From the IMG/VR virus record IMGVR_UViG_3300032167_000004, positions 96,001 through 160,000 of that record: a stretch of 64,000 nt of DNA; one strand, given 5' to 3'. Both the position numbers and the translations under genes were made by a program. Origin of the DNA: a virus. Its lineage: Duplodnaviria > Caudoviricetes. Shown here one piece after another: positions 1 through 64,000 of the stretch. The notes below the pieces were generated by a model that saw nothing but the letters and a program-made list of their open reading frames with translations, was not told where the DNA came from and ran no database searches. How positions within the stretch are numbered: the first letter of the stretch is position 1; each line of letters starts with the position of its first letter.

Positions 1-104
1 TTGAAAATACTAGACCTGAAATAATGGATTATGAAATTGATGAATTATTATCTGTTAGAGATTATAAGGATAAATCAAGAATCGTTGTAAAATTCCTTAA
101 ATGA
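1..104 (+). CDS. 3' end of a hypothetical protein (begins before window)
   Basis: Open frame 3..104 (ENTRPEIMDYEIDELLSVRDYKDKSRIVVKFLK*), followed by a hairpin. Confidence 0.6.
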   Translation, partial: ENTRPEIMDYEIDELLSVRDYKDKSRIVVKFLK

Positions 105-112
105 AATATATA

Positions 113-148
113 ATGTATCATAGTAGGTTTTTATCTACTATGATACAT
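113..148. terminator. Stem-loop, probable terminator/processing hairpin
   Basis: ATGTATCATAGTAG-8nt-CTACTATGATACAT perfect 14-bp inverted repeat. Confidence 0.6.
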
Positions 149-178
149 ATTTATAAAGAAAGAGGAGGATATATTATT

Positions 179-445
179 ATGAAAACTGTAGAATTTAATG
201 AAAAACAAATTGATCGTATTGATGATGTTCATCATGCAGTATATGATTGTATTTTGAGTGTTATTGGAGTCGGGGTAAATAAAGAAGACTTTCCTTGGGA
301 TATGAGTATCATTGGTCCAGTTACTGAAAATATTATCGGTACTTTGTTAGCTCATAGAGCAGTTGATAAAATTTATTTTCCTAGTAGAGTTCAGGAAAGA
401 AATGGAGATATCCATATCGAAGATTATTATAAATTGGAAGATTAA
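179..445 (+). CDS. Hypothetical protein (88 aa)
   Basis: AGGAGG RBS before ATG 179; the ORF-track start at 101 runs through the hairpin. Confidence 0.75.
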   Translation: MKTVEFNEKQIDRIDDVHHAVYDCILSVIGVGVNKEDFPWDMSIIGPVTENIIGTLLAHRAVDKIYFPSRVQERNGDIHIEDYYKLED

Positions 446-448
446 TAT

Positions 449-718
449 ATGATGAAACTATCTAAATTTTTATATACATACCAAAATCGAAATGTTCAAA
501 GAAATAGATATATCTATAGGATTGTTGATTTTAGAGATTTATCTAATTTTGTAGATGGTGATGGTGAATTTCTAACAGCTAAAGAGTTAAAAGAAAAATT
601 ATCATCAGATTATAATTTTATAGATGAAATTCCTACTGAATTTATGGACTGTCCAGTATATAATATTACACCAGAGATTGATAATAATCAACTCTATTTA
701 CGAATCGTTATAGTTTGA
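449..718 (+). CDS. Hypothetical protein
   Basis: Tightly packed ORF in + strand operon. Confidence 0.7.
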   Translation: MMKLSKFLYTYQNRNVQRNRYIYRIVDFRDLSNFVDGDGEFLTAKELKEKLSSDYNFIDEIPTEFMDCPVYNITPEIDNNQLYLRIVIV

Positions 719-733
719 GAGGGGATTTAATAA

Positions 734-1204
734 ATGTCTTATCCTAAAATTGATGAACGTATTGAAAAACATCTTAATGATTATACCTTTATAACTGCGT
801 ATAAAGCTCTCGATGGAACAATTTTCTATGCTGATCAAGATGGAGCAATAGAAAAATTTAAAGAGCATAATAAGAAAATTATTATGGATTTGGAAAATCA
901 AATGGGTGGCAATGTGTCAATTTATAGAGCAGATTATTTCTTTACAGGATATAAGAATGCATATGTTAAATTCCACAATGCTATTGGAAAAACTCAGTTT
1001 ATTACTTGGTGTAAATATAATAAAATTAGTCTAAAAAATAAAGATGATATCATTGATATATTAGAATTTGAAAAATGGTATGGTGTCAGTATGAGCGGTA
1101 ATATGTATCAATTGCAAACAATTGATATTGAAGAATATTTGACTAAATTTAATGAATTAAAGTATAACTTAGATAATGCTAATAAAAATGAAGTATTTGT
1201 GTAG
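734..1204 (+). CDS. Hypothetical protein (paralog-like of next gene)
   Basis: GAGGGG RBS; AxDGxxF motif shared with 1216..1668. Confidence 0.75.
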   Translation: MSYPKIDERIEKHLNDYTFITAYKALDGTIFYADQDGAIEKFKEHNKKIIMDLENQMGGNVSIYRADYFFTGYKNAYVKFHNAIGKTQFITWCKYNKISLKNKDDIIDILEFEKWYGVSMSGNMYQLQTIDIEEYLTKFNELKYNLDNANKNEVFV

Positions 1205-1215
1205 GAGTAATACTT

Positions 1216-1668
1216 ATGAAGGAAATTAAAGTAAATATAGCAGTATCATTTGATGGTAAAGAATTTTATGGTAATAACCGTAAAGAAGAATGTAAAGCTT
1301 ATGAACAAGAAATTATTAATAGTATCGAAAAAGAAATGTGTAATCATGTAATTATTTACCATAAAGACGTAATGTTAGGTTATGATTATCATGATGCTCA
1401 TATTTGTTTTATTACAGAATATGGTAAAGAATTATTTAATAATTGGTGTCTTGCTAATTCTATTAGAATGGATTTAACACATTTAAGTAGTTTGGAACTT
1501 AATAAATGGTATCATATTTACGATAATGATGGATATTCATATTATTTTAGTTCCACTAGTTTAGATGAATTAATTGTTAAATATAACAAACTTTATCATA
1601 CTTTAAATGATAAAGGTAAGCATCATATGAATGGTGAATCTGTAAGTAGTCCTTTTATTACAGATTAA
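1216..1668 (+). CDS. Hypothetical protein
   Basis: AGGAG RBS; SFDGKEF...EECKAYE N-terminus typical of small phage proteins. Confidence 0.75.
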   Translation: MKEIKVNIAVSFDGKEFYGNNRKEECKAYEQEIINSIEKEMCNHVIIYHKDVMLGYDYHDAHICFITEYGKELFNNWCLANSIRMDLTHLSSLELNKWYHIYDNDGYSYYFSSTSLDELIVKYNKLYHTLNDKGKHHMNGESVSSPFITD

Positions 1669-1690
1669 TTTATGTTTAGAGGAGAATAAA

Positions 1691-2272
1691 ATGATTTTAA
1701 GTGGTAAACAAATTTTAAAAGAAATGGAAACTGGTAATATTGGAATTACTCCTTTTAATATTAATCAGTTAAATCCTAATAGTTATAATCTTAAGTTAGC
1801 TAATGAATTATTAGTTTATGATATTCCAAGGATTGAGAACGCTAGAGGATTTGGTAATGAGTTTGTAACTACTGACTATACAACACTTCAACCTTTAGAT
1901 ATGCATAAAGATAATCCTACTAGGACAATTAGAATTCCTGAAGAAGGATATGTATTATATCCTGGAATGCTTTATCTTGGTAAAACAGTAGAGTTCACAG
2001 AGACACATAATTTTATTCCTTGTGTTGAAGGCAGAAGTTCTATTGGTAGACTTGGTATTAATATTCATATTACTGCAGGACTCGGTCAAGTTGGATTTGC
2101 TGGACATTTTGTACTCGAAATTAGTGTAGTACAACCTGTAAGAATTTATCCTAATAGTGAAATCTGTCAGATTTATTATCATGAAATTAAGGGTGAAATC
2201 GAAGAATATAAAGGAAAATATCAAAATCAAACTGACACTGTCGGTTCTCGTATTTATGAGGAATGTAAATAA
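1691..2272 (+). CDS. dcd: dCTP deaminase
   Basis: MILS..., QLNPNSYNL, EGRSSIGRLG, HITAG..GF.G...LEI, ICQI, Y.GKYQ.Q motifs. Confidence 0.92.
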   Translation: MILSGKQILKEMETGNIGITPFNINQLNPNSYNLKLANELLVYDIPRIENARGFGNEFVTTDYTTLQPLDMHKDNPTRTIRIPEEGYVLYPGMLYLGKTVEFTETHNFIPCVEGRSSIGRLGINIHITAGLGQVGFAGHFVLEISVVQPVRIYPNSEICQIYYHEIKGEIEEYKGKYQNQTDTVGSRIYEECK

Positions 2273-2460
2273 TGAAATTAAAAGAATTTAATTTTAATGA
2301 TATTAAGCTTGTAGGTCCAACCGGTCTTTGTATTCGTAAAGATGGTGTAAATTATGAGGGTTTTATCGGAGAAGTTTTAAATAAAATTCCTATTGAATTC
2401 GCAGAACTTGAAATCAAAGAAACCAGATGGTATTTTAATATTTTTGTAATTGAATTATAA
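2272..2460 (+). CDS. Hypothetical protein
   Basis: TAATG overlap with dcd, GAGG RBS. Confidence 0.7.
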   Translation: MKLKEFNFNDIKLVGPTGLCIRKDGVNYEGFIGEVLNKIPIEFAELEIKETRWYFNIFVIEL

Positions 2461-2470
2461 GAGGTATATT

Positions 2471-2692
2471 ATGAATATCTTTAGATTTTTCAACGATCAT
2501 AATTATAGATTTTCTCAATATCCATCTTGTGATCATTTAAATTGTGCATTGAATATATTGCTTCAAGATCCTATGAAAAATAGAGTTGCTATTGAAGAAA
2601 TTTGTTATGCAGTAGTTAAAGCTGATGGATATTTTTATGATTATATAAAAGAAAAATTAATTGAGCATGGATATAGTAGATTTGTGAAATAA
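2471..2692 (+). CDS. Hypothetical protein
   Basis: AAGAGG RBS before ATG 2471. Confidence 0.7.
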   Translation: MNIFRFFNDHNYRFSQYPSCDHLNCALNILLQDPMKNRVAIEEICYAVVKADGYFYDYIKEKLIEHGYSRFVK

Positions 2693-2693
2693 T

Positions 2694-2729
2694 TTGTCCC
2701 CATACAGGTAAATTCCTGTATGGGGACAA
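2694..2729. terminator. Terminator between convergent genes
   Basis: TTGTCCCCATACAGG-TAAATT-CCTGTATGGGGACAA followed by T-run. Confidence 0.85.
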
Positions 2730-2738
2730 TTTTTTTAT

Positions 2739-4919
2739 TTAATCACATTTACTATATCCACAATTTTTACATTCAATACAACCATTATTATGAATCATAG
2801 GTTCATTACATTTAGGACATCTAGGACCATTACTCTTCTCTTCTTTTTTTTCTCCCATTAATTCCTTCTGCATTTCCAATAATGCTTTACCAACAGCAGT
2901 AGGACAACATGCACCAGGAGAAGTATCATTCTTAGTAGCTTTTCTAACTGCATAAGAAGGACATACACCACAAGAATTTAATTGATCTACAATATCATCT
3001 GTAGTAACTCCAGCACGAGCACTTAAACTAATCATACGGCTTAATCCAATCATGAAATTATTACAGCCACCTGTGGAACCTTTACTCAGATAAACTTCAC
3101 GAAGATCCTTAGTTTTAGCATCAAAATATGCTAAACAATGTAAAGAACCACAACCAGTAATCAGCTTACGTTTCATACCAATCATTTCATTAGTTGCAGC
3201 AACTACATGACCTCTAGTTTCTTCAACTTTAGTTTCATTCTTAGGTTTGTCTGTTTCTAGTACAGCATCTCTAGCACAACCTGCTCTGTAGATTGTAATA
3301 CCTTTTAATCCTGCTTTCCAGGCTTCCATATAAATATTCTCAACATCTTCAACTGTACATTCATTAGGAAGATTAATTGTAGAAGAAATGGAAGCATCAA
3401 TCCATTTTTGCCAAGCAGCTTGACACCCAATTCTATCTAAAGGTTTAATATCAGAAGCAACAACAAACTTAGAAGGTAATTCTTCTTCAGTAACATTATG
3501 TCTTTTCATATACTCTGCCACAATAGGAGTATACACTTTATAATAAACTTCTTTTCCACCATGTAAGCTAATAGTTTTTCTAGTATAAGAATTTGCAAAA
3601 ATAGGCTCAATACCACCACTTATACCTAATAAGTTGGAAATAGTACCAGTAGGTGCAATAGTTAATAACTGGGAATTTCTTAAATGTTTAGTTTCAATAC
3701 CTAACTCTTTAATCATAGGAGAACTATTAACAGCTTCCATATTATATGCTTCATAAGCACCAAATTCTCCACCAAGTTCATCAGAAGCTAAAACAGCAGT
3801 TTTAAACATTTCTTTTGCAACTTTTTCACAGAATTTATTGGCAGTTTTAGAACCATATACATATCCTAATTTAATCAGACAATCTGCTAAACCAAAAATA
3901 CCACATCCAATTTGTCTCCACTTACCAACACTACGTTTCTGTTCTTCAAGAGGATGTAATTCTAATCCTTCATCTAATACTTCATTAGAAGCTCTAACAA
4001 CAATTTTGACAGCTCTTCTAAATTCATTCATATCAAATTTTGCCTTATCAGTAAAAGGATTAGTTACAAATTCAGACAGATTAATAGCAGAGAGGAGGCA
4101 TGACCCGCCAGCCGGAAGGGGCTCCTCCGCACAGGGATTAACTCCAGCATATTCAAAATTAGGATCATTCACTAACATATTATTATTAGTAATATTATCC
4201 CAGAATAACATACCAGGTTCAGCATAATCCCAATTATTTTTACATAAAGTATTAAATAACTCTTTAGCTTTGATTACCTTTTCAATTTTTTCACCAGTTT
4301 CAGGTCTAGTGAATGATAATGTGAAATCTTCATTATTTTTAACAGCTTGCATAAATTTATCAGTCACTCTAACTGAAATATTAGCATTATTAATTTTATG
4401 TAAATCGGATTTAACTTTTACAAATTCAAATATATCAGGATGCCATACCGGAATAGAAATCATAGATGCGCCTCTACGTTGGTTCTGGCCAATTATACCA
4501 GTAGTAATATCATATAGATCCATAAATGATACTGCACCAGTAGATGCTTTAGCAGCATTATTAACTTTAGCACCTCTAGGAGCGAGTTTTCCAACGTCCA
4601 CGCCACAGCCTCCCCCATACGAGAAAGTTCGTGCTAATTTCTTTGCTGCCTCAAAAATACTTTCAATATTATCCTCAGGAGGTTCAATAACATAGCAATT
4701 GGAATAGGTTTTCTTACCTTTAATACCTCTATTGGCAAGAATTCTACCACCAAATAAGAATTTCTTTTCTTTAATTAATTCTCTAACTTCTATATTTCCA
4801 CCGCTAACACGGTCTAACCATTCTTCAAAAGTTTCATTATTATATTGATATTTCTTTTTCCAAATATCAATACCAAGTTGATTATCATTACCCAACCATT
4901 CTTGAAGTTCCATAGACAT
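2739..4919 (-). CDS. nrdJ: Class II adenosylcobalamin-dependent ribonucleotide reductase
   Basis: SNC, GGGCG, RRGA, EPG, NPCAE, TIAPTGT, SISSTINLP motifs; C-terminal TSCPD-like domain and CxxC..CxxC zinc ribbon; no small-subunit gene nearby. Confidence 0.92.
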   Translation of the reverse strand: MSMELQEWLGNDNQLGIDIWKKKYQYNNETFEEWLDRVSGGNIEVRELIKEKKFLFGGRILANRGIKGKKTYSNCYVIEPPEDNIESIFEAAKKLARTFSYGGGCGVDVGKLAPRGAKVNNAAKASTGAVSFMDLYDITTGIIGQNQRRGASMISIPVWHPDIFEFVKVKSDLHKINNANISVRVTDKFMQAVKNNEDFTLSFTRPETGEKIEKVIKAKELFNTLCKNNWDYAEPGMLFWDNITNNNMLVNDPNFEYAGVNPCAEEPLPAGGSCLLSAINLSEFVTNPFTDKAKFDMNEFRRAVKIVVRASNEVLDEGLELHPLEEQKRSVGKWRQIGCGIFGLADCLIKLGYVYGSKTANKFCEKVAKEMFKTAVLASDELGGEFGAYEAYNMEAVNSSPMIKELGIETKHLRNSQLLTIAPTGTISNLLGISGGIEPIFANSYTRKTISLHGGKEVYYKVYTPIVAEYMKRHNVTEEELPSKFVVASDIKPLDRIGCQAAWQKWIDASISSTINLPNECTVEDVENIYMEAWKAGLKGITIYRAGCARDAVLETDKPKNETKVEETRGHVVAATNEMIGMKRKLITGCGSLHCLAYFDAKTKDLREVYLSKGSTGGCNNFMIGLSRMISLSARAGVTTDDIVDQLNSCGVCPSYAVRKATKNDTSPGACCPTAVGKALLEMQKELMGEKKEEKSNGPRCPKCNEPMIHNNGCIECKNCGYSKCD

Positions 4920-4962
4920 TATTTCTCCTTAAAAATATAAAATTAATTAAAAAATTGCTATT

Positions 4963-4974
4963 TATAAATTTGTT
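4963..4974 (-). promoter_or_regulatory. Putative phage late promoter AACA-N6-TA (nrdJ)
   Basis: Minus strand AACAAATTTATA. Confidence 0.55.
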
Positions 4975-5032
4975 TTTACTATAATTAAAAGTAGTTTGAA
5001 ATAGTTTATAATAAGGATTTTCTTATTATAAC

Positions 5033-5044
5033 AACATTTTTATA
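5033..5044 (+). promoter_or_regulatory. Putative phage late promoter AACA-N6-TA
   Basis: AACATTTTTATA, identical to 60797-60808. Confidence 0.6.
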
Positions 5045-5076
5045 AATAATAAAGATTATTTATAAGAGGTGAAATT

Positions 5077-6318
5077 ATGAGAGAATATACTGTATCTCAA
5101 ACATCTTTAGCTCATACATATGGAAATGTTACTTGTCAAATAGTTGACTATTTAAAAAAGATGTTTCCTGAAGGATATTTTAAAACAGTACATGTAAGTT
5201 CTACAATTGCATATAGACAATTTAATGTATTTCAAAATTCTAATAAAGAATTTTTAAAGAAAAGTAAACCTATGTTAATTATTAGACCTAGAATAGAAAT
5301 AAATGATTCAGATACATTCTTATACAATACGTATATGACCACTAGAATGACTGATAATTTTATGGATACTTCGTTCACTAATTTACAACCATTTATTGAA
5401 GATAATGAACGAGGAAACTGTATGAAATTTTTATTGAATAGATTAAAAATGTTATTTGATGTTACTATAATAAATGAAACACAAATAGAGCAATTAAATA
5501 TTGCTCATTTCTTTAAAAATAGAGTAAGACAGGATGCTCCTTTCTTTATTCAGACTTCATTAGAAAGTTATATTCCTAGGGAATTAATGAGAGTTATGTC
5601 AGAAGATGTCGGTATTCCAATGTATGATGAAAATGGTTCTATTGCTAATTTTTTAAATTATGTAAATGGTGTATCTGTATATCCAATTACATATAAAATG
5701 AAAAATAGTAGTGGTAATGACGAATTCTTTAGACATTATCCTGTTAATATTGATACTATAATTCAAGGATTAAGTATTGATGATGGTAGTAAAAAAGGAT
5801 TTGTATCCGATGCATTTACTACTTCGTTCACTGTATCTACTGAATTTAATTCCGCAGGTTTATATTATTATTTTGCGTATACGCCTAATCTTATTGAAAA
5901 ATTAGATGTTAATTTGAATGAGACTAGTGATAATAGAATTATTCCTCTATTTACTATTAATAATTTAGATGAAAAAAGACCTGGAGATGGTTGGAATGTC
6001 TACACCGCTCCTATTTATAAAACTACAGAAAAACCTGATATAACTGAATTTGGTACATTGATGAATAATAGTATGACTGCTGTTATTAAGTATCATAAAG
6101 ATCATAATATTCCTTTAAGTGTATTTATGAGATATAGAGTTACTAAAGATAATGTAGATTTAAGAGATAAAGTGGATTATTCTATTGATTTTGATAAGTA
6201 TACTCTAACTACATATAATTGTAACCATAGTTCTACATATAGATTTATTTTATATGTGAATACGCTATATATTAATGAATTAATTAATGACATCTTAGAA
6301 TTATCTGAAGAGAAATAA
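5077..6318 (+). CDS. Jumbo-phage protein of unknown function, possibly virion structural
   Basis: 413-aa ORF with GAGGTG RBS, late-type promoter and own hairpin. Confidence 0.75.
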   Translation: MREYTVSQTSLAHTYGNVTCQIVDYLKKMFPEGYFKTVHVSSTIAYRQFNVFQNSNKEFLKKSKPMLIIRPRIEINDSDTFLYNTYMTTRMTDNFMDTSFTNLQPFIEDNERGNCMKFLLNRLKMLFDVTIINETQIEQLNIAHFFKNRVRQDAPFFIQTSLESYIPRELMRVMSEDVGIPMYDENGSIANFLNYVNGVSVYPITYKMKNSSGNDEFFRHYPVNIDTIIQGLSIDDGSKKGFVSDAFTTSFTVSTEFNSAGLYYYFAYTPNLIEKLDVNLNETSDNRIIPLFTINNLDEKRPGDGWNVYTAPIYKTTEKPDITEFGTLMNNSMTAVIKYHKDHNIPLSVFMRYRVTKDNVDLRDKVDYSIDFDKYTLTTYNCNHSSTYRFILYVNTLYINELINDILELSEEK

Positions 6319-6321
6319 TTA

Positions 6322-6350
6322 ATGAGGTATAGGATTATCCTATACCTCAT
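6322..6350 (+). terminator. Terminator hairpin
   Basis: ATGAGGTATAGGA-TTA-TCCTATACCTCAT. Confidence 0.75.
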
Positions 6351-6367
6351 ATTTTAATTTCATTTAT

Positions 6368-6388
6368 AAATATATATTATTATAGTAT
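6368..6388 (+). promoter_or_regulatory. Putative early (virion-RNAP) promoter
   Basis: AAATATATATTATTATAGTAT, identical 21-mer at 62370-62390; TATATT core like phiKZ-type early promoters. Confidence 0.65.
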
Positions 6389-6421
6389 ATAAAATAAAAA
6401 TATTTGAAAGGTGTTAAAATT

Positions 6422-8524
6422 ATGAAAACCTCAGAAATTATTAAAAGATTAAATAAGTTCAATAATAAGATTTCTTCTAATAATAAATATATAAATAGAG
6501 ACGCCTCTTGGGTTCTATTTAATCAAAGATGTCTTCATCAAACCCTTAGAAAAGAAATTCCTATTATTGAACGTTGTAACTTTTTGAATATCACATCCTC
6601 TAATTTGGATGAGTTCATTTCTGTCAGATTATCTGCAATAAAAAATAAAATGTATAAAGATAAGAATGAACCTGAAATTTCTGGAATGAATCCAATGGAT
6701 GAATATTCACTATTGATTGAAGGTATTCGTGATTTTAAAGACCTTCAAAATTTGTGTTATGAAAAATTGGTTACTAAGTTAGATATTAAATATCATATTA
6801 AACTCACTAAGTTTAAAGAACTATCTAAGGATGAGAAGTCTTATATCGGAAAAATTTTCTATAATAATATCTTTCCCCTACTAGTACCAATTAATTATGA
6901 TACAACTAAAGAATTTCCAGAATTAATGTCTGGACAGTTGAGTATTATCGTAGCTATAGAAGATATTCATGATAAAAACTTTCAAGTTCTCTCTTTTATT
7001 CCTTTGGATAAAAATCTAAAAACTATTTATAAACTTCCTGATAAAAATAGATATATTACTTTGGAAGAAATTATTTATGGTTATCTTGATAAGATTTATT
7101 ATGGAAAGAAAATTCTTAATTATGGTATGATTAAGCTCATTAGAGAAGCAGATATTGAGTTGAGTCATAATGAAGATGTATATATTACAGATCGTATGAA
7201 AAGAACTCTTCTTAATAGAAGATACAGCTCTCCAATCTTTATGGATATGACATCAAATATTTCAAATGATCTTCAGAAATTATTAATGAAGATTTTTGAA
7301 TTAAATAAGAGACATATTTATGTAAATGACAATAGTATTAATTATAAAGCATTAGTTGATATTAGTATTATTGATGGTAAATATGATAAATTTGAACCTC
7401 AATATCCTGAAGAACTTCTTGGTGTCCATGATATGTTTGCAGCTATCGATAATGGAGACATTTTACTTCATCATCCATATGAAAGTTATGATCCTGTAGT
7501 TAAATTCTTAGAGCATTCTGCAAATGATAATGATGTATTATCTATTAAGCAGACACTTTATAGAGTATCTAGTATTGATTCTCCTATAGTTAATGCTCTT
7601 TGTAAAGCTGCAGAGAATGGAAAGAATGTTGCAGTAATTCTTGAAATTAAAGCAAGATTTGATGAAGATAGAAATCTCTCTATGATTGATAAGTTAAAAA
7701 CTAGTGGTGTTAAATTAATTTATGGTAATGAGACTTTAAAAACTCATTGTAAATTTATTACTGTAGTAAAACGTTCTGGTGATAAATTAAAAATTTATTC
7801 TCATATGGGTACTGGAAATTATAATGACAATACAGCTAAGATCTATACAGATATTTCTTTCTTTACATCTAATTTTAAAGTAGGTAGAGATCTTTGTACT
7901 ATTTTCAATATGTTATCTGGATTTGCTGATCCTAATGTAAATATTGATAAGTTATATTTCTCACCTTATACTCTTAGAAAGAAACTCATCAGTTCTATTG
8001 ATAATGAAATTAAGAATGCTAAAAATGGTAAGCGAGCAATTATTACTATTAAAGTAAATTCTATTTCTGATAAAATTATGATCGATAAACTATATGAAGC
8101 TTCTAAACATGGAGTACAAGTTGTAATTTTCTGTAGAGGTATATGTTCTATGAAGCCTATTAATGAGAATATTATTATTCGTTCCATTGTAGGTAGATAT
8201 CTTGAGCATAGTAGAATTTTCTATTTCTTTAATAATAAAGAACCCAATATTTATATTTCTAGTGCAGATTTGTTAACTAGAAATTTAGATAAACGGTTTG
8301 AATTATTGATTCCTTTAAAGGATGAAGATGTTAAAGAAAAAGCAATGAAGATTCTTAGTATGTATTATAGAGATGATTATAATACATATCAAATGGATAA
8401 ACATGGAAGATATCATAAACTTGATGGGAAAACTAATATTCATCAGTTATTTATGGATGAAGCTATTGAAAATTATAAGTTGAAGAGTATTCCTAAGATG
8501 GTAAAAAGAAATACAAAGAAATGA
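6422..8524 (+). CDS. ppk1: Polyphosphate kinase 1
   Basis: NRDASW..FN.R, SSNLDEF..VR, HHPYES, IKQTLYR, EIKARFDE, KTHCK, GTGNYN, SIVGRYLEHSR, SAD...RNL..RFE; start placed at ATG 6422 after AAAGGTG. Confidence 0.95.
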   Translation: MKTSEIIKRLNKFNNKISSNNKYINRDASWVLFNQRCLHQTLRKEIPIIERCNFLNITSSNLDEFISVRLSAIKNKMYKDKNEPEISGMNPMDEYSLLIEGIRDFKDLQNLCYEKLVTKLDIKYHIKLTKFKELSKDEKSYIGKIFYNNIFPLLVPINYDTTKEFPELMSGQLSIIVAIEDIHDKNFQVLSFIPLDKNLKTIYKLPDKNRYITLEEIIYGYLDKIYYGKKILNYGMIKLIREADIELSHNEDVYITDRMKRTLLNRRYSSPIFMDMTSNISNDLQKLLMKIFELNKRHIYVNDNSINYKALVDISIIDGKYDKFEPQYPEELLGVHDMFAAIDNGDILLHHPYESYDPVVKFLEHSANDNDVLSIKQTLYRVSSIDSPIVNALCKAAENGKNVAVILEIKARFDEDRNLSMIDKLKTSGVKLIYGNETLKTHCKFITVVKRSGDKLKIYSHMGTGNYNDNTAKIYTDISFFTSNFKVGRDLCTIFNMLSGFADPNVNIDKLYFSPYTLRKKLISSIDNEIKNAKNGKRAIITIKVNSISDKIMIDKLYEASKHGVQVVIFCRGICSMKPINENIIIRSIVGRYLEHSRIFYFFNNKEPNIYISSADLLTRNLDKRFELLIPLKDEDVKEKAMKILSMYYRDDYNTYQMDKHGRYHKLDGKTNIHQLFMDEAIENYKLKSIPKMVKRNTKK

Positions 8525-8527
8525 AAT

Positions 8528-8559
8528 TAGGGAATCCTGGAATTAACCAGGATTCCCTA
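8528..8559. terminator. Terminator between convergent genes
   Basis: TAGGGAATCCTGG-AATTAA-CCAGGATTCCCTA. Confidence 0.8.
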
Positions 8560-8581
8560 TTATATTATTTTTTTATTCTTT

Positions 8582-11458
8582 TTACATAATTTCGTCAATA
8601 TTAGTATCTAACCACATTCCACCAACAGGCATACTGCTATCAGGTTCAACTGCACCAACTGATATAATAGAACTAACATCAGACATATATGCTAAAGTAT
8701 TTATTTCATTAAATGTAAGTTTACCAGACTCATTAATACCTAATTTATCAATAGTATCTTTATTTAAATGATTGTGACGTAAGGTAACAGCATCATCAAT
8801 TTCACTAGTTTCAGATGTAGGGCCACCAATGATACTACTCCATGCAACTGATCCTGCACTACCAGTAATATCAGCAGGCAGTTTACCATCTGCATTTAAT
8901 TTTAAAATTTTATTAGGAACTGCATTATTTACAACTTCATTAATAGAAACAAAATTATTATTTGCATCATTTACAGAAATTGCATCAGTAATACCATAAC
9001 CTTCTAATGTATTAGGTTTGCTCTGAACGCCAGACCATTCAACATTAGTAGCAGTTGCAGCATTACCAGTAATATCAGCAGGTAATTTACCTTCTTCATC
9101 TAACTTAAGAAGTTTACCAGCTTCAGGATTAGAAGAAACGTCTTCAACATTTACAAATGTATTATCAATATGCTCACTGGTATAAGCATCAGTAATACCA
9201 TAACCACTTAATGTAGTAGGAGTATTCTGAACACCAGACCACGGAACTGCAGTTGCAGCTGCAGCAGTATATACTTCATAACCAGCTTCAGAACCTAACT
9301 TAGATTCATCTACAACAAAATACATTTTACCCGTATTTTCAACTTTAACAGTATCACCATTTTGTACATTTAAATTTGTTAAAGAGAAACGAGCAGTATC
9401 AGAAGCTACAACAATACAACGTTCTAAAGCACCATGAGGTAAATTTGCTAATGGGATAATACCATTTAAAATACTTGCAGGTAATTTACCCTCAGTATCT
9501 AATTTAAGAATTTTACTAGGTTCTGCACTATCAACAACATCTGTTACATGAATATATTTTTCATCAGATTCAGTTTTATTATAAGCATCAGTAATACCAT
9601 AACCACTTAATGTGTTAGGAGTGTTCTGAACGCCAGACCATTCAACATTAGTAGCAGTTGCAGCATTACCAGTGATATCAGCAGGTAACTTAGCTTCTTC
9701 ATTTAATTTTAATAATTTACCAGCTTCAGGAGCAGAAACAACTTCAGATTTATTAATGAATGTATTATCAATATGCTCACTGGTATAAGCATCAGTAATA
9801 CCATAACCTTCTAATGTATTAGGTTTGCTCTGAACGCCAGACCATTCAACATTAGTAGCAGTTGCAGCATTACCAGTAATATTTGCAGGAAGTTCACCAT
9901 TTTCATTTAATTTTAATACTTTATTCGGTGTAGGTACACTTACTATATCTACATTAGAAATTGCATCAGTAATACCATAACCACTTAATGTGTTAGGAGT
10001 GTTCTGAACGCCAGACCATTCAACATTAGCTGCACTACCAGTAATATCAGCAGGCAATTTACCTTCACCGTTTAACTTAAGCAGTTTACCTGCTTCAGGA
10101 GTATCAGATACATTGTCAGTAGATACGAAATCAGTAGCACGTTTACCATCAAGAGTTTTTGCATCACCAGTAATATCTGTAGGAAGTTTACCTTCTTCAT
10201 TTAATTTTAACAATTTACCTGCTTCAGGAGTATCAGATACATTGTCAGTAGATACGAAATCAGTAGCACGTTTACCATCAAGAGTTTTTGCATCACCAGT
10301 AATATCAGTAGGTAATTTACCTTGTTCATCTAACTTAAGAAGTTTACCAGCTTCAGCATAATCAGTGATAATATTAGTGTTAACTGCATCAGTGATACCA
10401 TAACCTGCTATAGTTGTAGGTTTATTTGTAATACCAGACCAAGCAACATTAGATGCTGTGCCTGCAGAATATACTTCATAGCCGCCATCTTCATGTAATT
10501 TTGAAACGTCGACTACAAAATACATCATTCCAGTATCATTAACTTTAACAGTATCACCAAGTTGTACATCTTCAGGTGTTAATTCATATCTTGCAGTGTC
10601 ATCAGTAACAACAACACAACGTTCTAAAGCACCATGAGGTAAACTTGCAAGAGGAATTGTACCAGATAAAATAGATGCAGGAATCTGAGCATTATCATCT
10701 AATTTTAAAATTTTACCAGCTTCAGGTACTGAAACAATATCATCATTTTTAACAAATAAATTATCAACCTGAGTGCTAGTATATACGTCTTCAATACCTA
10801 AACTTCCAAGGTCTGTAGGTTTGTCGGGAAGATTTTCCCAACTAATATCAGACATATATGCGATAGGATTAGACTCATAGCGAACCCTATTATCAGCAGT
10901 ATCAAATTTATCGATAACTTCTTTATTTAAATGATTATGTTTAACAGAAACTGCATTATCAATATCTTGAACTGATGAAGTGGGTTTATTTTGTAAATTT
11001 TCCCAAGAAATCTCAGGAATTTCTTCAGATTCGAGTTCAACAGTACGTAAAGTATAATCACCCTGGACTATATTTAAAGTATAACCAGTATCCTTATTAC
11101 CAACGGTGATTAATTCACCAGGATGAACACTAGACTTATTACTGTTTACGAATCTAGTAGCTTCTTCAATAGAGGAGAAAGTTAAATTTTTACCAATTTC
11201 TTGAATAGACTTATCCGATTTGATTATACATAAACTATAATCAGTATCTTGAATATTATTAGAAATGTCACCATTTGCAACAGCAATAATCTGACCAGGA
11301 TATGCATAAGAACCAGGTTCATTAATATATGCTAATACTTCATCTTTATTATTAAAAACACTCGTAGGATCAATAGGAAATGCACCCATTCTAGAATACA
11401 TTTTCAATAATCCTAAAACGAGATTTTCATTTTCATTTATATAAGGAAAATTAGCCAT
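8582..11458 (-). CDS. Tail-fibre-like repeat protein
   Basis: Recurrent KLLKLxxxGKLPADITG, WSGVQNTPNTLSGYGITDA and ADTLDGK fibre repeats; two GALERC modules. Confidence 0.8.
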   Translation of the reverse strand: MANFPYINENENLVLGLLKMYSRMGAFPIDPTSVFNNKDEVLAYINEPGSYAYPGQIIAVANGDISNNIQDTDYSLCIIKSDKSIQEIGKNLTFSSIEEATRFVNSNKSSVHPGELITVGNKDTGYTLNIVQGDYTLRTVELESEEIPEISWENLQNKPTSSVQDIDNAVSVKHNHLNKEVIDKFDTADNRVRYESNPIAYMSDISWENLPDKPTDLGSLGIEDVYTSTQVDNLFVKNDDIVSVPEAGKILKLDDNAQIPASILSGTIPLASLPHGALERCVVVTDDTARYELTPEDVQLGDTVKVNDTGMMYFVVDVSKLHEDGGYEVYSAGTASNVAWSGITNKPTTIAGYGITDAVNTNIITDYAEAGKLLKLDEQGKLPTDITGDAKTLDGKRATDFVSTDNVSDTPEAGKLLKLNEEGKLPTDITGDAKTLDGKRATDFVSTDNVSDTPEAGKLLKLNGEGKLPADITGSAANVEWSGVQNTPNTLSGYGITDAISNVDIVSVPTPNKVLKLNENGELPANITGNAATATNVEWSGVQSKPNTLEGYGITDAYTSEHIDNTFINKSEVVSAPEAGKLLKLNEEAKLPADITGNAATATNVEWSGVQNTPNTLSGYGITDAYNKTESDEKYIHVTDVVDSAEPSKILKLDTEGKLPASILNGIIPLANLPHGALERCIVVASDTARFSLTNLNVQNGDTVKVENTGKMYFVVDESKLGSEAGYEVYTAAAATAVPWSGVQNTPTTLSGYGITDAYTSEHIDNTFVNVEDVSSNPEAGKLLKLDEEGKLPADITGNAATATNVEWSGVQSKPNTLEGYGITDAISVNDANNNFVSINEVVNNAVPNKILKLNADGKLPADITGSAGSVAWSSIIGGPTSETSEIDDAVTLRHNHLNKDTIDKLGINESGKLTFNEINTLAYMSDVSSIISVGAVEPDSSMPVGGMWLDTNIDEIM
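10085..10330. repeat. Near-perfect 129-bp tandem duplication inside fibre gene
   Basis: Same sequence starts at 10085 and 10214 (43-aa unit DITGDAKTLDGKRATDFVSTDNVSDTPEAGKLLKL). Confidence 0.85.
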
Positions 11459-11476
11459 AATTACTTCCTCCTTTCT

Positions 11477-12394
11477 TTAAATTGTAACTTTAAATGTCAT
11501 ATCAGACGGGAAAGGCTGTTCAGGAATAAAACTGTATACCTTATAATCAATGGCAGTAAAATTATTAGCACCTTCAACAGGAACTATAGATTTAGTAAAT
11601 ACTGCTTTAGACTCATCATTACCCATCTCAATATATTCGACACTAGTAACATCTCTAAGGTTTGCAGGATATGCAAAAGTTGCACGAGTCTGACCTTTAA
11701 GAATATTAATAGTAAATGTAGTACCTTCAGTAGCACCATGGTTACTAGAGTTGGTTAAAGTACGAACTGTATTAGATGAATTTGCAGGAGTAGTGACAGT
11801 ATCAGTACCCCAGAAATATTTACGGAAACTAGTATAAGTTATAGGGGTGGAAGTTTTACTACCGGAAGGAATACTACCAGTAGGATAATTTTCACCAAAA
11901 TTATCTTTTTTTATTAAACCTGCAGCATAAGTTGCAGTTGCAGTATAATTTGTAACTCCAGTAATAGTTAAATTTTCAACATAAGAAATAGGAGATACGG
12001 TTGACATTTCAACTTGTACATTATTTTTCTTAATAACAATATTATTTAAAGAACCTGCATCGTTTTTGATAAACTCACCACTAATCATAATGGCTGCATT
12101 AGTACCTTCTTCATAATATCCACCAACTGTACCACTTGATACAGAAATAGAAACAGAAGGAGCGGTATATTTAGGAGGAACACGTACCTGTACCAATTTA
12201 CGAACGATAGAATCAATAGATGTTCCAGCTGCAATAGTATCACCGTTAACAAAGGAGCCAATACCATCTGTATCTAACATAACAGGAATTTCTTCAGCTG
12301 TTTTAACGTTAGCCGTTTTAGTAATTGGATGTAAAACAGTAAATGAACCATCAGATTTTTTAGTTTTCATTAAAAAATCAATAACTTCAGACAT
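11477..12394 (-). CDS. Putative virion/tail accessory beta-rich protein
   Basis: N-terminal KxxDGSFxxxxP motif shared with 56725 and 57227; Thr/Ser-rich. Confidence 0.7.
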   Translation of the reverse strand: MSEVIDFLMKTKKSDGSFTVLHPITKTANVKTAEEIPVMLDTDGIGSFVNGDTIAAGTSIDSIVRKLVQVRVPPKYTAPSVSISVSSGTVGGYYEEGTNAAIMISGEFIKNDAGSLNNIVIKKNNVQVEMSTVSPISYVENLTITGVTNYTATATYAAGLIKKDNFGENYPTGSIPSGSKTSTPITYTSFRKYFWGTDTVTTPANSSNTVRTLTNSSNHGATEGTTFTINILKGQTRATFAYPANLRDVTSVEYIEMGNDESKAVFTKSIVPVEGANNFTAIDYKVYSFIPEQPFPSDMTFKVTI

Positions 12395-12457
12395 AATTAT
12401 ATTTTCACTCCTTTACTATAATTTTATCAATATGTAAATACCGTTAATATATTATTT

Positions 12458-13159
12458 TTACCATATATCATCAGACAGATCAGTGTCAATCCATAGAATA
12501 ACTTCATTGCTGGTAGGATTAGATTTATTAACAGAAACATCTTTCTGTTCATCGATAACAATCTGTTCACCACCATCAATTGAAGTAAGACCTTCAATAG
12601 ACATAATTCCTTCATCTTCAATATCAAATACAAGTCCACCCATTACCAGGTTTGACAAATCAGCACTACCTGTATCTTCAACAATAGGAATTTCGGATTG
12701 ATCAAATAACAGTATAATACCTGTAGTAGTATCAGGATTGATAGGATCATCAGGATCAACAGGGGGAATATCAGGTTCTGTTCCAGGTTTATATCCAGGA
12801 ATTGTGATATAATGGGATGAAAACTCGTCAGGTGTTAACCAAAGTTTAGTAATAGGTTCTCTAGGTCTATATTCTGAAATAACAACAACTTTATCAGCAC
12901 CAGCACCAACAGTATCTGATAACGTAGTTTTATTCCATTTAGATTCATCATATGGACCTGTTACATAATCATCAGTAGCAGTAACAACTCGGATTTCATT
13001 ATTATCAGTATCAATGATAAATGATTTATCACCAGTATTATATATTTTATTTTGATCGTAGATCGAAATATCTCCACTACCAAAAATAAAATTCTTTAAT
13101 AAATTTAATATACCTTGTCTATCTAGAATATTATTATCAATTACAGAAAATCTACCCAT
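12458..13159 (-). CDS. Hypothetical acidic virion-module protein
   Basis: AGGAGGTG RBS; C-terminal LWIDT motif like 8582 and 29035 proteins. Confidence 0.7.
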   Translation of the reverse strand: MGRFSVIDNNILDRQGILNLLKNFIFGSGDISIYDQNKIYNTGDKSFIIDTDNNEIRVVTATDDYVTGPYDESKWNKTTLSDTVGAGADKVVVISEYRPREPITKLWLTPDEFSSHYITIPGYKPGTEPDIPPVDPDDPINPDTTTGIILLFDQSEIPIVEDTGSADLSNLVMGGLVFDIEDEGIMSIEGLTSIDGGEQIVIDEQKDVSVNKSNPTSNEVILWIDTDLSDDIW

Positions 13160-13175
13160 TGTATATCACCTCCTT

Positions 13176-13838
13176 TTATACTTGAACTACTGCAAATAAA
13201 CTATTAAATATAGGTCTTATATTTTTAGTATTTTCAGTAATTTCGCCTGAATAACTAACTAAATAATTTTTAACTTTAAAAGATGTCAATACAAATCCTG
13301 CAATTACCTTACCTTTAGGAACTTTAATAAAATCATCATCTGTTAAATTAAATACCTTATGATTAATCTGATCTATTGATTCTGAAATAACAATAGGATC
13401 AGACGTTGTATCATCATTATAATATATTAATAACTCCATATCTAGTAACAAATTATTTCTTTCACTAGATATTCCTGATTTATTAACAGTAATTGCATCG
13501 ATATCTACATTAAATAATATCTTTTTACAATTATAATAGGGTATAGTTATTGTATTTGTAATATAATTTTTATCAAATTCCATTATAAAAGGTGCATATA
13601 CATCATTATCCATTTCAACATTTATAATATCTCCATAAATAGACATATTATTAGCAATTGATTTAGTTTCTATGATGTGTGACTTAAGTCGTGAATTATA
13701 ATTATATGATATAGTATCACCGGTTTGAGTTTTAACAAGAACTTCACCAGTAAACTTATCAATCATTACTTCTTCATTATACGCATCATCAAATCTATCT
13801 TTAGATAATAGCGAAACACCAAATCTATATTCCGGCAT
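13176..13838 (-). CDS. Hypothetical protein
   Basis: AAGGCGGTG RBS; late-type promoter at 13868-13879. Confidence 0.75.
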   Translation of the reverse strand: MPEYRFGVSLLSKDRFDDAYNEEVMIDKFTGEVLVKTQTGDTISYNYNSRLKSHIIETKSIANNMSIYGDIINVEMDNDVYAPFIMEFDKNYITNTITIPYYNCKKILFNVDIDAITVNKSGISSERNNLLLDMELLIYYNDDTTSDPIVISESIDQINHKVFNLTDDDFIKVPKGKVIAGFVLTSFKVKNYLVSYSGEITENTKNIRPIFNSLFAVVQV

Positions 13839-13867
13839 GTATGTTTACACCGCCTTTCTTTTTTTAT

Positions 13868-13879
13868 TAATATAATGTT
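13868..13879 (-). promoter_or_regulatory. Putative late promoter AACA-N6-TA
   Basis: Minus strand AACATTATATTA. Confidence 0.6.
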
Positions 13880-13880
13880 T

Positions 13881-16508
13881 TTAAGTCTTAAGTATGGTGT
13901 TCGTATCAGGATTTAATAAAATATTATTTTCAGTGATATGTAATATATCAGGATTTAAAAATAGATCATTATCGGTATTAATAAATAATGTTGGATATTT
14001 ATCCACCATAGATTGTGTAATCTGTAAAGTATCGGGATTAATTAATTTAATATAATTCCAGAGATATTCATTAAAAAACTCTTCAATTTCTACTATGATA
14101 TCATCAATTAAATCTGGAATTGTATCCTCAATATCAGGTAAACCGTCCTCGATATCATCAATAATTTCATCAAATATTTTAGAACTGATGTCATCAGTAG
14201 GATAATCATCTCCCCAATCAAGACAATCTAAATTCTTTTGATATATTTCAAGATTTGTTAAGGTAGGTACATCTTTAAGTATAAATATATAAGGTGCCAC
14301 AATTTCTATATTAGATTCATGGAGTCGTAAACCATTTAAATATATATCATACCACTTAAAATCTAACGGTTTATTAATTTTACCAGTTAAATTAACAATA
14401 CCTTTTTTATTTATTCTTCTCTCATAATGTACCATAAAATATTTATTACTATTATATACAAGTGTATATTCATCATTAGGATCCTGTTTCATCATGCCTC
14501 TAATAGCATGAGGACCTGATGCATTATCTGAGAATAAATATCTACGCAACTTCTGAGGAATTAATCTACCATTACGATATAATAAGATATTTTTTCTATC
14601 ATTATTGATTTCTCTATCAATAATAACTTCATTACTACCTTTTACAACTTGTTTAAAACTAACCCTGTTTACATTAATATCTACAGTTTTACCAATATCT
14701 AAAGGATTAATAAATTTAATATAAATTTTTTTATAATTATAAAAATCATTAGATGTTATTTGATAATAACCACCATCAAGATATGCATATAAACTATAAT
14801 CATTTTTAGATAAATAGATATTCTGATCATCCAAAGATTTAGTGGTGACATAAATATCAGACGGTTGAATATATTGATCTTCAGGTATATTAACTTTATG
14901 ATAAGATATATTATCAATTATTTCTATGGATTGTTTATATCTATAATCTACAAATTTTTCTACAGTAATACGACTATTAGAATTTATCATTCTAATAGGA
15001 ATGTATATATAGTAATAACGATTATCATGGAATGTATATAAATCATTGGTTTGATAAGAATCAATTAATATATTAATTTTATCACCTTTTTTATATCTGA
15101 AAGTAAATAAATAACATGTTTCATTAAAGGTGACTCTTTCAGTAGTTTCTTTAATTTCTTTAAAATTATTAGACCTATATCTGTCAGTTAAATCATCTAT
15201 TTCAGATACATCAATATCAAAAGTTGGAATATATCCAATTAATTTATGTAAATAAATTGAATAATAATTACCATTTTTATATATCATATTATTCAACTTA
15301 TTCATCTTATATTTAAGATGATCTAATTTAGAATTAGTCCAATCATCATGATCATATGTCATTGAAATAGGTTTATAATTTTTAATAATATCAGGAATTG
15401 AATTATCAGCATATTTTTCTAATACATTTTTAGTAAATCTATAATATAATGACAATTCATTTTCATACTTAGATCCTATAGATTTTGTATCATCAGCATA
15501 ATATATATAAATAATCATATCATCATCATGACCAGTATATAATTCATATATATTAGGATAATGTAATATTACCTTTGTAGTATGATCAAAGAATACATCA
15601 ATTCCGGATTTTCTAAAAATGATAATATTTTCAATAGGAACAGGCATATCCTTTATAGGTAATTCAAAATACTTAGTACCTGCAGGAATATCTATAGTAT
15701 CGAAATGATTTAATAAAAAAATATTTCTAATATCTGTATGTATATTAGTTAATGCTAATACCTGCTCACTATTAAGTTTTAATTTATTTTCTTCATTTTT
15801 AAAAGCTTTAATAAATTTATATTTATACAATTGTGTATCATCATATGTTATCCATGTAGTAAAATTATTAGTTTCAGATATCATATTAGAATTTTCAAAA
15901 TTTACAATAGGAATACCATTATACTTAGGTACTATTGTATAGTTTCTTATCGTTCCTCGATTAGAATGAAGTGTAGATATATTATGAGCTTTAACAATTA
16001 AAACTGTCATTTTACTATGAGATTCAATCAAATCCCTAATTTCTAATTTAGTAAATCCATCATGTATATATCTTTCACCAGGTTTATGAACAGGACATTG
16101 TTCAAATACTCTAAATGATACAGTAGTAATATTTTCCAACATGTTAATACGATAATTAGTATACATTTCACCATTTATAAAAACAAATATATTATTACTA
16201 AATATATTTGGATTAGAATTGATTTCATCTGGAGTTAATAATTTTTTATAAAATTTTGACTGCTTAAATTTAGTTCTATTTTTATTTGTAATAAATTGTA
16301 AATTTAAATTATATGAGCATTCTGTTTCTGTAAATTTTGTCATATTAGCCATATCAAAATCAAATCTAATCATACCTGAAAGTGATTTTTGTGCATCATA
16401 TAAATTATTAAATATAGATTCTTTTATATCCCATAAAGTCTCATTCAATATTTTAATATTGAATTGATCTTTACCGATAAGTTCATATACGTGCTTATTA
16501 TCAGACAT
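13881..16508 (-). CDS. Large putative virion (baseplate/tail) protein
   Basis: 875-aa ORF with VFINGE / IYLNGL-type repeats; late-type promoter. Confidence 0.65.
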   Translation of the reverse strand: MSDNKHVYELIGKDQFNIKILNETLWDIKESIFNNLYDAQKSLSGMIRFDFDMANMTKFTETECSYNLNLQFITNKNRTKFKQSKFYKKLLTPDEINSNPNIFSNNIFVFINGEMYTNYRINMLENITTVSFRVFEQCPVHKPGERYIHDGFTKLEIRDLIESHSKMTVLIVKAHNISTLHSNRGTIRNYTIVPKYNGIPIVNFENSNMISETNNFTTWITYDDTQLYKYKFIKAFKNEENKLKLNSEQVLALTNIHTDIRNIFLLNHFDTIDIPAGTKYFELPIKDMPVPIENIIIFRKSGIDVFFDHTTKVILHYPNIYELYTGHDDDMIIYIYYADDTKSIGSKYENELSLYYRFTKNVLEKYADNSIPDIIKNYKPISMTYDHDDWTNSKLDHLKYKMNKLNNMIYKNGNYYSIYLHKLIGYIPTFDIDVSEIDDLTDRYRSNNFKEIKETTERVTFNETCYLFTFRYKKGDKINILIDSYQTNDLYTFHDNRYYYIYIPIRMINSNSRITVEKFVDYRYKQSIEIIDNISYHKVNIPEDQYIQPSDIYVTTKSLDDQNIYLSKNDYSLYAYLDGGYYQITSNDFYNYKKIYIKFINPLDIGKTVDINVNRVSFKQVVKGSNEVIIDREINNDRKNILLYRNGRLIPQKLRRYLFSDNASGPHAIRGMMKQDPNDEYTLVYNSNKYFMVHYERRINKKGIVNLTGKINKPLDFKWYDIYLNGLRLHESNIEIVAPYIFILKDVPTLTNLEIYQKNLDCLDWGDDYPTDDISSKIFDEIIDDIEDGLPDIEDTIPDLIDDIIVEIEEFFNEYLWNYIKLINPDTLQITQSMVDKYPTLFINTDNDLFLNPDILHITENNILLNPDTNTILKT

Positions 16509-16548
16509 TTATTTCACTTCCTTTACGTATATATTAAATATCTATTTT

Positions 16549-16560
16549 TATATTAATGTT
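16549..16560 (-). promoter_or_regulatory. Putative late promoter AACA-N6-TA
   Basis: Minus strand AACATTAATATA, identical to 58752-58763. Confidence 0.6.
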
Positions 16561-16603
16561 AAAAAACGTAAAAGATATAGAAAACTGCGATTTGAGTTAA
16601 AAA

Positions 16604-16639
16604 ATAAATGGATTTAGAACTTAGTCTAAATCCATTTAT
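16604..16639 (-). terminator. Terminator hairpin
   Basis: ATAAATGGATTTAGA-6nt-TCTAAATCCATTTAT with minus-strand U-tract. Confidence 0.75.
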
Positions 16640-16642
16640 AAA

Positions 16643-17161
16643 TTATTGTAAGAAGTCATTATTTTCTAAATGCTCCATATATCTATCTTCAATTAATTTA
16701 GCATGATGTTCAGTAATATGATTTTTAAAATCTTGATGTTCATCACAGTAACTATTATAATGAACAATATCAAATAAAACCTGGTCATAACTATCTTTAC
16801 TATGAAGAATACCATGCATTAAATCATCACCAAATGCAAGAATCCGATTTCTAGTATTAACAGCATCTCTTTCATCATCTTTATTTTCAACAAATTCTAT
16901 TTTATCATTCATTTTTTTCATTTCAGTTTTTAAATAGTCAAAATCATTGTTCATCTTATCAATTTTAGTATTAATGTTTTGATTAATAATATCCCCAATT
17001 ATCGTTAAACCTTTTGTTAAAATTTTTTTGATAAAAGTCCAAGGATTTATTTTGATCGGAGTAATCTCAATAAAATATATTAATATTAGACCACCACTAA
17101 TAACAATATTCCTAGTTCCAATTAAGTCATATATATATTTAAATATTTCTTCAAGACTCAT
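16643..17161 (-). CDS. Membrane-anchored coiled-coil protein typical of Firmicutes phage lysis modules
   Basis: N-terminal TM + EITPIKINPW, coiled coil, R.RIL.F.D..H..FKN tail; start moved to ATG 17161 (AAAGGGGG RBS). Confidence 0.65.
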   Translation of the reverse strand: MSLEEIFKYIYDLIGTRNIVISGGLILIYFIEITPIKINPWTFIKKILTKGLTIIGDIINQNINTKIDKMNNDFDYLKTEMKKMNDKIEFVENKDDERDAVNTRNRILAFGDDLMHGILHSKDSYDQVLFDIVHYNSYCDEHQDFKNHITEHHAKLIEDRYMEHLENNDFLQ

Positions 17162-17216
17162 AATTAATAAATACCCCCTTTCTGTATTATTAATCATAAT
17201 TTTAAAGTAAGCTATT

Positions 17217-17228
17217 TATTAATATGTT
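17217..17228 (-). promoter_or_regulatory. Putative late promoter AACA-N6-TA
   Basis: Minus strand AACATATTAATA, just downstream of a terminator. Confidence 0.6.
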
Positions 17229-17238
17229 TAAATGAAAA

Positions 17239-17274
17239 AATAATGGGTATATAGAAAACTATATACCCATTATT
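17239..17274 (-). terminator. Terminator hairpin
   Basis: AATAATGGGTATATAG-AAAA-CTATATACCCATTATT with minus-strand U-tract. Confidence 0.8.
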
Positions 17275-17286
17275 AACTATTTCATG

Positions 17287-20016
17287 TTAATATAAATCCC
17301 AAGTATTGTTACCGTCACTAATATAAGGTGAATATAAATCCCAAGTATTATCACCATTAGAAATATACATCTGATATGCATCATATTCAGAAGTTTCTTT
17401 ATTGAAAATATATACTAAACTTAAAGGCTTCCATATTGCATATAACGTAACTTCAATATTATTATGAGTTACAATATTACATATATCTTCACCATTTTTA
17501 TAAAGTATACCAGTTCCATCAGGTTTCGTATTCCAGCCTACAAATTCATACCCATCTAATATAAATCCATTAGCATTAAGAACTTTACCTGATGAATACG
17601 AACTAGACATATTTTCGGTATAACCAGATTTACTTCCATTACCATCAAAAATAATAGTATAGTTATTTGGTATATATTTTACTGTAAGAGATACATTTTC
17701 AGAACCCATGTTAAATACATATGGATTATATATACTTGTATAAGTCCCTGTCCATTTATCCCAAGTATAACCATTATTAATCTCTGCACTAACTGTAACA
17801 GATTCTTCATAATAATATGAACCACTACCACTCACACTTGAAACAGCACCACTATCAAAATTAATATTTACAATATATCTATTTCTATTATACCATAAAT
17901 CTATTATTCTAGATCCATCAGATAATATTGTAGTTGATATTACAGTTTCATTATCAACAGAACCGTGGTCATATGTAAATCCATCTATTGGTTTTGCTAT
18001 GCTAGATAAATTTATTATGGTATCTGGTGTAGCATATGCAGTATCAGTACTGTGTACATCATATGATAAACCATCAAGTTTTTTAGTATGATATATTACT
18101 TGATATTTTACAGTTGCAAGTTCCCATTGTGCATATAATGTAACTGTTTCACCATCAGTATATGTTAAATTAGATACTGATTGACCGTCTATATATAATG
18201 TACCATTACCATCAGGTCTTGTATTCCAGCCTATAAAATTATAATTAGTTTTTTCATATCCATTAGTATTTAAGTTCTTAGATACATCATATGTCATAGA
18301 CATATCACTTGTTGAACCAGAATCACTACTATTACCATTAAATTTAATAGTGTATGTAATAGGAGTCCACTGAGAATATAATGTTGTGGGTGATGAACTA
18401 GATGGCGTATATGTATTTGATACCAATTGTGATGAAGATTGTGCTTTTGACCATCCTTTAAATATATAACCATTTCTAGTTGATGTAGGTAATGTGACAG
18501 AAGAAATAATTTCTGATTCTACATCATATATAGCATATAATGTGTTATTTCCAGCATTAAATGTACTTTTATCAGTATATACAATTCCTGTTCCATTAGG
18601 ATTAGAATTCCATGATTTGAATTTATATTTGATAGTTTTATTCACAGAATCAGAATCTCTACTAGGAGTACCACCATTACCATCATATGTAATAATAGAA
18701 TAATTTGATGTTACATCATCAGATTTAGTAGCTGTAGGTAATATAATAGAAGATACTGTATCAGATTCTATATTAAATATAGCAAATAATGTAATATTAT
18801 CATGTATATCATCAGTATTTAAACTACCACTATATGAAATTCCATAACCATCAGATGAACTGTTCCATGAATTATGTATATACTTAATAGTTCTGGTAAT
18901 ACTATCAGAATCTCTACTAGGAGTACCACCATTACCATCATATGTAATAATAGAATAATTTGATGTTACATCATCAGATTTAGTAGCTGTAGGTAATACT
19001 AATGTTGTAGGTGATGAACTTTCTGAGTCATTCCATATAGCATATACTGTAGTATTATCAGTAAATATTGATGTATTATCATATTGTATACCATTGCCAT
19101 TGGGATCAGAATTCCAATGATCGAAAGTATAAATAATAGTTTTATTAACGGTATCAGATATTTTAGATACAATACCACCATTGTTGTTATATATAATACT
19201 ATAAGTATTATACTTATTAGATTTAGTAGGTTTAGATAAAGAACTTAATTCATTATTTGAATATTCAATTGATACGGTATTAGATTGTGTTGCAGTTAAT
19301 GTGGTTGATGAATTACGGCTATATTGTGTATACCACATTGTATTATCAGTATCACGCCATCCGTTAAATGTGTAAGACGTTTTATTAATTTTCATTGCAG
19401 TGATTGAAGTATTATTATCACCACTATTAGCATCACCTGTTATAGTGAACGAACGAATATTAACACTTGTAGGATTTTTATAAGGTTGGGGTAATTCAAC
19501 ATAACTTTGATTAGTCCATTTTGTTATATCAGGATCTCTCGGTGGACAGTAATCCCAAGAATATCCACCACTATCAAAATAAAGTACATATCCAATATTT
19601 TCATTAGATCCTCCACCAGAATCACCACCATCATCGTCGTCATCATCAGATGTTTTAACACTTTTACTTGTTCCATCACTAATGCTATATTGTGCAGTGC
19701 TTGGGCTTGTAACGCCAAACCATGCACTATATGAATTTTTATGAAATGATATTGTCACCGTACTAGTTGTATCACAACTTCCTGATACACCTAATGAATA
19801 ATAATCATTAAGACTACTTGGATAATATTGTTGACCACCGCTGTCTATAGTAATACCATTTAATTTAATATATCCGTCTATAACACGGTTAGTTGCCCAT
19901 TCTTCTGTTAATACAGATACATCATCTACATAAAAAGTGGAACTATTATAATGGTAATCAACTCTAACTGTAGCCCAAGATCTATTTGTATCAAAATATA
20001 GAGAACCACTAGGCAT
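17287..20016 (-). CDS. InlB B-repeat (Listeria-Bacteroides repeat) virion protein
   Basis: Multiple GY.F.GW...TLYA.W units; acidic DDDDDDGGDSGG linker. Confidence 0.8.
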   Translation of the reverse strand: MPSGSLYFDTNRSWATVRVDYHYNSSTFYVDDVSVLTEEWATNRVIDGYIKLNGITIDSGGQQYYPSSLNDYYSLGVSGSCDTTSTVTISFHKNSYSAWFGVTSPSTAQYSISDGTSKSVKTSDDDDDDGGDSGGGSNENIGYVLYFDSGGYSWDYCPPRDPDITKWTNQSYVELPQPYKNPTSVNIRSFTITGDANSGDNNTSITAMKINKTSYTFNGWRDTDNTMWYTQYSRNSSTTLTATQSNTVSIEYSNNELSSLSKPTKSNKYNTYSIIYNNNGGIVSKISDTVNKTIIYTFDHWNSDPNGNGIQYDNTSIFTDNTTVYAIWNDSESSSPTTLVLPTATKSDDVTSNYSIITYDGNGGTPSRDSDSITRTIKYIHNSWNSSSDGYGISYSGSLNTDDIHDNITLFAIFNIESDTVSSIILPTATKSDDVTSNYSIITYDGNGGTPSRDSDSVNKTIKYKFKSWNSNPNGTGIVYTDKSTFNAGNNTLYAIYDVESEIISSVTLPTSTRNGYIFKGWSKAQSSSQLVSNTYTPSSSSPTTLYSQWTPITYTIKFNGNSSDSGSTSDMSMTYDVSKNLNTNGYEKTNYNFIGWNTRPDGNGTLYIDGQSVSNLTYTDGETVTLYAQWELATVKYQVIYHTKKLDGLSYDVHSTDTAYATPDTIINLSSIAKPIDGFTYDHGSVDNETVISTTILSDGSRIIDLWYNRNRYIVNINFDSGAVSSVSGSGSYYYEESVTVSAEINNGYTWDKWTGTYTSIYNPYVFNMGSENVSLTVKYIPNNYTIIFDGNGSKSGYTENMSSSYSSGKVLNANGFILDGYEFVGWNTKPDGTGILYKNGEDICNIVTHNNIEVTLYAIWKPLSLVYIFNKETSEYDAYQMYISNGDNTWDLYSPYISDGNNTWDLY
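18649..18998. repeat. 95-bp perfect direct repeat, 255 bp apart
   Basis: 18649-18743 = 18904-18998. Confidence 0.85.
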
Positions 20017-20094
20017 ATATTATTCCCCCTTTAAATATTAGTTATTATGAATGGGAAAATCTAAAATTATTTTTTATATTTTATAACATATTTA

Positions 20095-20126
20095 AATTGG
20101 GTACAATCATATGATTGTACCCAATT
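20095..20126. repeat. 32-bp perfect palindrome in 5' leader
   Basis: AATTGGGTACAATCATATGATTGTACCCAATT. Confidence 0.85.
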
Positions 20127-20138
20127 ATTCCAATATAT

Positions 20139-20150
20139 TAATATATTGTT
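20139..20150 (-). promoter_or_regulatory. Putative late promoter AACA-N6-TA
   Basis: Minus strand AACAATATATTA. Confidence 0.55.
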
Positions 20151-20155
20151 TTAAA

Positions 20156-22858
20156 TCAATAAGGTTCCCAGACTCCATCTTTTACAATATGTGGTGCATA
20201 TAAAACCCATTCTTCATTGTGGCAAATGAAACATTGATAGGTTCCAATACCAGGTATTGTTGTACTTCCGAGAGTTTCCCAATTAGCATTTACAGTGATA
20301 GAACCAGTAGTTCTAGTTGCTAATTCATTTTGTAAACTTATAGTATCTGTAAATGTTGCATCTTTACCTTCATTGATACCAGTGATTACATTATTGGTAT
20401 TATCTGTCCAATTACCAAATCTGGAACCAGGTTTATTAGCTTTAGCTAATGTTACACCATATAATATATTATACGTTGCCGGATTATTACTATTATTATT
20501 ACCTCCATTTAGACTATAATTAATACTATAATCGATCGGATCGTAATAAAAATTAAATGTCATGTCCGAGTCTTCTTGATAAATGGTTTTACCCATATTA
20601 TAGTATATGATACCATCATTTTCATTTACATGACCAAATTGGTTATTTAAAATAAATCCATTAGGAATATCAGATAATGCATTATCTGTATTTAAATTAA
20701 TTGCCAATTTATAAGTATTTGTAAATGTTTCAGATTTCATTAAATAACAAGTATTAGACTCAGCATTTCCATCATTATTTTTAAATCCCCGTAATAAGTG
20801 GTTAATTCTATTAGTATATGTATTGATTTTCCAAATAGCATATAATGTTATTGAAGTATTATCTGTATACATATCACCAGGTTGATATGTTGCAATATTA
20901 TCATTACTAATACTCCATCCCATAAATGTATAACCACTTTTTACAGGAATTAAATTACTAATCTGATAATCAGTTCCATATTGTTTATATTCTATACCAG
21001 GATTATTATCAGTAGCACCATTACCATTATATAAAATAGTATATGATATAGCAGACCAAACAGCATATAATGTTATTGAAGTATTATCTGTATATATATC
21101 ACCAGGTTTATATGTTACAATATCATCATTACTAATACTCCATCCCATAAATGTATAACCACTTTTTACAGGAATTAAATTACTAATCTGATAACTAAAA
21201 CCATATCGTTTAGTTCCTGATGAAGGAATATTATTACCATCATTTCCATCATATGTGATAGTATATAAGTTATATTCAACTTCGGGTATTAATGATACAT
21301 TCTGTGTAGGCATTATAAATGTTGTGGGATTAGTATTATCAGTTATTATAAAATCACCAGACCATTTAGAGAAATAATACACATCATTATCAAAAATTGC
21401 TTCAATTGTTACTGATGCACCATGTTCATAAACACCAGCACCATTAACACTTTGAATATCTGAGGTTTTAATTAATGAAACAGTATAAGTATTTCGGGTA
21501 TAATATAAATTGATAACTAAGCTACCATCAGATTTAACAGTCACTGTTGATACGATACTACCATTAACTTTACCCTCTTTATATACGAAACCATCAATAT
21601 TAGTTATTAAATTTGAGAGGGTTAATACACTATCAGCAGTAGCTACTCTATTTTCAGATAAATGTAAAGAATATGTATTAGTTCCTACATCTTTAATATG
21701 ATGGTTTATGGTATACACTATATCATCTTTAGCTACCCATTGTGCATATAATGTTATATTACTGGTCGGTGTATATGAATCTGTAATACAATATTCAGAA
21801 GATACACTTTCACCCCAACCTAAAAAGTTATAACCTTCTCTAGTTGCTGTGGGTAAATTAATAGTAGTAGTATTATCGGAAGAAATATTCCATATTGCGT
21901 ATACTGAGGTACTATCATTAAAAGATGTGGAATCTGTATATCTAGTACCATCACCTGTAGAATTAGAACACCAATATGCAAAATTATAATTCACTGTTCT
22001 AGTGGCATTATCGGAATATCTATTTACTGTACCACCATTACCATTATAAATAACAGTAAAAGTCTCACTACCACTAGATCTGGTAGGTTTAGATAATAAT
22101 GATAATGTGTTATTATTGTAAGTTGTTGATTGTGACGATGTTTGTGTAGCAGTTAATGTGGTTCCTGAATTATGGTTATATTGTACCTGCCATATTGTAC
22201 CATCAGTAGTATCACGCCATCCATTAAATGTGTAAGACGTTATAATATTTTTTGTTGCAGATAATGTGGTATTATTATTACCGCCATTAGCAATACCTGT
22301 AATAATAAAAGACTGATTATCATTAGTAGAATTACGATATGGTTGAGGTAAATCTAATGGTGTATTTTTATATTTTCTTAACTCATTATTTGAAGGGAAA
22401 TAATCCCATGTATAACCACCATTATTTAAATATACACTATAAAATGTTGAACCAGACGAACCCCCAGAATCACCACCATCATCGTCATCATCGTCATCAT
22501 CTGTAGTTAAGTTAAATCCTGTAATAGTTGCAGAAGCAGATTTATTACCAGAACCTGTAGAACAGTTTGCATTAACAGTAATACTACTTATTGATGCAGA
22601 GCCTGAACTACTTACATTAACAGTCATTCTTTCACTACAAATTTCAACAGGAGAGCCATAAGTTGCAACACTACCACTATCACTTATTCCGCCAGATACA
22701 GTATATCTAATATCCGTACCACCGGTAAAGTCTACACGTTGTACATAAATATTAAGTGTTACGTCTCTGGATGATCCCCAAGTATCATGCTCTGTTACAT
22801 CAGCGGTAATTTTAATTACACTAGTACTACCACTTGTTGACATTTTGACAGATGCCAT
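20156..22858 (-). CDS. InlB B-repeat virion protein, paralog of 17287..20016
   Basis: Same acidic linker and repeats; internal ~130-bp near-perfect repeat at 20838/21063. Confidence 0.8.
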   Translation of the reverse strand: MASVKMSTSGSTSVIKITADVTEHDTWGSSRDVTLNIYVQRVDFTGGTDIRYTVSGGISDSGSVATYGSPVEICSERMTVNVSSSGSASISSITVNANCSTGSGNKSASATITGFNLTTDDDDDDDDGGDSGGSSGSTFYSVYLNNGGYTWDYFPSNNELRKYKNTPLDLPQPYRNSTNDNQSFIITGIANGGNNNTTLSATKNIITSYTFNGWRDTTDGTIWQVQYNHNSGTTLTATQTSSQSTTYNNNTLSLLSKPTRSSGSETFTVIYNGNGGTVNRYSDNATRTVNYNFAYWCSNSTGDGTRYTDSTSFNDSTSVYAIWNISSDNTTTINLPTATREGYNFLGWGESVSSEYCITDSYTPTSNITLYAQWVAKDDIVYTINHHIKDVGTNTYSLHLSENRVATADSVLTLSNLITNIDGFVYKEGKVNGSIVSTVTVKSDGSLVINLYYTRNTYTVSLIKTSDIQSVNGAGVYEHGASVTIEAIFDNDVYYFSKWSGDFIITDNTNPTTFIMPTQNVSLIPEVEYNLYTITYDGNDGNNIPSSGTKRYGFSYQISNLIPVKSGYTFMGWSISNDDIVTYKPGDIYTDNTSITLYAVWSAISYTILYNGNGATDNNPGIEYKQYGTDYQISNLIPVKSGYTFMGWSISNDNIATYQPGDMYTDNTSITLYAIWKINTYTNRINHLLRGFKNNDGNAESNTCYLMKSETFTNTYKLAINLNTDNALSDIPNGFILNNQFGHVNENDGIIYYNMGKTIYQEDSDMTFNFYYDPIDYSINYSLNGGNNNSNNPATYNILYGVTLAKANKPGSRFGNWTDNTNNVITGINEGKDATFTDTISLQNELATRTTGSITVNANWETLGSTTIPGIGTYQCFICHNEEWVLYAPHIVKDGVWEPY

Positions 22859-22861
22859 TTT

Positions 22862-23047
22862 TTATCCCTCCTCTTCTTTAGTAGTATTATTAGGTTGATG
22901 AACCTTTAAGAATATAATTCTACCTTCATATAAATTGTTTGTAGGGAAACTATCTCTAAATAAATTACTATTAGATACAGCGTCTGCAGTCATATATTTT
23001 GTTAATAATTCTGATGCAGAATTTACAATAATTACATTATTACTCAT
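22862..23047 (-). CDS. Small hypothetical virion adaptor
   Basis: GGGGAGTG RBS; P...EGRIIFLKV motif like C-terminus of upstream gene. Confidence 0.6.
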   Translation of the reverse strand: MSNNVIIVNSASELLTKYMTADAVSNSNLFRDSFPTNNLYEGRIIFLKVHQPNNTTKEEEG

Positions 23048-23049
23048 AT

Positions 23050-23736
23050 TTATTCACTCCCCACTTCTAAGAAGAACATATCATTCTCAGTTAAAATACC
23101 AGGAGGTAAAGTGTCACCATATAAATTACTAGATAATATCACAGGTTTAGTGCTGATACTGCTACCAGGTACCTTTTTTAAATATAACGTACCTTTAGGA
23201 ACATCCGGAGGAAGAATTTCACCACATACGTCTTTACCCAATATTATAGGACCAGTTAATTCTTTAATAATTACATTAATATCAACATTTTTTGTACCGT
23301 CAAATTCTACACTACCTTCAGCATCACCAATAAGTGATATTTTTCTACCAGTAGTTAATTTTTCAGCAGAACCAGAGCTATAAATTTCATAACCTGCCTC
23401 ATCATATAATAATTCATCATCTTTTACATAAAACATCTTATTGGTTTCTAATACTTTAACAGTATCACCAATTTGAACATCTTCTTTTCTTAATTCAAAA
23501 CGTTCCTCATCATTTTCAACAATAACACATCGTTCTAATGCACCTTGAGGAATATTTTCAATAGGGATTACACCTTTTAAAATATTTGCAGGTAATTTAC
23601 CCTCTTCATCCAATTTTATAATTTTATGAGGAGCAGCTTCTTCTACAACATCTGTAACAGCAAGTTTATTATCTATCTTACTAACTAATTGACTAGTAAG
23701 ATAATTCAATTCACGATCAGATACAGCTTTATACAC
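23050..23736 (-). CDS. Short tail-fibre-related protein
   Basis: GTG start with AGGAGGTG; LNYL N-terminus, GALERC module, KLTTGRKISLIGDAEGSVEFDG fibre motif. Confidence 0.75.
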   Translation of the reverse strand: MYKAVSDRELNYLTSQLVSKIDNKLAVTDVVEEAAPHKIIKLDEEGKLPANILKGVIPIENIPQGALERCVIVENDEERFELRKEDVQIGDTVKVLETNKMFYVKDDELLYDEAGYEIYSSGSAEKLTTGRKISLIGDAEGSVEFDGTKNVDINVIIKELTGPIILGKDVCGEILPPDVPKGTLYLKKVPGSSISTKPVILSSNLYGDTLPPGILTENDMFFLEVGSE

Positions 23737-23770
23737 TGTTATTACACCTCCTTAAATTATTTTAAATTAT

Positions 23771-23798
23771 ATGGGTACATTCGTATGAATGTACCCAT
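23771..23798. repeat. Leader hairpin related to 20095 palindrome
   Basis: ATGGGTACATTC-GTAT-GAATGTACCCAT. Confidence 0.8.
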
Positions 23799-23806
23799 TT
23801 TTTATT

Positions 23807-23818
23807 TAATATACTGTT
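23807..23818 (-). promoter_or_regulatory. Putative late promoter AACA-N6-TA
   Basis: Minus strand AACAGTATATTA. Confidence 0.55.
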
Positions 23819-23827
23819 CTTTTTGTC

Positions 23828-24463
23828 TTAAGTGACATCCATATGAACACAACGATTATTCGTTCCTTCAATCTTGTAATGATATCTAATTCTAGGACGA
23901 GTATTTAAATAAGCTTCAATTTGATAAGCAGTTTTACCTTGAATGTAGAAATCCATTGCCTTACCATATAAATGTCTAGAATTAGAAACTCCACCCTCAT
24001 TTGCATTATGAACAGGACATCTAATACCACTAGTTACAATAACAGGTCCTAATTCTTCTCTCATAATATCTGCTTCTTCAAGTAATATTCTACTCATTGT
24101 AGCAGTATCACCTTTACAATGTCTGCCACCACATTTGCATGTAAATTCATCTTCTGTAAAATATTTAATACCTGCAAATACACCAGTCTTATTATTAGTA
24201 GTAGTTGTAGTATTGATAACAACTTTATTTGTAGAAGATGATGTAGTCGTTGTAGTATTTGTATTATTAATTTTAATACCTTCACCAATGACTTTTAATA
24301 TTTCTTCTTCAGTTTTAGGACCAAAAACTCCATCAGGAGTTAAATTTCTTTCTTTTTGAAATTGTTTAGTTGCTTCACTTGACTGAGCACCAAAATCACC
24401 ATCAATTTCACCTTTATATAAACCTAAATATGCTAATAAATTTTGTTTTTGTTTGTTAGTCAT
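23828..24463 (-). CDS. Endolysin: peptidoglycan-binding domain + peptidase M15
   Basis: IDGDFG..S..A.K.FQ....L.PDGVFG..T; Thr linker; SGIRCP.HN...GG..NSRHL.G.AMD..HMD. Confidence 0.9.
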   Translation of the reverse strand: MTNKQKQNLLAYLGLYKGEIDGDFGAQSSEATKQFQKERNLTPDGVFGPKTEEEILKVIGEGIKINNTNTTTTTSSSTNKVVINTTTTTNNKTGVFAGIKYFTEDEFTCKCGGRHCKGDTATMSRILLEEADIMREELGPVIVTSGIRCPVHNANEGGVSNSRHLYGKAMDFYIQGKTAYQIEAYLNTRPRIRYHYKIEGTNNRCVHMDVT

Positions 24464-24636
24464 AGACTCACCTCCTATATATTATTATAATGTGTAGAAA
24501 TATTAGTATTTTTAAATATAAGAATAAATATACATATATAGTATAATTTATCTCTGTTTATTTATATAAAAATTTATTATTAAATATGGCTCCTTTTGAC
24601 ATAATTAGTCACTTCATTTTTTAAATAAAATAATTA

Positions 24637-24674
24637 ATTATGGTTACTGATATTTAAATATCAGTAACCATAAT
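24637..24674 (-). terminator. 38-bp perfect palindrome closing Kelch cassette 1
   Basis: ATTATGGTTACTGATATTTAAATATCAGTAACCATAAT; near-identical copy at 26400. Confidence 0.75.
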
Positions 24675-24684
24675 CTTTATTTAA

Positions 24685-24813
24685 TTAATAATCTTCACCA
24701 ACAATTTCTTTATACTGTTCTTTAGTAATAACACCTTTACGAACAGCCATTTTTACCATAGGCTTGCTCCAAAGACCTGCTTCGTAATTAAACTTAACCT
24801 TTTCAAAGCTCAT
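24685..24813 (-). CDS. XkdX-family small protein (42 aa; missing from ORF track)
   Basis: MSFEKVKFNYEAGLWSKPMVKMAVRKGVITKEQYKEIVGEDY*, GGAGG RBS. Confidence 0.85.
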   Translation of the reverse strand: MSFEKVKFNYEAGLWSKPMVKMAVRKGVITKEQYKEIVGEDY

Positions 24814-24815
24814 AA

Positions 24816-25223
24816 TTATACCTCCACATCATCAAGTGTCATCATATTTTGATACTCAAGCTGAGCAGCGATGCTTGCCAGAGAAGTAGCGCTTAATTCA
24901 GCATTAGAAGCCTCAGCATCGGCTTTTTCTTTTTCGGCTTTTATAGCGGCAAGCTCTCTGGCTTCTTCGAATGCCTCAATTGTATCTAGTTTTTCTTGGT
25001 CTGTTTCACAGTTGGAAAAATCGCAACCCTGTACCATATACATATCAACCATTTGACCTAAAGTGCCGAAAAAGCCACCATTAATTTCGCCAGCAGCACA
25101 AACAACTGTAATAGAATCAAGACCAGCGATTGGATAACGCTGAATCCATTGTTCTGCCGTAAATACTTCGCCAACTGGTGTTAGAATCACATCTTGTTTA
25201 TTCCAAATTGCATATCTTTTCAT
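24816..25223 (-). CDS. Putative tail-fibre assembly/chaperone protein (copy 1)
   Basis: Close paralog of 26580..26987; precedes XkdX-like gene. Confidence 0.7.
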   Translation of the reverse strand: MKRYAIWNKQDVILTPVGEVFTAEQWIQRYPIAGLDSITVVCAAGEINGGFFGTLGQMVDMYMVQGCDFSNCETDQEKLDTIEAFEEARELAAIKAEKEKADAEASNAELSATSLASIAAQLEYQNMMTLDDVEV

Positions 25224-25243
25224 ATTATTTTCTCCTTTTATTG

Positions 25244-26371
25244 TTAGATTATAACATAAACATCGACTGTTGACATACTACTACCCACATATTGTTTATC
25301 CAAACCACCACCAAACAATGCGTAGTCACCAACGTGGGTTGCCGCTAAATTATTACGAGCCTTACTCAATGTACTCGGTGTTGTTTTAGTGAGAGATGTA
25401 TCATAGACATCAACAGTATCGTACATATTATAGTCTTCATATGCTCCTGCATCCGCACCACCACCAAACAATGCGTAGTCACCAACGTGGGTTGCCGCTA
25501 AACCGTATCTTGCCTTGCTCAATGTACTTGGCGTTGTTTTAGTGAGAGATGCATTATAGGCATCAACAGTAGAGTGTGGTATACCGTTATCAGTAGTGCT
25601 TGAATATGATGATGCACCTCCACCAAACAATGCATAGTCACCAATATGAGTCGCCGCTAGTCTACATCGAGCTACACTTAAATTTATGGGATTCGTCTGT
25701 GTAAGATATTTATCAAAAGAATGTATCGCATCAGTAACATATTCCCCGTCATTATAACACAAACCCCCACCAAACAATGCATAGTCACCAATATGGGTCG
25801 CCGCTAAATAAGAATAAGCTTTACTAAAATTTATAGACGATATCAATGTGAACGATGTGTTAAAACATTCTATTATTTCACCATTGCTAAATAATACATA
25901 ATTTCCAACACAAGATGCAGCGATGTCACATCTTTTACTTGTTTGTATCGTTGTTTGCGTAAGAAACTTGTTATATGCAGAAATAGCTTCGCCAGTTCTA
26001 AACACTGCATAATCATCGGTATGTGTCGCAGTGAAACTAACACCATACCCAGGTTTTAAAGAATCAACATTTGATTTTACCAACAAAGAGTTATAAACAT
26101 CTACATCATATTTTCGGCTAGTACTACTCCAACCACCACCAAATAAAGCATAATTACCAACATGGGTTGCTGCTAAATCATATCTAGCTGCACTTAAACC
26201 AGTTGCAGTTCCATAGTATACTAACTCTCCACCACTCCAACAAGGTCTAGCAACTCCACCAATACCTATATATGCTTTTTTAATTTTTCTAGCTACACCA
26301 TCAATACCTATATATGCTTTTTTAATTTTATGAGCAACATTATCAATACCTATATAAGCTCGTTTTGGCAT
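25244..26371 (-). CDS. Kelch-like beta-propeller, putative receptor-binding protein (copy 1)
   Basis: Repeats LS.AR..LAATHVGDYALFGGG...VDVY. Confidence 0.8.
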   Translation of the reverse strand: MPKRAYIGIDNVAHKIKKAYIGIDGVARKIKKAYIGIGGVARPCWSGGELVYYGTATGLSAARYDLAATHVGNYALFGGGWSSTSRKYDVDVYNSLLVKSNVDSLKPGYGVSFTATHTDDYAVFRTGEAISAYNKFLTQTTIQTSKRCDIAASCVGNYVLFSNGEIIECFNTSFTLISSINFSKAYSYLAATHIGDYALFGGGLCYNDGEYVTDAIHSFDKYLTQTNPINLSVARCRLAATHIGDYALFGGGASSYSSTTDNGIPHSTVDAYNASLTKTTPSTLSKARYGLAATHVGDYALFGGGADAGAYEDYNMYDTVDVYDTSLTKTTPSTLSKARNNLAATHVGDYALFGGGLDKQYVGSSMSTVDVYVII

Positions 26372-26399
26372 TAATAACCACCTCTATATAAATTTATTA

Positions 26400-26437
26400 A
26401 TTATGGTTACTGATATGTTAATATCAGTAACCATAAT
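26400..26437 (-). terminator. Hairpin closing Kelch cassette 2
   Basis: ATTATGGTTACTGATAT-GTTA-ATATCAGTAACCATAAT. Confidence 0.75.
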
Positions 26438-26447
26438 CTTTATTTAA

Positions 26448-26576
26448 TTAAAAATCTTCACCGACAATTTCTTTATATTGTTCTTTAGTAATAACACCTT
26501 TACGAACAGCCATTTTTACCATCGGCTTACTCCATAAACCTGCATCATAATTAAATTTAACCTTATCAAAACTCAT
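26448..26576 (-). CDS. XkdX-family small protein (42 aa, copy 2)
   Basis: MSFDKVKFNYDAGLWSKPMVKMAVRKGVITKEQYKEIVGEDF*. Confidence 0.85.
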   Translation of the reverse strand: MSFDKVKFNYDAGLWSKPMVKMAVRKGVITKEQYKEIVGEDF

Positions 26577-26579
26577 ATT

Positions 26580-26987
26580 TTATACCTCCACATCATCTAA
26601 TGTTATCATATTTTGGTACTCAAGTTGTGCAGCAATACTAGCTAAAGATGTAGCACTTAATTCTTCATTAGAAGCTTTAGTTTCAGCTGCAATCTTTGCA
26701 GCTTCAGCTGCAGCAAGATTTTCTGCTTCATCAAAAGCTTCAATTGCAGCAAGTTTTTCTTCAGGAGTATTACAATTAGAAAAATCACAACCTCTTGAAA
26801 CATACATATCAACCATTTGACCTAAGGTTCCAAAGAAACCACCATTAATTTCACCAGCAGCACAAACTACTGTAATAGAATCGATACCAGCAATAGGATA
26901 TCTTTGAATCCACTGTTCTGCTGTAAAAACTTCACCAACAGGTGTTAAAATTGTATCTTTCTTATTCCAAATTGCATATCTAGCCAT
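26580..26987 (-). CDS. Putative tail-fibre assembly/chaperone protein (copy 2)
   Basis: Paralog of 24816..25223. Confidence 0.7.
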   Translation of the reverse strand: MARYAIWNKKDTILTPVGEVFTAEQWIQRYPIAGIDSITVVCAAGEINGGFFGTLGQMVDMYVSRGCDFSNCNTPEEKLAAIEAFDEAENLAAAEAAKIAAETKASNEELSATSLASIAAQLEYQNMITLDDVEV

Positions 26988-27004
26988 TTTATTATTCTCC
27001 TTTT

Positions 27005-28174
27005 TTATTTTATAGTATATACCGTGACTTCACCCGTCCCACTAGCGCCATATTGTGGTGTTGAATTATCTCCACCACCAAATAATGCATAATCACCAAC
27101 ATGAGTAGCCGCTAATTTACTAACTCTACGTAATAGTGGTGAAGAGGTTGTTCTTGTAAGTGAACTATCATAAACATCTACTATATTAGTAGGGTCACTA
27201 CTAGCATTAAAACCCCCTGCAAATAGTGCAAAGTCACCAACATGTGTTGCAGCTAATTCATATCTTGCAATACTTAATGGTTCTTGTATGGATCGAGTTA
27301 ATGACGAGTCATACCCATTAACAACATCAGAAATGTTTCTTGAGCCGTTGTTGTTACCTATACCTCCGCCAAAAAGTGCATGATTCTCCACATATGTTGC
27401 GGCTAATTTTTCTTTTCTTTCGCTTAATGAATCTAATGATTCAATTTTTGTCAGAGATGAATCATATGCATCAACAAAATTATATCCACTACTATTTGCG
27501 CCATCGCCACCTGCAATAATTGCATAATCCCCGACATGTGTTGCTTTGGCATTCCATCTGCCATAGATCATACCAATTACCACTGTTGAACGTGTCAGCG
27601 ATTTATCATACGCATCGACTATATTACTTTCAATCGCATTTCCCATATATCCAGAATTTGTTGAGCCACCTGCAATGATTGCATAATCCCCGACATGTGT
27701 GCATGATGCCCCATATTTAGAGATATTCGGTTGTGTTGGGACTATTGCAGATAATGATTCAGTAAACGCAACAATATTACTCACATTAAGAATAGCATAA
27801 GTTCCAACATGTGTTGATGAAGCAAAATTAGAGGCGGTTGTATTATAATTGTAAATTATAGATTTGATTAAATTATAGTCATACACTTCAATCGAATCAG
27901 ATATATTACTACCTGCCGTAATTGTTCCAGCCATAAATAAAGCATATTTTCCGACATGTGTGGCGGTAAGGTTATATCGTTTCAAAGATAGATCATCTGC
28001 TGATCCATAATATACTAATTCTCCACCACTCCAAAAAGGTCTAGCAACTCCACCAATACCTATATATGCTTTTTTAATCTTTCTTGATATACCATTAATA
28101 CCAATATATCCTTTTTTAATTTTACGAGCCACATTATCAATACCTATATAAGCTTTTTTTGACAAATTACTCAC
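27005..28174 (-). CDS. Kelch-like beta-propeller, putative receptor-binding protein (copy 2)
   Basis: Same N-terminal KKAYIGI repeats to WSGGELVYYG, then diverged propeller blades. Confidence 0.8.
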   Translation of the reverse strand: MSNLSKKAYIGIDNVARKIKKGYIGINGISRKIKKAYIGIGGVARPFWSGGELVYYGSADDLSLKRYNLTATHVGKYALFMAGTITAGSNISDSIEVYDYNLIKSIIYNYNTTASNFASSTHVGTYAILNVSNIVAFTESLSAIVPTQPNISKYGASCTHVGDYAIIAGGSTNSGYMGNAIESNIVDAYDKSLTRSTVVIGMIYGRWNAKATHVGDYAIIAGGDGANSSGYNFVDAYDSSLTKIESLDSLSERKEKLAATYVENHALFGGGIGNNNGSRNISDVVNGYDSSLTRSIQEPLSIARYELAATHVGDFALFAGGFNASSDPTNIVDVYDSSLTRTTSSPLLRRVSKLAATHVGDYALFGGGDNSTPQYGASGTGEVTVYTIK

Positions 28175-28176
28175 CC

Positions 28177-28452
28177 TTATTCATATACAAAGTATAATTT
28201 ACCAGTTTGTAAAGCTGATACTCCTGCAGTTAAATCGGTAGGCCCATAATCATATAAATTATCAATTGCACTGGTAATCTGTTCATTAACAGGATCAGAT
28301 CCTACTTTTTCACTTAATAAATCAAATTCGTTTTTATTTGCAAAATCAGATGCATGTTTACCATCTAAAGTATCTGCATTACCACCATCTAATTTAGATA
28401 CTCCACCAAGTTTTTCCCATACACCATTTCTTTTAACCTTTAAAACAGCCAT
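28177..28452 (-). CDS. Small fibre adaptor protein
   Basis: GGNADTLDGKHASDF fibre repeat; C-terminal L.TGKLYFVYE. Confidence 0.75.
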   Translation of the reverse strand: MAVLKVKRNGVWEKLGGVSKLDGGNADTLDGKHASDFANKNEFDLLSEKVGSDPVNEQITSAIDNLYDYGPTDLTAGVSALQTGKLYFVYE

Positions 28453-28498
28453 TCACATACCTCCTTATTAAATTATTAATTTAATATTTATTAATATT

Positions 28499-29035
28499 TT
28501 AAGTATATTTAATGACAGTGTAATAGAATGTTCTATTTGCAATAGCAGTCCAACCGGAACCACCATAGTATTCAGCCGTAAGTGATATGGTTGTATTATT
28601 TCTTCTAATAACCCAATCAGTGAAAGCATTATAACTATCCATATGTAATGTTGTATTTAATCCACTACCATATTCTGCAAATACTGCTGTTGTAGCTTTT
28701 AATGTGCCATTATAATGTTCATTATAATGGATCATAACTAAATCTGGAATGAAGTTACAATTAATAGTTGCTGCTCCACTCGAATTAGTTGTAAAAGTAC
28801 CGCTTTCTTTTCCTCCATTGACAGGGATAGAAGATAGTGCAGATACTAAGTTACCACTTATTATAGAACTAGGCACTGTTCCACCTTTTTTCCCAATCAT
28901 AGAAAAAGCATTTAAAATATCATTTTGAATAGTATCCAAATATTTTAAAATATCATCGAGACCTATAGGGTCTGTAATTCCAACTATTTTACGAATTATA
29001 TTTGCAATTTCTGTCATTTTTGATTTTACACTCAT
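28499..29035 (-). CDS. Small putative receptor-binding/fibre tip protein
   Basis: TAATG coupling to 1788-aa gene; IANIIR N-terminal motif; SGTFT...PDLV...Y C-domain. Confidence 0.65.
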   Translation of the reverse strand: MSVKSKMTEIANIIRKIVGITDPIGLDDILKYLDTIQNDILNAFSMIGKKGGTVPSSIISGNLVSALSSIPVNGGKESGTFTTNSSGAATINCNFIPDLVMIHYNEHYNGTLKATTAVFAEYGSGLNTTLHMDSYNAFTDWVIRRNNTTISLTAEYYGGSGWTAIANRTFYYTVIKYT

Positions 29036-32000
29036 TACCAAACACCTCCAAGAATAGCCTCATCAACATATCTTTTTATTTCTGCTATATCTTCTTCAGT
29101 CCAATAATCAATACCACGAATCGGTATCGTACCTGGATCTTCGAGAGGTGCATCCATATCAATCCACAATGTACCATCAGGAACATCTAATGGCTCATCA
29201 TTTTGTGTATAGATTGTTTCTTCATCTTCTATTGTTATAGTATCTGTACTATTATCACCTTTAGTATATGTAATTATATTACCTTCTGCAGATAGACCAA
29301 TAATTGTATTATTGAATGTAGTGTTAATTTGCTCTGATACACTATTAGTACCAACTTTTGATTTTAATTCATCAAAATCTGTACTAGATGCAAAATCAGA
29401 TGCATGTTTACCATCTAAGGTATCTGCATCACCTGTAATATCAGCAGGAAGTTTACCATTATTATTTAATTTTAAAATCTTATTAGCTTGAGATGATGTG
29501 ACGACATCATTAATACTAACAAAATCATCTGCGTGTTTACCATCAACTGTATCAGAATTACCACCATCTGCAGGAAAAGATGAAGGGATATTATTAATTT
29601 TAGTATTTATACTATCTAATTCAGATTTAATTACTTTATTCTGTACAGGATTTGTACTGTTATTAGATAATGCCTCATCGATAATAGTTTTATTAGCATC
29701 TTTTTCAACACTATCTAATTTAACCTTATCATCTTTAGATAATAAACCATCTGTAACAGAATTTGCTAAAGTATAAGTAGTATTTTCACTAGGAGGAGTA
29801 TAACCTAATGCATCAGTGACATTATTTTTTGTTATACTAATATTAATACCATCCATACTATTATTAGTAGTAATAGTTACATTATTACCTGATAAAGATA
29901 ATGTATCTGTAGTAGTATTAGCAGTTATATTAGTACCATTTACAGATACAACACTAAATGCATTTTGGTTAGGTTCAGCATTAATAGGAGCATGATCGGA
30001 ATTAGCATGAGTCTTAGCAACATTCCAATTTTCTCTCTCTTCTGATGTAATATGAATATTATTGTTATTAGTATGGGTAGTTAAATCAGTATTTATTGCT
30101 TTCGCATTAACCTCTCTCTGTAATTCATCAATCAGTCTTTTTAATTCAACACCTTGTGCTGCACTTAACGGTTGATTTGTCACATTAGTAATCAAGTTAT
30201 CGACAATATCATTCACATTAACTTTATTAGTAGTGATACCCTCAATCAAACTCTTATTACTCTTAATATAAGCAACGATTTCACTTAATTGGTCTAAAGT
30301 TATATCATCACTATCAGCTAATACATTTAATCTTTGTGTTAAATTATTGATTAATAACCGAATATCTTCATGAGAAGAGGTATTTACATTATGATTAGAT
30401 ACTGCAGTATTTGCAGTACCAGAAGGATCAGCATTTACATCAGATGATGTTAATATAATATCAGTTTCTAAAGATTTATTATTAATCGTTCTAGAAGTAG
30501 GAACTTTATTATCTAATTCAGATTTAATTATTTTATTCTGTACAGGGTTTTCACTTGTATCAGATAATAAGCTATCAACAATAGTCTTATTAGCACCTTC
30601 ATCAATAGTATCCAGTTTAACTTTATCTGAAGATAACATTAAACCATCTTTTGTATCAGATACTACATTATATGTAGTATCTTTATCGGAAGGAGTATAA
30701 CCTAATGCATCAGTAACATTATCTTTTGTAATACTAATAGTAACTTTATCATTAGCTATATCAGGAGTAATAGTAACATTATCACCTAACAATTCTAATG
30801 TATCACTAGTATTATCAGCTATAATAAATGTATTACTAACTTTGATACTACTAAACGCATTCTGGTTCTTTTCAGCATCAGTAGGAGCATGAGCGGAATC
30901 TGCATGATTCTTAGCAGCATTCCAATTAGTTCTTTCTTCACCAGTAATATGACTATTATTACTAGTATGATCAGTTAAATCACTAGTTAATGCTTTATTA
31001 TTAACCTCAAGTACTAAATTATCAATTAATCTCTTTAATTCGACACCTTGAGATGCCGATAATACTTTTTTACCATCATTAGTGACTAAGTTATCAATAA
31101 TATCATCCACATTAACTTTACTAGTAGTGACACCTTTGATCAAGGATTCATTACTTTTAATATAAGTGATGATTTCACTTAATTGATCGAGGGTTTCATC
31201 ATCACTATCAGCTAAAGTATCTAATCTTTTTGTTAAATTAGTGATTAACAGACGAATATCATTATGTGCTGTATCATTTACATTATGATCAGATATAACA
31301 TTAGTTGCAGTACCAGAAGGATCTGCATTTACATCAGATGCTGTTAATGTAATATTAGATTCTAATGATTTATTATTGATAGTTCTTGATGTAGATACTT
31401 TTTCATTTAAAGCTTCATATATAACTTTATTCTGTACAGGATTTGTACTAGTTTCAGATAAACTACTATCTACAATAGTTTTATTAGCACCTTCGTCAAT
31501 AGTGTCTAATTTAGTTTTATCATCTTTAGATAATAAACCATCTGTAGTGTTAGATGCAATATTATAAGTTGTATCTTTAACGGGAGGATAATAACCTAAT
31601 GCATTAGCAACATTATCTTTCGTAATACCAATAGTAATTTTATCATTATCCATATCAGGAGTAATAGTAACATTATCTCCAGATATTTCTAATGTATCGG
31701 TAGTTGTATCCGATGCGATAATTATATTACCAACTCTAACATTACTAAATGCATTCTGATTCTTTTCTGCATCAATAGGAGCATGAGTGGAATTAGCATG
31801 ATTTTTAGCAGCATTCCAACCAGTTCGTTCCGTAGGAGTAATATGAATATCAATATCATCTTTATGATCAGTTAAATCACTAGCTAATGCTTTATTATTA
31901 ACTTCAGTTTCTAATAAAGTAATCAATCTCTTTAATTCAACACCTTGTGCTGCACTTAAAGGCTTTTTATTATCATTAGTAATTAAGTCATTAATAATAT

Positions 32001-34401
32001 CACTTACATTAATTTTATTAGTAGTGATACCTTCGATTAAAGACTTATTATTTTTAATATAAGTAACAATTTCACTTAATTGATCAAGAGCCTCATCATC
32101 ACTATCAACTAAAGCATCTAATCTTTTTGTTAAATTAGTGATTAAATTACGAATATCATTATGAGCATTTGTGTTAGTATTATGATCAGATACTATAGTA
32201 TTTGCAGTACCCTTAGGATCTACACCAATATCAGATGCATCTAAGGTTATATTAGATTCTAAAGATTTATTATTGATAGTTCTAGTAGTAGGTACTTTTT
32301 CATTTAAAGCTGAATTGATAACCTTATTCTGTACAGGGTTTTCACTTGTATCAGATAATAAGCTATCAACAATAGTCTTATTAGCACCTTCATCAATAGT
32401 ATCCAGTTTAATCTTATCTTCAGATAACATTAAACCATCTGTAATATCCGATACTACAGTATAAGTAGTATTTTCAGTAGGAGGAGTATATCCTAATGCA
32501 TCAGTAACATTATCCTTAGTAATTTCGGATCTAATGGTTTCTGATGACTTATTTTCAACATTACCTAATCCAATTTGAGATTTAGTAACTTGATGAGGAT
32601 TTTCTAAATTTTCAACGTGTAATTTAAGATCATTTTTATTAGCAGAATAGTTATTAAGTGCATTTTGTATTTGAGTAGATACATTATCAGTACCAACTTT
32701 TGATTTCAATTCGTTAAAATCTTCATTAAATACAAAATCAGATGCATGTTTACCATCTAATGTATCAGCATCACCTGTAATATCAGCAGGTAATTTAGCA
32801 TTAGAATTTAATCTCAATAATTTATTAGCTTGAGGTAAATCTACAACTTCATCTATATAGACAAAATCATCAGCATGTTTACCATCTAATGTATCAGCAT
32901 TACCACCATCTACAGGATTAGCTAATGATTTTGAAATATCATCTATTTTAGTATTAATATTATCTAATTCAGATTTAATAACTTTATTTTGTACAGGATT
33001 TTCACTAGTATCAGATAAACTACTATCTATAATAGTTTTAGTAGCACCTTCTTCAATAGTATCTAACTTAACCTTATCATCTTTAGATAATAATCCGTCT
33101 TTAGTAGAATCTGCTAAATCGTAAGTAGTATCTTTAGCACTAATTTCAATTTGACCAGATTCTCCTCCTAAGGTGATATTAGATCCTGCATTTATAGTTA
33201 AAGTGCTAGTAGGATCAGCTGCAGTAATTTTACGAGTATTATCTCCTATAACAGAAATAACAGAAAATGCATTTTGATTCTTATTAGCACCGTCTTCAAT
33301 AGTATCCAATTTAGCCTTATCATCTTTAGATAATAATCCGTCTTTAGTAGAATCTGCTAATTCGTAAGTAGTATCTTTAGCACTAATCGTGATATATTCA
33401 CTATCATCATTACTACTAAATGTTATATTATTACCAGATAATATATTTAAAGTATCAGTCTTTTCATTAGCTACAATATCAATAGTATTAAATTTGATTG
33501 TAGTGAATGCATTCTGATTAACTTCAGCACCTTCTTCAATATTATCTAATTTAATTTTATCCTCAGATAACATTAAACCATTTTTTGTATCGGATACTGT
33601 AGTATTAGGAATATTTATAGTCCTATTATTAACATTAGTTACATGACCGGTATTATCAGAAATAACCTGAGGTATTGTGAATGATTCACCAAAATTAGGA
33701 GATAAATCGTTTACAGGTCCACCACTATGTGTTACATATGATGGATGAGTATATTCACTATTAGGAGGAATAGCCCACTGACCATCAGCTCTTAAGAATT
33801 CATTACTATTTTCAGTTAATGATGGTACTAATCCATCTTTAGACTTAGTTACTACGTTATATGTAGTATCCTGAGTAGGAGGAGTATAACCTAATGCATC
33901 AGTAACATTTTCCTTAGTAATTTCAGATCTAATTGTTTCAGATGATTTATTTTCAACATTACTTAATCCTAATTGAGATTTAGTAACATTATGAGGATTC
34001 TCTAAATTTTCAACGTGTAGTTTAAGATCATCTTTATTGGCTTTATTACCAATTGCTTTGTTTAATAGTTCTATAACTTCTTTATTATCTTCAATCGCAG
34101 CATTTATTTCATACAAAGTATCTTTAGTTTCAGGCAAATCATTAAATAAAGTAGATATTTGATTATCTGTATAGCTTTTAGCATCATTTAATGCTTGGTT
34201 AGCAGAACCTAAAGGATCAGCTCCGATTTCTTCAGCTGTATGAGTATGATCTACACGTGATAATTCAAATTTAGAAGTAATTCCATTTTTAGTGATACTA
34301 ATAAAACCATCTGATGATACGGATACATTTTCAATATACTTACTTTTTAATAAATCAATTAAATAATTTAATTGTTCATCTTTTACCATCTTTTCAGTCA
34401 T
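29035..34401 (-). CDS. Long repetitive tail-fibre protein (1788 aa)
   Basis: Three ~300-aa SDDxxLDQLSEIxxYIK modules, DGLMSxxDKxKLD, SENPVQNKVI, NPHxVTKSQ, ADTLDGKH repeats. Confidence 0.85.
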   Translation of the reverse strand: MTEKMVKDEQLNYLIDLLKSKYIENVSVSSDGFISITKNGITSKFELSRVDHTHTAEEIGADPLGSANQALNDAKSYTDNQISTLFNDLPETKDTLYEINAAIEDNKEVIELLNKAIGNKANKDDLKLHVENLENPHNVTKSQLGLSNVENKSSETIRSEITKENVTDALGYTPPTQDTTYNVVTKSKDGLVPSLTENSNEFLRADGQWAIPPNSEYTHPSYVTHSGGPVNDLSPNFGESFTIPQVISDNTGHVTNVNNRTINIPNTTVSDTKNGLMLSEDKIKLDNIEEGAEVNQNAFTTIKFNTIDIVANEKTDTLNILSGNNITFSSNDDSEYITISAKDTTYELADSTKDGLLSKDDKAKLDTIEDGANKNQNAFSVISVIGDNTRKITAADPTSTLTINAGSNITLGGESGQIEISAKDTTYDLADSTKDGLLSKDDKVKLDTIEEGATKTIIDSSLSDTSENPVQNKVIKSELDNINTKIDDISKSLANPVDGGNADTLDGKHADDFVYIDEVVDLPQANKLLRLNSNAKLPADITGDADTLDGKHASDFVFNEDFNELKSKVGTDNVSTQIQNALNNYSANKNDLKLHVENLENPHQVTKSQIGLGNVENKSSETIRSEITKDNVTDALGYTPPTENTTYTVVSDITDGLMLSEDKIKLDTIDEGANKTIVDSLLSDTSENPVQNKVINSALNEKVPTTRTINNKSLESNITLDASDIGVDPKGTANTIVSDHNTNTNAHNDIRNLITNLTKRLDALVDSDDEALDQLSEIVTYIKNNKSLIEGITTNKINVSDIINDLITNDNKKPLSAAQGVELKRLITLLETEVNNKALASDLTDHKDDIDIHITPTERTGWNAAKNHANSTHAPIDAEKNQNAFSNVRVGNIIIASDTTTDTLEISGDNVTITPDMDNDKITIGITKDNVANALGYYPPVKDTTYNIASNTTDGLLSKDDKTKLDTIDEGANKTIVDSSLSETSTNPVQNKVIYEALNEKVSTSRTINNKSLESNITLTASDVNADPSGTATNVISDHNVNDTAHNDIRLLITNLTKRLDTLADSDDETLDQLSEIITYIKSNESLIKGVTTSKVNVDDIIDNLVTNDGKKVLSASQGVELKRLIDNLVLEVNNKALTSDLTDHTSNNSHITGEERTNWNAAKNHADSAHAPTDAEKNQNAFSSIKVSNTFIIADNTSDTLELLGDNVTITPDIANDKVTISITKDNVTDALGYTPSDKDTTYNVVSDTKDGLMLSSDKVKLDTIDEGANKTIVDSLLSDTSENPVQNKIIKSELDNKVPTSRTINNKSLETDIILTSSDVNADPSGTANTAVSNHNVNTSSHEDIRLLINNLTQRLNVLADSDDITLDQLSEIVAYIKSNKSLIEGITTNKVNVNDIVDNLITNVTNQPLSAAQGVELKRLIDELQREVNAKAINTDLTTHTNNNNIHITSEERENWNVAKTHANSDHAPINAEPNQNAFSVVSVNGTNITANTTTDTLSLSGNNVTITTNNSMDGINISITKNNVTDALGYTPPSENTTYTLANSVTDGLLSKDDKVKLDSVEKDANKTIIDEALSNNSTNPVQNKVIKSELDSINTKINNIPSSFPADGGNSDTVDGKHADDFVSINDVVTSSQANKILKLNNNGKLPADITGDADTLDGKHASDFASSTDFDELKSKVGTNSVSEQINTTFNNTIIGLSAEGNIITYTKGDNSTDTITIEDEETIYTQNDEPLDVPDGTLWIDMDAPLEDPGTIPIRGIDYWTEEDIAEIKRYVDEAILGGVW

Positions 34402-34436
34402 AAAATAAAATCACCACCTATAATAATCTAATATAT

Positions 34437-34448
34437 TATAGAACTGTT
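34437..34448 (-). promoter_or_regulatory. Putative late promoter AACA-N6-TA
   Basis: Minus strand AACAGTTCTATA. Confidence 0.6.
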
Positions 34449-34474
34449 TAATTAATGAATTTTTGTAGTAAAAA

Positions 34475-34513
34475 ATATAGACATATAGGCTAATAATGCC
34501 TATATGTCTATAT
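34475..34513 (-). terminator. Terminator hairpin
   Basis: ATATAGACATATAGGC-7nt-GCCTATATGTCTATAT, minus-strand U-tract. Confidence 0.75.
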
Positions 34514-34613
34514 ATGATAGTTTTTGAATAAGATAAAGAATTTGAAATTTTATAAAAACTTTATTATTCTTCATTATTTTCATTATTATATTATGTGTAA
34601 TATATTATAATCA

Positions 34614-35717
34614 TCATATAGTAAATCTAACCCAAATATATACAATACCGGGCATTAATTTTCTGTATAAATCATCTCCTATATAAAAACAATTTGTATA
34701 CATGCTAAATACAGAACCATAACCCATGGCTCCTGTTGAACCGTATTGTATAACACTGTGTGATGCATTACCAATCGTTATAGAACTTGCAATATGAGCG
34801 GCTGTACTATTATCATGAAACCCTCCATTTCTTATATCTTCAAAAAGTAACATAATACTATCTGATGGATATTTGACATTATCGTGATAAATTTTTATGT
34901 CTGACGTTGCTGATTCTGCTAATGTAATCGAACCACTAAGTATTGAGTGTCCTTCAATATTACCACCACTTTCAATCGCCGTAATCAGTGCTGCCAGACC
35001 GTCCACTTTCGTTCCATCAGGAACTTCAACACCTTTTTCAGTAAGAGCAGCAATAGCAGCAGACACGGCACTATCAATAGAGTTATCCAATCCTACCGTA
35101 CCACCACTTGTATAACCAGCAGGAATACTGACAGATTTTGTATTGATACCATCCATTGTCTGAGACACACTACCATTATTAGGAATACCGCCGGATACAC
35201 CAAAAATACTTTTACCACTAAGGATATTTTCAGCCTTTAAATTTGCATCACCCTTAACGATAGTCGCTCCTGTGGTATAAACACCGGATGAAACGGCAGT
35301 TTTATCTGAAGTTCCGGGGGTAATGGTTTGCGCCGCCTGAGTTGTTAACTGTTTTGTCCCACTTTTAGTGCCAGCAGAAACATATCCTTCTGTCTGAGTA
35401 GACGTAGCAGTAATTTTACCTGCACTGTCAATGCTTATACTAGGAGTCGCCTGAGTAACTACACCAACACTTTTCAACACATCATTTTCATAATTACCGG
35501 CAGGAATATTAACAGTATTTCCATTAACAGATACATCATTACCTGTCTTATTAGGAATATTACCAGCTATCATTTTGTCATCAACATAAGCTGTATAACC
35601 ACTTAAAATTTTAGATGAAGTTGCTGTTGCATCAGATGTATCAATTGGTTTCGGCAAATTAGATGCAGCATTCAGAATATCTTGAAGTGCTGTTGTATTT
35701 GTTTTTATCTGACTCAC
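34614..35717 (-). CDS. Tail-fibre/receptor-binding-like protein
   Basis: IPAGY..GG, GDANLKAENILSGKSIFGV, KGVEVPDGTKVDGLAALI motifs. Confidence 0.75.
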   Translation of the reverse strand: MSQIKTNTTALQDILNAASNLPKPIDTSDATATSSKILSGYTAYVDDKMIAGNIPNKTGNDVSVNGNTVNIPAGNYENDVLKSVGVVTQATPSISIDSAGKITATSTQTEGYVSAGTKSGTKQLTTQAAQTITPGTSDKTAVSSGVYTTGATIVKGDANLKAENILSGKSIFGVSGGIPNNGSVSQTMDGINTKSVSIPAGYTSGGTVGLDNSIDSAVSAAIAALTEKGVEVPDGTKVDGLAALITAIESGGNIEGHSILSGSITLAESATSDIKIYHDNVKYPSDSIMLLFEDIRNGGFHDNSTAAHIASSITIGNASHSVIQYGSTGAMGYGSVFSMYTNCFYIGDDLYRKLMPGIVYIWVRFTI

Positions 35718-35721
35718 ATTA

Positions 35722-36117
35722 TCACTCCTTCTTTTGTATTAGATTTAATATATATTCTAAATCATTAATATCAGCATTATAAAATTCATGATTCCAGAGC
35801 CAATGATCTTGGTGCTCTGGTCTTTTATATTTTTGACATAAAGAATCTTCCCAAATACGATCCCAACGATCTTGATAATTAGAATCTTTACGTCTTAAAA
35901 TAGTATTAATTTTATTTGTTAATTCACCACGACGAATACCATTATTATCTTCATTAATAGAAAAATGAAGATGGGCATTTTCTGATGTTATTAAACATAA
36001 AGGTTTATTATTATGATAAATTATACCATTATGTTCTTCACATATAGTAAGAGCGGGGATATTTACATCCCCGCAAATTGCTTTATCTTTAAATCTTTTA
36101 TGAGTTATATATTGCAT
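35722..36117 (-). CDS. Hypothetical protein of a family I recall downstream of DGR loci in Clostridia prophages
   Basis: MQYITHKRFK..AICG.VNIP...SENAH..F..N.D..G..RG.L...W...W.D.LCQKY...HWLWNH.FY. Confidence 0.7.
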   Translation of the reverse strand: MQYITHKRFKDKAICGDVNIPALTICEEHNGIIYHNNKPLCLITSENAHLHFSINEDNNGIRRGELTNKINTILRRKDSNYQDRWDRIWEDSLCQKYKRPEHQDHWLWNHEFYNADINDLEYILNLIQKKE

Positions 36118-36181
36118 TTTAGTATTTACACCCTTTTAGTTCTTTTTATATACATAAAATAATATGTTTATTTTATATGTT

Positions 36182-36216
36182 CAGAAACCCGCCAACTTTC
36201 GTTGGCTTGATTTCTG
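36182..36216 (-). other. DGR-type target hairpin (GCCAAC-GAAA-GTTGGC with extended outer stem)
   Basis: Core hairpin about 20 nt downstream of the stop codon of the CLec-type gene; GNRA loop. Confidence 0.65.
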
Positions 36217-36226
36217 TGATTTTGGA

Positions 36227-37666
36227 TTAGACCATGAAAGCTGGGGCGACGCCATAAGAATAGTAAGTAGCAATAACAGTAGGGCCATTATGGTCAGCAT
36301 AACAGAAATAATTTGTGCTATTATATTGAACAGATCGCTCCCACCAACACGCAGTCGAACCAGTTGCGGAATGTCTGTACTTCACTTTGCTGTTACCAGC
36401 GGAGAAATATTCGTACTGCATCTGATAATTCTGCTCAAAACTGTTTGCAAATTTACGAGTACCAAAAATTTCAAATTCTGCAAGCAAAGGTAGGTAATCA
36501 ATCGTGACAGTAACTGCTTCTTCTGTATTATCTTTATTACCAACATTGTTTGTCCATTTCGTGATTGGCTTCATAACAGCTCTCAAATCAGTAGGAAAAC
36601 AAGACATCAGAGTATTAGCAACAGGATTTGTTGCACAGGTTGGTGTAGCATCATAGCCAACATCCCCAGATGCTGGGCTCTTGCCATAATTTTTAGGAGC
36701 AACGTCTGTGCTACCGAGTATATCATATCGCATGTCACTTCTTGCCCAACCACCATGGTTTGGAAACCCCCAGTGGTTCATGTTAAAATACTTAGTACCA
36801 TCGGTTGCTGAGCTGCTATATTTACTATCAATTAAACAAACATCAATTCCGCTAGAACCAGAGTCGGTCTTAAAACCGCCGAACTGAATGCCGGAACCTT
36901 CCTTATCCTTGTTGTGGTCAAAGCCGAGGATGTACACCCACAGGGTAGTATCCAATGCCAATGTTCCCATAGTGCCGGACAGAGGGACAGCCTTGCAATC
37001 ACCTACAGACCAGTAATTTCTACCAGTACCTGCATCAGAGATTTCACGAATCTTTGCCCAAGATACAGCATTTAATGTAAGTAAATCAGTAGATAATTCT
37101 AATGAATAATTAGTTTCTTCAGTGATAGACACGGTTTCAGACAGAGATTTACCATCCTTTGTAACAGTAAACACCCAATCGCCAGCATCTCTGATGGTAA
37201 AGTTCACAATACCACTAGAACCAGCAGTTTGACTATAACTTGAACTACCCTTAACAGCAGTAACAACAGTACCTTCTGATGTACTTACAGTAACTTTTGC
37301 AGCAAAAAAATCTAATTCAGTAAAAAAGTTATTACTAACATTTACAGTCTTAGAATTAGAATCTACACCATCAATTTTTGCAGAAACAGTCCAATCACCA
37401 GTTGAATCTACTTCCAACACACATGAACTATCAGATGAAACACCTGTCACAGATTTTTCACCATTCGTTGCAGTAACAGTTGCACCACTATCTACAGTAA
37501 CACCAATATTATATTTTGAAATAGTTTTTACAGATGTTTTATCTACTAATGCAGTAGTAATCTGTTCAATTAAATTAGTTTGAGCATTTACTTCAGTATT
37601 AATAATATTTGCAGTCTCTAAAAGAGATTGTAATTCAGTTGTATTTTGTTTTAAAGGTGAACTCAT
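36227..37666 (-). CDS. Tail-associated protein with C-terminal DUF6273/C-type-lectin-like DGR variable region
   Basis: SW..I...S..G.....W.VGD.K, ILGFDH, GGW..S.MR, LL.EFEIFG, WWERS...FC....G......GVAPAF C-terminus; 3' half more GC-rich than the genome. Confidence 0.8.
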   Translation of the reverse strand: MSSPLKQNTTELQSLLETANIINTEVNAQTNLIEQITTALVDKTSVKTISKYNIGVTVDSGATVTATNGEKSVTGVSSDSSCVLEVDSTGDWTVSAKIDGVDSNSKTVNVSNNFFTELDFFAAKVTVSTSEGTVVTAVKGSSSYSQTAGSSGIVNFTIRDAGDWVFTVTKDGKSLSETVSITEETNYSLELSTDLLTLNAVSWAKIREISDAGTGRNYWSVGDCKAVPLSGTMGTLALDTTLWVYILGFDHNKDKEGSGIQFGGFKTDSGSSGIDVCLIDSKYSSSATDGTKYFNMNHWGFPNHGGWARSDMRYDILGSTDVAPKNYGKSPASGDVGYDATPTCATNPVANTLMSCFPTDLRAVMKPITKWTNNVGNKDNTEEAVTVTIDYLPLLAEFEIFGTRKFANSFEQNYQMQYEYFSAGNSKVKYRHSATGSTACWWERSVQYNSTNYFCYADHNGPTVIATYYSYGVAPAFMV

Positions 37667-37690
37667 TTCATATCATTCCTCCTTTAATAG

Positions 37691-37984
37691 TTAAAGTATT
37701 TGTTCGACCATATTATAAAATTCGTCAGAAGAAATTGGTTGTTCAGAAATTTCACCTTCTAAGGAAATTCTTTCATCCACTCTTCTTTGGATTTCTTCCT
37801 GCCATTCGGTGGGGACTTCGGAAATTGTGACTTCGCCGTTGTAAATGGAATCTACCAGGGCAGCTTTCTGACGGATTTCGGTCAGGAGTCGGTTATATTC
37901 GGATTCGGTGATTTCTACACCGCCAGGGCCTGTGCCGATGGCGATAAGTTTACCGGATTCGTTGTATTGTGCGTAGTATCTCAT
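37691..37984 (-). CDS. Small tail-module protein (MRYYAQYN family, copy 1)
   Basis: Paralog of 41937..42230; ATGA overlap with upstream gene, GGAGG RBS. Confidence 0.75.
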   Translation of the reverse strand: MRYYAQYNESGKLIAIGTGPGGVEITESEYNRLLTEIRQKAALVDSIYNGEVTISEVPTEWQEEIQRRVDERISLEGEISEQPISSDEFYNMVEQIL

Positions 37985-38634
37985 ACCAGACCTCCTATGA
38001 ACCATCTAAATGTTATGCCACCGTCAAAATATTCTGCATCGCTACTTATCGCACTATCGTAAGAAATAGTATTTGTATTTCGATCAACGGTCACCTTAAA
38101 AACGCTACCATTGGGAATATTGGTTACATAATTAGATCCTCCTCCGCTAACACCACTAAGCACACCATTAACCTCAATTAAATACGTATACCTGATATAT
38201 ACTTTGCTATTTGTCTTCAATGCAGATTCAGCAAGAATTACAAAAACAAAGTCACCCTCTGGTATAGCTGCGCCAATTGTAATTGACTGTGTATAATTGC
38301 TAGGTGTAATAGTTCCAGTCGAAACTCCTCCACCACCGGCTTCAATCGCAGCAATCAGTGCCGCCAGACCATCCACATTCATTCCACTAGGAACCTCAAT
38401 ACCTTTATCGGTCAAAGCATCTACAATCGGAGCTAAATAACTACCAGCCGCATCACCTTCAAGAGCGGTAGTTACCTGTGCCAATAAATCAGTCTGTATA
38501 TTCACTTCATTATTAGCATCATCAACATGAGTTTTCATAGTATCTAAACTCATAGTTCCTGTAGTACCAGATAAAACTCTGATTTTGTCGGCAATGGAAG
38601 TTAAACTTGCATCTTTAATTAAATATTCAGCCAT
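37981..38634 (-). CDS. Putative fibre-tip/receptor-binding protein
   Basis: LTSIADKIR N-terminus, KGIEVPSG..VDGLAALI, variable C-domain. Confidence 0.7.
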   Translation of the reverse strand: MAEYLIKDASLTSIADKIRVLSGTTGTMSLDTMKTHVDDANNEVNIQTDLLAQVTTALEGDAAGSYLAPIVDALTDKGIEVPSGMNVDGLAALIAAIEAGGGGVSTGTITPSNYTQSITIGAAIPEGDFVFVILAESALKTNSKVYIRYTYLIEVNGVLSGVSGGGSNYVTNIPNGSVFKVTVDRNTNTISYDSAISSDAEYFDGGITFRWFIGGLV

Positions 38635-39362
38635 TAGAAGCTCGCCTCCTCTGCATTAGGAACAGTAGACCAGGAAGCTTTACCACCTACAACTCTTAAA
38701 AACTGACCATTATTAGTTGTTGAACAAGAGGGAATATGAATATTTTCATTATTAGTATGAGTAGTTAAATCACTACTCAGTGCTTTCTTACCAACTTCAG
38801 TTTCTAATAATGTAATTAATCTCTTTAATTCAACACCTTGTGCTGCACTTAAAGGTTTATTAGTAACATTGGTTGTTAAATTATTAATAATATCACTTAC
38901 ATTAACCTTATTAGTAGTAATACCTTCAATTAATGATTTATTACTCTTAATATAAGCGACAACTTCACTCATCTGATCTAATGTAGTGTCATCACTATCA
39001 GCTAATGTATTTAATCTAGTTGTTAAATTAGTGATTAAAGTTCTAATATCACTATGAGCAGATGTATTTATATTATGATTAGATACAGCAGTATTTGCAG
39101 TACCAGAAGCATCTGCACCTACTTCAGAAGCTGTATATTTAGGTTTCGTAGAAGCCTTTGCCCAAGCAGGAACAGTAGGATCTGTTTCTGCCTGTAATGC
39201 ACTATTTGCTTTATTAATAGAAGCTTGTAAATCAGTATCTAAATCATTTTTAGATACTCTATTTTTTGTTGATAATTCACCAAGATTATTTATAGCTTCA
39301 CCTACATGTGAAACAATATGATTCCAAAATCTTTGTAAACCATTTTTATCTAAAGATTCCAT
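38634..39362 (-). CDS. Fibre adaptor protein
   Basis: LDKNGLQRFW N-terminus, ETDPTVPAWAK, SDDTTLDQMSE module; start moved to ATG 39362 (AGGAGG). Confidence 0.75.
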   Translation of the reverse strand: MESLDKNGLQRFWNHIVSHVGEAINNLGELSTKNRVSKNDLDTDLQASINKANSALQAETDPTVPAWAKASTKPKYTASEVGADASGTANTAVSNHNINTSAHSDIRTLITNLTTRLNTLADSDDTTLDQMSEVVAYIKSNKSLIEGITTNKVNVSDIINNLTTNVTNKPLSAAQGVELKRLITLLETEVGKKALSSDLTTHTNNENIHIPSCSTTNNGQFLRVVGGKASWSTVPNAEEASF

Positions 39363-39401
39363 ATAATTTATATTCCTCCTTTTAAAAAGGTTCATGTATA
39401 A

Positions 39402-39473
39402 TTAAAAAGTTACAGGAACTTTAAATAATAAAATTGATAATAAAGATATAAAAATAAGAATAGCTTTTTTCAT
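39402..39473 (-). CDS. 23-aa signal-peptide-like micro-ORF (or truncated gene)
   Basis: AAGGATGG RBS; MKKAILIFISLLSILLFKVPVTF*. Confidence 0.45.
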   Translation of the reverse strand: MKKAILIFISLLSILLFKVPVTF

Positions 39474-39506
39474 AATAAAACCATCCTTTATAAATTTTAT
39501 TATCTT

Positions 39507-39899
39507 TTATTTTTCAACAGGATTCTCTTCAAAAATTTTTCTCATAGTCTTTAATGCAAGATCAATACAGTCATCAATCCATTTTATAATATCTGCTTGA
39601 TTACTAACTTTAGATAAAATAGGATACATAGTGAATACATTATCAATAACTTGTGCACGTTTGATTTCACCAGATTGTACCCATTCACGATAATCACATT
39701 CAGCTTCAGTTACTAAACGAAGCATGATAACTTTAATCTGAGATTTTGCGATTTCAACCTGTTCTTCTTTAGATTTTTTAGAAATATTTTTAATATTATC
39801 ATAGATAATAAATGCTACTGTAATAATAGCACTAATCATAGTCCAATTTTCATCAAGAAAATTAAGAAAATTATCAATACCGTTTATACCAATATTCAT
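39507..39899 (-). CDS. Holin-like protein (LL-H-type architecture)
   Basis: Single N-terminal TM then LVTEAE.......GEIKR.QV. Confidence 0.65.
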   Translation of the reverse strand: MNIGINGIDNFLNFLDENWTMISAIITVAFIIYDNIKNISKKSKEEQVEIAKSQIKVIMLRLVTEAECDYREWVQSGEIKRAQVIDNVFTMYPILSKVSNQADIIKWIDDCIDLALKTMRKIFEENPVEK

Positions 39900-39914
39900 A
39901 ATAATTATCTCCCT

Positions 39915-40310
39915 TTATAATACAGGTTCATCAGTTACTGGAGTATCATATACTTGGTTATTTAATGATGCCATAGCTGTCTCATAAGTAATACCACCAA
40001 CTGTATTTTGTTTAGTAGACTTAACAAAATAACCTATAACGATAGTAGATAATGAGACTATTACACCAACCATTGCATATAAAGCATTTGTATCACCAGT
40101 TCTCACAATCATCCACTGACAGAAAAATAAAATTTCTACACAGAGAAGAGCAGCGACAATTAATACTATCTTACTAGTAGAAGGTAATACAAATTTAGGC
40201 CAATGCTTCATACGTTCTTCACGTAATCTCTTCTTATATTCAATGGTTTTATTTCTTTTTTGAATTTTTGCCATTTTTACATCAAATTGCTTTGAAGTCA
40301 TATAAATCAT
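39915..40310 (-). CDS. Two-TM membrane protein, holin-like
   Basis: Basic N-terminus, two hydrophobic helices, Y..KS..QNT.GGI.YE. Confidence 0.6.
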   Translation of the reverse strand: MIYMTSKQFDVKMAKIQKRNKTIEYKKRLREERMKHWPKFVLPSTSKIVLIVAALLCVEILFFCQWMIVRTGDTNALYAMVGVIVSLSTIVIGYFVKSTKQNTVGGITYETAMASLNNQVYDTPVTDEPVL

Positions 40311-40315
40311 AATAA

Positions 40316-41137
40316 TCACCCTTGAATATTAAATGTATTACAAACTTTATTAATGAATTTAGCAAAGAATTTTCCAGTATTAGATTTAAAAGGTTTCTTT
40401 ATATGGACAGCATCTTCAATGATATTATCCATAACAGCCCAACATTCTTCCATACCCATTTCATAAGGAAGGATGAATTTACCATTAATACCCCATTCTT
40501 CACCCCAAGAGTTCTGGATTTTCCAACCACGTTCATCCCATCCATAGATGAACATGCAGTGACCACCGGCATAACCTATATAATTAGTATTAAGGATACC
40601 GTCACCGTCAACTTCCATATCTTCATACCACATCATTGCCATTAATAAAGGAATACCTTTACTTAAAGCTAATTTAGCAGCACTAATTGTATTAACACGG
40701 CAATAACTACTTATACGATTAGGATAACCTACTTCATATAAATTTTCTGCTTGTTTTTCATATAATTTAATAGCTTTAGGAGTTTCTTCATTATAAGGGA
40801 AATATTCATGAGGAACATCACCAAATTTTACAACAATATCTAATGCATCACGCATAACCATACCAGGTTCTTTATGTTCTGAATTAGAACGGTTACCATA
40901 AATATAACCTACACTCATTTCTGCAGGATCATTACGCTGAATATTATTATAGTATTCAATAATACTAGATAAAGAATGTGCTACACATGAACCAGTATCC
41001 ATTTGATTTTTAATTCTAACAGTTTCTAATTCAAATTCTTTAGGAAAATCTTGTACAGATGTAGTACAGACCATTTTATAATCTCTAACATCTACTTTAG
41101 AAAAGATAGCACCACATGGACCACGCATATATTTCAC
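40316..41137 (-). CDS. Papain-like (C1A) cysteine peptidase
   Basis: NQ...GSCVAH, GGHC....GW, IQNSWG.EWG catalytic motifs. Confidence 0.88.
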   Translation of the reverse strand: MKYMRGPCGAIFSKVDVRDYKMVCTTSVQDFPKEFELETVRIKNQMDTGSCVAHSLSSIIEYYNNIQRNDPAEMSVGYIYGNRSNSEHKEPGMVMRDALDIVVKFGDVPHEYFPYNEETPKAIKLYEKQAENLYEVGYPNRISSYCRVNTISAAKLALSKGIPLLMAMMWYEDMEVDGDGILNTNYIGYAGGHCMFIYGWDERGWKIQNSWGEEWGINGKFILPYEMGMEECWAVMDNIIEDAVHIKKPFKSNTGKFFAKFINKVCNTFNIQG

Positions 41138-41165
41138 CTCATTCTATAATAATTGGTTTATATAA

Positions 41166-41195
41166 ATAACCCTGGTTATATATAACCAGGGTTAT
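41166..41195. terminator. 30-bp perfect palindrome / terminator
   Basis: ATAACCCTGGTTATATATAACCAGGGTTAT. Confidence 0.7.
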
Positions 41196-41204
41196 ATTTT
41201 TTAA

Positions 41205-41606
41205 TTATTCGACAATCTCCCAGTTAAGAGCATACTGATCGGGATTATAAACATTAGCCGGTACTTTAGAACGATATAATACATCCTTCCACCAACCACA
41301 TTCACCCTGAGCGAATGCTAAACCAACAGTAATAGTTTCAGGAATAATACGATAACCATCTTTATAATTAAGATTTTCCCATAAAGTAGGAGCGTTATCA
41401 GGATTATTCTCAGTTCTATCCCATAAGTCTACTGCTGCACGCTTTAATACACCATTCCAATTGATACGAGTACCAGCAGGAACTAAAGAACCGTTATTCT
41501 TTAAAGTAGGATATAAATTAGCTGCCTTACTAGCCTGTGCGTCAGTTGCTTCATTTCTAAATTTTACAAATGCTTCAATAAAAGCCTGTGCTTCATTTCT
41601 AGTCAT
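41205..41606 (-). CDS. Small tail-module protein with Trp-rich carbohydrate-binding-like repeats
   Basis: YP.L......G.RI.WNG.L....P..APTLW; GE..WW...LYRS....NVYNP..Y...W. Confidence 0.6.
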   Translation of the reverse strand: MTRNEAQAFIEAFVKFRNEATDAQASKAANLYPTLKNNGSLVPAGTRINWNGVLKRAAVDLWDRTENNPDNAPTLWENLNYKDGYRIIPETITVGLAFAQGECGWWKDVLYRSKVPANVYNPDQYALNWEIVE

Positions 41607-41607
41607 A

Positions 41608-41925
41608 TTATAAGACCTCCTGTAACATATTAATCAATTCTTCAGATTGTTTTGCATTAAAATAATCCATAGCGATTTTTGCAGGTTCAATTGTACAGAT
41701 TTCTTCAGTACCATGTAAACCACCTTCTTTAATTGCAAAGACAGTATCTTCACAAGTATTGAAGGTATTATTATTTTCATCAGTCATTTCCTTAGGTACT
41801 TTTACACAAATACCTTCGGCATGTGCTTCATCAGTGATAACATAACATCCATTATTAGGATTTAATTTAATATAAGTAATATTATCTACATAATGAGTTT
41901 TACCATTTGAAGTAATTGAATACAT
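41608..41925 (-). CDS. Hypothetical tail-module protein
   Basis: GAGGTG RBS; YIKL...GCYV..E..AEGI. Confidence 0.7.
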   Translation of the reverse strand: MYSITSNGKTHYVDNITYIKLNPNNGCYVITDEAHAEGICVKVPKEMTDENNNTFNTCEDTVFAIKEGGLHGTEEICTIEPAKIAMDYFNAKQSEELINMLQEVL

Positions 41926-41936
41926 AAACTCACCTC

Positions 41937-42230
41937 TTATAATACTTCTTCAATCATAGAATAGAATTCTTCAGAAGAAATCTCTTGTTCAGAAACTTCA
42001 CCTTCTAAGGAGATTCTTTCATCAACTCTTCTTTGAATTTCTTCCTGCCATTCAGTAGGAACTTCATCAATAGTAATTTCTTTACTATATAATTTATTAA
42101 CAAGAGAGGCTTTCTCTCTAATTTCAGTTAAAAAAGCATTATACTGCTCTTCAGTAATTTCGGTACCACCAGGACCAGTACCGATAGCAACTAATTTATT
42201 TTCTTCATTATATTGTGCGTAGTATCTCAT
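41937..42230 (-). CDS. Small tail-module protein (MRYYAQYN family, copy 2)
   Basis: Paralog of 37691..37984. Confidence 0.75.
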   Translation of the reverse strand: MRYYAQYNEENKLVAIGTGPGGTEITEEQYNAFLTEIREKASLVNKLYSKEITIDEVPTEWQEEIQRRVDERISLEGEVSEQEISSEEFYSMIEEVL

Positions 42231-42231
42231 A

Positions 42232-43404
42232 TCAAATCACTCCTATAAGCCATGTATAAGTGTTACCAGAAACAAGTGGGTATGCAGCACAGTTATATGT
42301 AATTGTAGATTCATTAGCTAAACAAAGACCAAAAGTATTTACGGGATCTTCCCTTAAATCAACACTATCTGAATAACTCGTATATATTTGTTGCCCTCCA
42401 ACTGTTCCCCCATATCTATGGTGTGCATGAAAAGCAAAATTTTTTACACGTATTTCACTAACAAATCTAGATACATTACCACTAATTTTAAAATATCCTT
42501 TATAAAAAAGTACTGCGAAATTTGGAACCTGTTCAAAATTATGCTGTATCTCGTAAGTATTAGTATCCTCGGCAATTGTGAATGATCCAGTTTTATATAT
42601 GATTTCTGGATTAGATTGAATTACAGTTCCGATAATACCAAAAATATCTACACCGCTTAATACATTTTCCGGTTTTAAATTATTAGATAATGTCTGAATG
42701 ATTGGATAATATTCTTCATCAACAAAAGTGGTGCCCACATTATTTAGTCTAAACTGAATACTATCATTATTTTTACTGTTAGATGGATCTTTTATAAATT
42801 TAACATCAATAAAATGATTACCAATTGGTACATTTTCATATGTCAAAGTAACAATATCCAGTGAATGTTTAGTTTTGAAATTCATTTTTACATCAGAATC
42901 TGCAGATGAATCTAATGCCAATGCAGTATTTAAATTACCAAATAAACCATAATCATAAGATGGTTCTGCATAGTTTATAACATCAATAGATATATCGCAC
43001 TCTTTATCTACAACAAGATTTATTCTACAAATTGCATAAGATGAATTCATTCTCTTATTTTGACTTTCATAATAACCATTTTCATTTAATGTGAAACCAA
43101 AACTTGCGCCTGGTATTGGGTTTACTGTATAATTATATTTTTTTTTCTCATATGGAATATACTGTTTGTTTGGATCATATTCAATACCAGCAATCAATCC
43201 AGCTAAATCATTAACATTAGCCCCATCAGGAACTTCAACACCCTTATCAACTAAAGCACTTAATGCATTATTTACTGCAGAACTTGCATCGTTAATGTTA
43301 TTTATCATACCATTAACAGACATTTCTCCAGATCCAATTAAGTTTCTTATAGCATCAGCAACATTAACTAAGTTCTGTTTTTCACCTATGACTAAATCAC
43401 TCAT
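42232..43404 (-). CDS. Putative receptor-binding protein
   Basis: EKQNLVNVADAIR N-terminus, KGVEVPDG, inserted beta-sandwich, NLKPENVLSGVDIFG. Confidence 0.7.
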   Translation of the reverse strand: MSDLVIGEKQNLVNVADAIRNLIGSGEMSVNGMINNINDASSAVNNALSALVDKGVEVPDGANVNDLAGLIAGIEYDPNKQYIPYEKKKYNYTVNPIPGASFGFTLNENGYYESQNKRMNSSYAICRINLVVDKECDISIDVINYAEPSYDYGLFGNLNTALALDSSADSDVKMNFKTKHSLDIVTLTYENVPIGNHFIDVKFIKDPSNSKNNDSIQFRLNNVGTTFVDEEYYPIIQTLSNNLKPENVLSGVDIFGIIGTVIQSNPEIIYKTGSFTIAEDTNTYEIQHNFEQVPNFAVLFYKGYFKISGNVSRFVSEIRVKNFAFHAHHRYGGTVGGQQIYTSYSDSVDLREDPVNTFGLCLANESTITYNCAAYPLVSGNTYTWLIGVI

Positions 43405-44189
43405 TAGTACATCACCTCATTCATAGAGTAAATGTTACTTCCACAGATAGCATCGATATCTGCATCACTTATAGGAGTGACAATATTATCATCAATTCTA
43501 CTATTAATACTATCAATAGCTTCTTTTACTACTTTATTTTGTACAGGGTTTACACTACTAGTAGATAAAGAACTATCAACAATAGTTCTATTAGCACCCT
43601 CTTCAATTTCATCTAATTTACTCTTAGCATTATTCCAATTAGTTCTCTCTGTACTGGTAATATGAGCAGTAGTATTATTAATATGAGTAGTCAAATCACT
43701 ACTTAATGCTTTCTTACCAACTTCAGTTGTTAAACTATCAATTAAACCTTTTAATACAACACCTTGAGATGCACTTAAAGTTTTAGTAGCAACATTAGTG
43801 GTTAAATTATCAACAATATCACTTACATTAACTTTATTATTAGTAACACCTTCGATTAAAGACTTATTATTTTTAATATAAGCAACGATTTCACTTAATT
43901 GGTCTAAAGTTGTATCATCACTATTAGCTAAAGTATTTAATCTGGTTGTTAAATTATTAATTAAGATACGAATATCTTCATGTGCTGTATTATTTACATT
44001 ATGATTAGATACAGCAGTATTTGCAGTACCTGTAGGATCTGCACCAACATCAGATGCAGTTAATGTAATATCAGATTCTAATGATTTATTATTAATCGTT
44101 CTGGATACAGGAACATTCTGTGAAATTTTACCAAGAATATGTGTCCATAAACGACTAAGTCCATCTGGACCTAAAAAATTAAATTCCAT
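43404..44189 (-). CDS. Fibre adaptor protein
   Basis: DGLSRLW N-terminus, SDDTTLDQLSE module, DADIDAIC C-terminus. Confidence 0.75.
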   Translation of the reverse strand: MEFNFLGPDGLSRLWTHILGKISQNVPVSRTINNKSLESDITLTASDVGADPTGTANTAVSNHNVNNTAHEDIRILINNLTTRLNTLANSDDTTLDQLSEIVAYIKNNKSLIEGVTNNKVNVSDIVDNLTTNVATKTLSASQGVVLKGLIDSLTTEVGKKALSSDLTTHINNTTAHITSTERTNWNNAKSKLDEIEEGANRTIVDSSLSTSSVNPVQNKVVKEAIDSINSRIDDNIVTPISDADIDAICGSNIYSMNEVMY

Positions 44190-44219
44190 TGGTATATCTT
44201 ACCTCCTTAATTTAATTAT

Positions 44220-44281
44220 TTTACTATATAATTTATTAACAAGAGAGGCTTTCTCTCTAACGTCAGTTAAAAGAGTATTAT
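44220..44281 (-). pseudogene. Remnant fragment of a MRYYAQYN-family gene
   Basis: About 40 bp identical plus ~20 bp similar to 42081-42142. Confidence 0.75.
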
Positions 44282-44287
44282 ATTAAC

Positions 44288-44959
44288 TCATTCTGAACGC
44301 TCACCTACAATAATCCAGCCATATATTTTACCAGCTTTAAAAGTATAATTGGATTTACAAAATGTATATGGCATAGTCTGACCAGATTTTGGAAAGTATG
44401 TGATATTCATATTATTTCCACCAGTTTCGTCTTTTGAAGTATCGATTGTTATGGTATTATTTTGAACTCGTGCACGAGATATTGCATATGTTCGTGTACC
44501 ATCATGATAATGTTGATTTTTCGTAACATATAATGTCTCATAATTAGTTACATCATAATCACTCATTAAAAATACAGATGCATAATATCTATAATTATTG
44601 TTACCATTTAATATTGCATATACCTCCGAATGAATACTATCTCCTGACTTAGTTAAATATATTAAACCATCATCTACTGCTGGTATCACAGTTCCAGTAT
44701 AAACCTTCAACCCATTTATTTCAGACATACCAGTTATATTAGCAATTAATTTAGCCAATCCATCAACTTTCGTTTCATCAGGTACAGTTACACCTTTTTC
44801 AATCAAAGCATTTAAAGCATTAGTTACATCAGTATTAATACTATCAACATTTGATTTCATTTCTTGGATACTTAATTGATCACTAATACCTTTTACTGAT
44901 CTAATTGAATCAGCAATATTGACTAGATCCTGTTTTTCACAAATAACAAGTTCACTCAT
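44288..44959 (-). CDS. Putative receptor-binding protein
   Basis: EKQDLVNIADSIR N-terminus, KGVTVPDETKVDGLA, different C-domain. Confidence 0.7.
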   Translation of the reverse strand: MSELVICEKQDLVNIADSIRSVKGISDQLSIQEMKSNVDSINTDVTNALNALIEKGVTVPDETKVDGLAKLIANITGMSEINGLKVYTGTVIPAVDDGLIYLTKSGDSIHSEVYAILNGNNNYRYYASVFLMSDYDVTNYETLYVTKNQHYHDGTRTYAISRARVQNNTITIDTSKDETGGNNMNITYFPKSGQTMPYTFCKSNYTFKAGKIYGWIIVGERSE

Positions 44960-46162
44960 TTAGAATAACACCTCACTTGCAGAATAAACAGTTCCACCAC
45001 ATATACCATCAATAATATCATTACTAATGTATCCTACAGTAGGAATTGCTTCCTGAATACTATTCAACTCAGTTTTAATAACTTTATTTTGTACAGGATT
45101 TTCACTAGTATCAGATAAACTAGTATCAACAATAGTTTTATTAGCACCTTCTTCAATAGTATCTAACTTAACCTTATCCTCAGATAACATTAATCCTGCT
45201 TCTGTCTCACTAACTTCTGTAGGAATATCAGAAACTCTAGCAATATTACCAGAAATGAATTCATCATCAATATAGGTTAAAGTTTCAGATACATTTTTAA
45301 GAATTTTAATAGTATGGGTTCCGCTACCCTTTACATATATTTCATTAGTGTATGCAGAAATACCAAAAGGATAACTTGGATCATTAACTCTACACCATGG
45401 TCCACTATCACCTAATATTGGTACAGATGTTCCATCAGCTAAGCTGTCATAAAATGGCATACATCTATATTCAATACCATCACATATTACAATATGTTCA
45501 ACATTTTCAAAATCTGGTATATCAACACCGATTGGGAATGCAATATAACCAGTGGTACCATTAACTCTAATTTCATCTAAAACAACAGTTTCAGTTCTTT
45601 CTCTACCAAAAGGTTTATTTTGTAATTCATCCCAACTGTTAATTGCACCAATATTTTTTCGTATCTGGGATTGTTGATTTTCATTAAAATTCTGAGGAAC
45701 TGAAAGAACGGCATCATTAACTTTAATCTTATCTTCAGGGGACATCAAACCTGCTTCAGATTCACTTGCAATATTATAAGTGGTATCTTTAGCTCTGATT
45801 TCAATAGCGTCACCGTCAGCATTAACATCAAAAATAACATTTTCACCAGAAGTAATATGCATAATATCACTCGTAGTGTCAGCCATAATAGCCATTTCAT
45901 TAAATTTGATAGCTGCAAATGCATTCTGGTTAACTTCCGCACCAGCCTGAATATTATCAAGTTTATTTTTATAATCAGGTGTCATTAAACCTGATTTAGT
46001 ATCTGTAACATCAGCAATGGATAAATCATAAGTAGTAGTTTGTCCATTTTTTGTAATAGATACAATATTATTAGTTATAGAAACACTTTCTATATAATTA
46101 GTCTTAAGTAAATTAATTAAATAATTAATTTGCGAGTCTTTAATTGATTTATTTTTAGACAT
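44960..46162 (-). CDS. Fibre adaptor protein
   Basis: KDSQINYLI N-terminus, GLM..DK.KLD and SENPVQNKVI repeats. Confidence 0.75.
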   Translation of the reverse strand: MSKNKSIKDSQINYLINLLKTNYIESVSITNNIVSITKNGQTTTYDLSIADVTDTKSGLMTPDYKNKLDNIQAGAEVNQNAFAAIKFNEMAIMADTTSDIMHITSGENVIFDVNADGDAIEIRAKDTTYNIASESEAGLMSPEDKIKVNDAVLSVPQNFNENQQSQIRKNIGAINSWDELQNKPFGRERTETVVLDEIRVNGTTGYIAFPIGVDIPDFENVEHIVICDGIEYRCMPFYDSLADGTSVPILGDSGPWCRVNDPSYPFGISAYTNEIYVKGSGTHTIKILKNVSETLTYIDDEFISGNIARVSDIPTEVSETEAGLMLSEDKVKLDTIEEGANKTIVDTSLSDTSENPVQNKVIKTELNSIQEAIPTVGYISNDIIDGICGGTVYSASEVLF

Positions 46163-46230
46163 AAATAAGTCAAACCTCCCTTTAACTAATTTTTATATTA
46201 TTATAATGTATATTTTTTATAAAGAAAAAA

Positions 46231-46264
46231 ACTTGGTATGTGAGAATTAACTCACATACCAAGT
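46231..46264 (-). terminator. Terminator hairpin
   Basis: ACTTGGTATGTGAG-AATTAA-CTCACATACCAAGT with minus-strand U-tract. Confidence 0.85.
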
Positions 46265-46304
46265 CGATTAGTTAATTAGGAAATATATTTATAAAAGATA
46301 TTAA

Positions 46305-47612
46305 TTATGCAACAACGTAAGTACCGTCGAACATTGCATCGATATCTTCGTTAGTAACCCAAGTCAGATTATCCTGCTTACCAGAAATATCCTGATGCTC
46401 AGTTAATGCACCCAGATCAGCTGCAGAGATCTCAACAGCCTCAGAACCAGTATAGGTCTTAGTAACAGTACCCTCAGCATTCTTAACAGTCAGTGCAGTG
46501 GGGTTGGGCATAACAGTAGGCAGAGTTGCCTTAGTAACGGTAACCTTACCATTAGCCTGAGTAACCTCAGTAACGTAGTCACCCTCACCAACAGTCTCAT
46601 GAGCCAGACCATTGATCAGAGACTGAGCAGTACCAGCCTGATCAGCATCAACATCAGCATAAGTCAGCTCAATATTACCAGACAGTGCATGACCATTGAC
46701 AGTCTGAGTCTTCAGAACAAAGCTACCCTCATCACCCAGCTCATGCCATGCAGAACCGTCGAAGACATGCTCAACATTACCAACAATGATAACGTCACCA
46801 GACTCATAGCCAGTGTTATCAGTAGGAATCTCATCCTTGAAGCCTTCGAAGTGCATAGCACCAGTCAGACCAGCAGTCTTTTGGTCAGCGTATGCCTTAG
46901 CATCAGCCAGAGCCTGATCAGCCTTAGCAGTTGCATCAGCCTTAGCACCATAGATAGTGTCAGCAGTAGCAACGTCCTCAGCAGTACCAATCAGGTCAGT
47001 CTTAGCCTTAGAAACAGCATCCAGCTCAGCCTGATCAGCATAAGCCTGTGCATCCTCTAATGCCTTAGCAGCCTTCTCATCAGCATACTTACGAGTACCA
47101 TGGATAGTCAGCTTATCAGAGGTATCCTCAGCAGTACCAATAACACCAGAGTTGGTGTCAACAATAGCCTGATCCAGAGCAGCCTTGACACCGTAAACGG
47201 TCATAGTCTCAGCAGTATCAGCAGCAGTACCCAGAACTGCAGCAGCAGCACCAGCAGCATCAAAGAACTCAACGTTCTTATATGCAGCAGTACCCATGTT
47301 CTGTAACTCGATAGTTACAGTCTCGTCAGCAGCAGTAACCTTAACATTCTCACTACCAGCAATAGCGAAAGAGTCAGACTTAGCATCAGCAACGATAGTC
47401 TGATCACCAACAGTAACAGTAGCAAACGCATTCTGGTTAACTTCTGCACCATCAGCAATGCCATTTAATTTCTCTAACAGGGCATTGGTAAAGTCATTAG
47501 TAGATAAACCCTTACCAGTAACCTTGTCAACTTTAGTATCCAGCTTTTCATTAACTTTACCAATCAGATAATTAAGCTGTTCGTCTTTAACTGCCTTAAA
47601 AATAGAAGCCAT
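46305..47612 (-). CDS. Probably abundant fibre/decoration protein
   Basis: KVDKVTGKGLSTNDFT, AKAYAD coiled coil, WHELG, EHQDISGK motifs; high-expression-type codon usage. Confidence 0.75.
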   Translation of the reverse strand: MASIFKAVKDEQLNYLIGKVNEKLDTKVDKVTGKGLSTNDFTNALLEKLNGIADGAEVNQNAFATVTVGDQTIVADAKSDSFAIAGSENVKVTAADETVTIELQNMGTAAYKNVEFFDAAGAAAAVLGTAADTAETMTVYGVKAALDQAIVDTNSGVIGTAEDTSDKLTIHGTRKYADEKAAKALEDAQAYADQAELDAVSKAKTDLIGTAEDVATADTIYGAKADATAKADQALADAKAYADQKTAGLTGAMHFEGFKDEIPTDNTGYESGDVIIVGNVEHVFDGSAWHELGDEGSFVLKTQTVNGHALSGNIELTYADVDADQAGTAQSLINGLAHETVGEGDYVTEVTQANGKVTVTKATLPTVMPNPTALTVKNAEGTVTKTYTGSEAVEISAADLGALTEHQDISGKQDNLTWVTNEDIDAMFDGTYVVA

Positions 47613-47669
47613 AGTATTACACTCCTTATATTTTTATTTTTTTATATTTTATTAATATTAAATAGTTAG

Positions 47670-48362
47670 TTAGTCACTATTCTGATAAACGCCTTCGAAC
47701 ATAGCATCTATATCTTCATTAGTAACAAAACTAACTTTATCCTGTTTATTAATTAATTGTTCTTGAATATCAGTCATATCTGAACGTATTCTAACCATCA
47801 TGTCAGCTTGCGGTTCAACCATTATCAAAACATGATCAGCATCAATACGTTCCATAACCTGATAACCCATATCATTAGGTGAAGGGATTGCAGTACCATC
47901 ATCATCAGACACACATCTAGATTGTACACTACATCTACCTTTATCAATTACAGGAACAAATCCTGCGAATGCAACATAATCGAATTTAGGTAATAATCTA
48001 CCGTCATCACCAAATTTATCTCTACTAGCATTAGCAGCAAAACCAGGATTTAACATGGTTACACCACGAATATCCGATATGGACGTTGCTTTTACCATAC
48101 TAATACCAGTTGCACATGTTGATACAGATACAAAATAACCAATTCGATCTTCATTTTCAGGATTACCATCAGGCCATTCAGCAACTTCTGAGTAGTCAGC
48201 AAATTGTGATACAACAGTACCCTCATCAGTTAATAATAAAGTATTATCTTCAACTAAATATAATTCATTATCATTTATTAAATCATTGATAACATGATGT
48301 GAGTAAACTTCCTCAGGCATTATGTTAATTTTGAGAGAATTACTCTTTACAGTAGTTGCCAT
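47670..48362 (-). CDS. Peptidase G2 / intramolecular-chaperone-like domain protein
   Basis: ADYSE..EW.DGNP.NEDRIGYFV...G.V.V.D.G.C. Confidence 0.65.
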   Translation of the reverse strand: MATTVKSNSLKINIMPEEVYSHHVINDLINDNELYLVEDNTLLLTDEGTVVSQFADYSEVAEWPDGNPENEDRIGYFVSVSTCATGISMVKATSISDIRGVTMLNPGFAANASRDKFGDDGRLLPKFDYVAFAGFVPVIDKGRCSVQSRCVSDDDGTAIPSPNDMGYQVMERIDADHVLIMVEPQADMMVRIRSDMTDIQEQLINKQDKVSFVTNEDIDAMFEGVYQNSD

Positions 48363-48443
48363 TTATTTAAACTCACCACCTTTGTAGTAACTAAATCATT
48401 CAAAAATCTATTATAATATAGTTCGATTTAGTTATAGATAAAT

Positions 48444-49208
48444 TTATCTGTTGTTTTGTTCGTATTCTGTCAAAAACACATGAGTAAATTTATCAGGCAG
48501 TTTAATACCATATGTGATATTATTAATTACAATAATATCATTCAATGATTGAATATAAGATTTTAATCCATTGAAATATGTAGTATGATAAGTCTTAAAT
48601 TTTAAAGCCTTATCAATAATCATTTTCATATCTTCTCTGGAGAAATATCTACAACGTTCACCATCAGCATGATAAATAATTTTATCATTAGAAGTATTAA
48701 TAGTATTATTGATATTTAAAAGATTGATTTGATCTTCCATAGATAAAGAGAAATGGTATAAATTACCATCACTTAAAGTAATATCAAAACCATCAGTGAT
48801 AGTTTTATTACATTCGATACTCATGTCTAAAATTTTAACATTTTTGACATAATCGACTGTAATATCTTTCTCTTCTTCAACAATATCTTCTTTAACTTCT
48901 TCGACAATTTCTTCATCAGTGATAACTTTAATTTCTTCATTACGTTTAATAGCACTCAATAAAGCATTATACTCTTCTTCAGTGATATTGATGATATCAG
49001 CCTCTTCATATTTATATTTATCATTTTTTACAACAGGAGGCATCCAAGATTTATCTCTATATAAGATATTTCCAAATCTGACATATTCTGCATTTTTAGA
49101 ATCACATACTAATAGAATATTATTTGCTTTTTGATATTTTCTAAAATCTTTTTCAGTAATAACAGTAATAAAAGTATCATTATCTTTAATTATTTTATAA
49201 TATCTCAT
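48444..49208 (-). CDS. Putative tail-fibre assembly protein (DUF4376-like C-terminus)
   Basis: HFSLS.EDQ.NL...YHADGE.CR.FS..TYHTTYFN.LK.YI. Confidence 0.6.
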   Translation of the reverse strand: MRYYKIIKDNDTFITVITEKDFRKYQKANNILLVCDSKNAEYVRFGNILYRDKSWMPPVVKNDKYKYEEADIINITEEEYNALLSAIKRNEEIKVITDEEIVEEVKEDIVEEEKDITVDYVKNVKILDMSIECNKTITDGFDITLSDGNLYHFSLSMEDQINLLNINNTINTSNDKIIYHADGERCRYFSREDMKMIIDKALKFKTYHTTYFNGLKSYIQSLNDIIVINNITYGIKLPDKFTHVFLTEYEQNNR

Positions 49209-49232
49209 TTGTTTTCACTTCCTTTTTATAAA

Positions 49233-49270
49233 AATCTCACCATGTTAAAAAAATCTAACATGGTGAGATT
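49233..49270 (-). terminator. Terminator hairpin
   Basis: AATCTCACCATGTTA-8nt-TAACATGGTGAGATT. Confidence 0.7.
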
Positions 49271-49280
49271 ATATTAATAA

Positions 49281-52200
49281 TTAGATTGAGAAACAAAGAC
49301 AGATTCTAGTATCTTGGTTAGTATAACTACTAGAAGTAATACTACCATCAAAATTAACGATGGAGAAATAAGTGCTACCAGAATATGCATCAGGGGTACG
49401 AGTCCAGTATTTATTAGCTAAAACCCAACCACCTAAATTCGTTACTGATGAGCCAGATTTCACAGTTAATCCATATCTAGTAATATCTTCTTTACTTATT
49501 AACATATAGCTTGATCCACCAGTAGTCCAAATATCACCAATATTAACAGTAATATCACTATCCGTCTGAGGATCAGTAGTTCCAGTATAATCAGAAGATG
49601 TTTTAGGAATAATATATTTACTAAGTTTTACACGTGCATTATTACTTTCCATAAACGGAATGTCACCATTTACTTCAGATCTACTAGGAATATAGAGATA
49701 ATCATCTGTATAACTAGATTCTGCCGAAGTTGAGTTAGGTGTAGAATCAATTGTAACCTGTCTTATTAAAGATTTCCATACAGTAGGTAGTGCATTATAT
49801 AATCTATCATTCATAAATGCTCTGACATGAGATGCTTTCCAGCTTACATCAGCAGTACTAGTTAACATCTTTATACCTCTATCTTCAAGAAGATTATTTG
49901 CAGCAAACGATGCAATAGATAAGCTACCAGTTCCTGCATAGTTGTATAAACCAGCTCCATAGTATTCCATACGAAGTGTTTCATGATGCCAAGAAGCAAG
50001 CTCTTCACAGAGATCATTACCAAGATCATCAAACCAAATCTTACACCAGTATACCATACCAGTACCATACTGTGAAGTTGTACCGTCTGCATAGTATACA
50101 CCACCTAATGTTAATGGTGACTCAGTTGTAATATCAGAAGAAGAAGTTAAAACCTTTCTTCTAGGTTTACTACTACCATATGCACTATCTAAGTTAAAAT
50201 ATTTACTAAGTGAAGTAGACGATGCATTATAAGCAGTAGAAGTATATGCATATAACTGTCTTTCACCCTTTTTATGACGTAATACAATCATATCTCTATA
50301 ATTTTTAAAACTTACAGAGAAGGTTTCAGTACCCCATTGTACATTGAGCGCATTACCATTTAATCTAATACGGAAACCATTATTATTATTATTTTCAAAA
50401 CAGGATAAAATGGTTGCATTAGTGGCACCATCCATAAATCTAAGATCGATTGCTAAAGTGAATGATTTTTCATAAGAACCGAATAATCTATGTTCAGTAA
50501 CTAATGCACGTTTACCATCAAAATATTCATCGGTAGCAATTACTTCAGAAGCAATGTTTCCAAATTCATAATCACGACTTAAAGTAATATCTGTGTAATC
50601 TTTATTATTAACAAATTCACTAGCTCTACCAGATTTAAATACTGCATAAATTTCAGCAGGACTCATTGCACTCAAACTAGTACCAGGAGTAGGAATAGTT
50701 TTAGAATCCCATACAGCATATACATCAGTATCACCACGAATGAAACCTGTAGATTTGTCCCATCCCATAAATACTTTATATAAGTGGACATCATTACCGA
50801 CTGTAGGTAAAGTTTTACTAAAAGTAGCAGTTTTACCATACTCAACAGTAGTAGAATCTAATGGTGCTTCACCTAAATTAGCATACCAATTAACAGTATA
50901 CATACGAATAGAGGGGTCATATACAGCAATTACAGTTCTATCACTAGAAACGGGGATACTGATATCATCCCATCCACTAAAGCTATAATTATACTGTTCA
51001 TCGCTTTCTAATATAGGCTCTTCAATTTTACCGTCACCATAAGGATCAGGAGGAGTCATACCAATATCAACATACTCAGTCCATAATACAGTCTTATCCT
51101 TATCAGCATTGACATAAGTAATTAAGTACTGAGGAACGATATTGTTTACATTATATTTAACTGTAAGATCAGGCCATGCTTCAGCATATTTTAATAATTC
51201 CTGATTTCTAATAGCACCAGTAACAGTAACTGTACCAGCTAAGCTACTAATATCAAGTTTACCACCATAAGATCTCGGTAATAATTGATTTAATAATTGA
51301 GTATCAGGAAGCAACCAATCGATACCACTTAACGTTAATTCAGTTAAAGTATCAATAGTATCATTGGTAATATCTAAAGTATCAATGTTAGAATCCTTAA
51401 TAGTTAAACGGTTGACATTATCAAAAGAGAATCTTAGATTCGTTAAATATGATAAGTTTTCCATAGAAATAGCATTAATACTATCAGGTAAATATGCAGT
51501 TTGAATTTTACCATTAGGTGCAAAACTCACAGATTTAATATTTGTACCTTCTGCATAGAATTCACGAAGTTCTTTACATCCATAAATTGCAGGAGACTGC
51601 TCTAAACCAGCACAATTGGTAATATCTAATTTTTCAAGAATAGGATTATCACCTAAGTTAACAGCATTTAATGTTTTTTGTATATATCCATCAGCATCAC
51701 TACCAATAATTAAAATTTTTAATTTCTTTGCATTCGGGAAGTTAGCTTCACGAAGATAGAATTTAGATAAGTCATTAATTGCCTGAATCTTAGAAGAAGC
51801 ATAAATTTTGATAATATCAGCAGTTGCACTATCCGTTTCAAAAATATAGGTTTGTCCAGCTTTAGCTCTTTTCTGTTCAGTAGAATCACCGCGTGCAACA
51901 GTTAAATACATATCTTGATAAGGAACTAAGCTTAACGTATAATCAGGTGCTATGCTAGATTCAGCAGTTTTTTCTGCACATCTTATATAAATCTGATCAG
52001 AAATAACTTTACTAGAGATATATTTACTAGCAATATAAATATCATGATTACGTTCAAATTGTCTACGATGATATTTCTTTCTACCATTATATCTCTTAAT
52101 TAAATATTGTTCATCGGCTGCACCAGGAATACTATTATCATAAGATTCACCAGTAAAGGTTCTCCAATACTTTCTTTTCATATCCGCAATCCAAAGTGAT

Positions 52201-55200
52201 TCGGGGAACTGATTTTGCCAGTTATCAAACTCAGTAATAGAATCATGTGAATCCCACATTTTATTATTAACTTTATTATAAACTTCAGTAAGTTTATTAT
52301 GCATTAATTCACGAATTCTACGGAAAAATACACTATAAGCAGCTCTGAAAACATATTCACCACTATCAAGGATATCAATATCTTCCATACCATAAGGCAT
52401 AGTTAATTCGCCGGAGTTATTAATACCTAATGAAGTATCGTTATCATAATCCCAGAATTCGAATCTATATCCATTGTCACCAGTAAATTGAGGTACACTA
52501 TATACTCTAGAATAATGCCAGAAAGTATTTTTTGCACGGTTATCAGCCATGGTAAATCTTTCGGTAAATAAATAGTAATATAAAGCAGAATCTTCAACAA
52601 ACCAATGATTAAATTCATTTACAAATTCTTTATCTGTAGAAGTAATTACCCATTTATAGAAATCGTTCCATACTGCAATATTTTTAGCAATCTGATCATC
52701 ATCAGCATCAGGATGAGTATATCTAAAATCAAAAGTACCTTTTTTACCATTAGCATTATCCTTAGCTTTATCAAACCAGTTATTATATAAATCACTATAT
52801 TTAGGGTTACTGATATTCCACTGACTCTTAGAAATAGGATAAATCATTTTAGAAGGATCCTGACTATTATCAGTATAAATGCCAGTATCAAAACAAGAAT
52901 TAGGTCTATCCCAGTCAGCAATTTCTACGACGAACTCATTAATATCATCAGGATCATCTACACGAGTATCATCAGTATTCTTAGAATCACCGAGGTTTCC
53001 GAGTGCGTAAAAATGCCATTCATTATCCTTGAATTCACTATGCACATTAACATCAGGATCATTTTCTCTGATGAAAACAACACAGTTAACAAATTCCATA
53101 GTATTTTTAACTTTAGGATTATTTTTATTTGCAACGCTCTGATAAGGAAGATAATCATTAAATCTCTTAGCTAATAATGCATTATTAGCATTCTCAGAGC
53201 TGGCAATATTAACTTTAATATTAAAGTATGCATTAGGAATAGAATTTTCAGTAAGAGTAACTTTACCCGTACCATCACTAATGACAGTACCATCACCCAT
53301 AGTTAATTCTGTAATATAATCTGCTTCGAAAGTAGTCTTTTTCATTTCATACACACCATCAAAACAGAATGCAATATCAATGTTTCTACCAGAATAACCA
53401 TAAGAGTTAGAAGAAGTACCCTGACCAGTATGATAACAATTGATAGCAGACCAGTTATCTTCAACTTTTCTACCATTCTTATGTCTAATTTGAATATCAC
53501 ATTTTTCAGGCTTATCCTTATCGGTTGTAAATCTAGATCTACAGTCAATCATGACAATTTTAAGATCCGGACATGCATTATATACAGAATCAGGTGTGAT
53601 AAGCTTAGTTTCTGAATCACGAATCTGATTTCTATTATATCTAGCAAGCATTTCAGAAGAAGTTCGCGCATCAAGAATAAAATTACTCAATACATCATCT
53701 GTATCCAATGCAGTTGTGTATGCCTTCATTCTATAAATATAAGTATCACAATCATCAGAACCAATAGTAATAGGAACAGTACCGATGGCTGTTTGATAGA
53801 ATGTTGCTTCTTTATTATATTGCATAGGTCTCAGAGGAACACCATCCTCATAACTCATTACAACTGAATATCCCTTACTATTAGCAGTACTAATACTATC
53901 AATAGTATAATCAAATTCAATAATATCTTCTTCGCTATAAGGAATATATAATTCACTAACACTATTTCTAATATATGCTTCGTGAACATTCATCTCAAGA
54001 CCAATACCTTTATCAGGAGATATACAATTCAAGAACTGTGCTTTAGCCTGTTTAACATTGGTAGTTTTGAAGATACATTTAAAAGATGCACCATATTTAG
54101 CAGGATCATTATCAGAACTAAATAAATTATAGCTAATAGTAGCTCTAGTACCAGCTTTTACACAGAAACATGCATCTCCGTTTTCATCTAATACATAACC
54201 GCCATTATACCAGTCAAAGTCTTCAGAGACAGATAACTTAATATTATTATTTTTAGAATATTTCCACAATCTATTCTGAGAACTATTGGAATATCCAACA
54301 GGGTTAAAATCAAATGCTAAACTACCAACAACAGGTTCGATATTGATATCAACTTTTTGAATATCCAGTACAATATTAACAGGCTTTGCTTTACCACAAG
54401 AAATGGTAATATTACTAATACCATACTCACTAGCAGGATGAATAATTTCATCCGTAACTTTAGTTAAAGTCTTAGGATTAGTAACACCATCAATAGTGAT
54501 ATTAACATTGGATTGTGTATCGCCATTGTAATTGGAATATACAACATAAGGAATAGTCTCAGGAGTATATTGGTCAATACGTATAGTACCTCTATAATCA
54601 CTTCTATATATACAGCCGATAATAGGAATATCAGAATCTTTATCAAAACAAATAATATCTCTATAAACATGATCAGATGTAACAGTTTTAGCACCAATAG
54701 TGGCAGTTAACCAGCATTCAACTAAATGTGCACCATGTGTTTGGGGAGGAATTATGAACGGTCTATTGGAACCTGAAATATTCTTAGGAATAACCTCCTC
54801 AAGAACCATTTCACCATCAAGTTTAATGTGAATAGTTTTTTCAATAGTACCAATAGGTCTATACAAGAAAGTAATTTCTTCACCCACATCACATACATCA
54901 GTATCATTAAAATCACATTCTAATCCTAAATCAACAACATTAACTGAGAAGATAAGGGGGGTAGACTGTTCACCAAAATAGTTAGTTGCGATTAATTGTA
55001 AATATTTAGTACCAGTACCACTGATCTTTTCATGTAAATTAGGGAAATCATTACGACCACTGACTAATGATCCATTTTCAATAATAGTATTACCTAATTT
55101 CCAAGTATATGTACCAGGAATATCATTACCATTAGCATCTTTACACATATAATTTACAGAAATAACAAATTTTTCAGAAGGAGAAACAACAATACTTGTT

Positions 55201-55661
55201 TCACCATTAACGGTAAGAACAATGCTACTAGAGCCATCTCCAGAACCACCGCCTCCGCCGGTACCACCACCGCTACTAATAGGCTCGAATTCATTATTAA
55301 TAAAACGGTAATGAGTATAATAATTTTTTCCTTCATGTTTAATATAATAATCAGTTAATTCATTAGCATCTTTAACTGGAGGTAAATTAGTACCGATATA
55401 AGGTTGAGAACCAGAAATTGATTTCCAGTCATTATCAATCCATTTATATAATACATAACCACCAGAAGACCTTAATAAATAGTCAATACCTGCTTCACCT
55501 TTATTAGGTAAAGTTTCAACGATCATAGTACCGACTTCAGCAATATCGATATTACCATGAGCATCAGGACCTAATCCATTAACTGTAACAACAGCATTTT
55601 TAGCTCGTTCAATAGCAATATCAATGTCTGTACCACTATGACTAGATCTATGAATTTTCAT
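49281..55661 (-). CDS. Giant multidomain virion protein (LamG-like, CotH-like kinase fold, LRR, InlB B-repeats, CLec/DUF6273-like end)
   Basis: GQGTSS..Y, DNRAKN, YDNDT.LG, LEKLDITNC LRRs, F.GWD repeats, YWTRTP...ICLCF C-terminus. Confidence 0.7.
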   Translation of the reverse strand: MKIHRSSHSGTDIDIAIERAKNAVVTVNGLGPDAHGNIDIAEVGTMIVETLPNKGEAGIDYLLRSSGGYVLYKWIDNDWKSISGSQPYIGTNLPPVKDANELTDYYIKHEGKNYYTHYRFINNEFEPISSGGGTGGGGGSGDGSSSIVLTVNGETSIVVSPSEKFVISVNYMCKDANGNDIPGTYTWKLGNTIIENGSLVSGRNDFPNLHEKISGTGTKYLQLIATNYFGEQSTPLIFSVNVVDLGLECDFNDTDVCDVGEEITFLYRPIGTIEKTIHIKLDGEMVLEEVIPKNISGSNRPFIIPPQTHGAHLVECWLTATIGAKTVTSDHVYRDIICFDKDSDIPIIGCIYRSDYRGTIRIDQYTPETIPYVVYSNYNGDTQSNVNITIDGVTNPKTLTKVTDEIIHPASEYGISNITISCGKAKPVNIVLDIQKVDINIEPVVGSLAFDFNPVGYSNSSQNRLWKYSKNNNIKLSVSEDFDWYNGGYVLDENGDACFCVKAGTRATISYNLFSSDNDPAKYGASFKCIFKTTNVKQAKAQFLNCISPDKGIGLEMNVHEAYIRNSVSELYIPYSEEDIIEFDYTIDSISTANSKGYSVVMSYEDGVPLRPMQYNKEATFYQTAIGTVPITIGSDDCDTYIYRMKAYTTALDTDDVLSNFILDARTSSEMLARYNRNQIRDSETKLITPDSVYNACPDLKIVMIDCRSRFTTDKDKPEKCDIQIRHKNGRKVEDNWSAINCYHTGQGTSSNSYGYSGRNIDIAFCFDGVYEMKKTTFEADYITELTMGDGTVISDGTGKVTLTENSIPNAYFNIKVNIASSENANNALLAKRFNDYLPYQSVANKNNPKVKNTMEFVNCVVFIRENDPDVNVHSEFKDNEWHFYALGNLGDSKNTDDTRVDDPDDINEFVVEIADWDRPNSCFDTGIYTDNSQDPSKMIYPISKSQWNISNPKYSDLYNNWFDKAKDNANGKKGTFDFRYTHPDADDDQIAKNIAVWNDFYKWVITSTDKEFVNEFNHWFVEDSALYYYLFTERFTMADNRAKNTFWHYSRVYSVPQFTGDNGYRFEFWDYDNDTSLGINNSGELTMPYGMEDIDILDSGEYVFRAAYSVFFRRIRELMHNKLTEVYNKVNNKMWDSHDSITEFDNWQNQFPESLWIADMKRKYWRTFTGESYDNSIPGAADEQYLIKRYNGRKKYHRRQFERNHDIYIASKYISSKVISDQIYIRCAEKTAESSIAPDYTLSLVPYQDMYLTVARGDSTEQKRAKAGQTYIFETDSATADIIKIYASSKIQAINDLSKFYLREANFPNAKKLKILIIGSDADGYIQKTLNAVNLGDNPILEKLDITNCAGLEQSPAIYGCKELREFYAEGTNIKSVSFAPNGKIQTAYLPDSINAISMENLSYLTNLRFSFDNVNRLTIKDSNIDTLDITNDTIDTLTELTLSGIDWLLPDTQLLNQLLPRSYGGKLDISSLAGTVTVTGAIRNQELLKYAEAWPDLTVKYNVNNIVPQYLITYVNADKDKTVLWTEYVDIGMTPPDPYGDGKIEEPILESDEQYNYSFSGWDDISIPVSSDRTVIAVYDPSIRMYTVNWYANLGEAPLDSTTVEYGKTATFSKTLPTVGNDVHLYKVFMGWDKSTGFIRGDTDVYAVWDSKTIPTPGTSLSAMSPAEIYAVFKSGRASEFVNNKDYTDITLSRDYEFGNIASEVIATDEYFDGKRALVTEHRLFGSYEKSFTLAIDLRFMDGATNATILSCFENNNNNGFRIRLNGNALNVQWGTETFSVSFKNYRDMIVLRHKKGERQLYAYTSTAYNASSTSLSKYFNLDSAYGSSKPRRKVLTSSSDITTESPLTLGGVYYADGTTSQYGTGMVYWCKIWFDDLGNDLCEELASWHHETLRMEYYGAGLYNYAGTGSLSIASFAANNLLEDRGIKMLTSTADVSWKASHVRAFMNDRLYNALPTVWKSLIRQVTIDSTPNSTSAESSYTDDYLYIPSRSEVNGDIPFMESNNARVKLSKYIIPKTSSDYTGTTDPQTDSDITVNIGDIWTTGGSSYMLISKEDITRYGLTVKSGSSVTNLGGWVLANKYWTRTPDAYSGSTYFSIVNFDGSITSSSYTNQDTRICLCFSI

Positions 55662-55675
55662 TATATCACCTCACG

Positions 55676-56689
55676 TTATTCATTACGTACAAGGAACAGT
55701 AACATATCATCAGTACCATCAATTGTACCACCAATAGTTTCAGGATCATAGGTACCAGCAATCATAGCATCAATATCCTCTATAGTAGTCCAATTGAGTG
55801 AATCTTGTTTATTGTCCATATCATTTCTAAGTTTAACCATCATATTAGCTTGAGGTTCAATATAAATAATAATATGTGATTCATCTACACGAGAAATCAC
55901 TTGATAACCCATTTCATTTGTTGAAGGAATTGCAATACCTGTGTCATTAGACATACAGGTTTTACCTACAACACATTTACCATTATCAATTACAGTTACA
56001 ATACCAGAATTTAATACATAGGTATATTTATTTAATAAATTACCTTCAGTATCAAATTTATATTCACCTGCACCAGTAGAGAAACCAGGTTTTTCTACAG
56101 TGACACCACGAATATTAGAAGTAGAATTAGCCTTAATAATATTTATACTAGCTTTACTTGTATCAGATGTTACAAAATAACCAATTCGATCTTCAGCAGC
56201 TTTATTACCATCAGACCATTCAGCTATTTCAGCATAGCCAATTAAAGTAGAAGCAATAGTACCTGTACTATTAATATCAGCTTTACTATCAATTAATTCT
56301 TTAATTAATTCGTATAACTGTTTAAGAGCACTAGGAGTTGCTGCAATACCTTCACTTGCATCACTATCTAAATCATAATCATCACTTAATTTAACGTGAC
56401 CAAATTTTAATGCATTACCAACACCACAAGATTTATCATAAGAAGTATGGTCTGCAGCTGCAACACTTAATACGGTTCTAAGCTCAGAGACACTAGAAAC
56501 AGATACACCAGTACCACCATCTTTAAGAGGTATAGGTCCAGTAGGTTGTTCCTCTTCAATAGACCCTTCAACTAAATATAATTCATTTTCATTAATAGAA
56601 CCAGATCTATTAATTTCTTCATAAATATCTTCAGTCATTACATGAATCTTAAGAGACTCAGTAGTTGTATTTTTAGTAGAAAAAGCCAT
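55676..56689 (-). CDS. Peptidase G2-like domain protein with fibre repeat, paralog of 47670
   Basis: LKI.VM...Y......INENELYLVE N-terminus, FGHVKLSD...AATP.ALK, EW.DGN..EDRIGYFV. Confidence 0.65.
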   Translation of the reverse strand: MAFSTKNTTTESLKIHVMTEDIYEEINRSGSINENELYLVEGSIEEEQPTGPIPLKDGGTGVSVSSVSELRTVLSVAAADHTSYDKSCGVGNALKFGHVKLSDDYDLDSDASEGIAATPSALKQLYELIKELIDSKADINSTGTIASTLIGYAEIAEWSDGNKAAEDRIGYFVTSDTSKASINIIKANSTSNIRGVTVEKPGFSTGAGEYKFDTEGNLLNKYTYVLNSGIVTVIDNGKCVVGKTCMSNDTGIAIPSTNEMGYQVISRVDESHIIIYIEPQANMMVKLRNDMDNKQDSLNWTTIEDIDAMIAGTYDPETIGGTIDGTDDMLLFLVRNE

Positions 56690-56724
56690 TAAAAATTCTC
56701 ACTCCTTTCGTAAGAATATATCAA

Positions 56725-57189
56725 TCATCTTGAATAAGTGATAAATTCTGCAGCAGGATGAACCTTAATGGGAAGCTCACCATTTTCATCTAATGTAGCT
56801 AAACCATTAGGTTTACCAATCATATTTGTAGTTAAAATTTCTAAATAACCTGCAGGAGAATTTAAATTATCTAAATCAATAACTATAAAATATCTACCTT
56901 CATCAATAGTTCTAATACATTCGTTTAATTTTACATCAGAAGATGATAAAGCGAACATATCATCTAAAGTATCAACACTTCTAGATGTTGAAATTGATGA
57001 TAAATCTTGTAAATATGTAGATAATTTTATACCATTATCAATATCTGTATAAACTTCGTTTGCGGTTATGATTGGAAATACAGGAATAAAACTACCATCA
57101 GGCTGTTTAGCTTTCATGATAGTTGACATAGTTTTAACTAATTCCTTAGTATTAACTTCACCAGTCGTATAAGTAATTTCTTCAGCCAT
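56725..57189 (-). CDS. Small fibre-related protein
   Basis: KQPDGSF..FP motif; NGLATLDENG.LP. Confidence 0.7.
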   Translation of the reverse strand: MAEEITYTTGEVNTKELVKTMSTIMKAKQPDGSFIPVFPIITANEVYTDIDNGIKLSTYLQDLSSISTSRSVDTLDDMFALSSSDVKLNECIRTIDEGRYFIVIDLDNLNSPAGYLEILTTNMIGKPNGLATLDENGELPIKVHPAAEFITYSR

Positions 57190-57226
57190 ATTTTTAACCC
57201 CCTTTTACATTAGTATTTTCTTTTAA

Positions 57227-57745
57227 TTAAATATCATCTAATGTATAAGTTTTAAATTCAACATGCTGAGGAATTGCATTAATATCAATTTTACCATCAT
57301 TATCTAATTTTAAAATTTTATTAGGTTCAGGAGTTTCAACAACATCTGTTGATAACACTCTAGCATTTAAAGCTTCTTGTGTTGCAGTACTGATGGGTTT
57401 ATCCATATCTGAAGTGTTATCAACATTTTCTAAACCTAATTGTGCCTTGGTCACATTATGAGGATTTTCTTTATTATTAATATGACCTTCAAGTTGTTCA
57501 CTTGATGCTGCACCAGTAATACCAAACTCTTCTAAAGTTGTAGGTTTATTAGTAATTCCTGTCCAAGGTACAGAATCAGCTTTTGCTGCAGTACCAGTAT
57601 ATTTATCACCATTTTCGGTAAATTTAGAAGACAGTAAACTACCATCATCCATAACTACACTATCAATTGTGACAGTGGGAGAATATTTTAAAAAGCTACC
57701 ATCAGGTTGTTTAATTTTTAAATCAGTACGAATATACTCACTCAT
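57227..57745 (-). CDS. Small fibre-related protein
   Basis: KQPDGSF, WTGITNKPTT, NPHNVTKAQLGL.NVDNTSD.DKPIS.A motifs. Confidence 0.75.
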   Translation of the reverse strand: MSEYIRTDLKIKQPDGSFLKYSPTVTIDSVVMDDGSLLSSKFTENGDKYTGTAAKADSVPWTGITNKPTTLEEFGITGAASSEQLEGHINNKENPHNVTKAQLGLENVDNTSDMDKPISTATQEALNARVLSTDVVETPEPNKILKLDNDGKIDINAIPQHVEFKTYTLDDI

Positions 57746-57769
57746 AATAAGTAGCACTTCCTTCCATAC

Positions 57770-58717
57770 TTATTTATCTAAAACTAATAAATCATTATAA
57801 ATCTTACTACCAGTATTACCCACGATACTTTCTAATATATATTGATTATTTATATAACCACCATTGGTTACAGAAATAATATTATATAAGAAATAAGGTA
57901 AACACTCTAATGATAATAAGTTACTTGCTTCATACATATTAATGAAAGCTTCTAAATAACCTCTAACAGATAAATCTTTAAAGCCTAAATTTAATGCAGG
58001 AAGTTTTAAAGCATTAATGAAAGTTTCTAAATTTTCAAATGCTTCAGGAGGAACTAATTCATTAACTTCTTGTAAGGAATAAATATTACCATTAGGACAG
58101 TTTTTAATAGCATAATTAAATACCATATCACTATCAGGTAATCCTAAGACATTAATCATATAAAATTTACTTGCTAAGAATAAAACTTTATGCATTTTAC
58201 TCTTATCGATATTTAAAGAATATTTCTTATTTAATACCTTAGTAAACATAGCTGAATAAATTTCAGAACCACCAGATAAAATAACGGATCTAGTAACTAA
58301 TTGTCTCTGTCTTAAATGAATTAATCTTGCTATATAAGCAGCTTCCAACATACAATATAATTTTTTAGGATCAATTCTTACGCTATTAGTTTCTTCATCA
58401 TACACACCATAAATATCAATAGATACTACAGCAATAACTTCTTTTTCAGCATCACTAACTAAGAAAAAAGGTAATGCTGTAGGTAATTTACTACCTACAC
58501 CATATCTCATCTCAATAGTACCATTATTGATAGATTCTAAAACTTTAAATTTAAAAGGAAACTTAAAGTTTTTAGTAATAATCATTAAAGGTTCTTCGAG
58601 TTCTTTCATCGTGATAACTTTACCATTCTTAAGGAGATTTGCAATGTTATTAGTTATACCATTTGATCTATTCAAATGGTTATAAATAAAAGTTGAATTT
58701 AACGATTTAAGACTCAC
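57770..58717 (-). CDS. Jumbo-phage protein of unknown function
   Basis: GTG start with AGGAGTG; late-type promoter. Confidence 0.75.
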   Translation of the reverse strand: MSLKSLNSTFIYNHLNRSNGITNNIANLLKNGKVITMKELEEPLMIITKNFKFPFKFKVLESINNGTIEMRYGVGSKLPTALPFFLVSDAEKEVIAVVSIDIYGVYDEETNSVRIDPKKLYCMLEAAYIARLIHLRQRQLVTRSVILSGGSEIYSAMFTKVLNKKYSLNIDKSKMHKVLFLASKFYMINVLGLPDSDMVFNYAIKNCPNGNIYSLQEVNELVPPEAFENLETFINALKLPALNLGFKDLSVRGYLEAFINMYEASNLLSLECLPYFLYNIISVTNGGYINNQYILESIVGNTGSKIYNDLLVLDK

Positions 58718-58751
58718 AGATTAATCACTCCTTTACTAAAAGAATTATTTT

Positions 58752-58763
58752 TATATTAATGTT
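58752..58763 (-). promoter_or_regulatory. Putative late promoter AACA-N6-TA
   Basis: Minus strand AACATTAATATA. Confidence 0.6.
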
Positions 58764-58797
58764 TTACAGGATAAAATAGATTGAGAAATCAAATAAA

Positions 58798-58837
58798 AAT
58801 GGATATAAACGGAATTTTTAATCCGTTTATATCCATT
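58798..58837 (-). terminator. Terminator hairpin
   Basis: AATGGATATAAACGGA-8nt-TCCGTTTATATCCATT with U-tract. Confidence 0.8.
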
Positions 58838-58841
58838 AAAA

Positions 58842-59564
58842 TTATTTTTTAAGAGTTTTAGGAAGGGCAAGAGTTTTAGTAACTAAGTCAGATTTAATAC
58901 CACAACCTAAAAGATAAGTATCAACAGTATTTAATGTAGTCTTATTTTCTGCATTATTAGTTAACTCATCTAAAGATACATATCCCTTTTTAGAGATCTC
59001 AGAGTACATCTCAGTTTTCATAGTCATGTCATCAGCTCTACCACCAAGTAATTCTCTTAAAGAATTCTCTGCACCAAGAGTAACCAGAGAGAATGTTTCT
59101 GCATCAGATTCACGAGCATTCTTATCTTTGTTCACAACTTGACCCGTCAATGCAGATCTGCTAGAAATATCCGTAGATGTAGTATTCTTTTTAGAAAGAA
59201 TCTGCTGCATACGTTTAATGTGTAGGTAACCTATAGGGACGGGATATTTAGTTAATACTGGATTATCAGTATTACCGTTCACAAAAGGCATTGCTACCTT
59301 TTCCATTAAAGGTACATCCAATACTTTAGCTGCAGCTTCAATATTTTCAATTGTTAAATCTCTTTCATAGTTAACGATATCTAATACTAGATATAATTCT
59401 TCATTAGCAAATAAATTCTTAAAGAATTTATCAAATTCATTATCATTCATACTGGAAAACATAGCTTTATATTTATTAGTATTTACTTCACTAGGATCTA
59501 ATGTAGAAAATACTTTATAAATTAAGTTTTCCATTTCTTTTCTTTTAGTAGAATTAATAGCCAT
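58842..59564 (-). CDS. rpoB: Split multisubunit RNA polymerase, beta-subunit C-terminal fragment (phiKZ/AR9-type, probably virion RNAP)
   Basis: IGYLHIKRMQQILSKKN...RSALTGQV....ARESDAE..L...GA...LRELLGGRADD aligns with RpoB VGYMYMLKL.H...K..ARS...LVTQQP....R.GEME..AL.AYGA...L.E.L..KSDD. Confidence 0.75.
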   Translation of the reverse strand: MAINSTKRKEMENLIYKVFSTLDPSEVNTNKYKAMFSSMNDNEFDKFFKNLFANEELYLVLDIVNYERDLTIENIEAAAKVLDVPLMEKVAMPFVNGNTDNPVLTKYPVPIGYLHIKRMQQILSKKNTTSTDISSRSALTGQVVNKDKNARESDAETFSLVTLGAENSLRELLGGRADDMTMKTEMYSEISKKGYVSLDELTNNAENKTTLNTVDTYLLGCGIKSDLVTKTLALPKTLKK

Positions 59565-59581
59565 ATTATATTATCACCTAC

Positions 59582-60736
59582 TTAAGTGTTAAAGTACATT
59601 ATAGACATAACAAAGAATGTATACATAGCTTTTCTAAAACTATTAATGGTTGCTAATCTTTGAGTCTTTTTATATATACCTAACTCATCTAACCAACCAT
59701 CTAATACTTTCTTTATCTTAATAATGTTTTCATCTGTAGTATTACTTCTTTTATATATATCTAAGCAATAAATTAAAAATTTATCACTATTAATTTCTTC
59801 TGCTTTATTTTGACTATTGAAAAGATATAAGAATAAAATAGATTCTACAACTACTTTAATATCATCTTTATGAGTATCATTAACCATAGAAGTGATTTGA
59901 TTTCTTAATTCATTTACTGAAACCTGATTAGATTTAGCTGCAGCATTAATTAATTTAATCGGAGGCCCTTCAATGATTAACTTTAATGTAACATTTTCTG
60001 TCAATCTATTAACTAAATAAGTTGAAGAATCTGCTTCTCTAAATTGATCTTCTTCATTAATCTCTAATTCAGTATTAAGATAATTGCCTTCTTTATGATT
60101 CTTATAAAATTCAATAGCAATCTTCTTAATCATATTATTGAATCTTGTTTTAACAGCTAAGATAAATTGGACTATATCTTTATCCAGTCCTTTTACAATA
60201 CCATCTTTATGAAGTTTATATGCACCATCACAAGTTTCAGATATAGTAACCATAAGATTTCCTGTTTTCTTTAATTTGAATCTCTTAGATAAATTATTGA
60301 TAGTGTAGTTCATAATATTTTCATTAGGCTCAAATTTAAAATATTTACTATATATAGAAGGATACATAGATAATCCTAAATATAAAATACTTAAATTGGT
60401 CATTTTTTCATTTTTAGTTATAGTAAAATATCTAATAACCATAGCCATTAAAGTATTAAAAGGGATATTTAAAATCTGACCTGAAGATTTAATATCTTCA
60501 GATTTATTTTTAATAGCTTTTACTTCAGCAGGTGTGACCTCAGCAATATTAAATACTGGAAGAGTTTCCCTTTCAGTAAATAATACCATTTTAGTAGGTC
60601 CTATAGCACTTAATACTTCACCATTTTTATCAATATAATTGGAAATAAGTTGTTCATACTTCTTTAAATTCTCTTTATTAGAAAATCCTTTTTCAACTTT
60701 AGGATATAACTCTGTAACTAATACATTGGTCGCCAA
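59582..60736 (-). CDS. Jumbo-phage helical protein of unknown function
   Basis: 384-aa ORF, TTG start with AGGTGGTG RBS, apparently co-transcribed with RNAP fragment. Confidence 0.7.
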   Translation of the reverse strand: MATNVLVTELYPKVEKGFSNKENLKKYEQLISNYIDKNGEVLSAIGPTKMVLFTERETLPVFNIAEVTPAEVKAIKNKSEDIKSSGQILNIPFNTLMAMVIRYFTITKNEKMTNLSILYLGLSMYPSIYSKYFKFEPNENIMNYTINNLSKRFKLKKTGNLMVTISETCDGAYKLHKDGIVKGLDKDIVQFILAVKTRFNNMIKKIAIEFYKNHKEGNYLNTELEINEEDQFREADSSTYLVNRLTENVTLKLIIEGPPIKLINAAAKSNQVSVNELRNQITSMVNDTHKDDIKVVVESILFLYLFNSQNKAEEINSDKFLIYCLDIYKRSNTTDENIIKIKKVLDGWLDELGIYKKTQRLATINSFRKAMYTFFVMSIMYFNT

Positions 60737-60761
60737 TTTATTTCACCACCTATATTATTAT

Positions 60762-60808
60762 TACAAATATGTTTTTACAGTAATAAAATCATGAAAAACA
60801 TTTTTATA
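60762..60808. promoter_or_regulatory. Divergent pair of AACA-N6-TA late promoters
   Basis: Minus AACATATTTGTA (60762-60773) and plus AACATTTTTATA (60797-60808). Confidence 0.65.
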
Positions 60809-60837
60809 ATATATTTTACTGAAAGGATGATTCCTTT

Positions 60838-62088
60838 ATGAGTTTATTACTTGAGTATTGCCAAGATTTAAATATATTAACTGAAGCTTTTTATGGTAAA
60901 CCTAAAGAGTTTATTGAAATTGAAAAAAGATTAGATAAAATTATTAATATGATTAAATTACAAAAAGAAAATCCCTCGATGGCTGTAGATATTAACAAAA
61001 TGAAAGAATTAGAGGAAATTGAAAATATTTTCACTAAATTCTTTAAAAATTATAAAACCTCTATTACATTTTATGCACCTATTATATCTCCTACTTATAA
61101 TGCATTTACATTTCCATCCACATTATCATATTTTAAAAAAGATCCAAATAATAAAAGAATTGCTAGTGTGGATGATCTATTTATAAATGTCAATGTTGAT
61201 ATGGGTCTTGTATATGCTTTAGATATGGATGCTAAGGAATTAATGGCTGTTATATTACATGAAATTGGACATTGCTTTGATGCCTCATTATTTATGTTGT
61301 TATCTAAGATTCAAATCATCGGCTCTATTAATTATGATCTCAATACAATGCATGTTAATAGTGTTAATATTAATGCTGTTAATTCTATTTATAGTACATT
61401 TATTAATTTAATTATTGGTGCATCCCCACTGTTACAGTCATTTTATCAAGAAATGAATAGATTTGTGTCTCAGAATCCTACACTTAATAAATTTTTAAGT
61501 GATATTCAAATGGTAATAGCAGATATTAGTACATTTTTGAACATAGTAAGCTTTTCATTAAAAAAGATAACTCCAGTGTTGTTGGTACAACAGTTACTAA
61601 ATCCTAGTAATGTGTTTGGTTATGCTAATGAAAAATTTGCAGATTCATTTGCAACGTCATATGGTTATGGAAAAGAAGTAGCAAGTTTTTCTTATAAAGT
61701 TCAACATAGAAAAGGTTTAACTATAAATGAAAATATTTCAAAAATTCCTTTATTAAATATCGGATACGATTTCTTAAAAGTTTCTATGCAACTTTCAACT
61801 ATAATTTTAGATCCTCATCCTCATGATGCTACAAGAATTCAGTCTCAGTTAAATAAATTAAAAAGAGATTTAAATAATCCTAATCTTGATTCTAAAGTTA
61901 AGAAAGAACTTCTTGATAATATTGTTGAGATGGAAAATTATATAGATAATATAGTATTAAATATTAATCATGAGGATAATAATGGTCGATGGATTACTTT
62001 GTTACAAAATTATATTATTATTAAAGTTTTTAAAGGTCGAATTGATCCTAGAGAATTATTTGAAGCTGTTTGGAATCATGAACTATAA
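60838..62088 (+). CDS. HExxH zinc-metallopeptidase-like protein (M48-like)
   Basis: YNAFT, ELMAVILHEIGH, EKFADSFA..YGYG, HP....RI. Confidence 0.7.
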   Translation: MSLLLEYCQDLNILTEAFYGKPKEFIEIEKRLDKIINMIKLQKENPSMAVDINKMKELEEIENIFTKFFKNYKTSITFYAPIISPTYNAFTFPSTLSYFKKDPNNKRIASVDDLFINVNVDMGLVYALDMDAKELMAVILHEIGHCFDASLFMLLSKIQIIGSINYDLNTMHVNSVNINAVNSIYSTFINLIIGASPLLQSFYQEMNRFVSQNPTLNKFLSDIQMVIADISTFLNIVSFSLKKITPVLLVQQLLNPSNVFGYANEKFADSFATSYGYGKEVASFSYKVQHRKGLTINENISKIPLLNIGYDFLKVSMQLSTIILDPHPHDATRIQSQLNKLKRDLNNPNLDSKVKKELLDNIVEMENYIDNIVLNINHEDNNGRWITLLQNYIIIKVFKGRIDPRELFEAVWNHEL

Positions 62089-62094
62089 AAATAA

Positions 62095-62126
62095 AGTGAG
62101 TATATGGCTAAAACCATATACTCACT
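62095..62126. terminator. Terminator hairpin
   Basis: AGTGAGTATATGG-CTAAAA-CCATATACTCACT. Confidence 0.7.
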
Positions 62127-62136
62127 AATAATAATC

Positions 62137-62318
62137 AAAAAAAAGATAACCGGTAAATTACCTGGTGTTTTACCGGTTATCCCCCTAGCAAACACACAAA
62201 AAAGGAAAAACTGATACCCAACAAAAAGAAAATCAACACGGAGGCTTTTATGAACAAGAAACTACAACCAATGCGTCCAAGCTCTTATCGATATTTTTAA
62301 CCAGGATTAATATCTTTT
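62137..62318 (-). ncRNA. Candidate ~180-nt small RNA
   Basis: AACA-N6-TA at 62318-62329, no evident minus-strand ORF, intrinsic terminator GATAACCGGTAAA/TTTACCGGTTATC + U8 at 62137-62181. Confidence 0.5.
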
Positions 62319-62369
62319 ACTTATTTGTTAATATATTAATAAAAAATAATTTACATTAAATGGAAAATA

Positions 62370-62390
62370 AAATATATATTATTATAGTAT
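62370..62390 (+). promoter_or_regulatory. Putative early promoter
   Basis: Identical to 6368-6388. Confidence 0.65.
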
Positions 62391-62431
62391 CATATGAGAA
62401 CGATACTCATTAAAACGGAAAGGAAAAAGAA

Positions 62432-63139
62432 ATGAAAAAGTATGAATTAACAAATGAAATTATTGAAGTCAATGGTCATATTCTTCATAGAATTATATCA
62501 TTGAAAAATTTCTTTAATGTTAAAATTGGTGATCTTGGTGGATTTGTAGAAAGTGAAAATAATCTTTGTCAAATTGATAATTCATGGATTGATAGTGAAG
62601 CATGTGTGTATGAAAATGCTAGAGTGTTCGATAATGCATATGTTTTCGATAAAGCAAAGATTTATGGTAATGCACATATTTTTGGATCTTCTATAGTTTT
62701 TGGTTATGCTACTGTACATAATAATGCTAAAGTATATAATCATGCATCTGTAGCTGGACATTCAGTAATATTTGGTGATGCTACCATTCAAGGTAGTGCT
62801 AGGGTTTTTGGTGATGCTAAAGTATTTGGTTTTGTAAATGTAACAGAAATGGCATCCGTTTTTGGAAAATGTAGTGTATCTGGACATGCAAGAATTAGAG
62901 ACATGGCTTCAGTATATGATCGTGCAATTGTTTCTGATGATGCAGAGATTATGCATAGTTCATCCGTGTATGGTAATGCTCAAGTGTATGGTAATGCTAC
63001 TATTAAAGGATGTTCTGAAATTACTGGAAATGTTAAAGTCTATGACCATGCTAGTATTGAAGGATTTACTAAAATATGTAATAATATGCATTATTGTAAT
63101 AATATGATTATTAGGGATGACAGAATAATTAATATGTGA
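62432..63139 (+). CDS. Hexapeptide-repeat (left-handed beta-helix) protein
   Basis: MKKYELT..GDLGG.VE.E.NL head then (A.V.G.)n repeats. Confidence 0.85.
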   Translation: MKKYELTNEIIEVNGHILHRIISLKNFFNVKIGDLGGFVESENNLCQIDNSWIDSEACVYENARVFDNAYVFDKAKIYGNAHIFGSSIVFGYATVHNNAKVYNHASVAGHSVIFGDATIQGSARVFGDAKVFGFVNVTEMASVFGKCSVSGHARIRDMASVYDRAIVSDDAEIMHSSSVYGNAQVYGNATIKGCSEITGNVKVYDHASIEGFTKICNNMHYCNNMIIRDDRIINM

Positions 63140-63146
63140 TTTAAAT

Positions 63147-63233
63147 AAAAAAGAAACCTTAATTGGTTTCTTTTTTTTTGTATGTTCCCGAAAAAAAATA
63201 AGAGAGTATATGGATATTTCCATATACTCTCTT
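63147..63233. terminator. Two terminators between convergent genes
   Basis: AAGAAACC-TTAATT-GGTTTCTT + T-run; AAGAGAGTATATGGA-TATT-TCCATATACTCTCTT. Confidence 0.8.
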
Positions 63234-63238
63234 TAGTA

Positions 63239-64000
63239 TTAAATTTTAATAAGTTTAACAGGAATACCAGTTTTCCCTGTACTAATCATTCTTTTACCTT
63301 TACTTAATCTAGGTAATTCTGCTAATTCCTCAGTATCAATAACTTCTACACTATTCTTACAATATAATTTAAATTTTTCATTACCTCTAATAGTCTGAAT
63401 TGTAAAGATACTATCACCATCATTCAATGTAATAATTCGCATAGGATCATTTGCTCTCTTTTTATTGACAAATGTATCAATAGGAGATTTCTTAACAACA
63501 CCATTATTAGTAATTACTAAGAGATATTTATCTTTAGGATTAATAATATCAAGACCAATGATTTCTTCACCATTATCTAAATTCATAGCTTTTACGCCAG
63601 AACTCATTCGTCCAGTTTCTCTAATTTCTTCAGAATTAAATCTAATTCCAAATCCATTATTGTTATATACTAAGATTTCAGATTCACCAAGCAATGTTTT
63701 TACACATACTAAACTATCATCATCTTTCACAATTAATCCTAATAATTCATTTCTCATATTAGTATACGCAGAGGCTAAAGTTTTCTTAATAAGACCATTC
63801 TTAGTAATCATTAAGAAATATACAGGATCTTTAATTTTTTCAATAATTTCATCTGTAGGTTTAACTTTTACAGTAACAATATTACCACTTAGATTGCTAC
63901 AGTATTCTTTCAATGAGTGACCTTCACTATTAAGAACACAACCCTGTACGTTGTATACTGATAACTTATTAATTTTACCATTATCTTCAAATAATAATAA
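63239..64000 (-). CDS. gyrA: DNA gyrase/topoisomerase II subunit A, C-terminal beta-pinwheel (partial)
   Basis: TKNGLIKK, GRMSSGVKAMNL, TNNGVVKK, PRLSKGKRMI blades; frame stays open to window edge. Confidence 0.82.
   Translation of the reverse strand, partial: LLLFEDNGKINKLSVYNVQGCVLNSEGHSLKEYCSNLSGNIVTVKVKPTDEIIEKIKDPVYFLMITKNGLIKKTLASAYTNMRNELLGLIVKDDDSLVCVKTLLGESEILVYNNNGFGIRFNSEEIRETGRMSSGVKAMNLDNGEEIIGLDIINPKDKYLLVITNNGVVKKSPIDTFVNKKRANDPMRIITLNDGDSIFTIQTIRGNEKFKLYCKNSVEVIDTEELAELPRLSKGKRMISTGKTGIPVKLIKI

What the first reader, a model, noticed from the sequence alone, without database searches (positions are those of the whole stretch)
62137..62329. Candidate late phage sRNA carrying a complete antisense to a ribosome-binding/start site
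Seen: a minus-strand AACA-N6-TA promoter motif (62318-62329) points into a gap with no evident minus-strand ORF, and that gap ends in its own strong terminator (13-bp stem + U8, 62137-62181), separate from the neighbouring gene's hairpin. The predicted RNA is very U-rich and contains UUUCUUGUUCAUAAAAGCCUCC, the exact complement of GGAGG-CTTTT-ATG AAC AAG AAA. On the + strand this reads as a well-formed RBS plus a 16-codon ORF (MNKKLQPMRPSSYRYF, 62250-62300). It also carries a second pyrimidine anti-SD-like tract (UUUUUCCUUUUUU). Inference: either a trans-acting translational silencer of host (or early phage) mRNAs, such as defence genes, or a cis-antisense pair with a micropeptide.
Basis: partly seen in the sequence, partly recalled or inferred. 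Interest (0 to 1): 0.72.

Follow-up and report, generated by a model that had tools for sequence, protein, structure and literature searches.

The report
Conserved late small RNA gene in jumbo phage
A giant gut phage carries a small gene of about 180 bases that makes no protein; relatives keep its start signal, stop signal, two mutually complementary hairpin loops and an exposed CCUCC motif, so it is probably a real, undescribed regulatory RNA whose target is unknown.

Summary
The minus-strand AACA-N6-TA site (62329-62318) is a top-tier match to this phage's own late-promoter motif: rank 16 of 527,502 positions, and the only one of the top 16 without a gene behind it. The 13-bp hairpin plus U8 (62181-62137) is a strong minus-strand terminator.

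Seven distinct relatives keep the same unit in the same gap, although the RNA body is too diverged to align. All eight versions share:
- a late-promoter-type motif (degenerate in L063);
- a stem-loop at the 5' end with CCUGRY in its loop;
- one or two CCUCC/CUCC motifs, mostly predicted unpaired;
- a terminator with unrelated stem sequences whose loop carries the complement of the 5' loop.

The two loops change together: CCUGAU/AUCAGG in L066 and CCUGGC/GCCAGG in L063 and L064.

The "complete antisense to an RBS/start site" is only the gene's own opposite strand. The 16-codon plus-strand ORF and its ATG are missing even from the closest relatives. There is no Rfam match, no conserved ORF on either strand, and no convincing target in the phage genome.

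Best reading: a new, independently transcribed late non-coding RNA, probably acting through its exposed anti-Shine-Dalgarno-like motif. Function is unproven. The scan had noted this same stretch once before, in an overlapping window.

The parts
62318..62329 (-). Late (non-virion RNA polymerase type) promoter AACAAATAAGTA. The predicted transcription start is the last A, at 62318.
   Evidence: The weight-matrix score is 17.6, rank 16 of 527,502 positions. The motif is enriched upstream of ORFs in this genome. The AR9 consensus is AACA-(6N)-TA/G with the last base as the start (PMC5312081). The motif is kept in 7 of 8 versions and is degenerate in L063.
62290..62314 (-). 5'-terminal stem-loop. 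Arms are GAUAUU (62314-62309) and AAUAUC (62295-62290). The 13-nt loop AAUCCUGGUUAAA has CCUGGU at 62305-62300.
   Evidence: A stem enclosing a CCUGRY loop lies within the first 5 nt of the RNA in all 8 versions. Two stem positions show double-sided changes: U-A / C-G / A-U and U-A / G-C / A-U. The stem is weak on its own here, -1.9 kcal/mol with z = -0.18.
62240..62244 (-). CCUCC motif (anti-Shine-Dalgarno-like), the candidate pairing seed.
   Evidence: CCUCC occurs in 6 of 8 RNA bodies and CUCC in all 8. The chance of CCUCC in a shuffled body is 0.004-0.07. The predicted unpaired probability is 0.99 here, and 0.95-0.99 in 5 of the 8 RNAs.
62198..62210 (-). Pyrimidine tract UUUUUCCUUUUUU.
   Evidence: Present in the window, L069 and L070 only. 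It is not a family-wide feature.
62137..62181 (-). Intrinsic terminator: 13-bp stem, 11-nt loop carrying ACCAGG (62166-62161), then U8 (62144-62137).
   Evidence: Energy -18.6 kcal/mol, z = -4.6. In all 8 versions the stems are unrelated in sequence, but the loop holds the complement of the 5' loop and a U-tail follows on the minus strand.
62085..62126 (-). Second hairpin directly after the M48 peptidase stop codon. Its U-rich tail here is on the minus strand only, so it may act as a back-up terminator for the small RNA or as the M48 terminator.
   Evidence: Listed as a minus-strand terminator. Energy -20.4 kcal/mol, z = -8.0. In L012 a single hairpin at this position carries the CCAGG loop and ends the unit.
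62250..62300 (+). 16-codon plus-strand ORF after GGAGG. Judged not to be a gene.
   Evidence: No ATG in L069, L070, L013 or L066. The equivalent is 6 codons in L012 and ATG-TAG in L063. The best plus-strand late-promoter score in this region is -0.8.

Best explanation
This is a real, independently transcribed, late-expressed non-coding RNA gene of about 180 nt, running from 62318 to about 62139 on the minus strand. It is made by the phage's own non-virion RNA polymerase from an AR9-type late promoter and ends at a strong intrinsic terminator.

The RNA has three parts:
- a stem-loop at its 5' end;
- a fast-evolving, U/G-rich body that displays one or two unpaired CCUCC motifs;
- the terminator hairpin.

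The 5' loop (CCUGGU) and the terminator loop (ACCAGG) are complementary and covary. They therefore probably pair, either within one molecule (closing and stabilising it) or between molecules (dimers or rings).

The most likely activity is base pairing of the exposed CCUCC, which has the same sequence as the 16S rRNA anti-Shine-Dalgarno core, with the ribosome-binding sites of target mRNAs late in infection. That would block their translation.

Shown here: the promoter quality, the terminator, conservation of the anatomy, and covariation. Inferred: transcription itself, the loop-loop pairing in RNA, and the anti-SD mechanism. Unknown: the targets.

My odds are about 0.75 that it is a genuine functional non-coding RNA, about 0.5 that the loops pair in the RNA, and about 0.3 that it works by anti-SD pairing.
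For: - Promoter: rank 16 of 527,502 and the only orphan among the top 16. The motif is validated genome-wide and matches the mapped AR9 late-promoter consensus and start site.
- Terminator: strong, with the U-tract on the minus strand only, here and in all relatives.
- Conservation: the same unit sits in the same M48-gyrA gap in L069, L070, L012, L013, L063, L064 and L066. Flanks are 74-88% identical, but the RNA body cannot be aligned. This is the usual pattern for small RNAs, with only functional modules kept.
- Loop-loop covariation: CCUGGU/ACCAGG in four versions, CCUGAU/AUCAGG in L066, CCUGGC/GCCAGG in L063 and L064, and CCUGGU/GCCAGG in L012. The last gives a U-G wobble on the minus-strand RNA but an A-C mismatch on the plus strand.
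- 5' stem: compensatory changes at two positions.
- CCUCC: enriched and mostly unpaired.
- No coding signal: no conserved ORF on either strand, and indels among the closest versions are not multiples of three.
- No known family: no Rfam match in the window or relatives.
- Stability in nature: the intergenic sequence is identical in 10 contigs from independent samples.
Against: - There are no expression data.
- Only eight versions (about six lineages) are available, so covariation rests on few events and has no formal significance test.
- The 5' stem is thermodynamically marginal in this phage (-1.9 kcal/mol, z = -0.18), and unconstrained folding does not choose it.
- Whole-RNA folding is not unusual compared with shuffles (z = -1.5).
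- The L063 promoter is degenerate (score 0.4).
- The unit is absent from other relatives (L065, L067, L068, L071 and all distant ones), so it is dispensable.
- No phage mRNA pairs better with it than with shuffled RNAs or the relatives' RNAs.
- Early and late phage genes do not differ in GGAGG use.
- A bare CCUCC would not discriminate among mRNAs, including the phage's own.
- GGAGG on the plus strand could have another origin.
Confidence: 0.55

Rival explanations
1. It is a self-assembling or scaffold RNA. CCUCC would then be a secondary feature or a binding site presented in many copies.
For: - Two hairpin loops with covarying mutual complementarity of 6-8 nt sit at opposite ends of the RNA.
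- Expression is late.
- There is precedent for intermolecular loop-loop pairing in phi29 pRNA (PMC2241910).
- There is precedent for RNA-only homo-oligomers held by kissing loops, including RNAs under 200 nt (PMC12286853; preprint 10.64898/2026.07.01.735769).
Against: - The loops could just as well pair within one molecule.
- There is no Rfam match to pRNA or to any ornate RNA.
- The body length varies from 146 to 272 nt with no conserved core, which fits poorly with a precise architecture.
- The unit is absent from close relatives, so it cannot be an essential assembly part.
Confidence: 0.12
2. It is a transcriptional by-product or insulator with no trans function. A late promoter and terminators between the convergent M48 and gyrA genes produce a short transcript whose role, if any, is local. 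It might stop read-through, interfere with M48 read-through by antisense transcription or dsRNA, or merely remain from a decayed gene.
For: - The unit lies between convergent genes in L013, L063, L064, L066 and L069.
- The M48 hairpin has no plus-strand U-tract in this phage, so M48 transcripts may read into the unit.
- AR9 has late promoters that drive antisense RNAs.
- The body evolves fast.
- The unit is dispensable in several relatives.
Against: This reading does not explain why terminator loops are conserved while their stems are replaced, why the two loops covary, why CCUCC is kept in otherwise unalignable bodies, or why a 5'-terminal stem is maintained by compensatory changes.
Confidence: 0.18
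3. The plus strand is the functional one. GGAGG is a real ribosome-binding site for a tiny peptide (16 aa here), and the minus-strand RNA is its cis-antisense regulator, as in a type I toxin-antitoxin pair.
For: GGAGG is conserved on the plus strand. An ATG lies 3-8 nt after it in 5 of the 10 motif copies.
Against: - The ORF is not conserved in presence, length or sequence, and the two closest relatives have no ATG.
- There is no plus-strand promoter in the gap (best late-promoter score -0.8).
- The peptides are not hydrophobic or toxin-like.
- The minus-strand mini-ORFs (20 codons from a GTG, no RBS) shift frame between close relatives.
Confidence: 0.04
4. The conserved palindromes are DNA-level elements, such as protein operators or recombination sites with CCWGG cores, and are not RNA structures.
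For: Both loops contain CCWGG-type cores. The gap is a hot spot for inserted accessory genes. A duplicated hairpin flanks the unit.
Against: - In L066 both sites changed to CCTGAT/ATCAGG. Neither is palindromic any longer, but they remain complementary to each other.
- The cores always sit in hairpin loops.
- The cores are only 6-8 bp.
- CCWGG is not under-represented in the genome: 135 observed against about 76 expected.
Confidence: 0.05

Closest known systems
AR9 late transcription units (non-virion RNA polymerase promoters AACA-(6N)-TA/G), including late promoters that drive non-coding or antisense RNAs (Lavysh et al. 2017, PMC5312081)
   Same: The promoter motif and start position are the same. 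The motif sits 20-40 nt ahead of many ORFs in this genome. Transcripts end at hairpin-plus-U terminators. AR9 also has late promoters not followed by a gene.
   Different: This phage is not a close AR9 relative: the flanking M48-like protein has no tblastn match among 50,697 phage records. No conserved, structured small RNA of this anatomy is described for AR9 in that paper.
C-rich-seed regulatory RNAs of Firmicutes (RsaE/RoxS; PMC6158497, PMC5419742)
   Same: It is a short RNA with its own promoter and an intrinsic terminator. Unpaired C-rich motifs in loops could pair with G-rich Shine-Dalgarno sequences. Sequence evolves fast outside the seed.
   Different: There is no sequence or structure homology (no Rfam hit). 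The seed is CCUCC, not CCCC/UCCC. It is encoded by a lytic jumbo phage and read by a phage polymerase. Targets are unknown. It also has complementary terminal loops.
phi29-family prohead RNA (pRNA; PMC2241910)
   Same: It is a phage-encoded RNA under 200 nt with two hairpin loops that are complementary to each other and covary among relatives whose primary sequence is otherwise poorly conserved.
   Different: There is no match to the pRNA model, no three-way-junction core and no conserved length. It is late and dispensable, whereas pRNA is an essential motor part. The host phage is a jumbo phage and not a phi29-like podovirus. Intermolecular pairing is not shown.
Naturally self-assembling bacterial and phage-associated RNAs (GOLLD, ROOL, OLE; manA motif) (PMC12286853; preprint 10.64898/2026.07.01.735769)
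   Same: They are non-coding RNAs, often in phages or prophages, and kissing-loop contacts are conserved.
   Different: Those families have elaborate conserved cores. Here only two hairpins and a short motif are conserved. There is no homology.

Membership tests
AR9-type late promoter (non-virion RNAP) | AACA-(6N)-TA/G motif with the last base as the transcription start | tested here: met
   AACAAATAAGTA at 62329-62318. The consensus comes from PMC5312081. The matrix score is 17.6, at about the 75th percentile of 48 ORF-proximal training sites, rank 16 of 527,502.
AR9-type late promoter (non-virion RNAP) | The motif is used as a promoter in this genome (positional enrichment ahead of genes) | tested here: met
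   39 sense against 7 antisense occurrences 20-39 nt upstream of ORF starts. Of the top 16 sites, 13 lie within 80 nt upstream of a gene.
AR9-type late promoter (non-virion RNAP) | A 5'-triphosphate transcript end at the predicted start late in infection | not testable with these tools
   No transcriptome data are available. The phage is known only from metagenomes.
Intrinsic (Rho-independent) terminator | Stable G+C-containing hairpin followed directly by a U-tract on the transcribed strand | tested here: met
   13-bp stem, -18.6 kcal/mol, z = -4.6, then U8. The same arrangement holds on the minus strand in all 8 versions. The plus strand has no U-tract.
RsaE/RoxS-type C-rich-seed sRNA | Homology to the family model | tested here: not met
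   No Rfam match at gathering score, and none in the gap at E-value 10 or below other than chance-level sraA/AniS hits over the two hairpins.
RsaE/RoxS-type C-rich-seed sRNA | Conserved unpaired C-rich motif able to pair with Shine-Dalgarno sequences | tested here: met
   CCUCC in 6 of 8 versions and CUCC in all 8, with unpaired probability 0.95-0.99 in 5 of the 8 RNAs. This concerns how it may work, not membership.
RsaE/RoxS-type C-rich-seed sRNA | Demonstrable target mRNAs with extended complementarity | tested here: inconclusive
   No phage target stands out above controls. The host genome is unknown, so host targets could not be tested.
phi29 pRNA | Match to the pRNA covariance model / three-way-junction core | tested here: not met
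   No Rfam hit.
phi29 pRNA | Two loops with covarying mutual complementarity | tested here: met
   Three exactly complementary loop pairs plus one wobble variant across 8 versions.
Type I toxin-antitoxin / micropeptide with cis-antisense RNA | Conserved small ORF with a ribosome-binding site on one strand | tested here: not met
   The plus-strand ORF is 16 codons here, 6 in L012 and 1 in L063, and is absent in L013, L066, L069 and L070. Minus-strand mini-ORFs lack an RBS and shift frame.

The most novel reading that the evidence does not exclude
The RNA assembly would soak up or mask Shine-Dalgarno sites and so reprogramme translation late in infection. That would be an RNA-only counterpart of protein tools such as T4 RegB, which inactivates early mRNAs at GGAG (recalled from memory, not checked here).
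Probability: 0.1. Interest if true: 0.8.

Novelty: new member of a known kind. Interest (0 to 1): 0.5.

Why it matters
Few small RNAs encoded by strictly lytic phages have been characterised, and I know of no conserved, structured one described for jumbo phages that use their own multisubunit RNA polymerases.

This locus is a compact, comparatively well-supported candidate. It has clear boundaries, a testable loop-loop interaction, and a conserved motif identical to the anti-Shine-Dalgarno core. If it acts on translation, it would show that these phages use RNA as well as proteins to control gene expression late in infection.

It also sits in an accessory-gene hot spot that holds an anti-defence gene (Tad3) in relatives, so a counter-defence role is possible.

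The practical limits are that the phage is uncultured and its host is unknown.

Tried and rejected
- Known RNA families: Rfam at gathering score on the whole window, and at relaxed E-values on the gap and on seven relatives, gave only chance-level, inconsistent hits. No tRNA or tmRNA was found.
- Similar DNA or protein in the 50,697-record phage collection: none for the locus or for the M48 protein.
- IMG/VR: only distant relatives that lack the unit. An exact-pattern scan of IMG/VR found nothing.
- GTDB genomes: a looser pattern scan returned 120 chance hits, and none had the second feature.
- Phage targets:
  - Whole-body duplex energies against 306 translation-initiation regions: the best was -34.3 kcal/mol, within the range of shuffled RNAs.
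  - Short-word BLAST: the longest complementary runs were 14-15 nt and none lay at a translation-initiation site of a properly oriented gene. One 14-nt run lies inside the M48 coding region at E = 0.14.
  - Seed-region duplexes against 489 SD-bearing starts were no better than seeds from other phages.
  - Cognate and non-cognate pairing to the neighbouring M48 and 384-aa gene starts did not differ.
- Early-gene shut-off idea: GGAGG use is similar in early (0.22) and late (0.17) genes.
- Coding potential: rejected on both strands.
- Full-length and 5'-module MAFFT alignments were not in structural register for the diverged versions. I therefore did not build a covariance model or use the pair-counting tool. 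Pair tables come from an anchored script.
- A second "orphan" late promoter at genome position 258729 turned out to precede a real gene that my crude gene caller had missed.

Full report
**Setting**

The window is positions 96001-160000 of a 263,786-bp IMG/VR virus record with 28% G+C. The record encodes an RNA polymerase beta-like subunit.

The finding lies in the 343-nt gap between two genes. One is an M48-like peptidase gene (60838-62088, plus strand). The other is a YdcK-like beta-solenoid gene (62432-63139, plus strand). A gyrase A gene follows on the minus strand and ends at 63239. G+C rises to 40% at 62150-62249, against about 25% around it.

The promoter motif is not an assumption carried over from another phage.
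- In this genome AACA-N6-T[AT] is concentrated 20-39 nt upstream of ORF starts on the coding strand: 39 occurrences against 7 in the opposite orientation.
- A weight matrix built from 48 such sites scores the candidate at 17.6. That is rank 16 of 527,502 positions on both strands.
- Thirteen of the top 16 sites lie within 80 nt of a gene start, and one is inside a gene.
- The only other apparent orphan precedes a real gene that my simple gene caller had mis-assigned.
- The plus strand of the gap has nothing comparable; its best score is -0.8.

In phage AR9 the late-promoter consensus is AACA-(6N)-TA/G, with the last base as the mapped start (PMC5312081). This places the start at 62318.

The terminator is strong. 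It has a 13-bp stem, an energy of -18.6 kcal/mol and z = -4.6, and U8 follows on the minus strand. It is oriented for the minus strand only. The scanning tool missed it because its loop is 11 nt. The tool did list the adjacent hairpin 62126-62095 as a minus-strand terminator.

**Relatives**

The M48 protein has more than 100 metagenomic homologues. I fetched the DNA around the closest ones and around more distant ones from IMG/VR and JGI.

Ten contigs from independent samples carry an identical gap. Seven distinct relatives (L069, L070, L012, L013, L063, L064, L066) carry a recognisable version of the unit in the same position and orientation.

In L013, L063, L064, L066 and L069 the unit lies directly between the convergent M48 and gyrA genes. 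The solenoid gene of this phage is therefore a later insertion next to the unit, with its own AR9-like early promoter (TATATTAT type).

The unit is absent from L065, L067, L068 and L071. It is also absent from the distant relatives examined (L014, L015, L018), where a single hairpin separates M48 from the next, convergent gene.

The flanks are 74-88% identical in nucleotides. In L012, L013, L063, L064 and L066, however, BLAST cannot align the RNA body. Only the promoter/5' region and the first hairpin align.

**Shared anatomy**

All eight versions share four features. The predicted RNA is 146-272 nt long.

1. A late-promoter motif, degenerate in L063.

2. A stem-loop starting within the first five bases, with CCUGRY in its loop.
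   - The stem shows double-sided changes at two positions. One position reads U-A in four versions, C-G in L013 and A-U in L012. The other reads U-A in six versions, G-C in L064 and A-U in L063.

3. A body carrying CCUCC (6 of 8 versions, two copies in L064) or CUCC (all 8).
   - The chance of CCUCC in a shuffled body is 0.004-0.07.
   - With the two end hairpins constrained, the motif is predicted unpaired with probability 0.95-0.99 in five of the eight RNAs. In L063 and L064 it sits in hairpin loops.

4. A terminator hairpin whose stem sequences are unrelated between lineages, but whose loop always contains the complement of the 5' loop. A U-tail follows on the minus strand.
   - The loop pairs are CCUGGU/ACCAGG (window, L069, L070, L013), CCUGAU/AUCAGG (L066) and CCUGGC/GCCAGG (L063, L064).
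   - L012 has CCUGGU/GCCAGG. This is a U-G wobble in the minus-strand RNA but an A-C mismatch in a plus-strand RNA.

Conserved loops on replaced stems are the reverse of what an ordinary terminator shows. The coordinated changes argue for pairing between the two loops.

A descriptor combining these features matches only this site in the whole genome, and only the expected loci among about 70 fetched loci.

**What it is not**

- It matches no Rfam family, in the window or in relatives, and is not a tRNA.
- It does not encode a conserved peptide. The plus-strand 16-codon ORF has no ATG in the two closest relatives. Elsewhere it is 6 codons, a bare ATG-TAG, or absent.
- Minus-strand mini-ORFs lack ribosome-binding sites and change frame between close relatives.
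- The "complete antisense to an RBS and start codon" is therefore just the opposite strand of the gene itself. Only the CCUCC part is under apparent selection.

**Function**

I could not find a target.
- Duplex predictions against the phage's own translation-initiation regions are no better than for shuffled RNAs or for seeds from other phages.
- Short exact complementarities are at chance level and wrongly placed.
- Pairing with the neighbouring gene starts shows no cognate preference.
- Early and late genes use GGAGG equally.
- The host is unknown.

The proposed mechanism is pairing of the exposed CCUCC with Shine-Dalgarno sequences. In that model the 5' stem and terminator give stability, and the loop-loop contact closes or multimerises the RNA. 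This rests on anatomy and on analogy with the C-rich-seed small RNAs of Firmicutes (PMC6158497, PMC5419742) and with phi29 pRNA (PMC2241910).

There are weak points.
- The 5' stem is only -1.9 kcal/mol in this phage.
- The overall fold is unremarkable.
- The covariation comes from few lineages.
- The element is dispensable in some relatives.

**Verdict**

The start-codon antisense and micropeptide ideas are not supported.

This is a new RNA family of a familiar general kind, with an unusual pair of covarying complementary loops. Interest is moderate: it is well delimited and testable, but it comes from an uncultured phage and has no known target.

Noticed in passing
window 62089-63239; L012:4234-5530; L065:2921-3885; L067:3228-4183; L068:2929-3634: The gap between the M48 peptidase gene and gyrA is a hot spot for accessory genes. 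It holds a YdcK-like beta-solenoid gene here and in L070, three small ORFs plus a 133-aa gene in L012, a 76-78-aa gene plus a Tad3 (anti-Thoeris) homologue in L065 and L067, and an M23 peptidase in L068. The plus-strand inserts examined (here, L012, L065, L067) sit behind AR9-like early promoters (ATATATATTAT).
   Followed up: partly
window 62095-62126 and 63200-63233: The hairpin core GAGTATATGG...CCATATACTC occurs exactly twice in the 264-kb genome. One copy follows M48 and the other follows gyrA, so they bracket the small-RNA unit plus the solenoid cassette. L069 and L070 have the same pair. This looks like a duplicated terminator left by insertion or recombination.
   Followed up: partly
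genome 159242-162554 (gyrA; only 63239-64000 lies inside the window): gyrA is split in this phage. Residues 13-184 and 186-798 of the L013 homologue map to two blocks separated by about 960 nt and in different frames (tblastn). Relatives have an uninterrupted gene of 795-807 aa. This is probably an intron or other intervening element.
   Followed up: partly
window 61043-61594: The middle of the M48-like peptidase gene is hypervariable. Relatives that are 78-88% identical in the flanks do not align here, which lowers whole-protein identity to about 50%.
   Followed up: no
window 63177-63199; L012:5468-5486; L063:3592-3606; L064:2893-2906: A short element, TATGTTCC(N)(G)AAAAAAA on the plus strand, is conserved next to the gyrA terminator in several relatives. 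On the minus strand it reads GGAACATA, directly after the terminator U-tract. Its function is unknown.
   Followed up: no
window 62351-62395: The plus-strand early-promoter-like sequence (TTTACA ... ATATATATTATTATAG) for the solenoid gene lies back-to-back with the small RNA's late promoter. The two divergent units would therefore be expressed at different times.
   Followed up: partly
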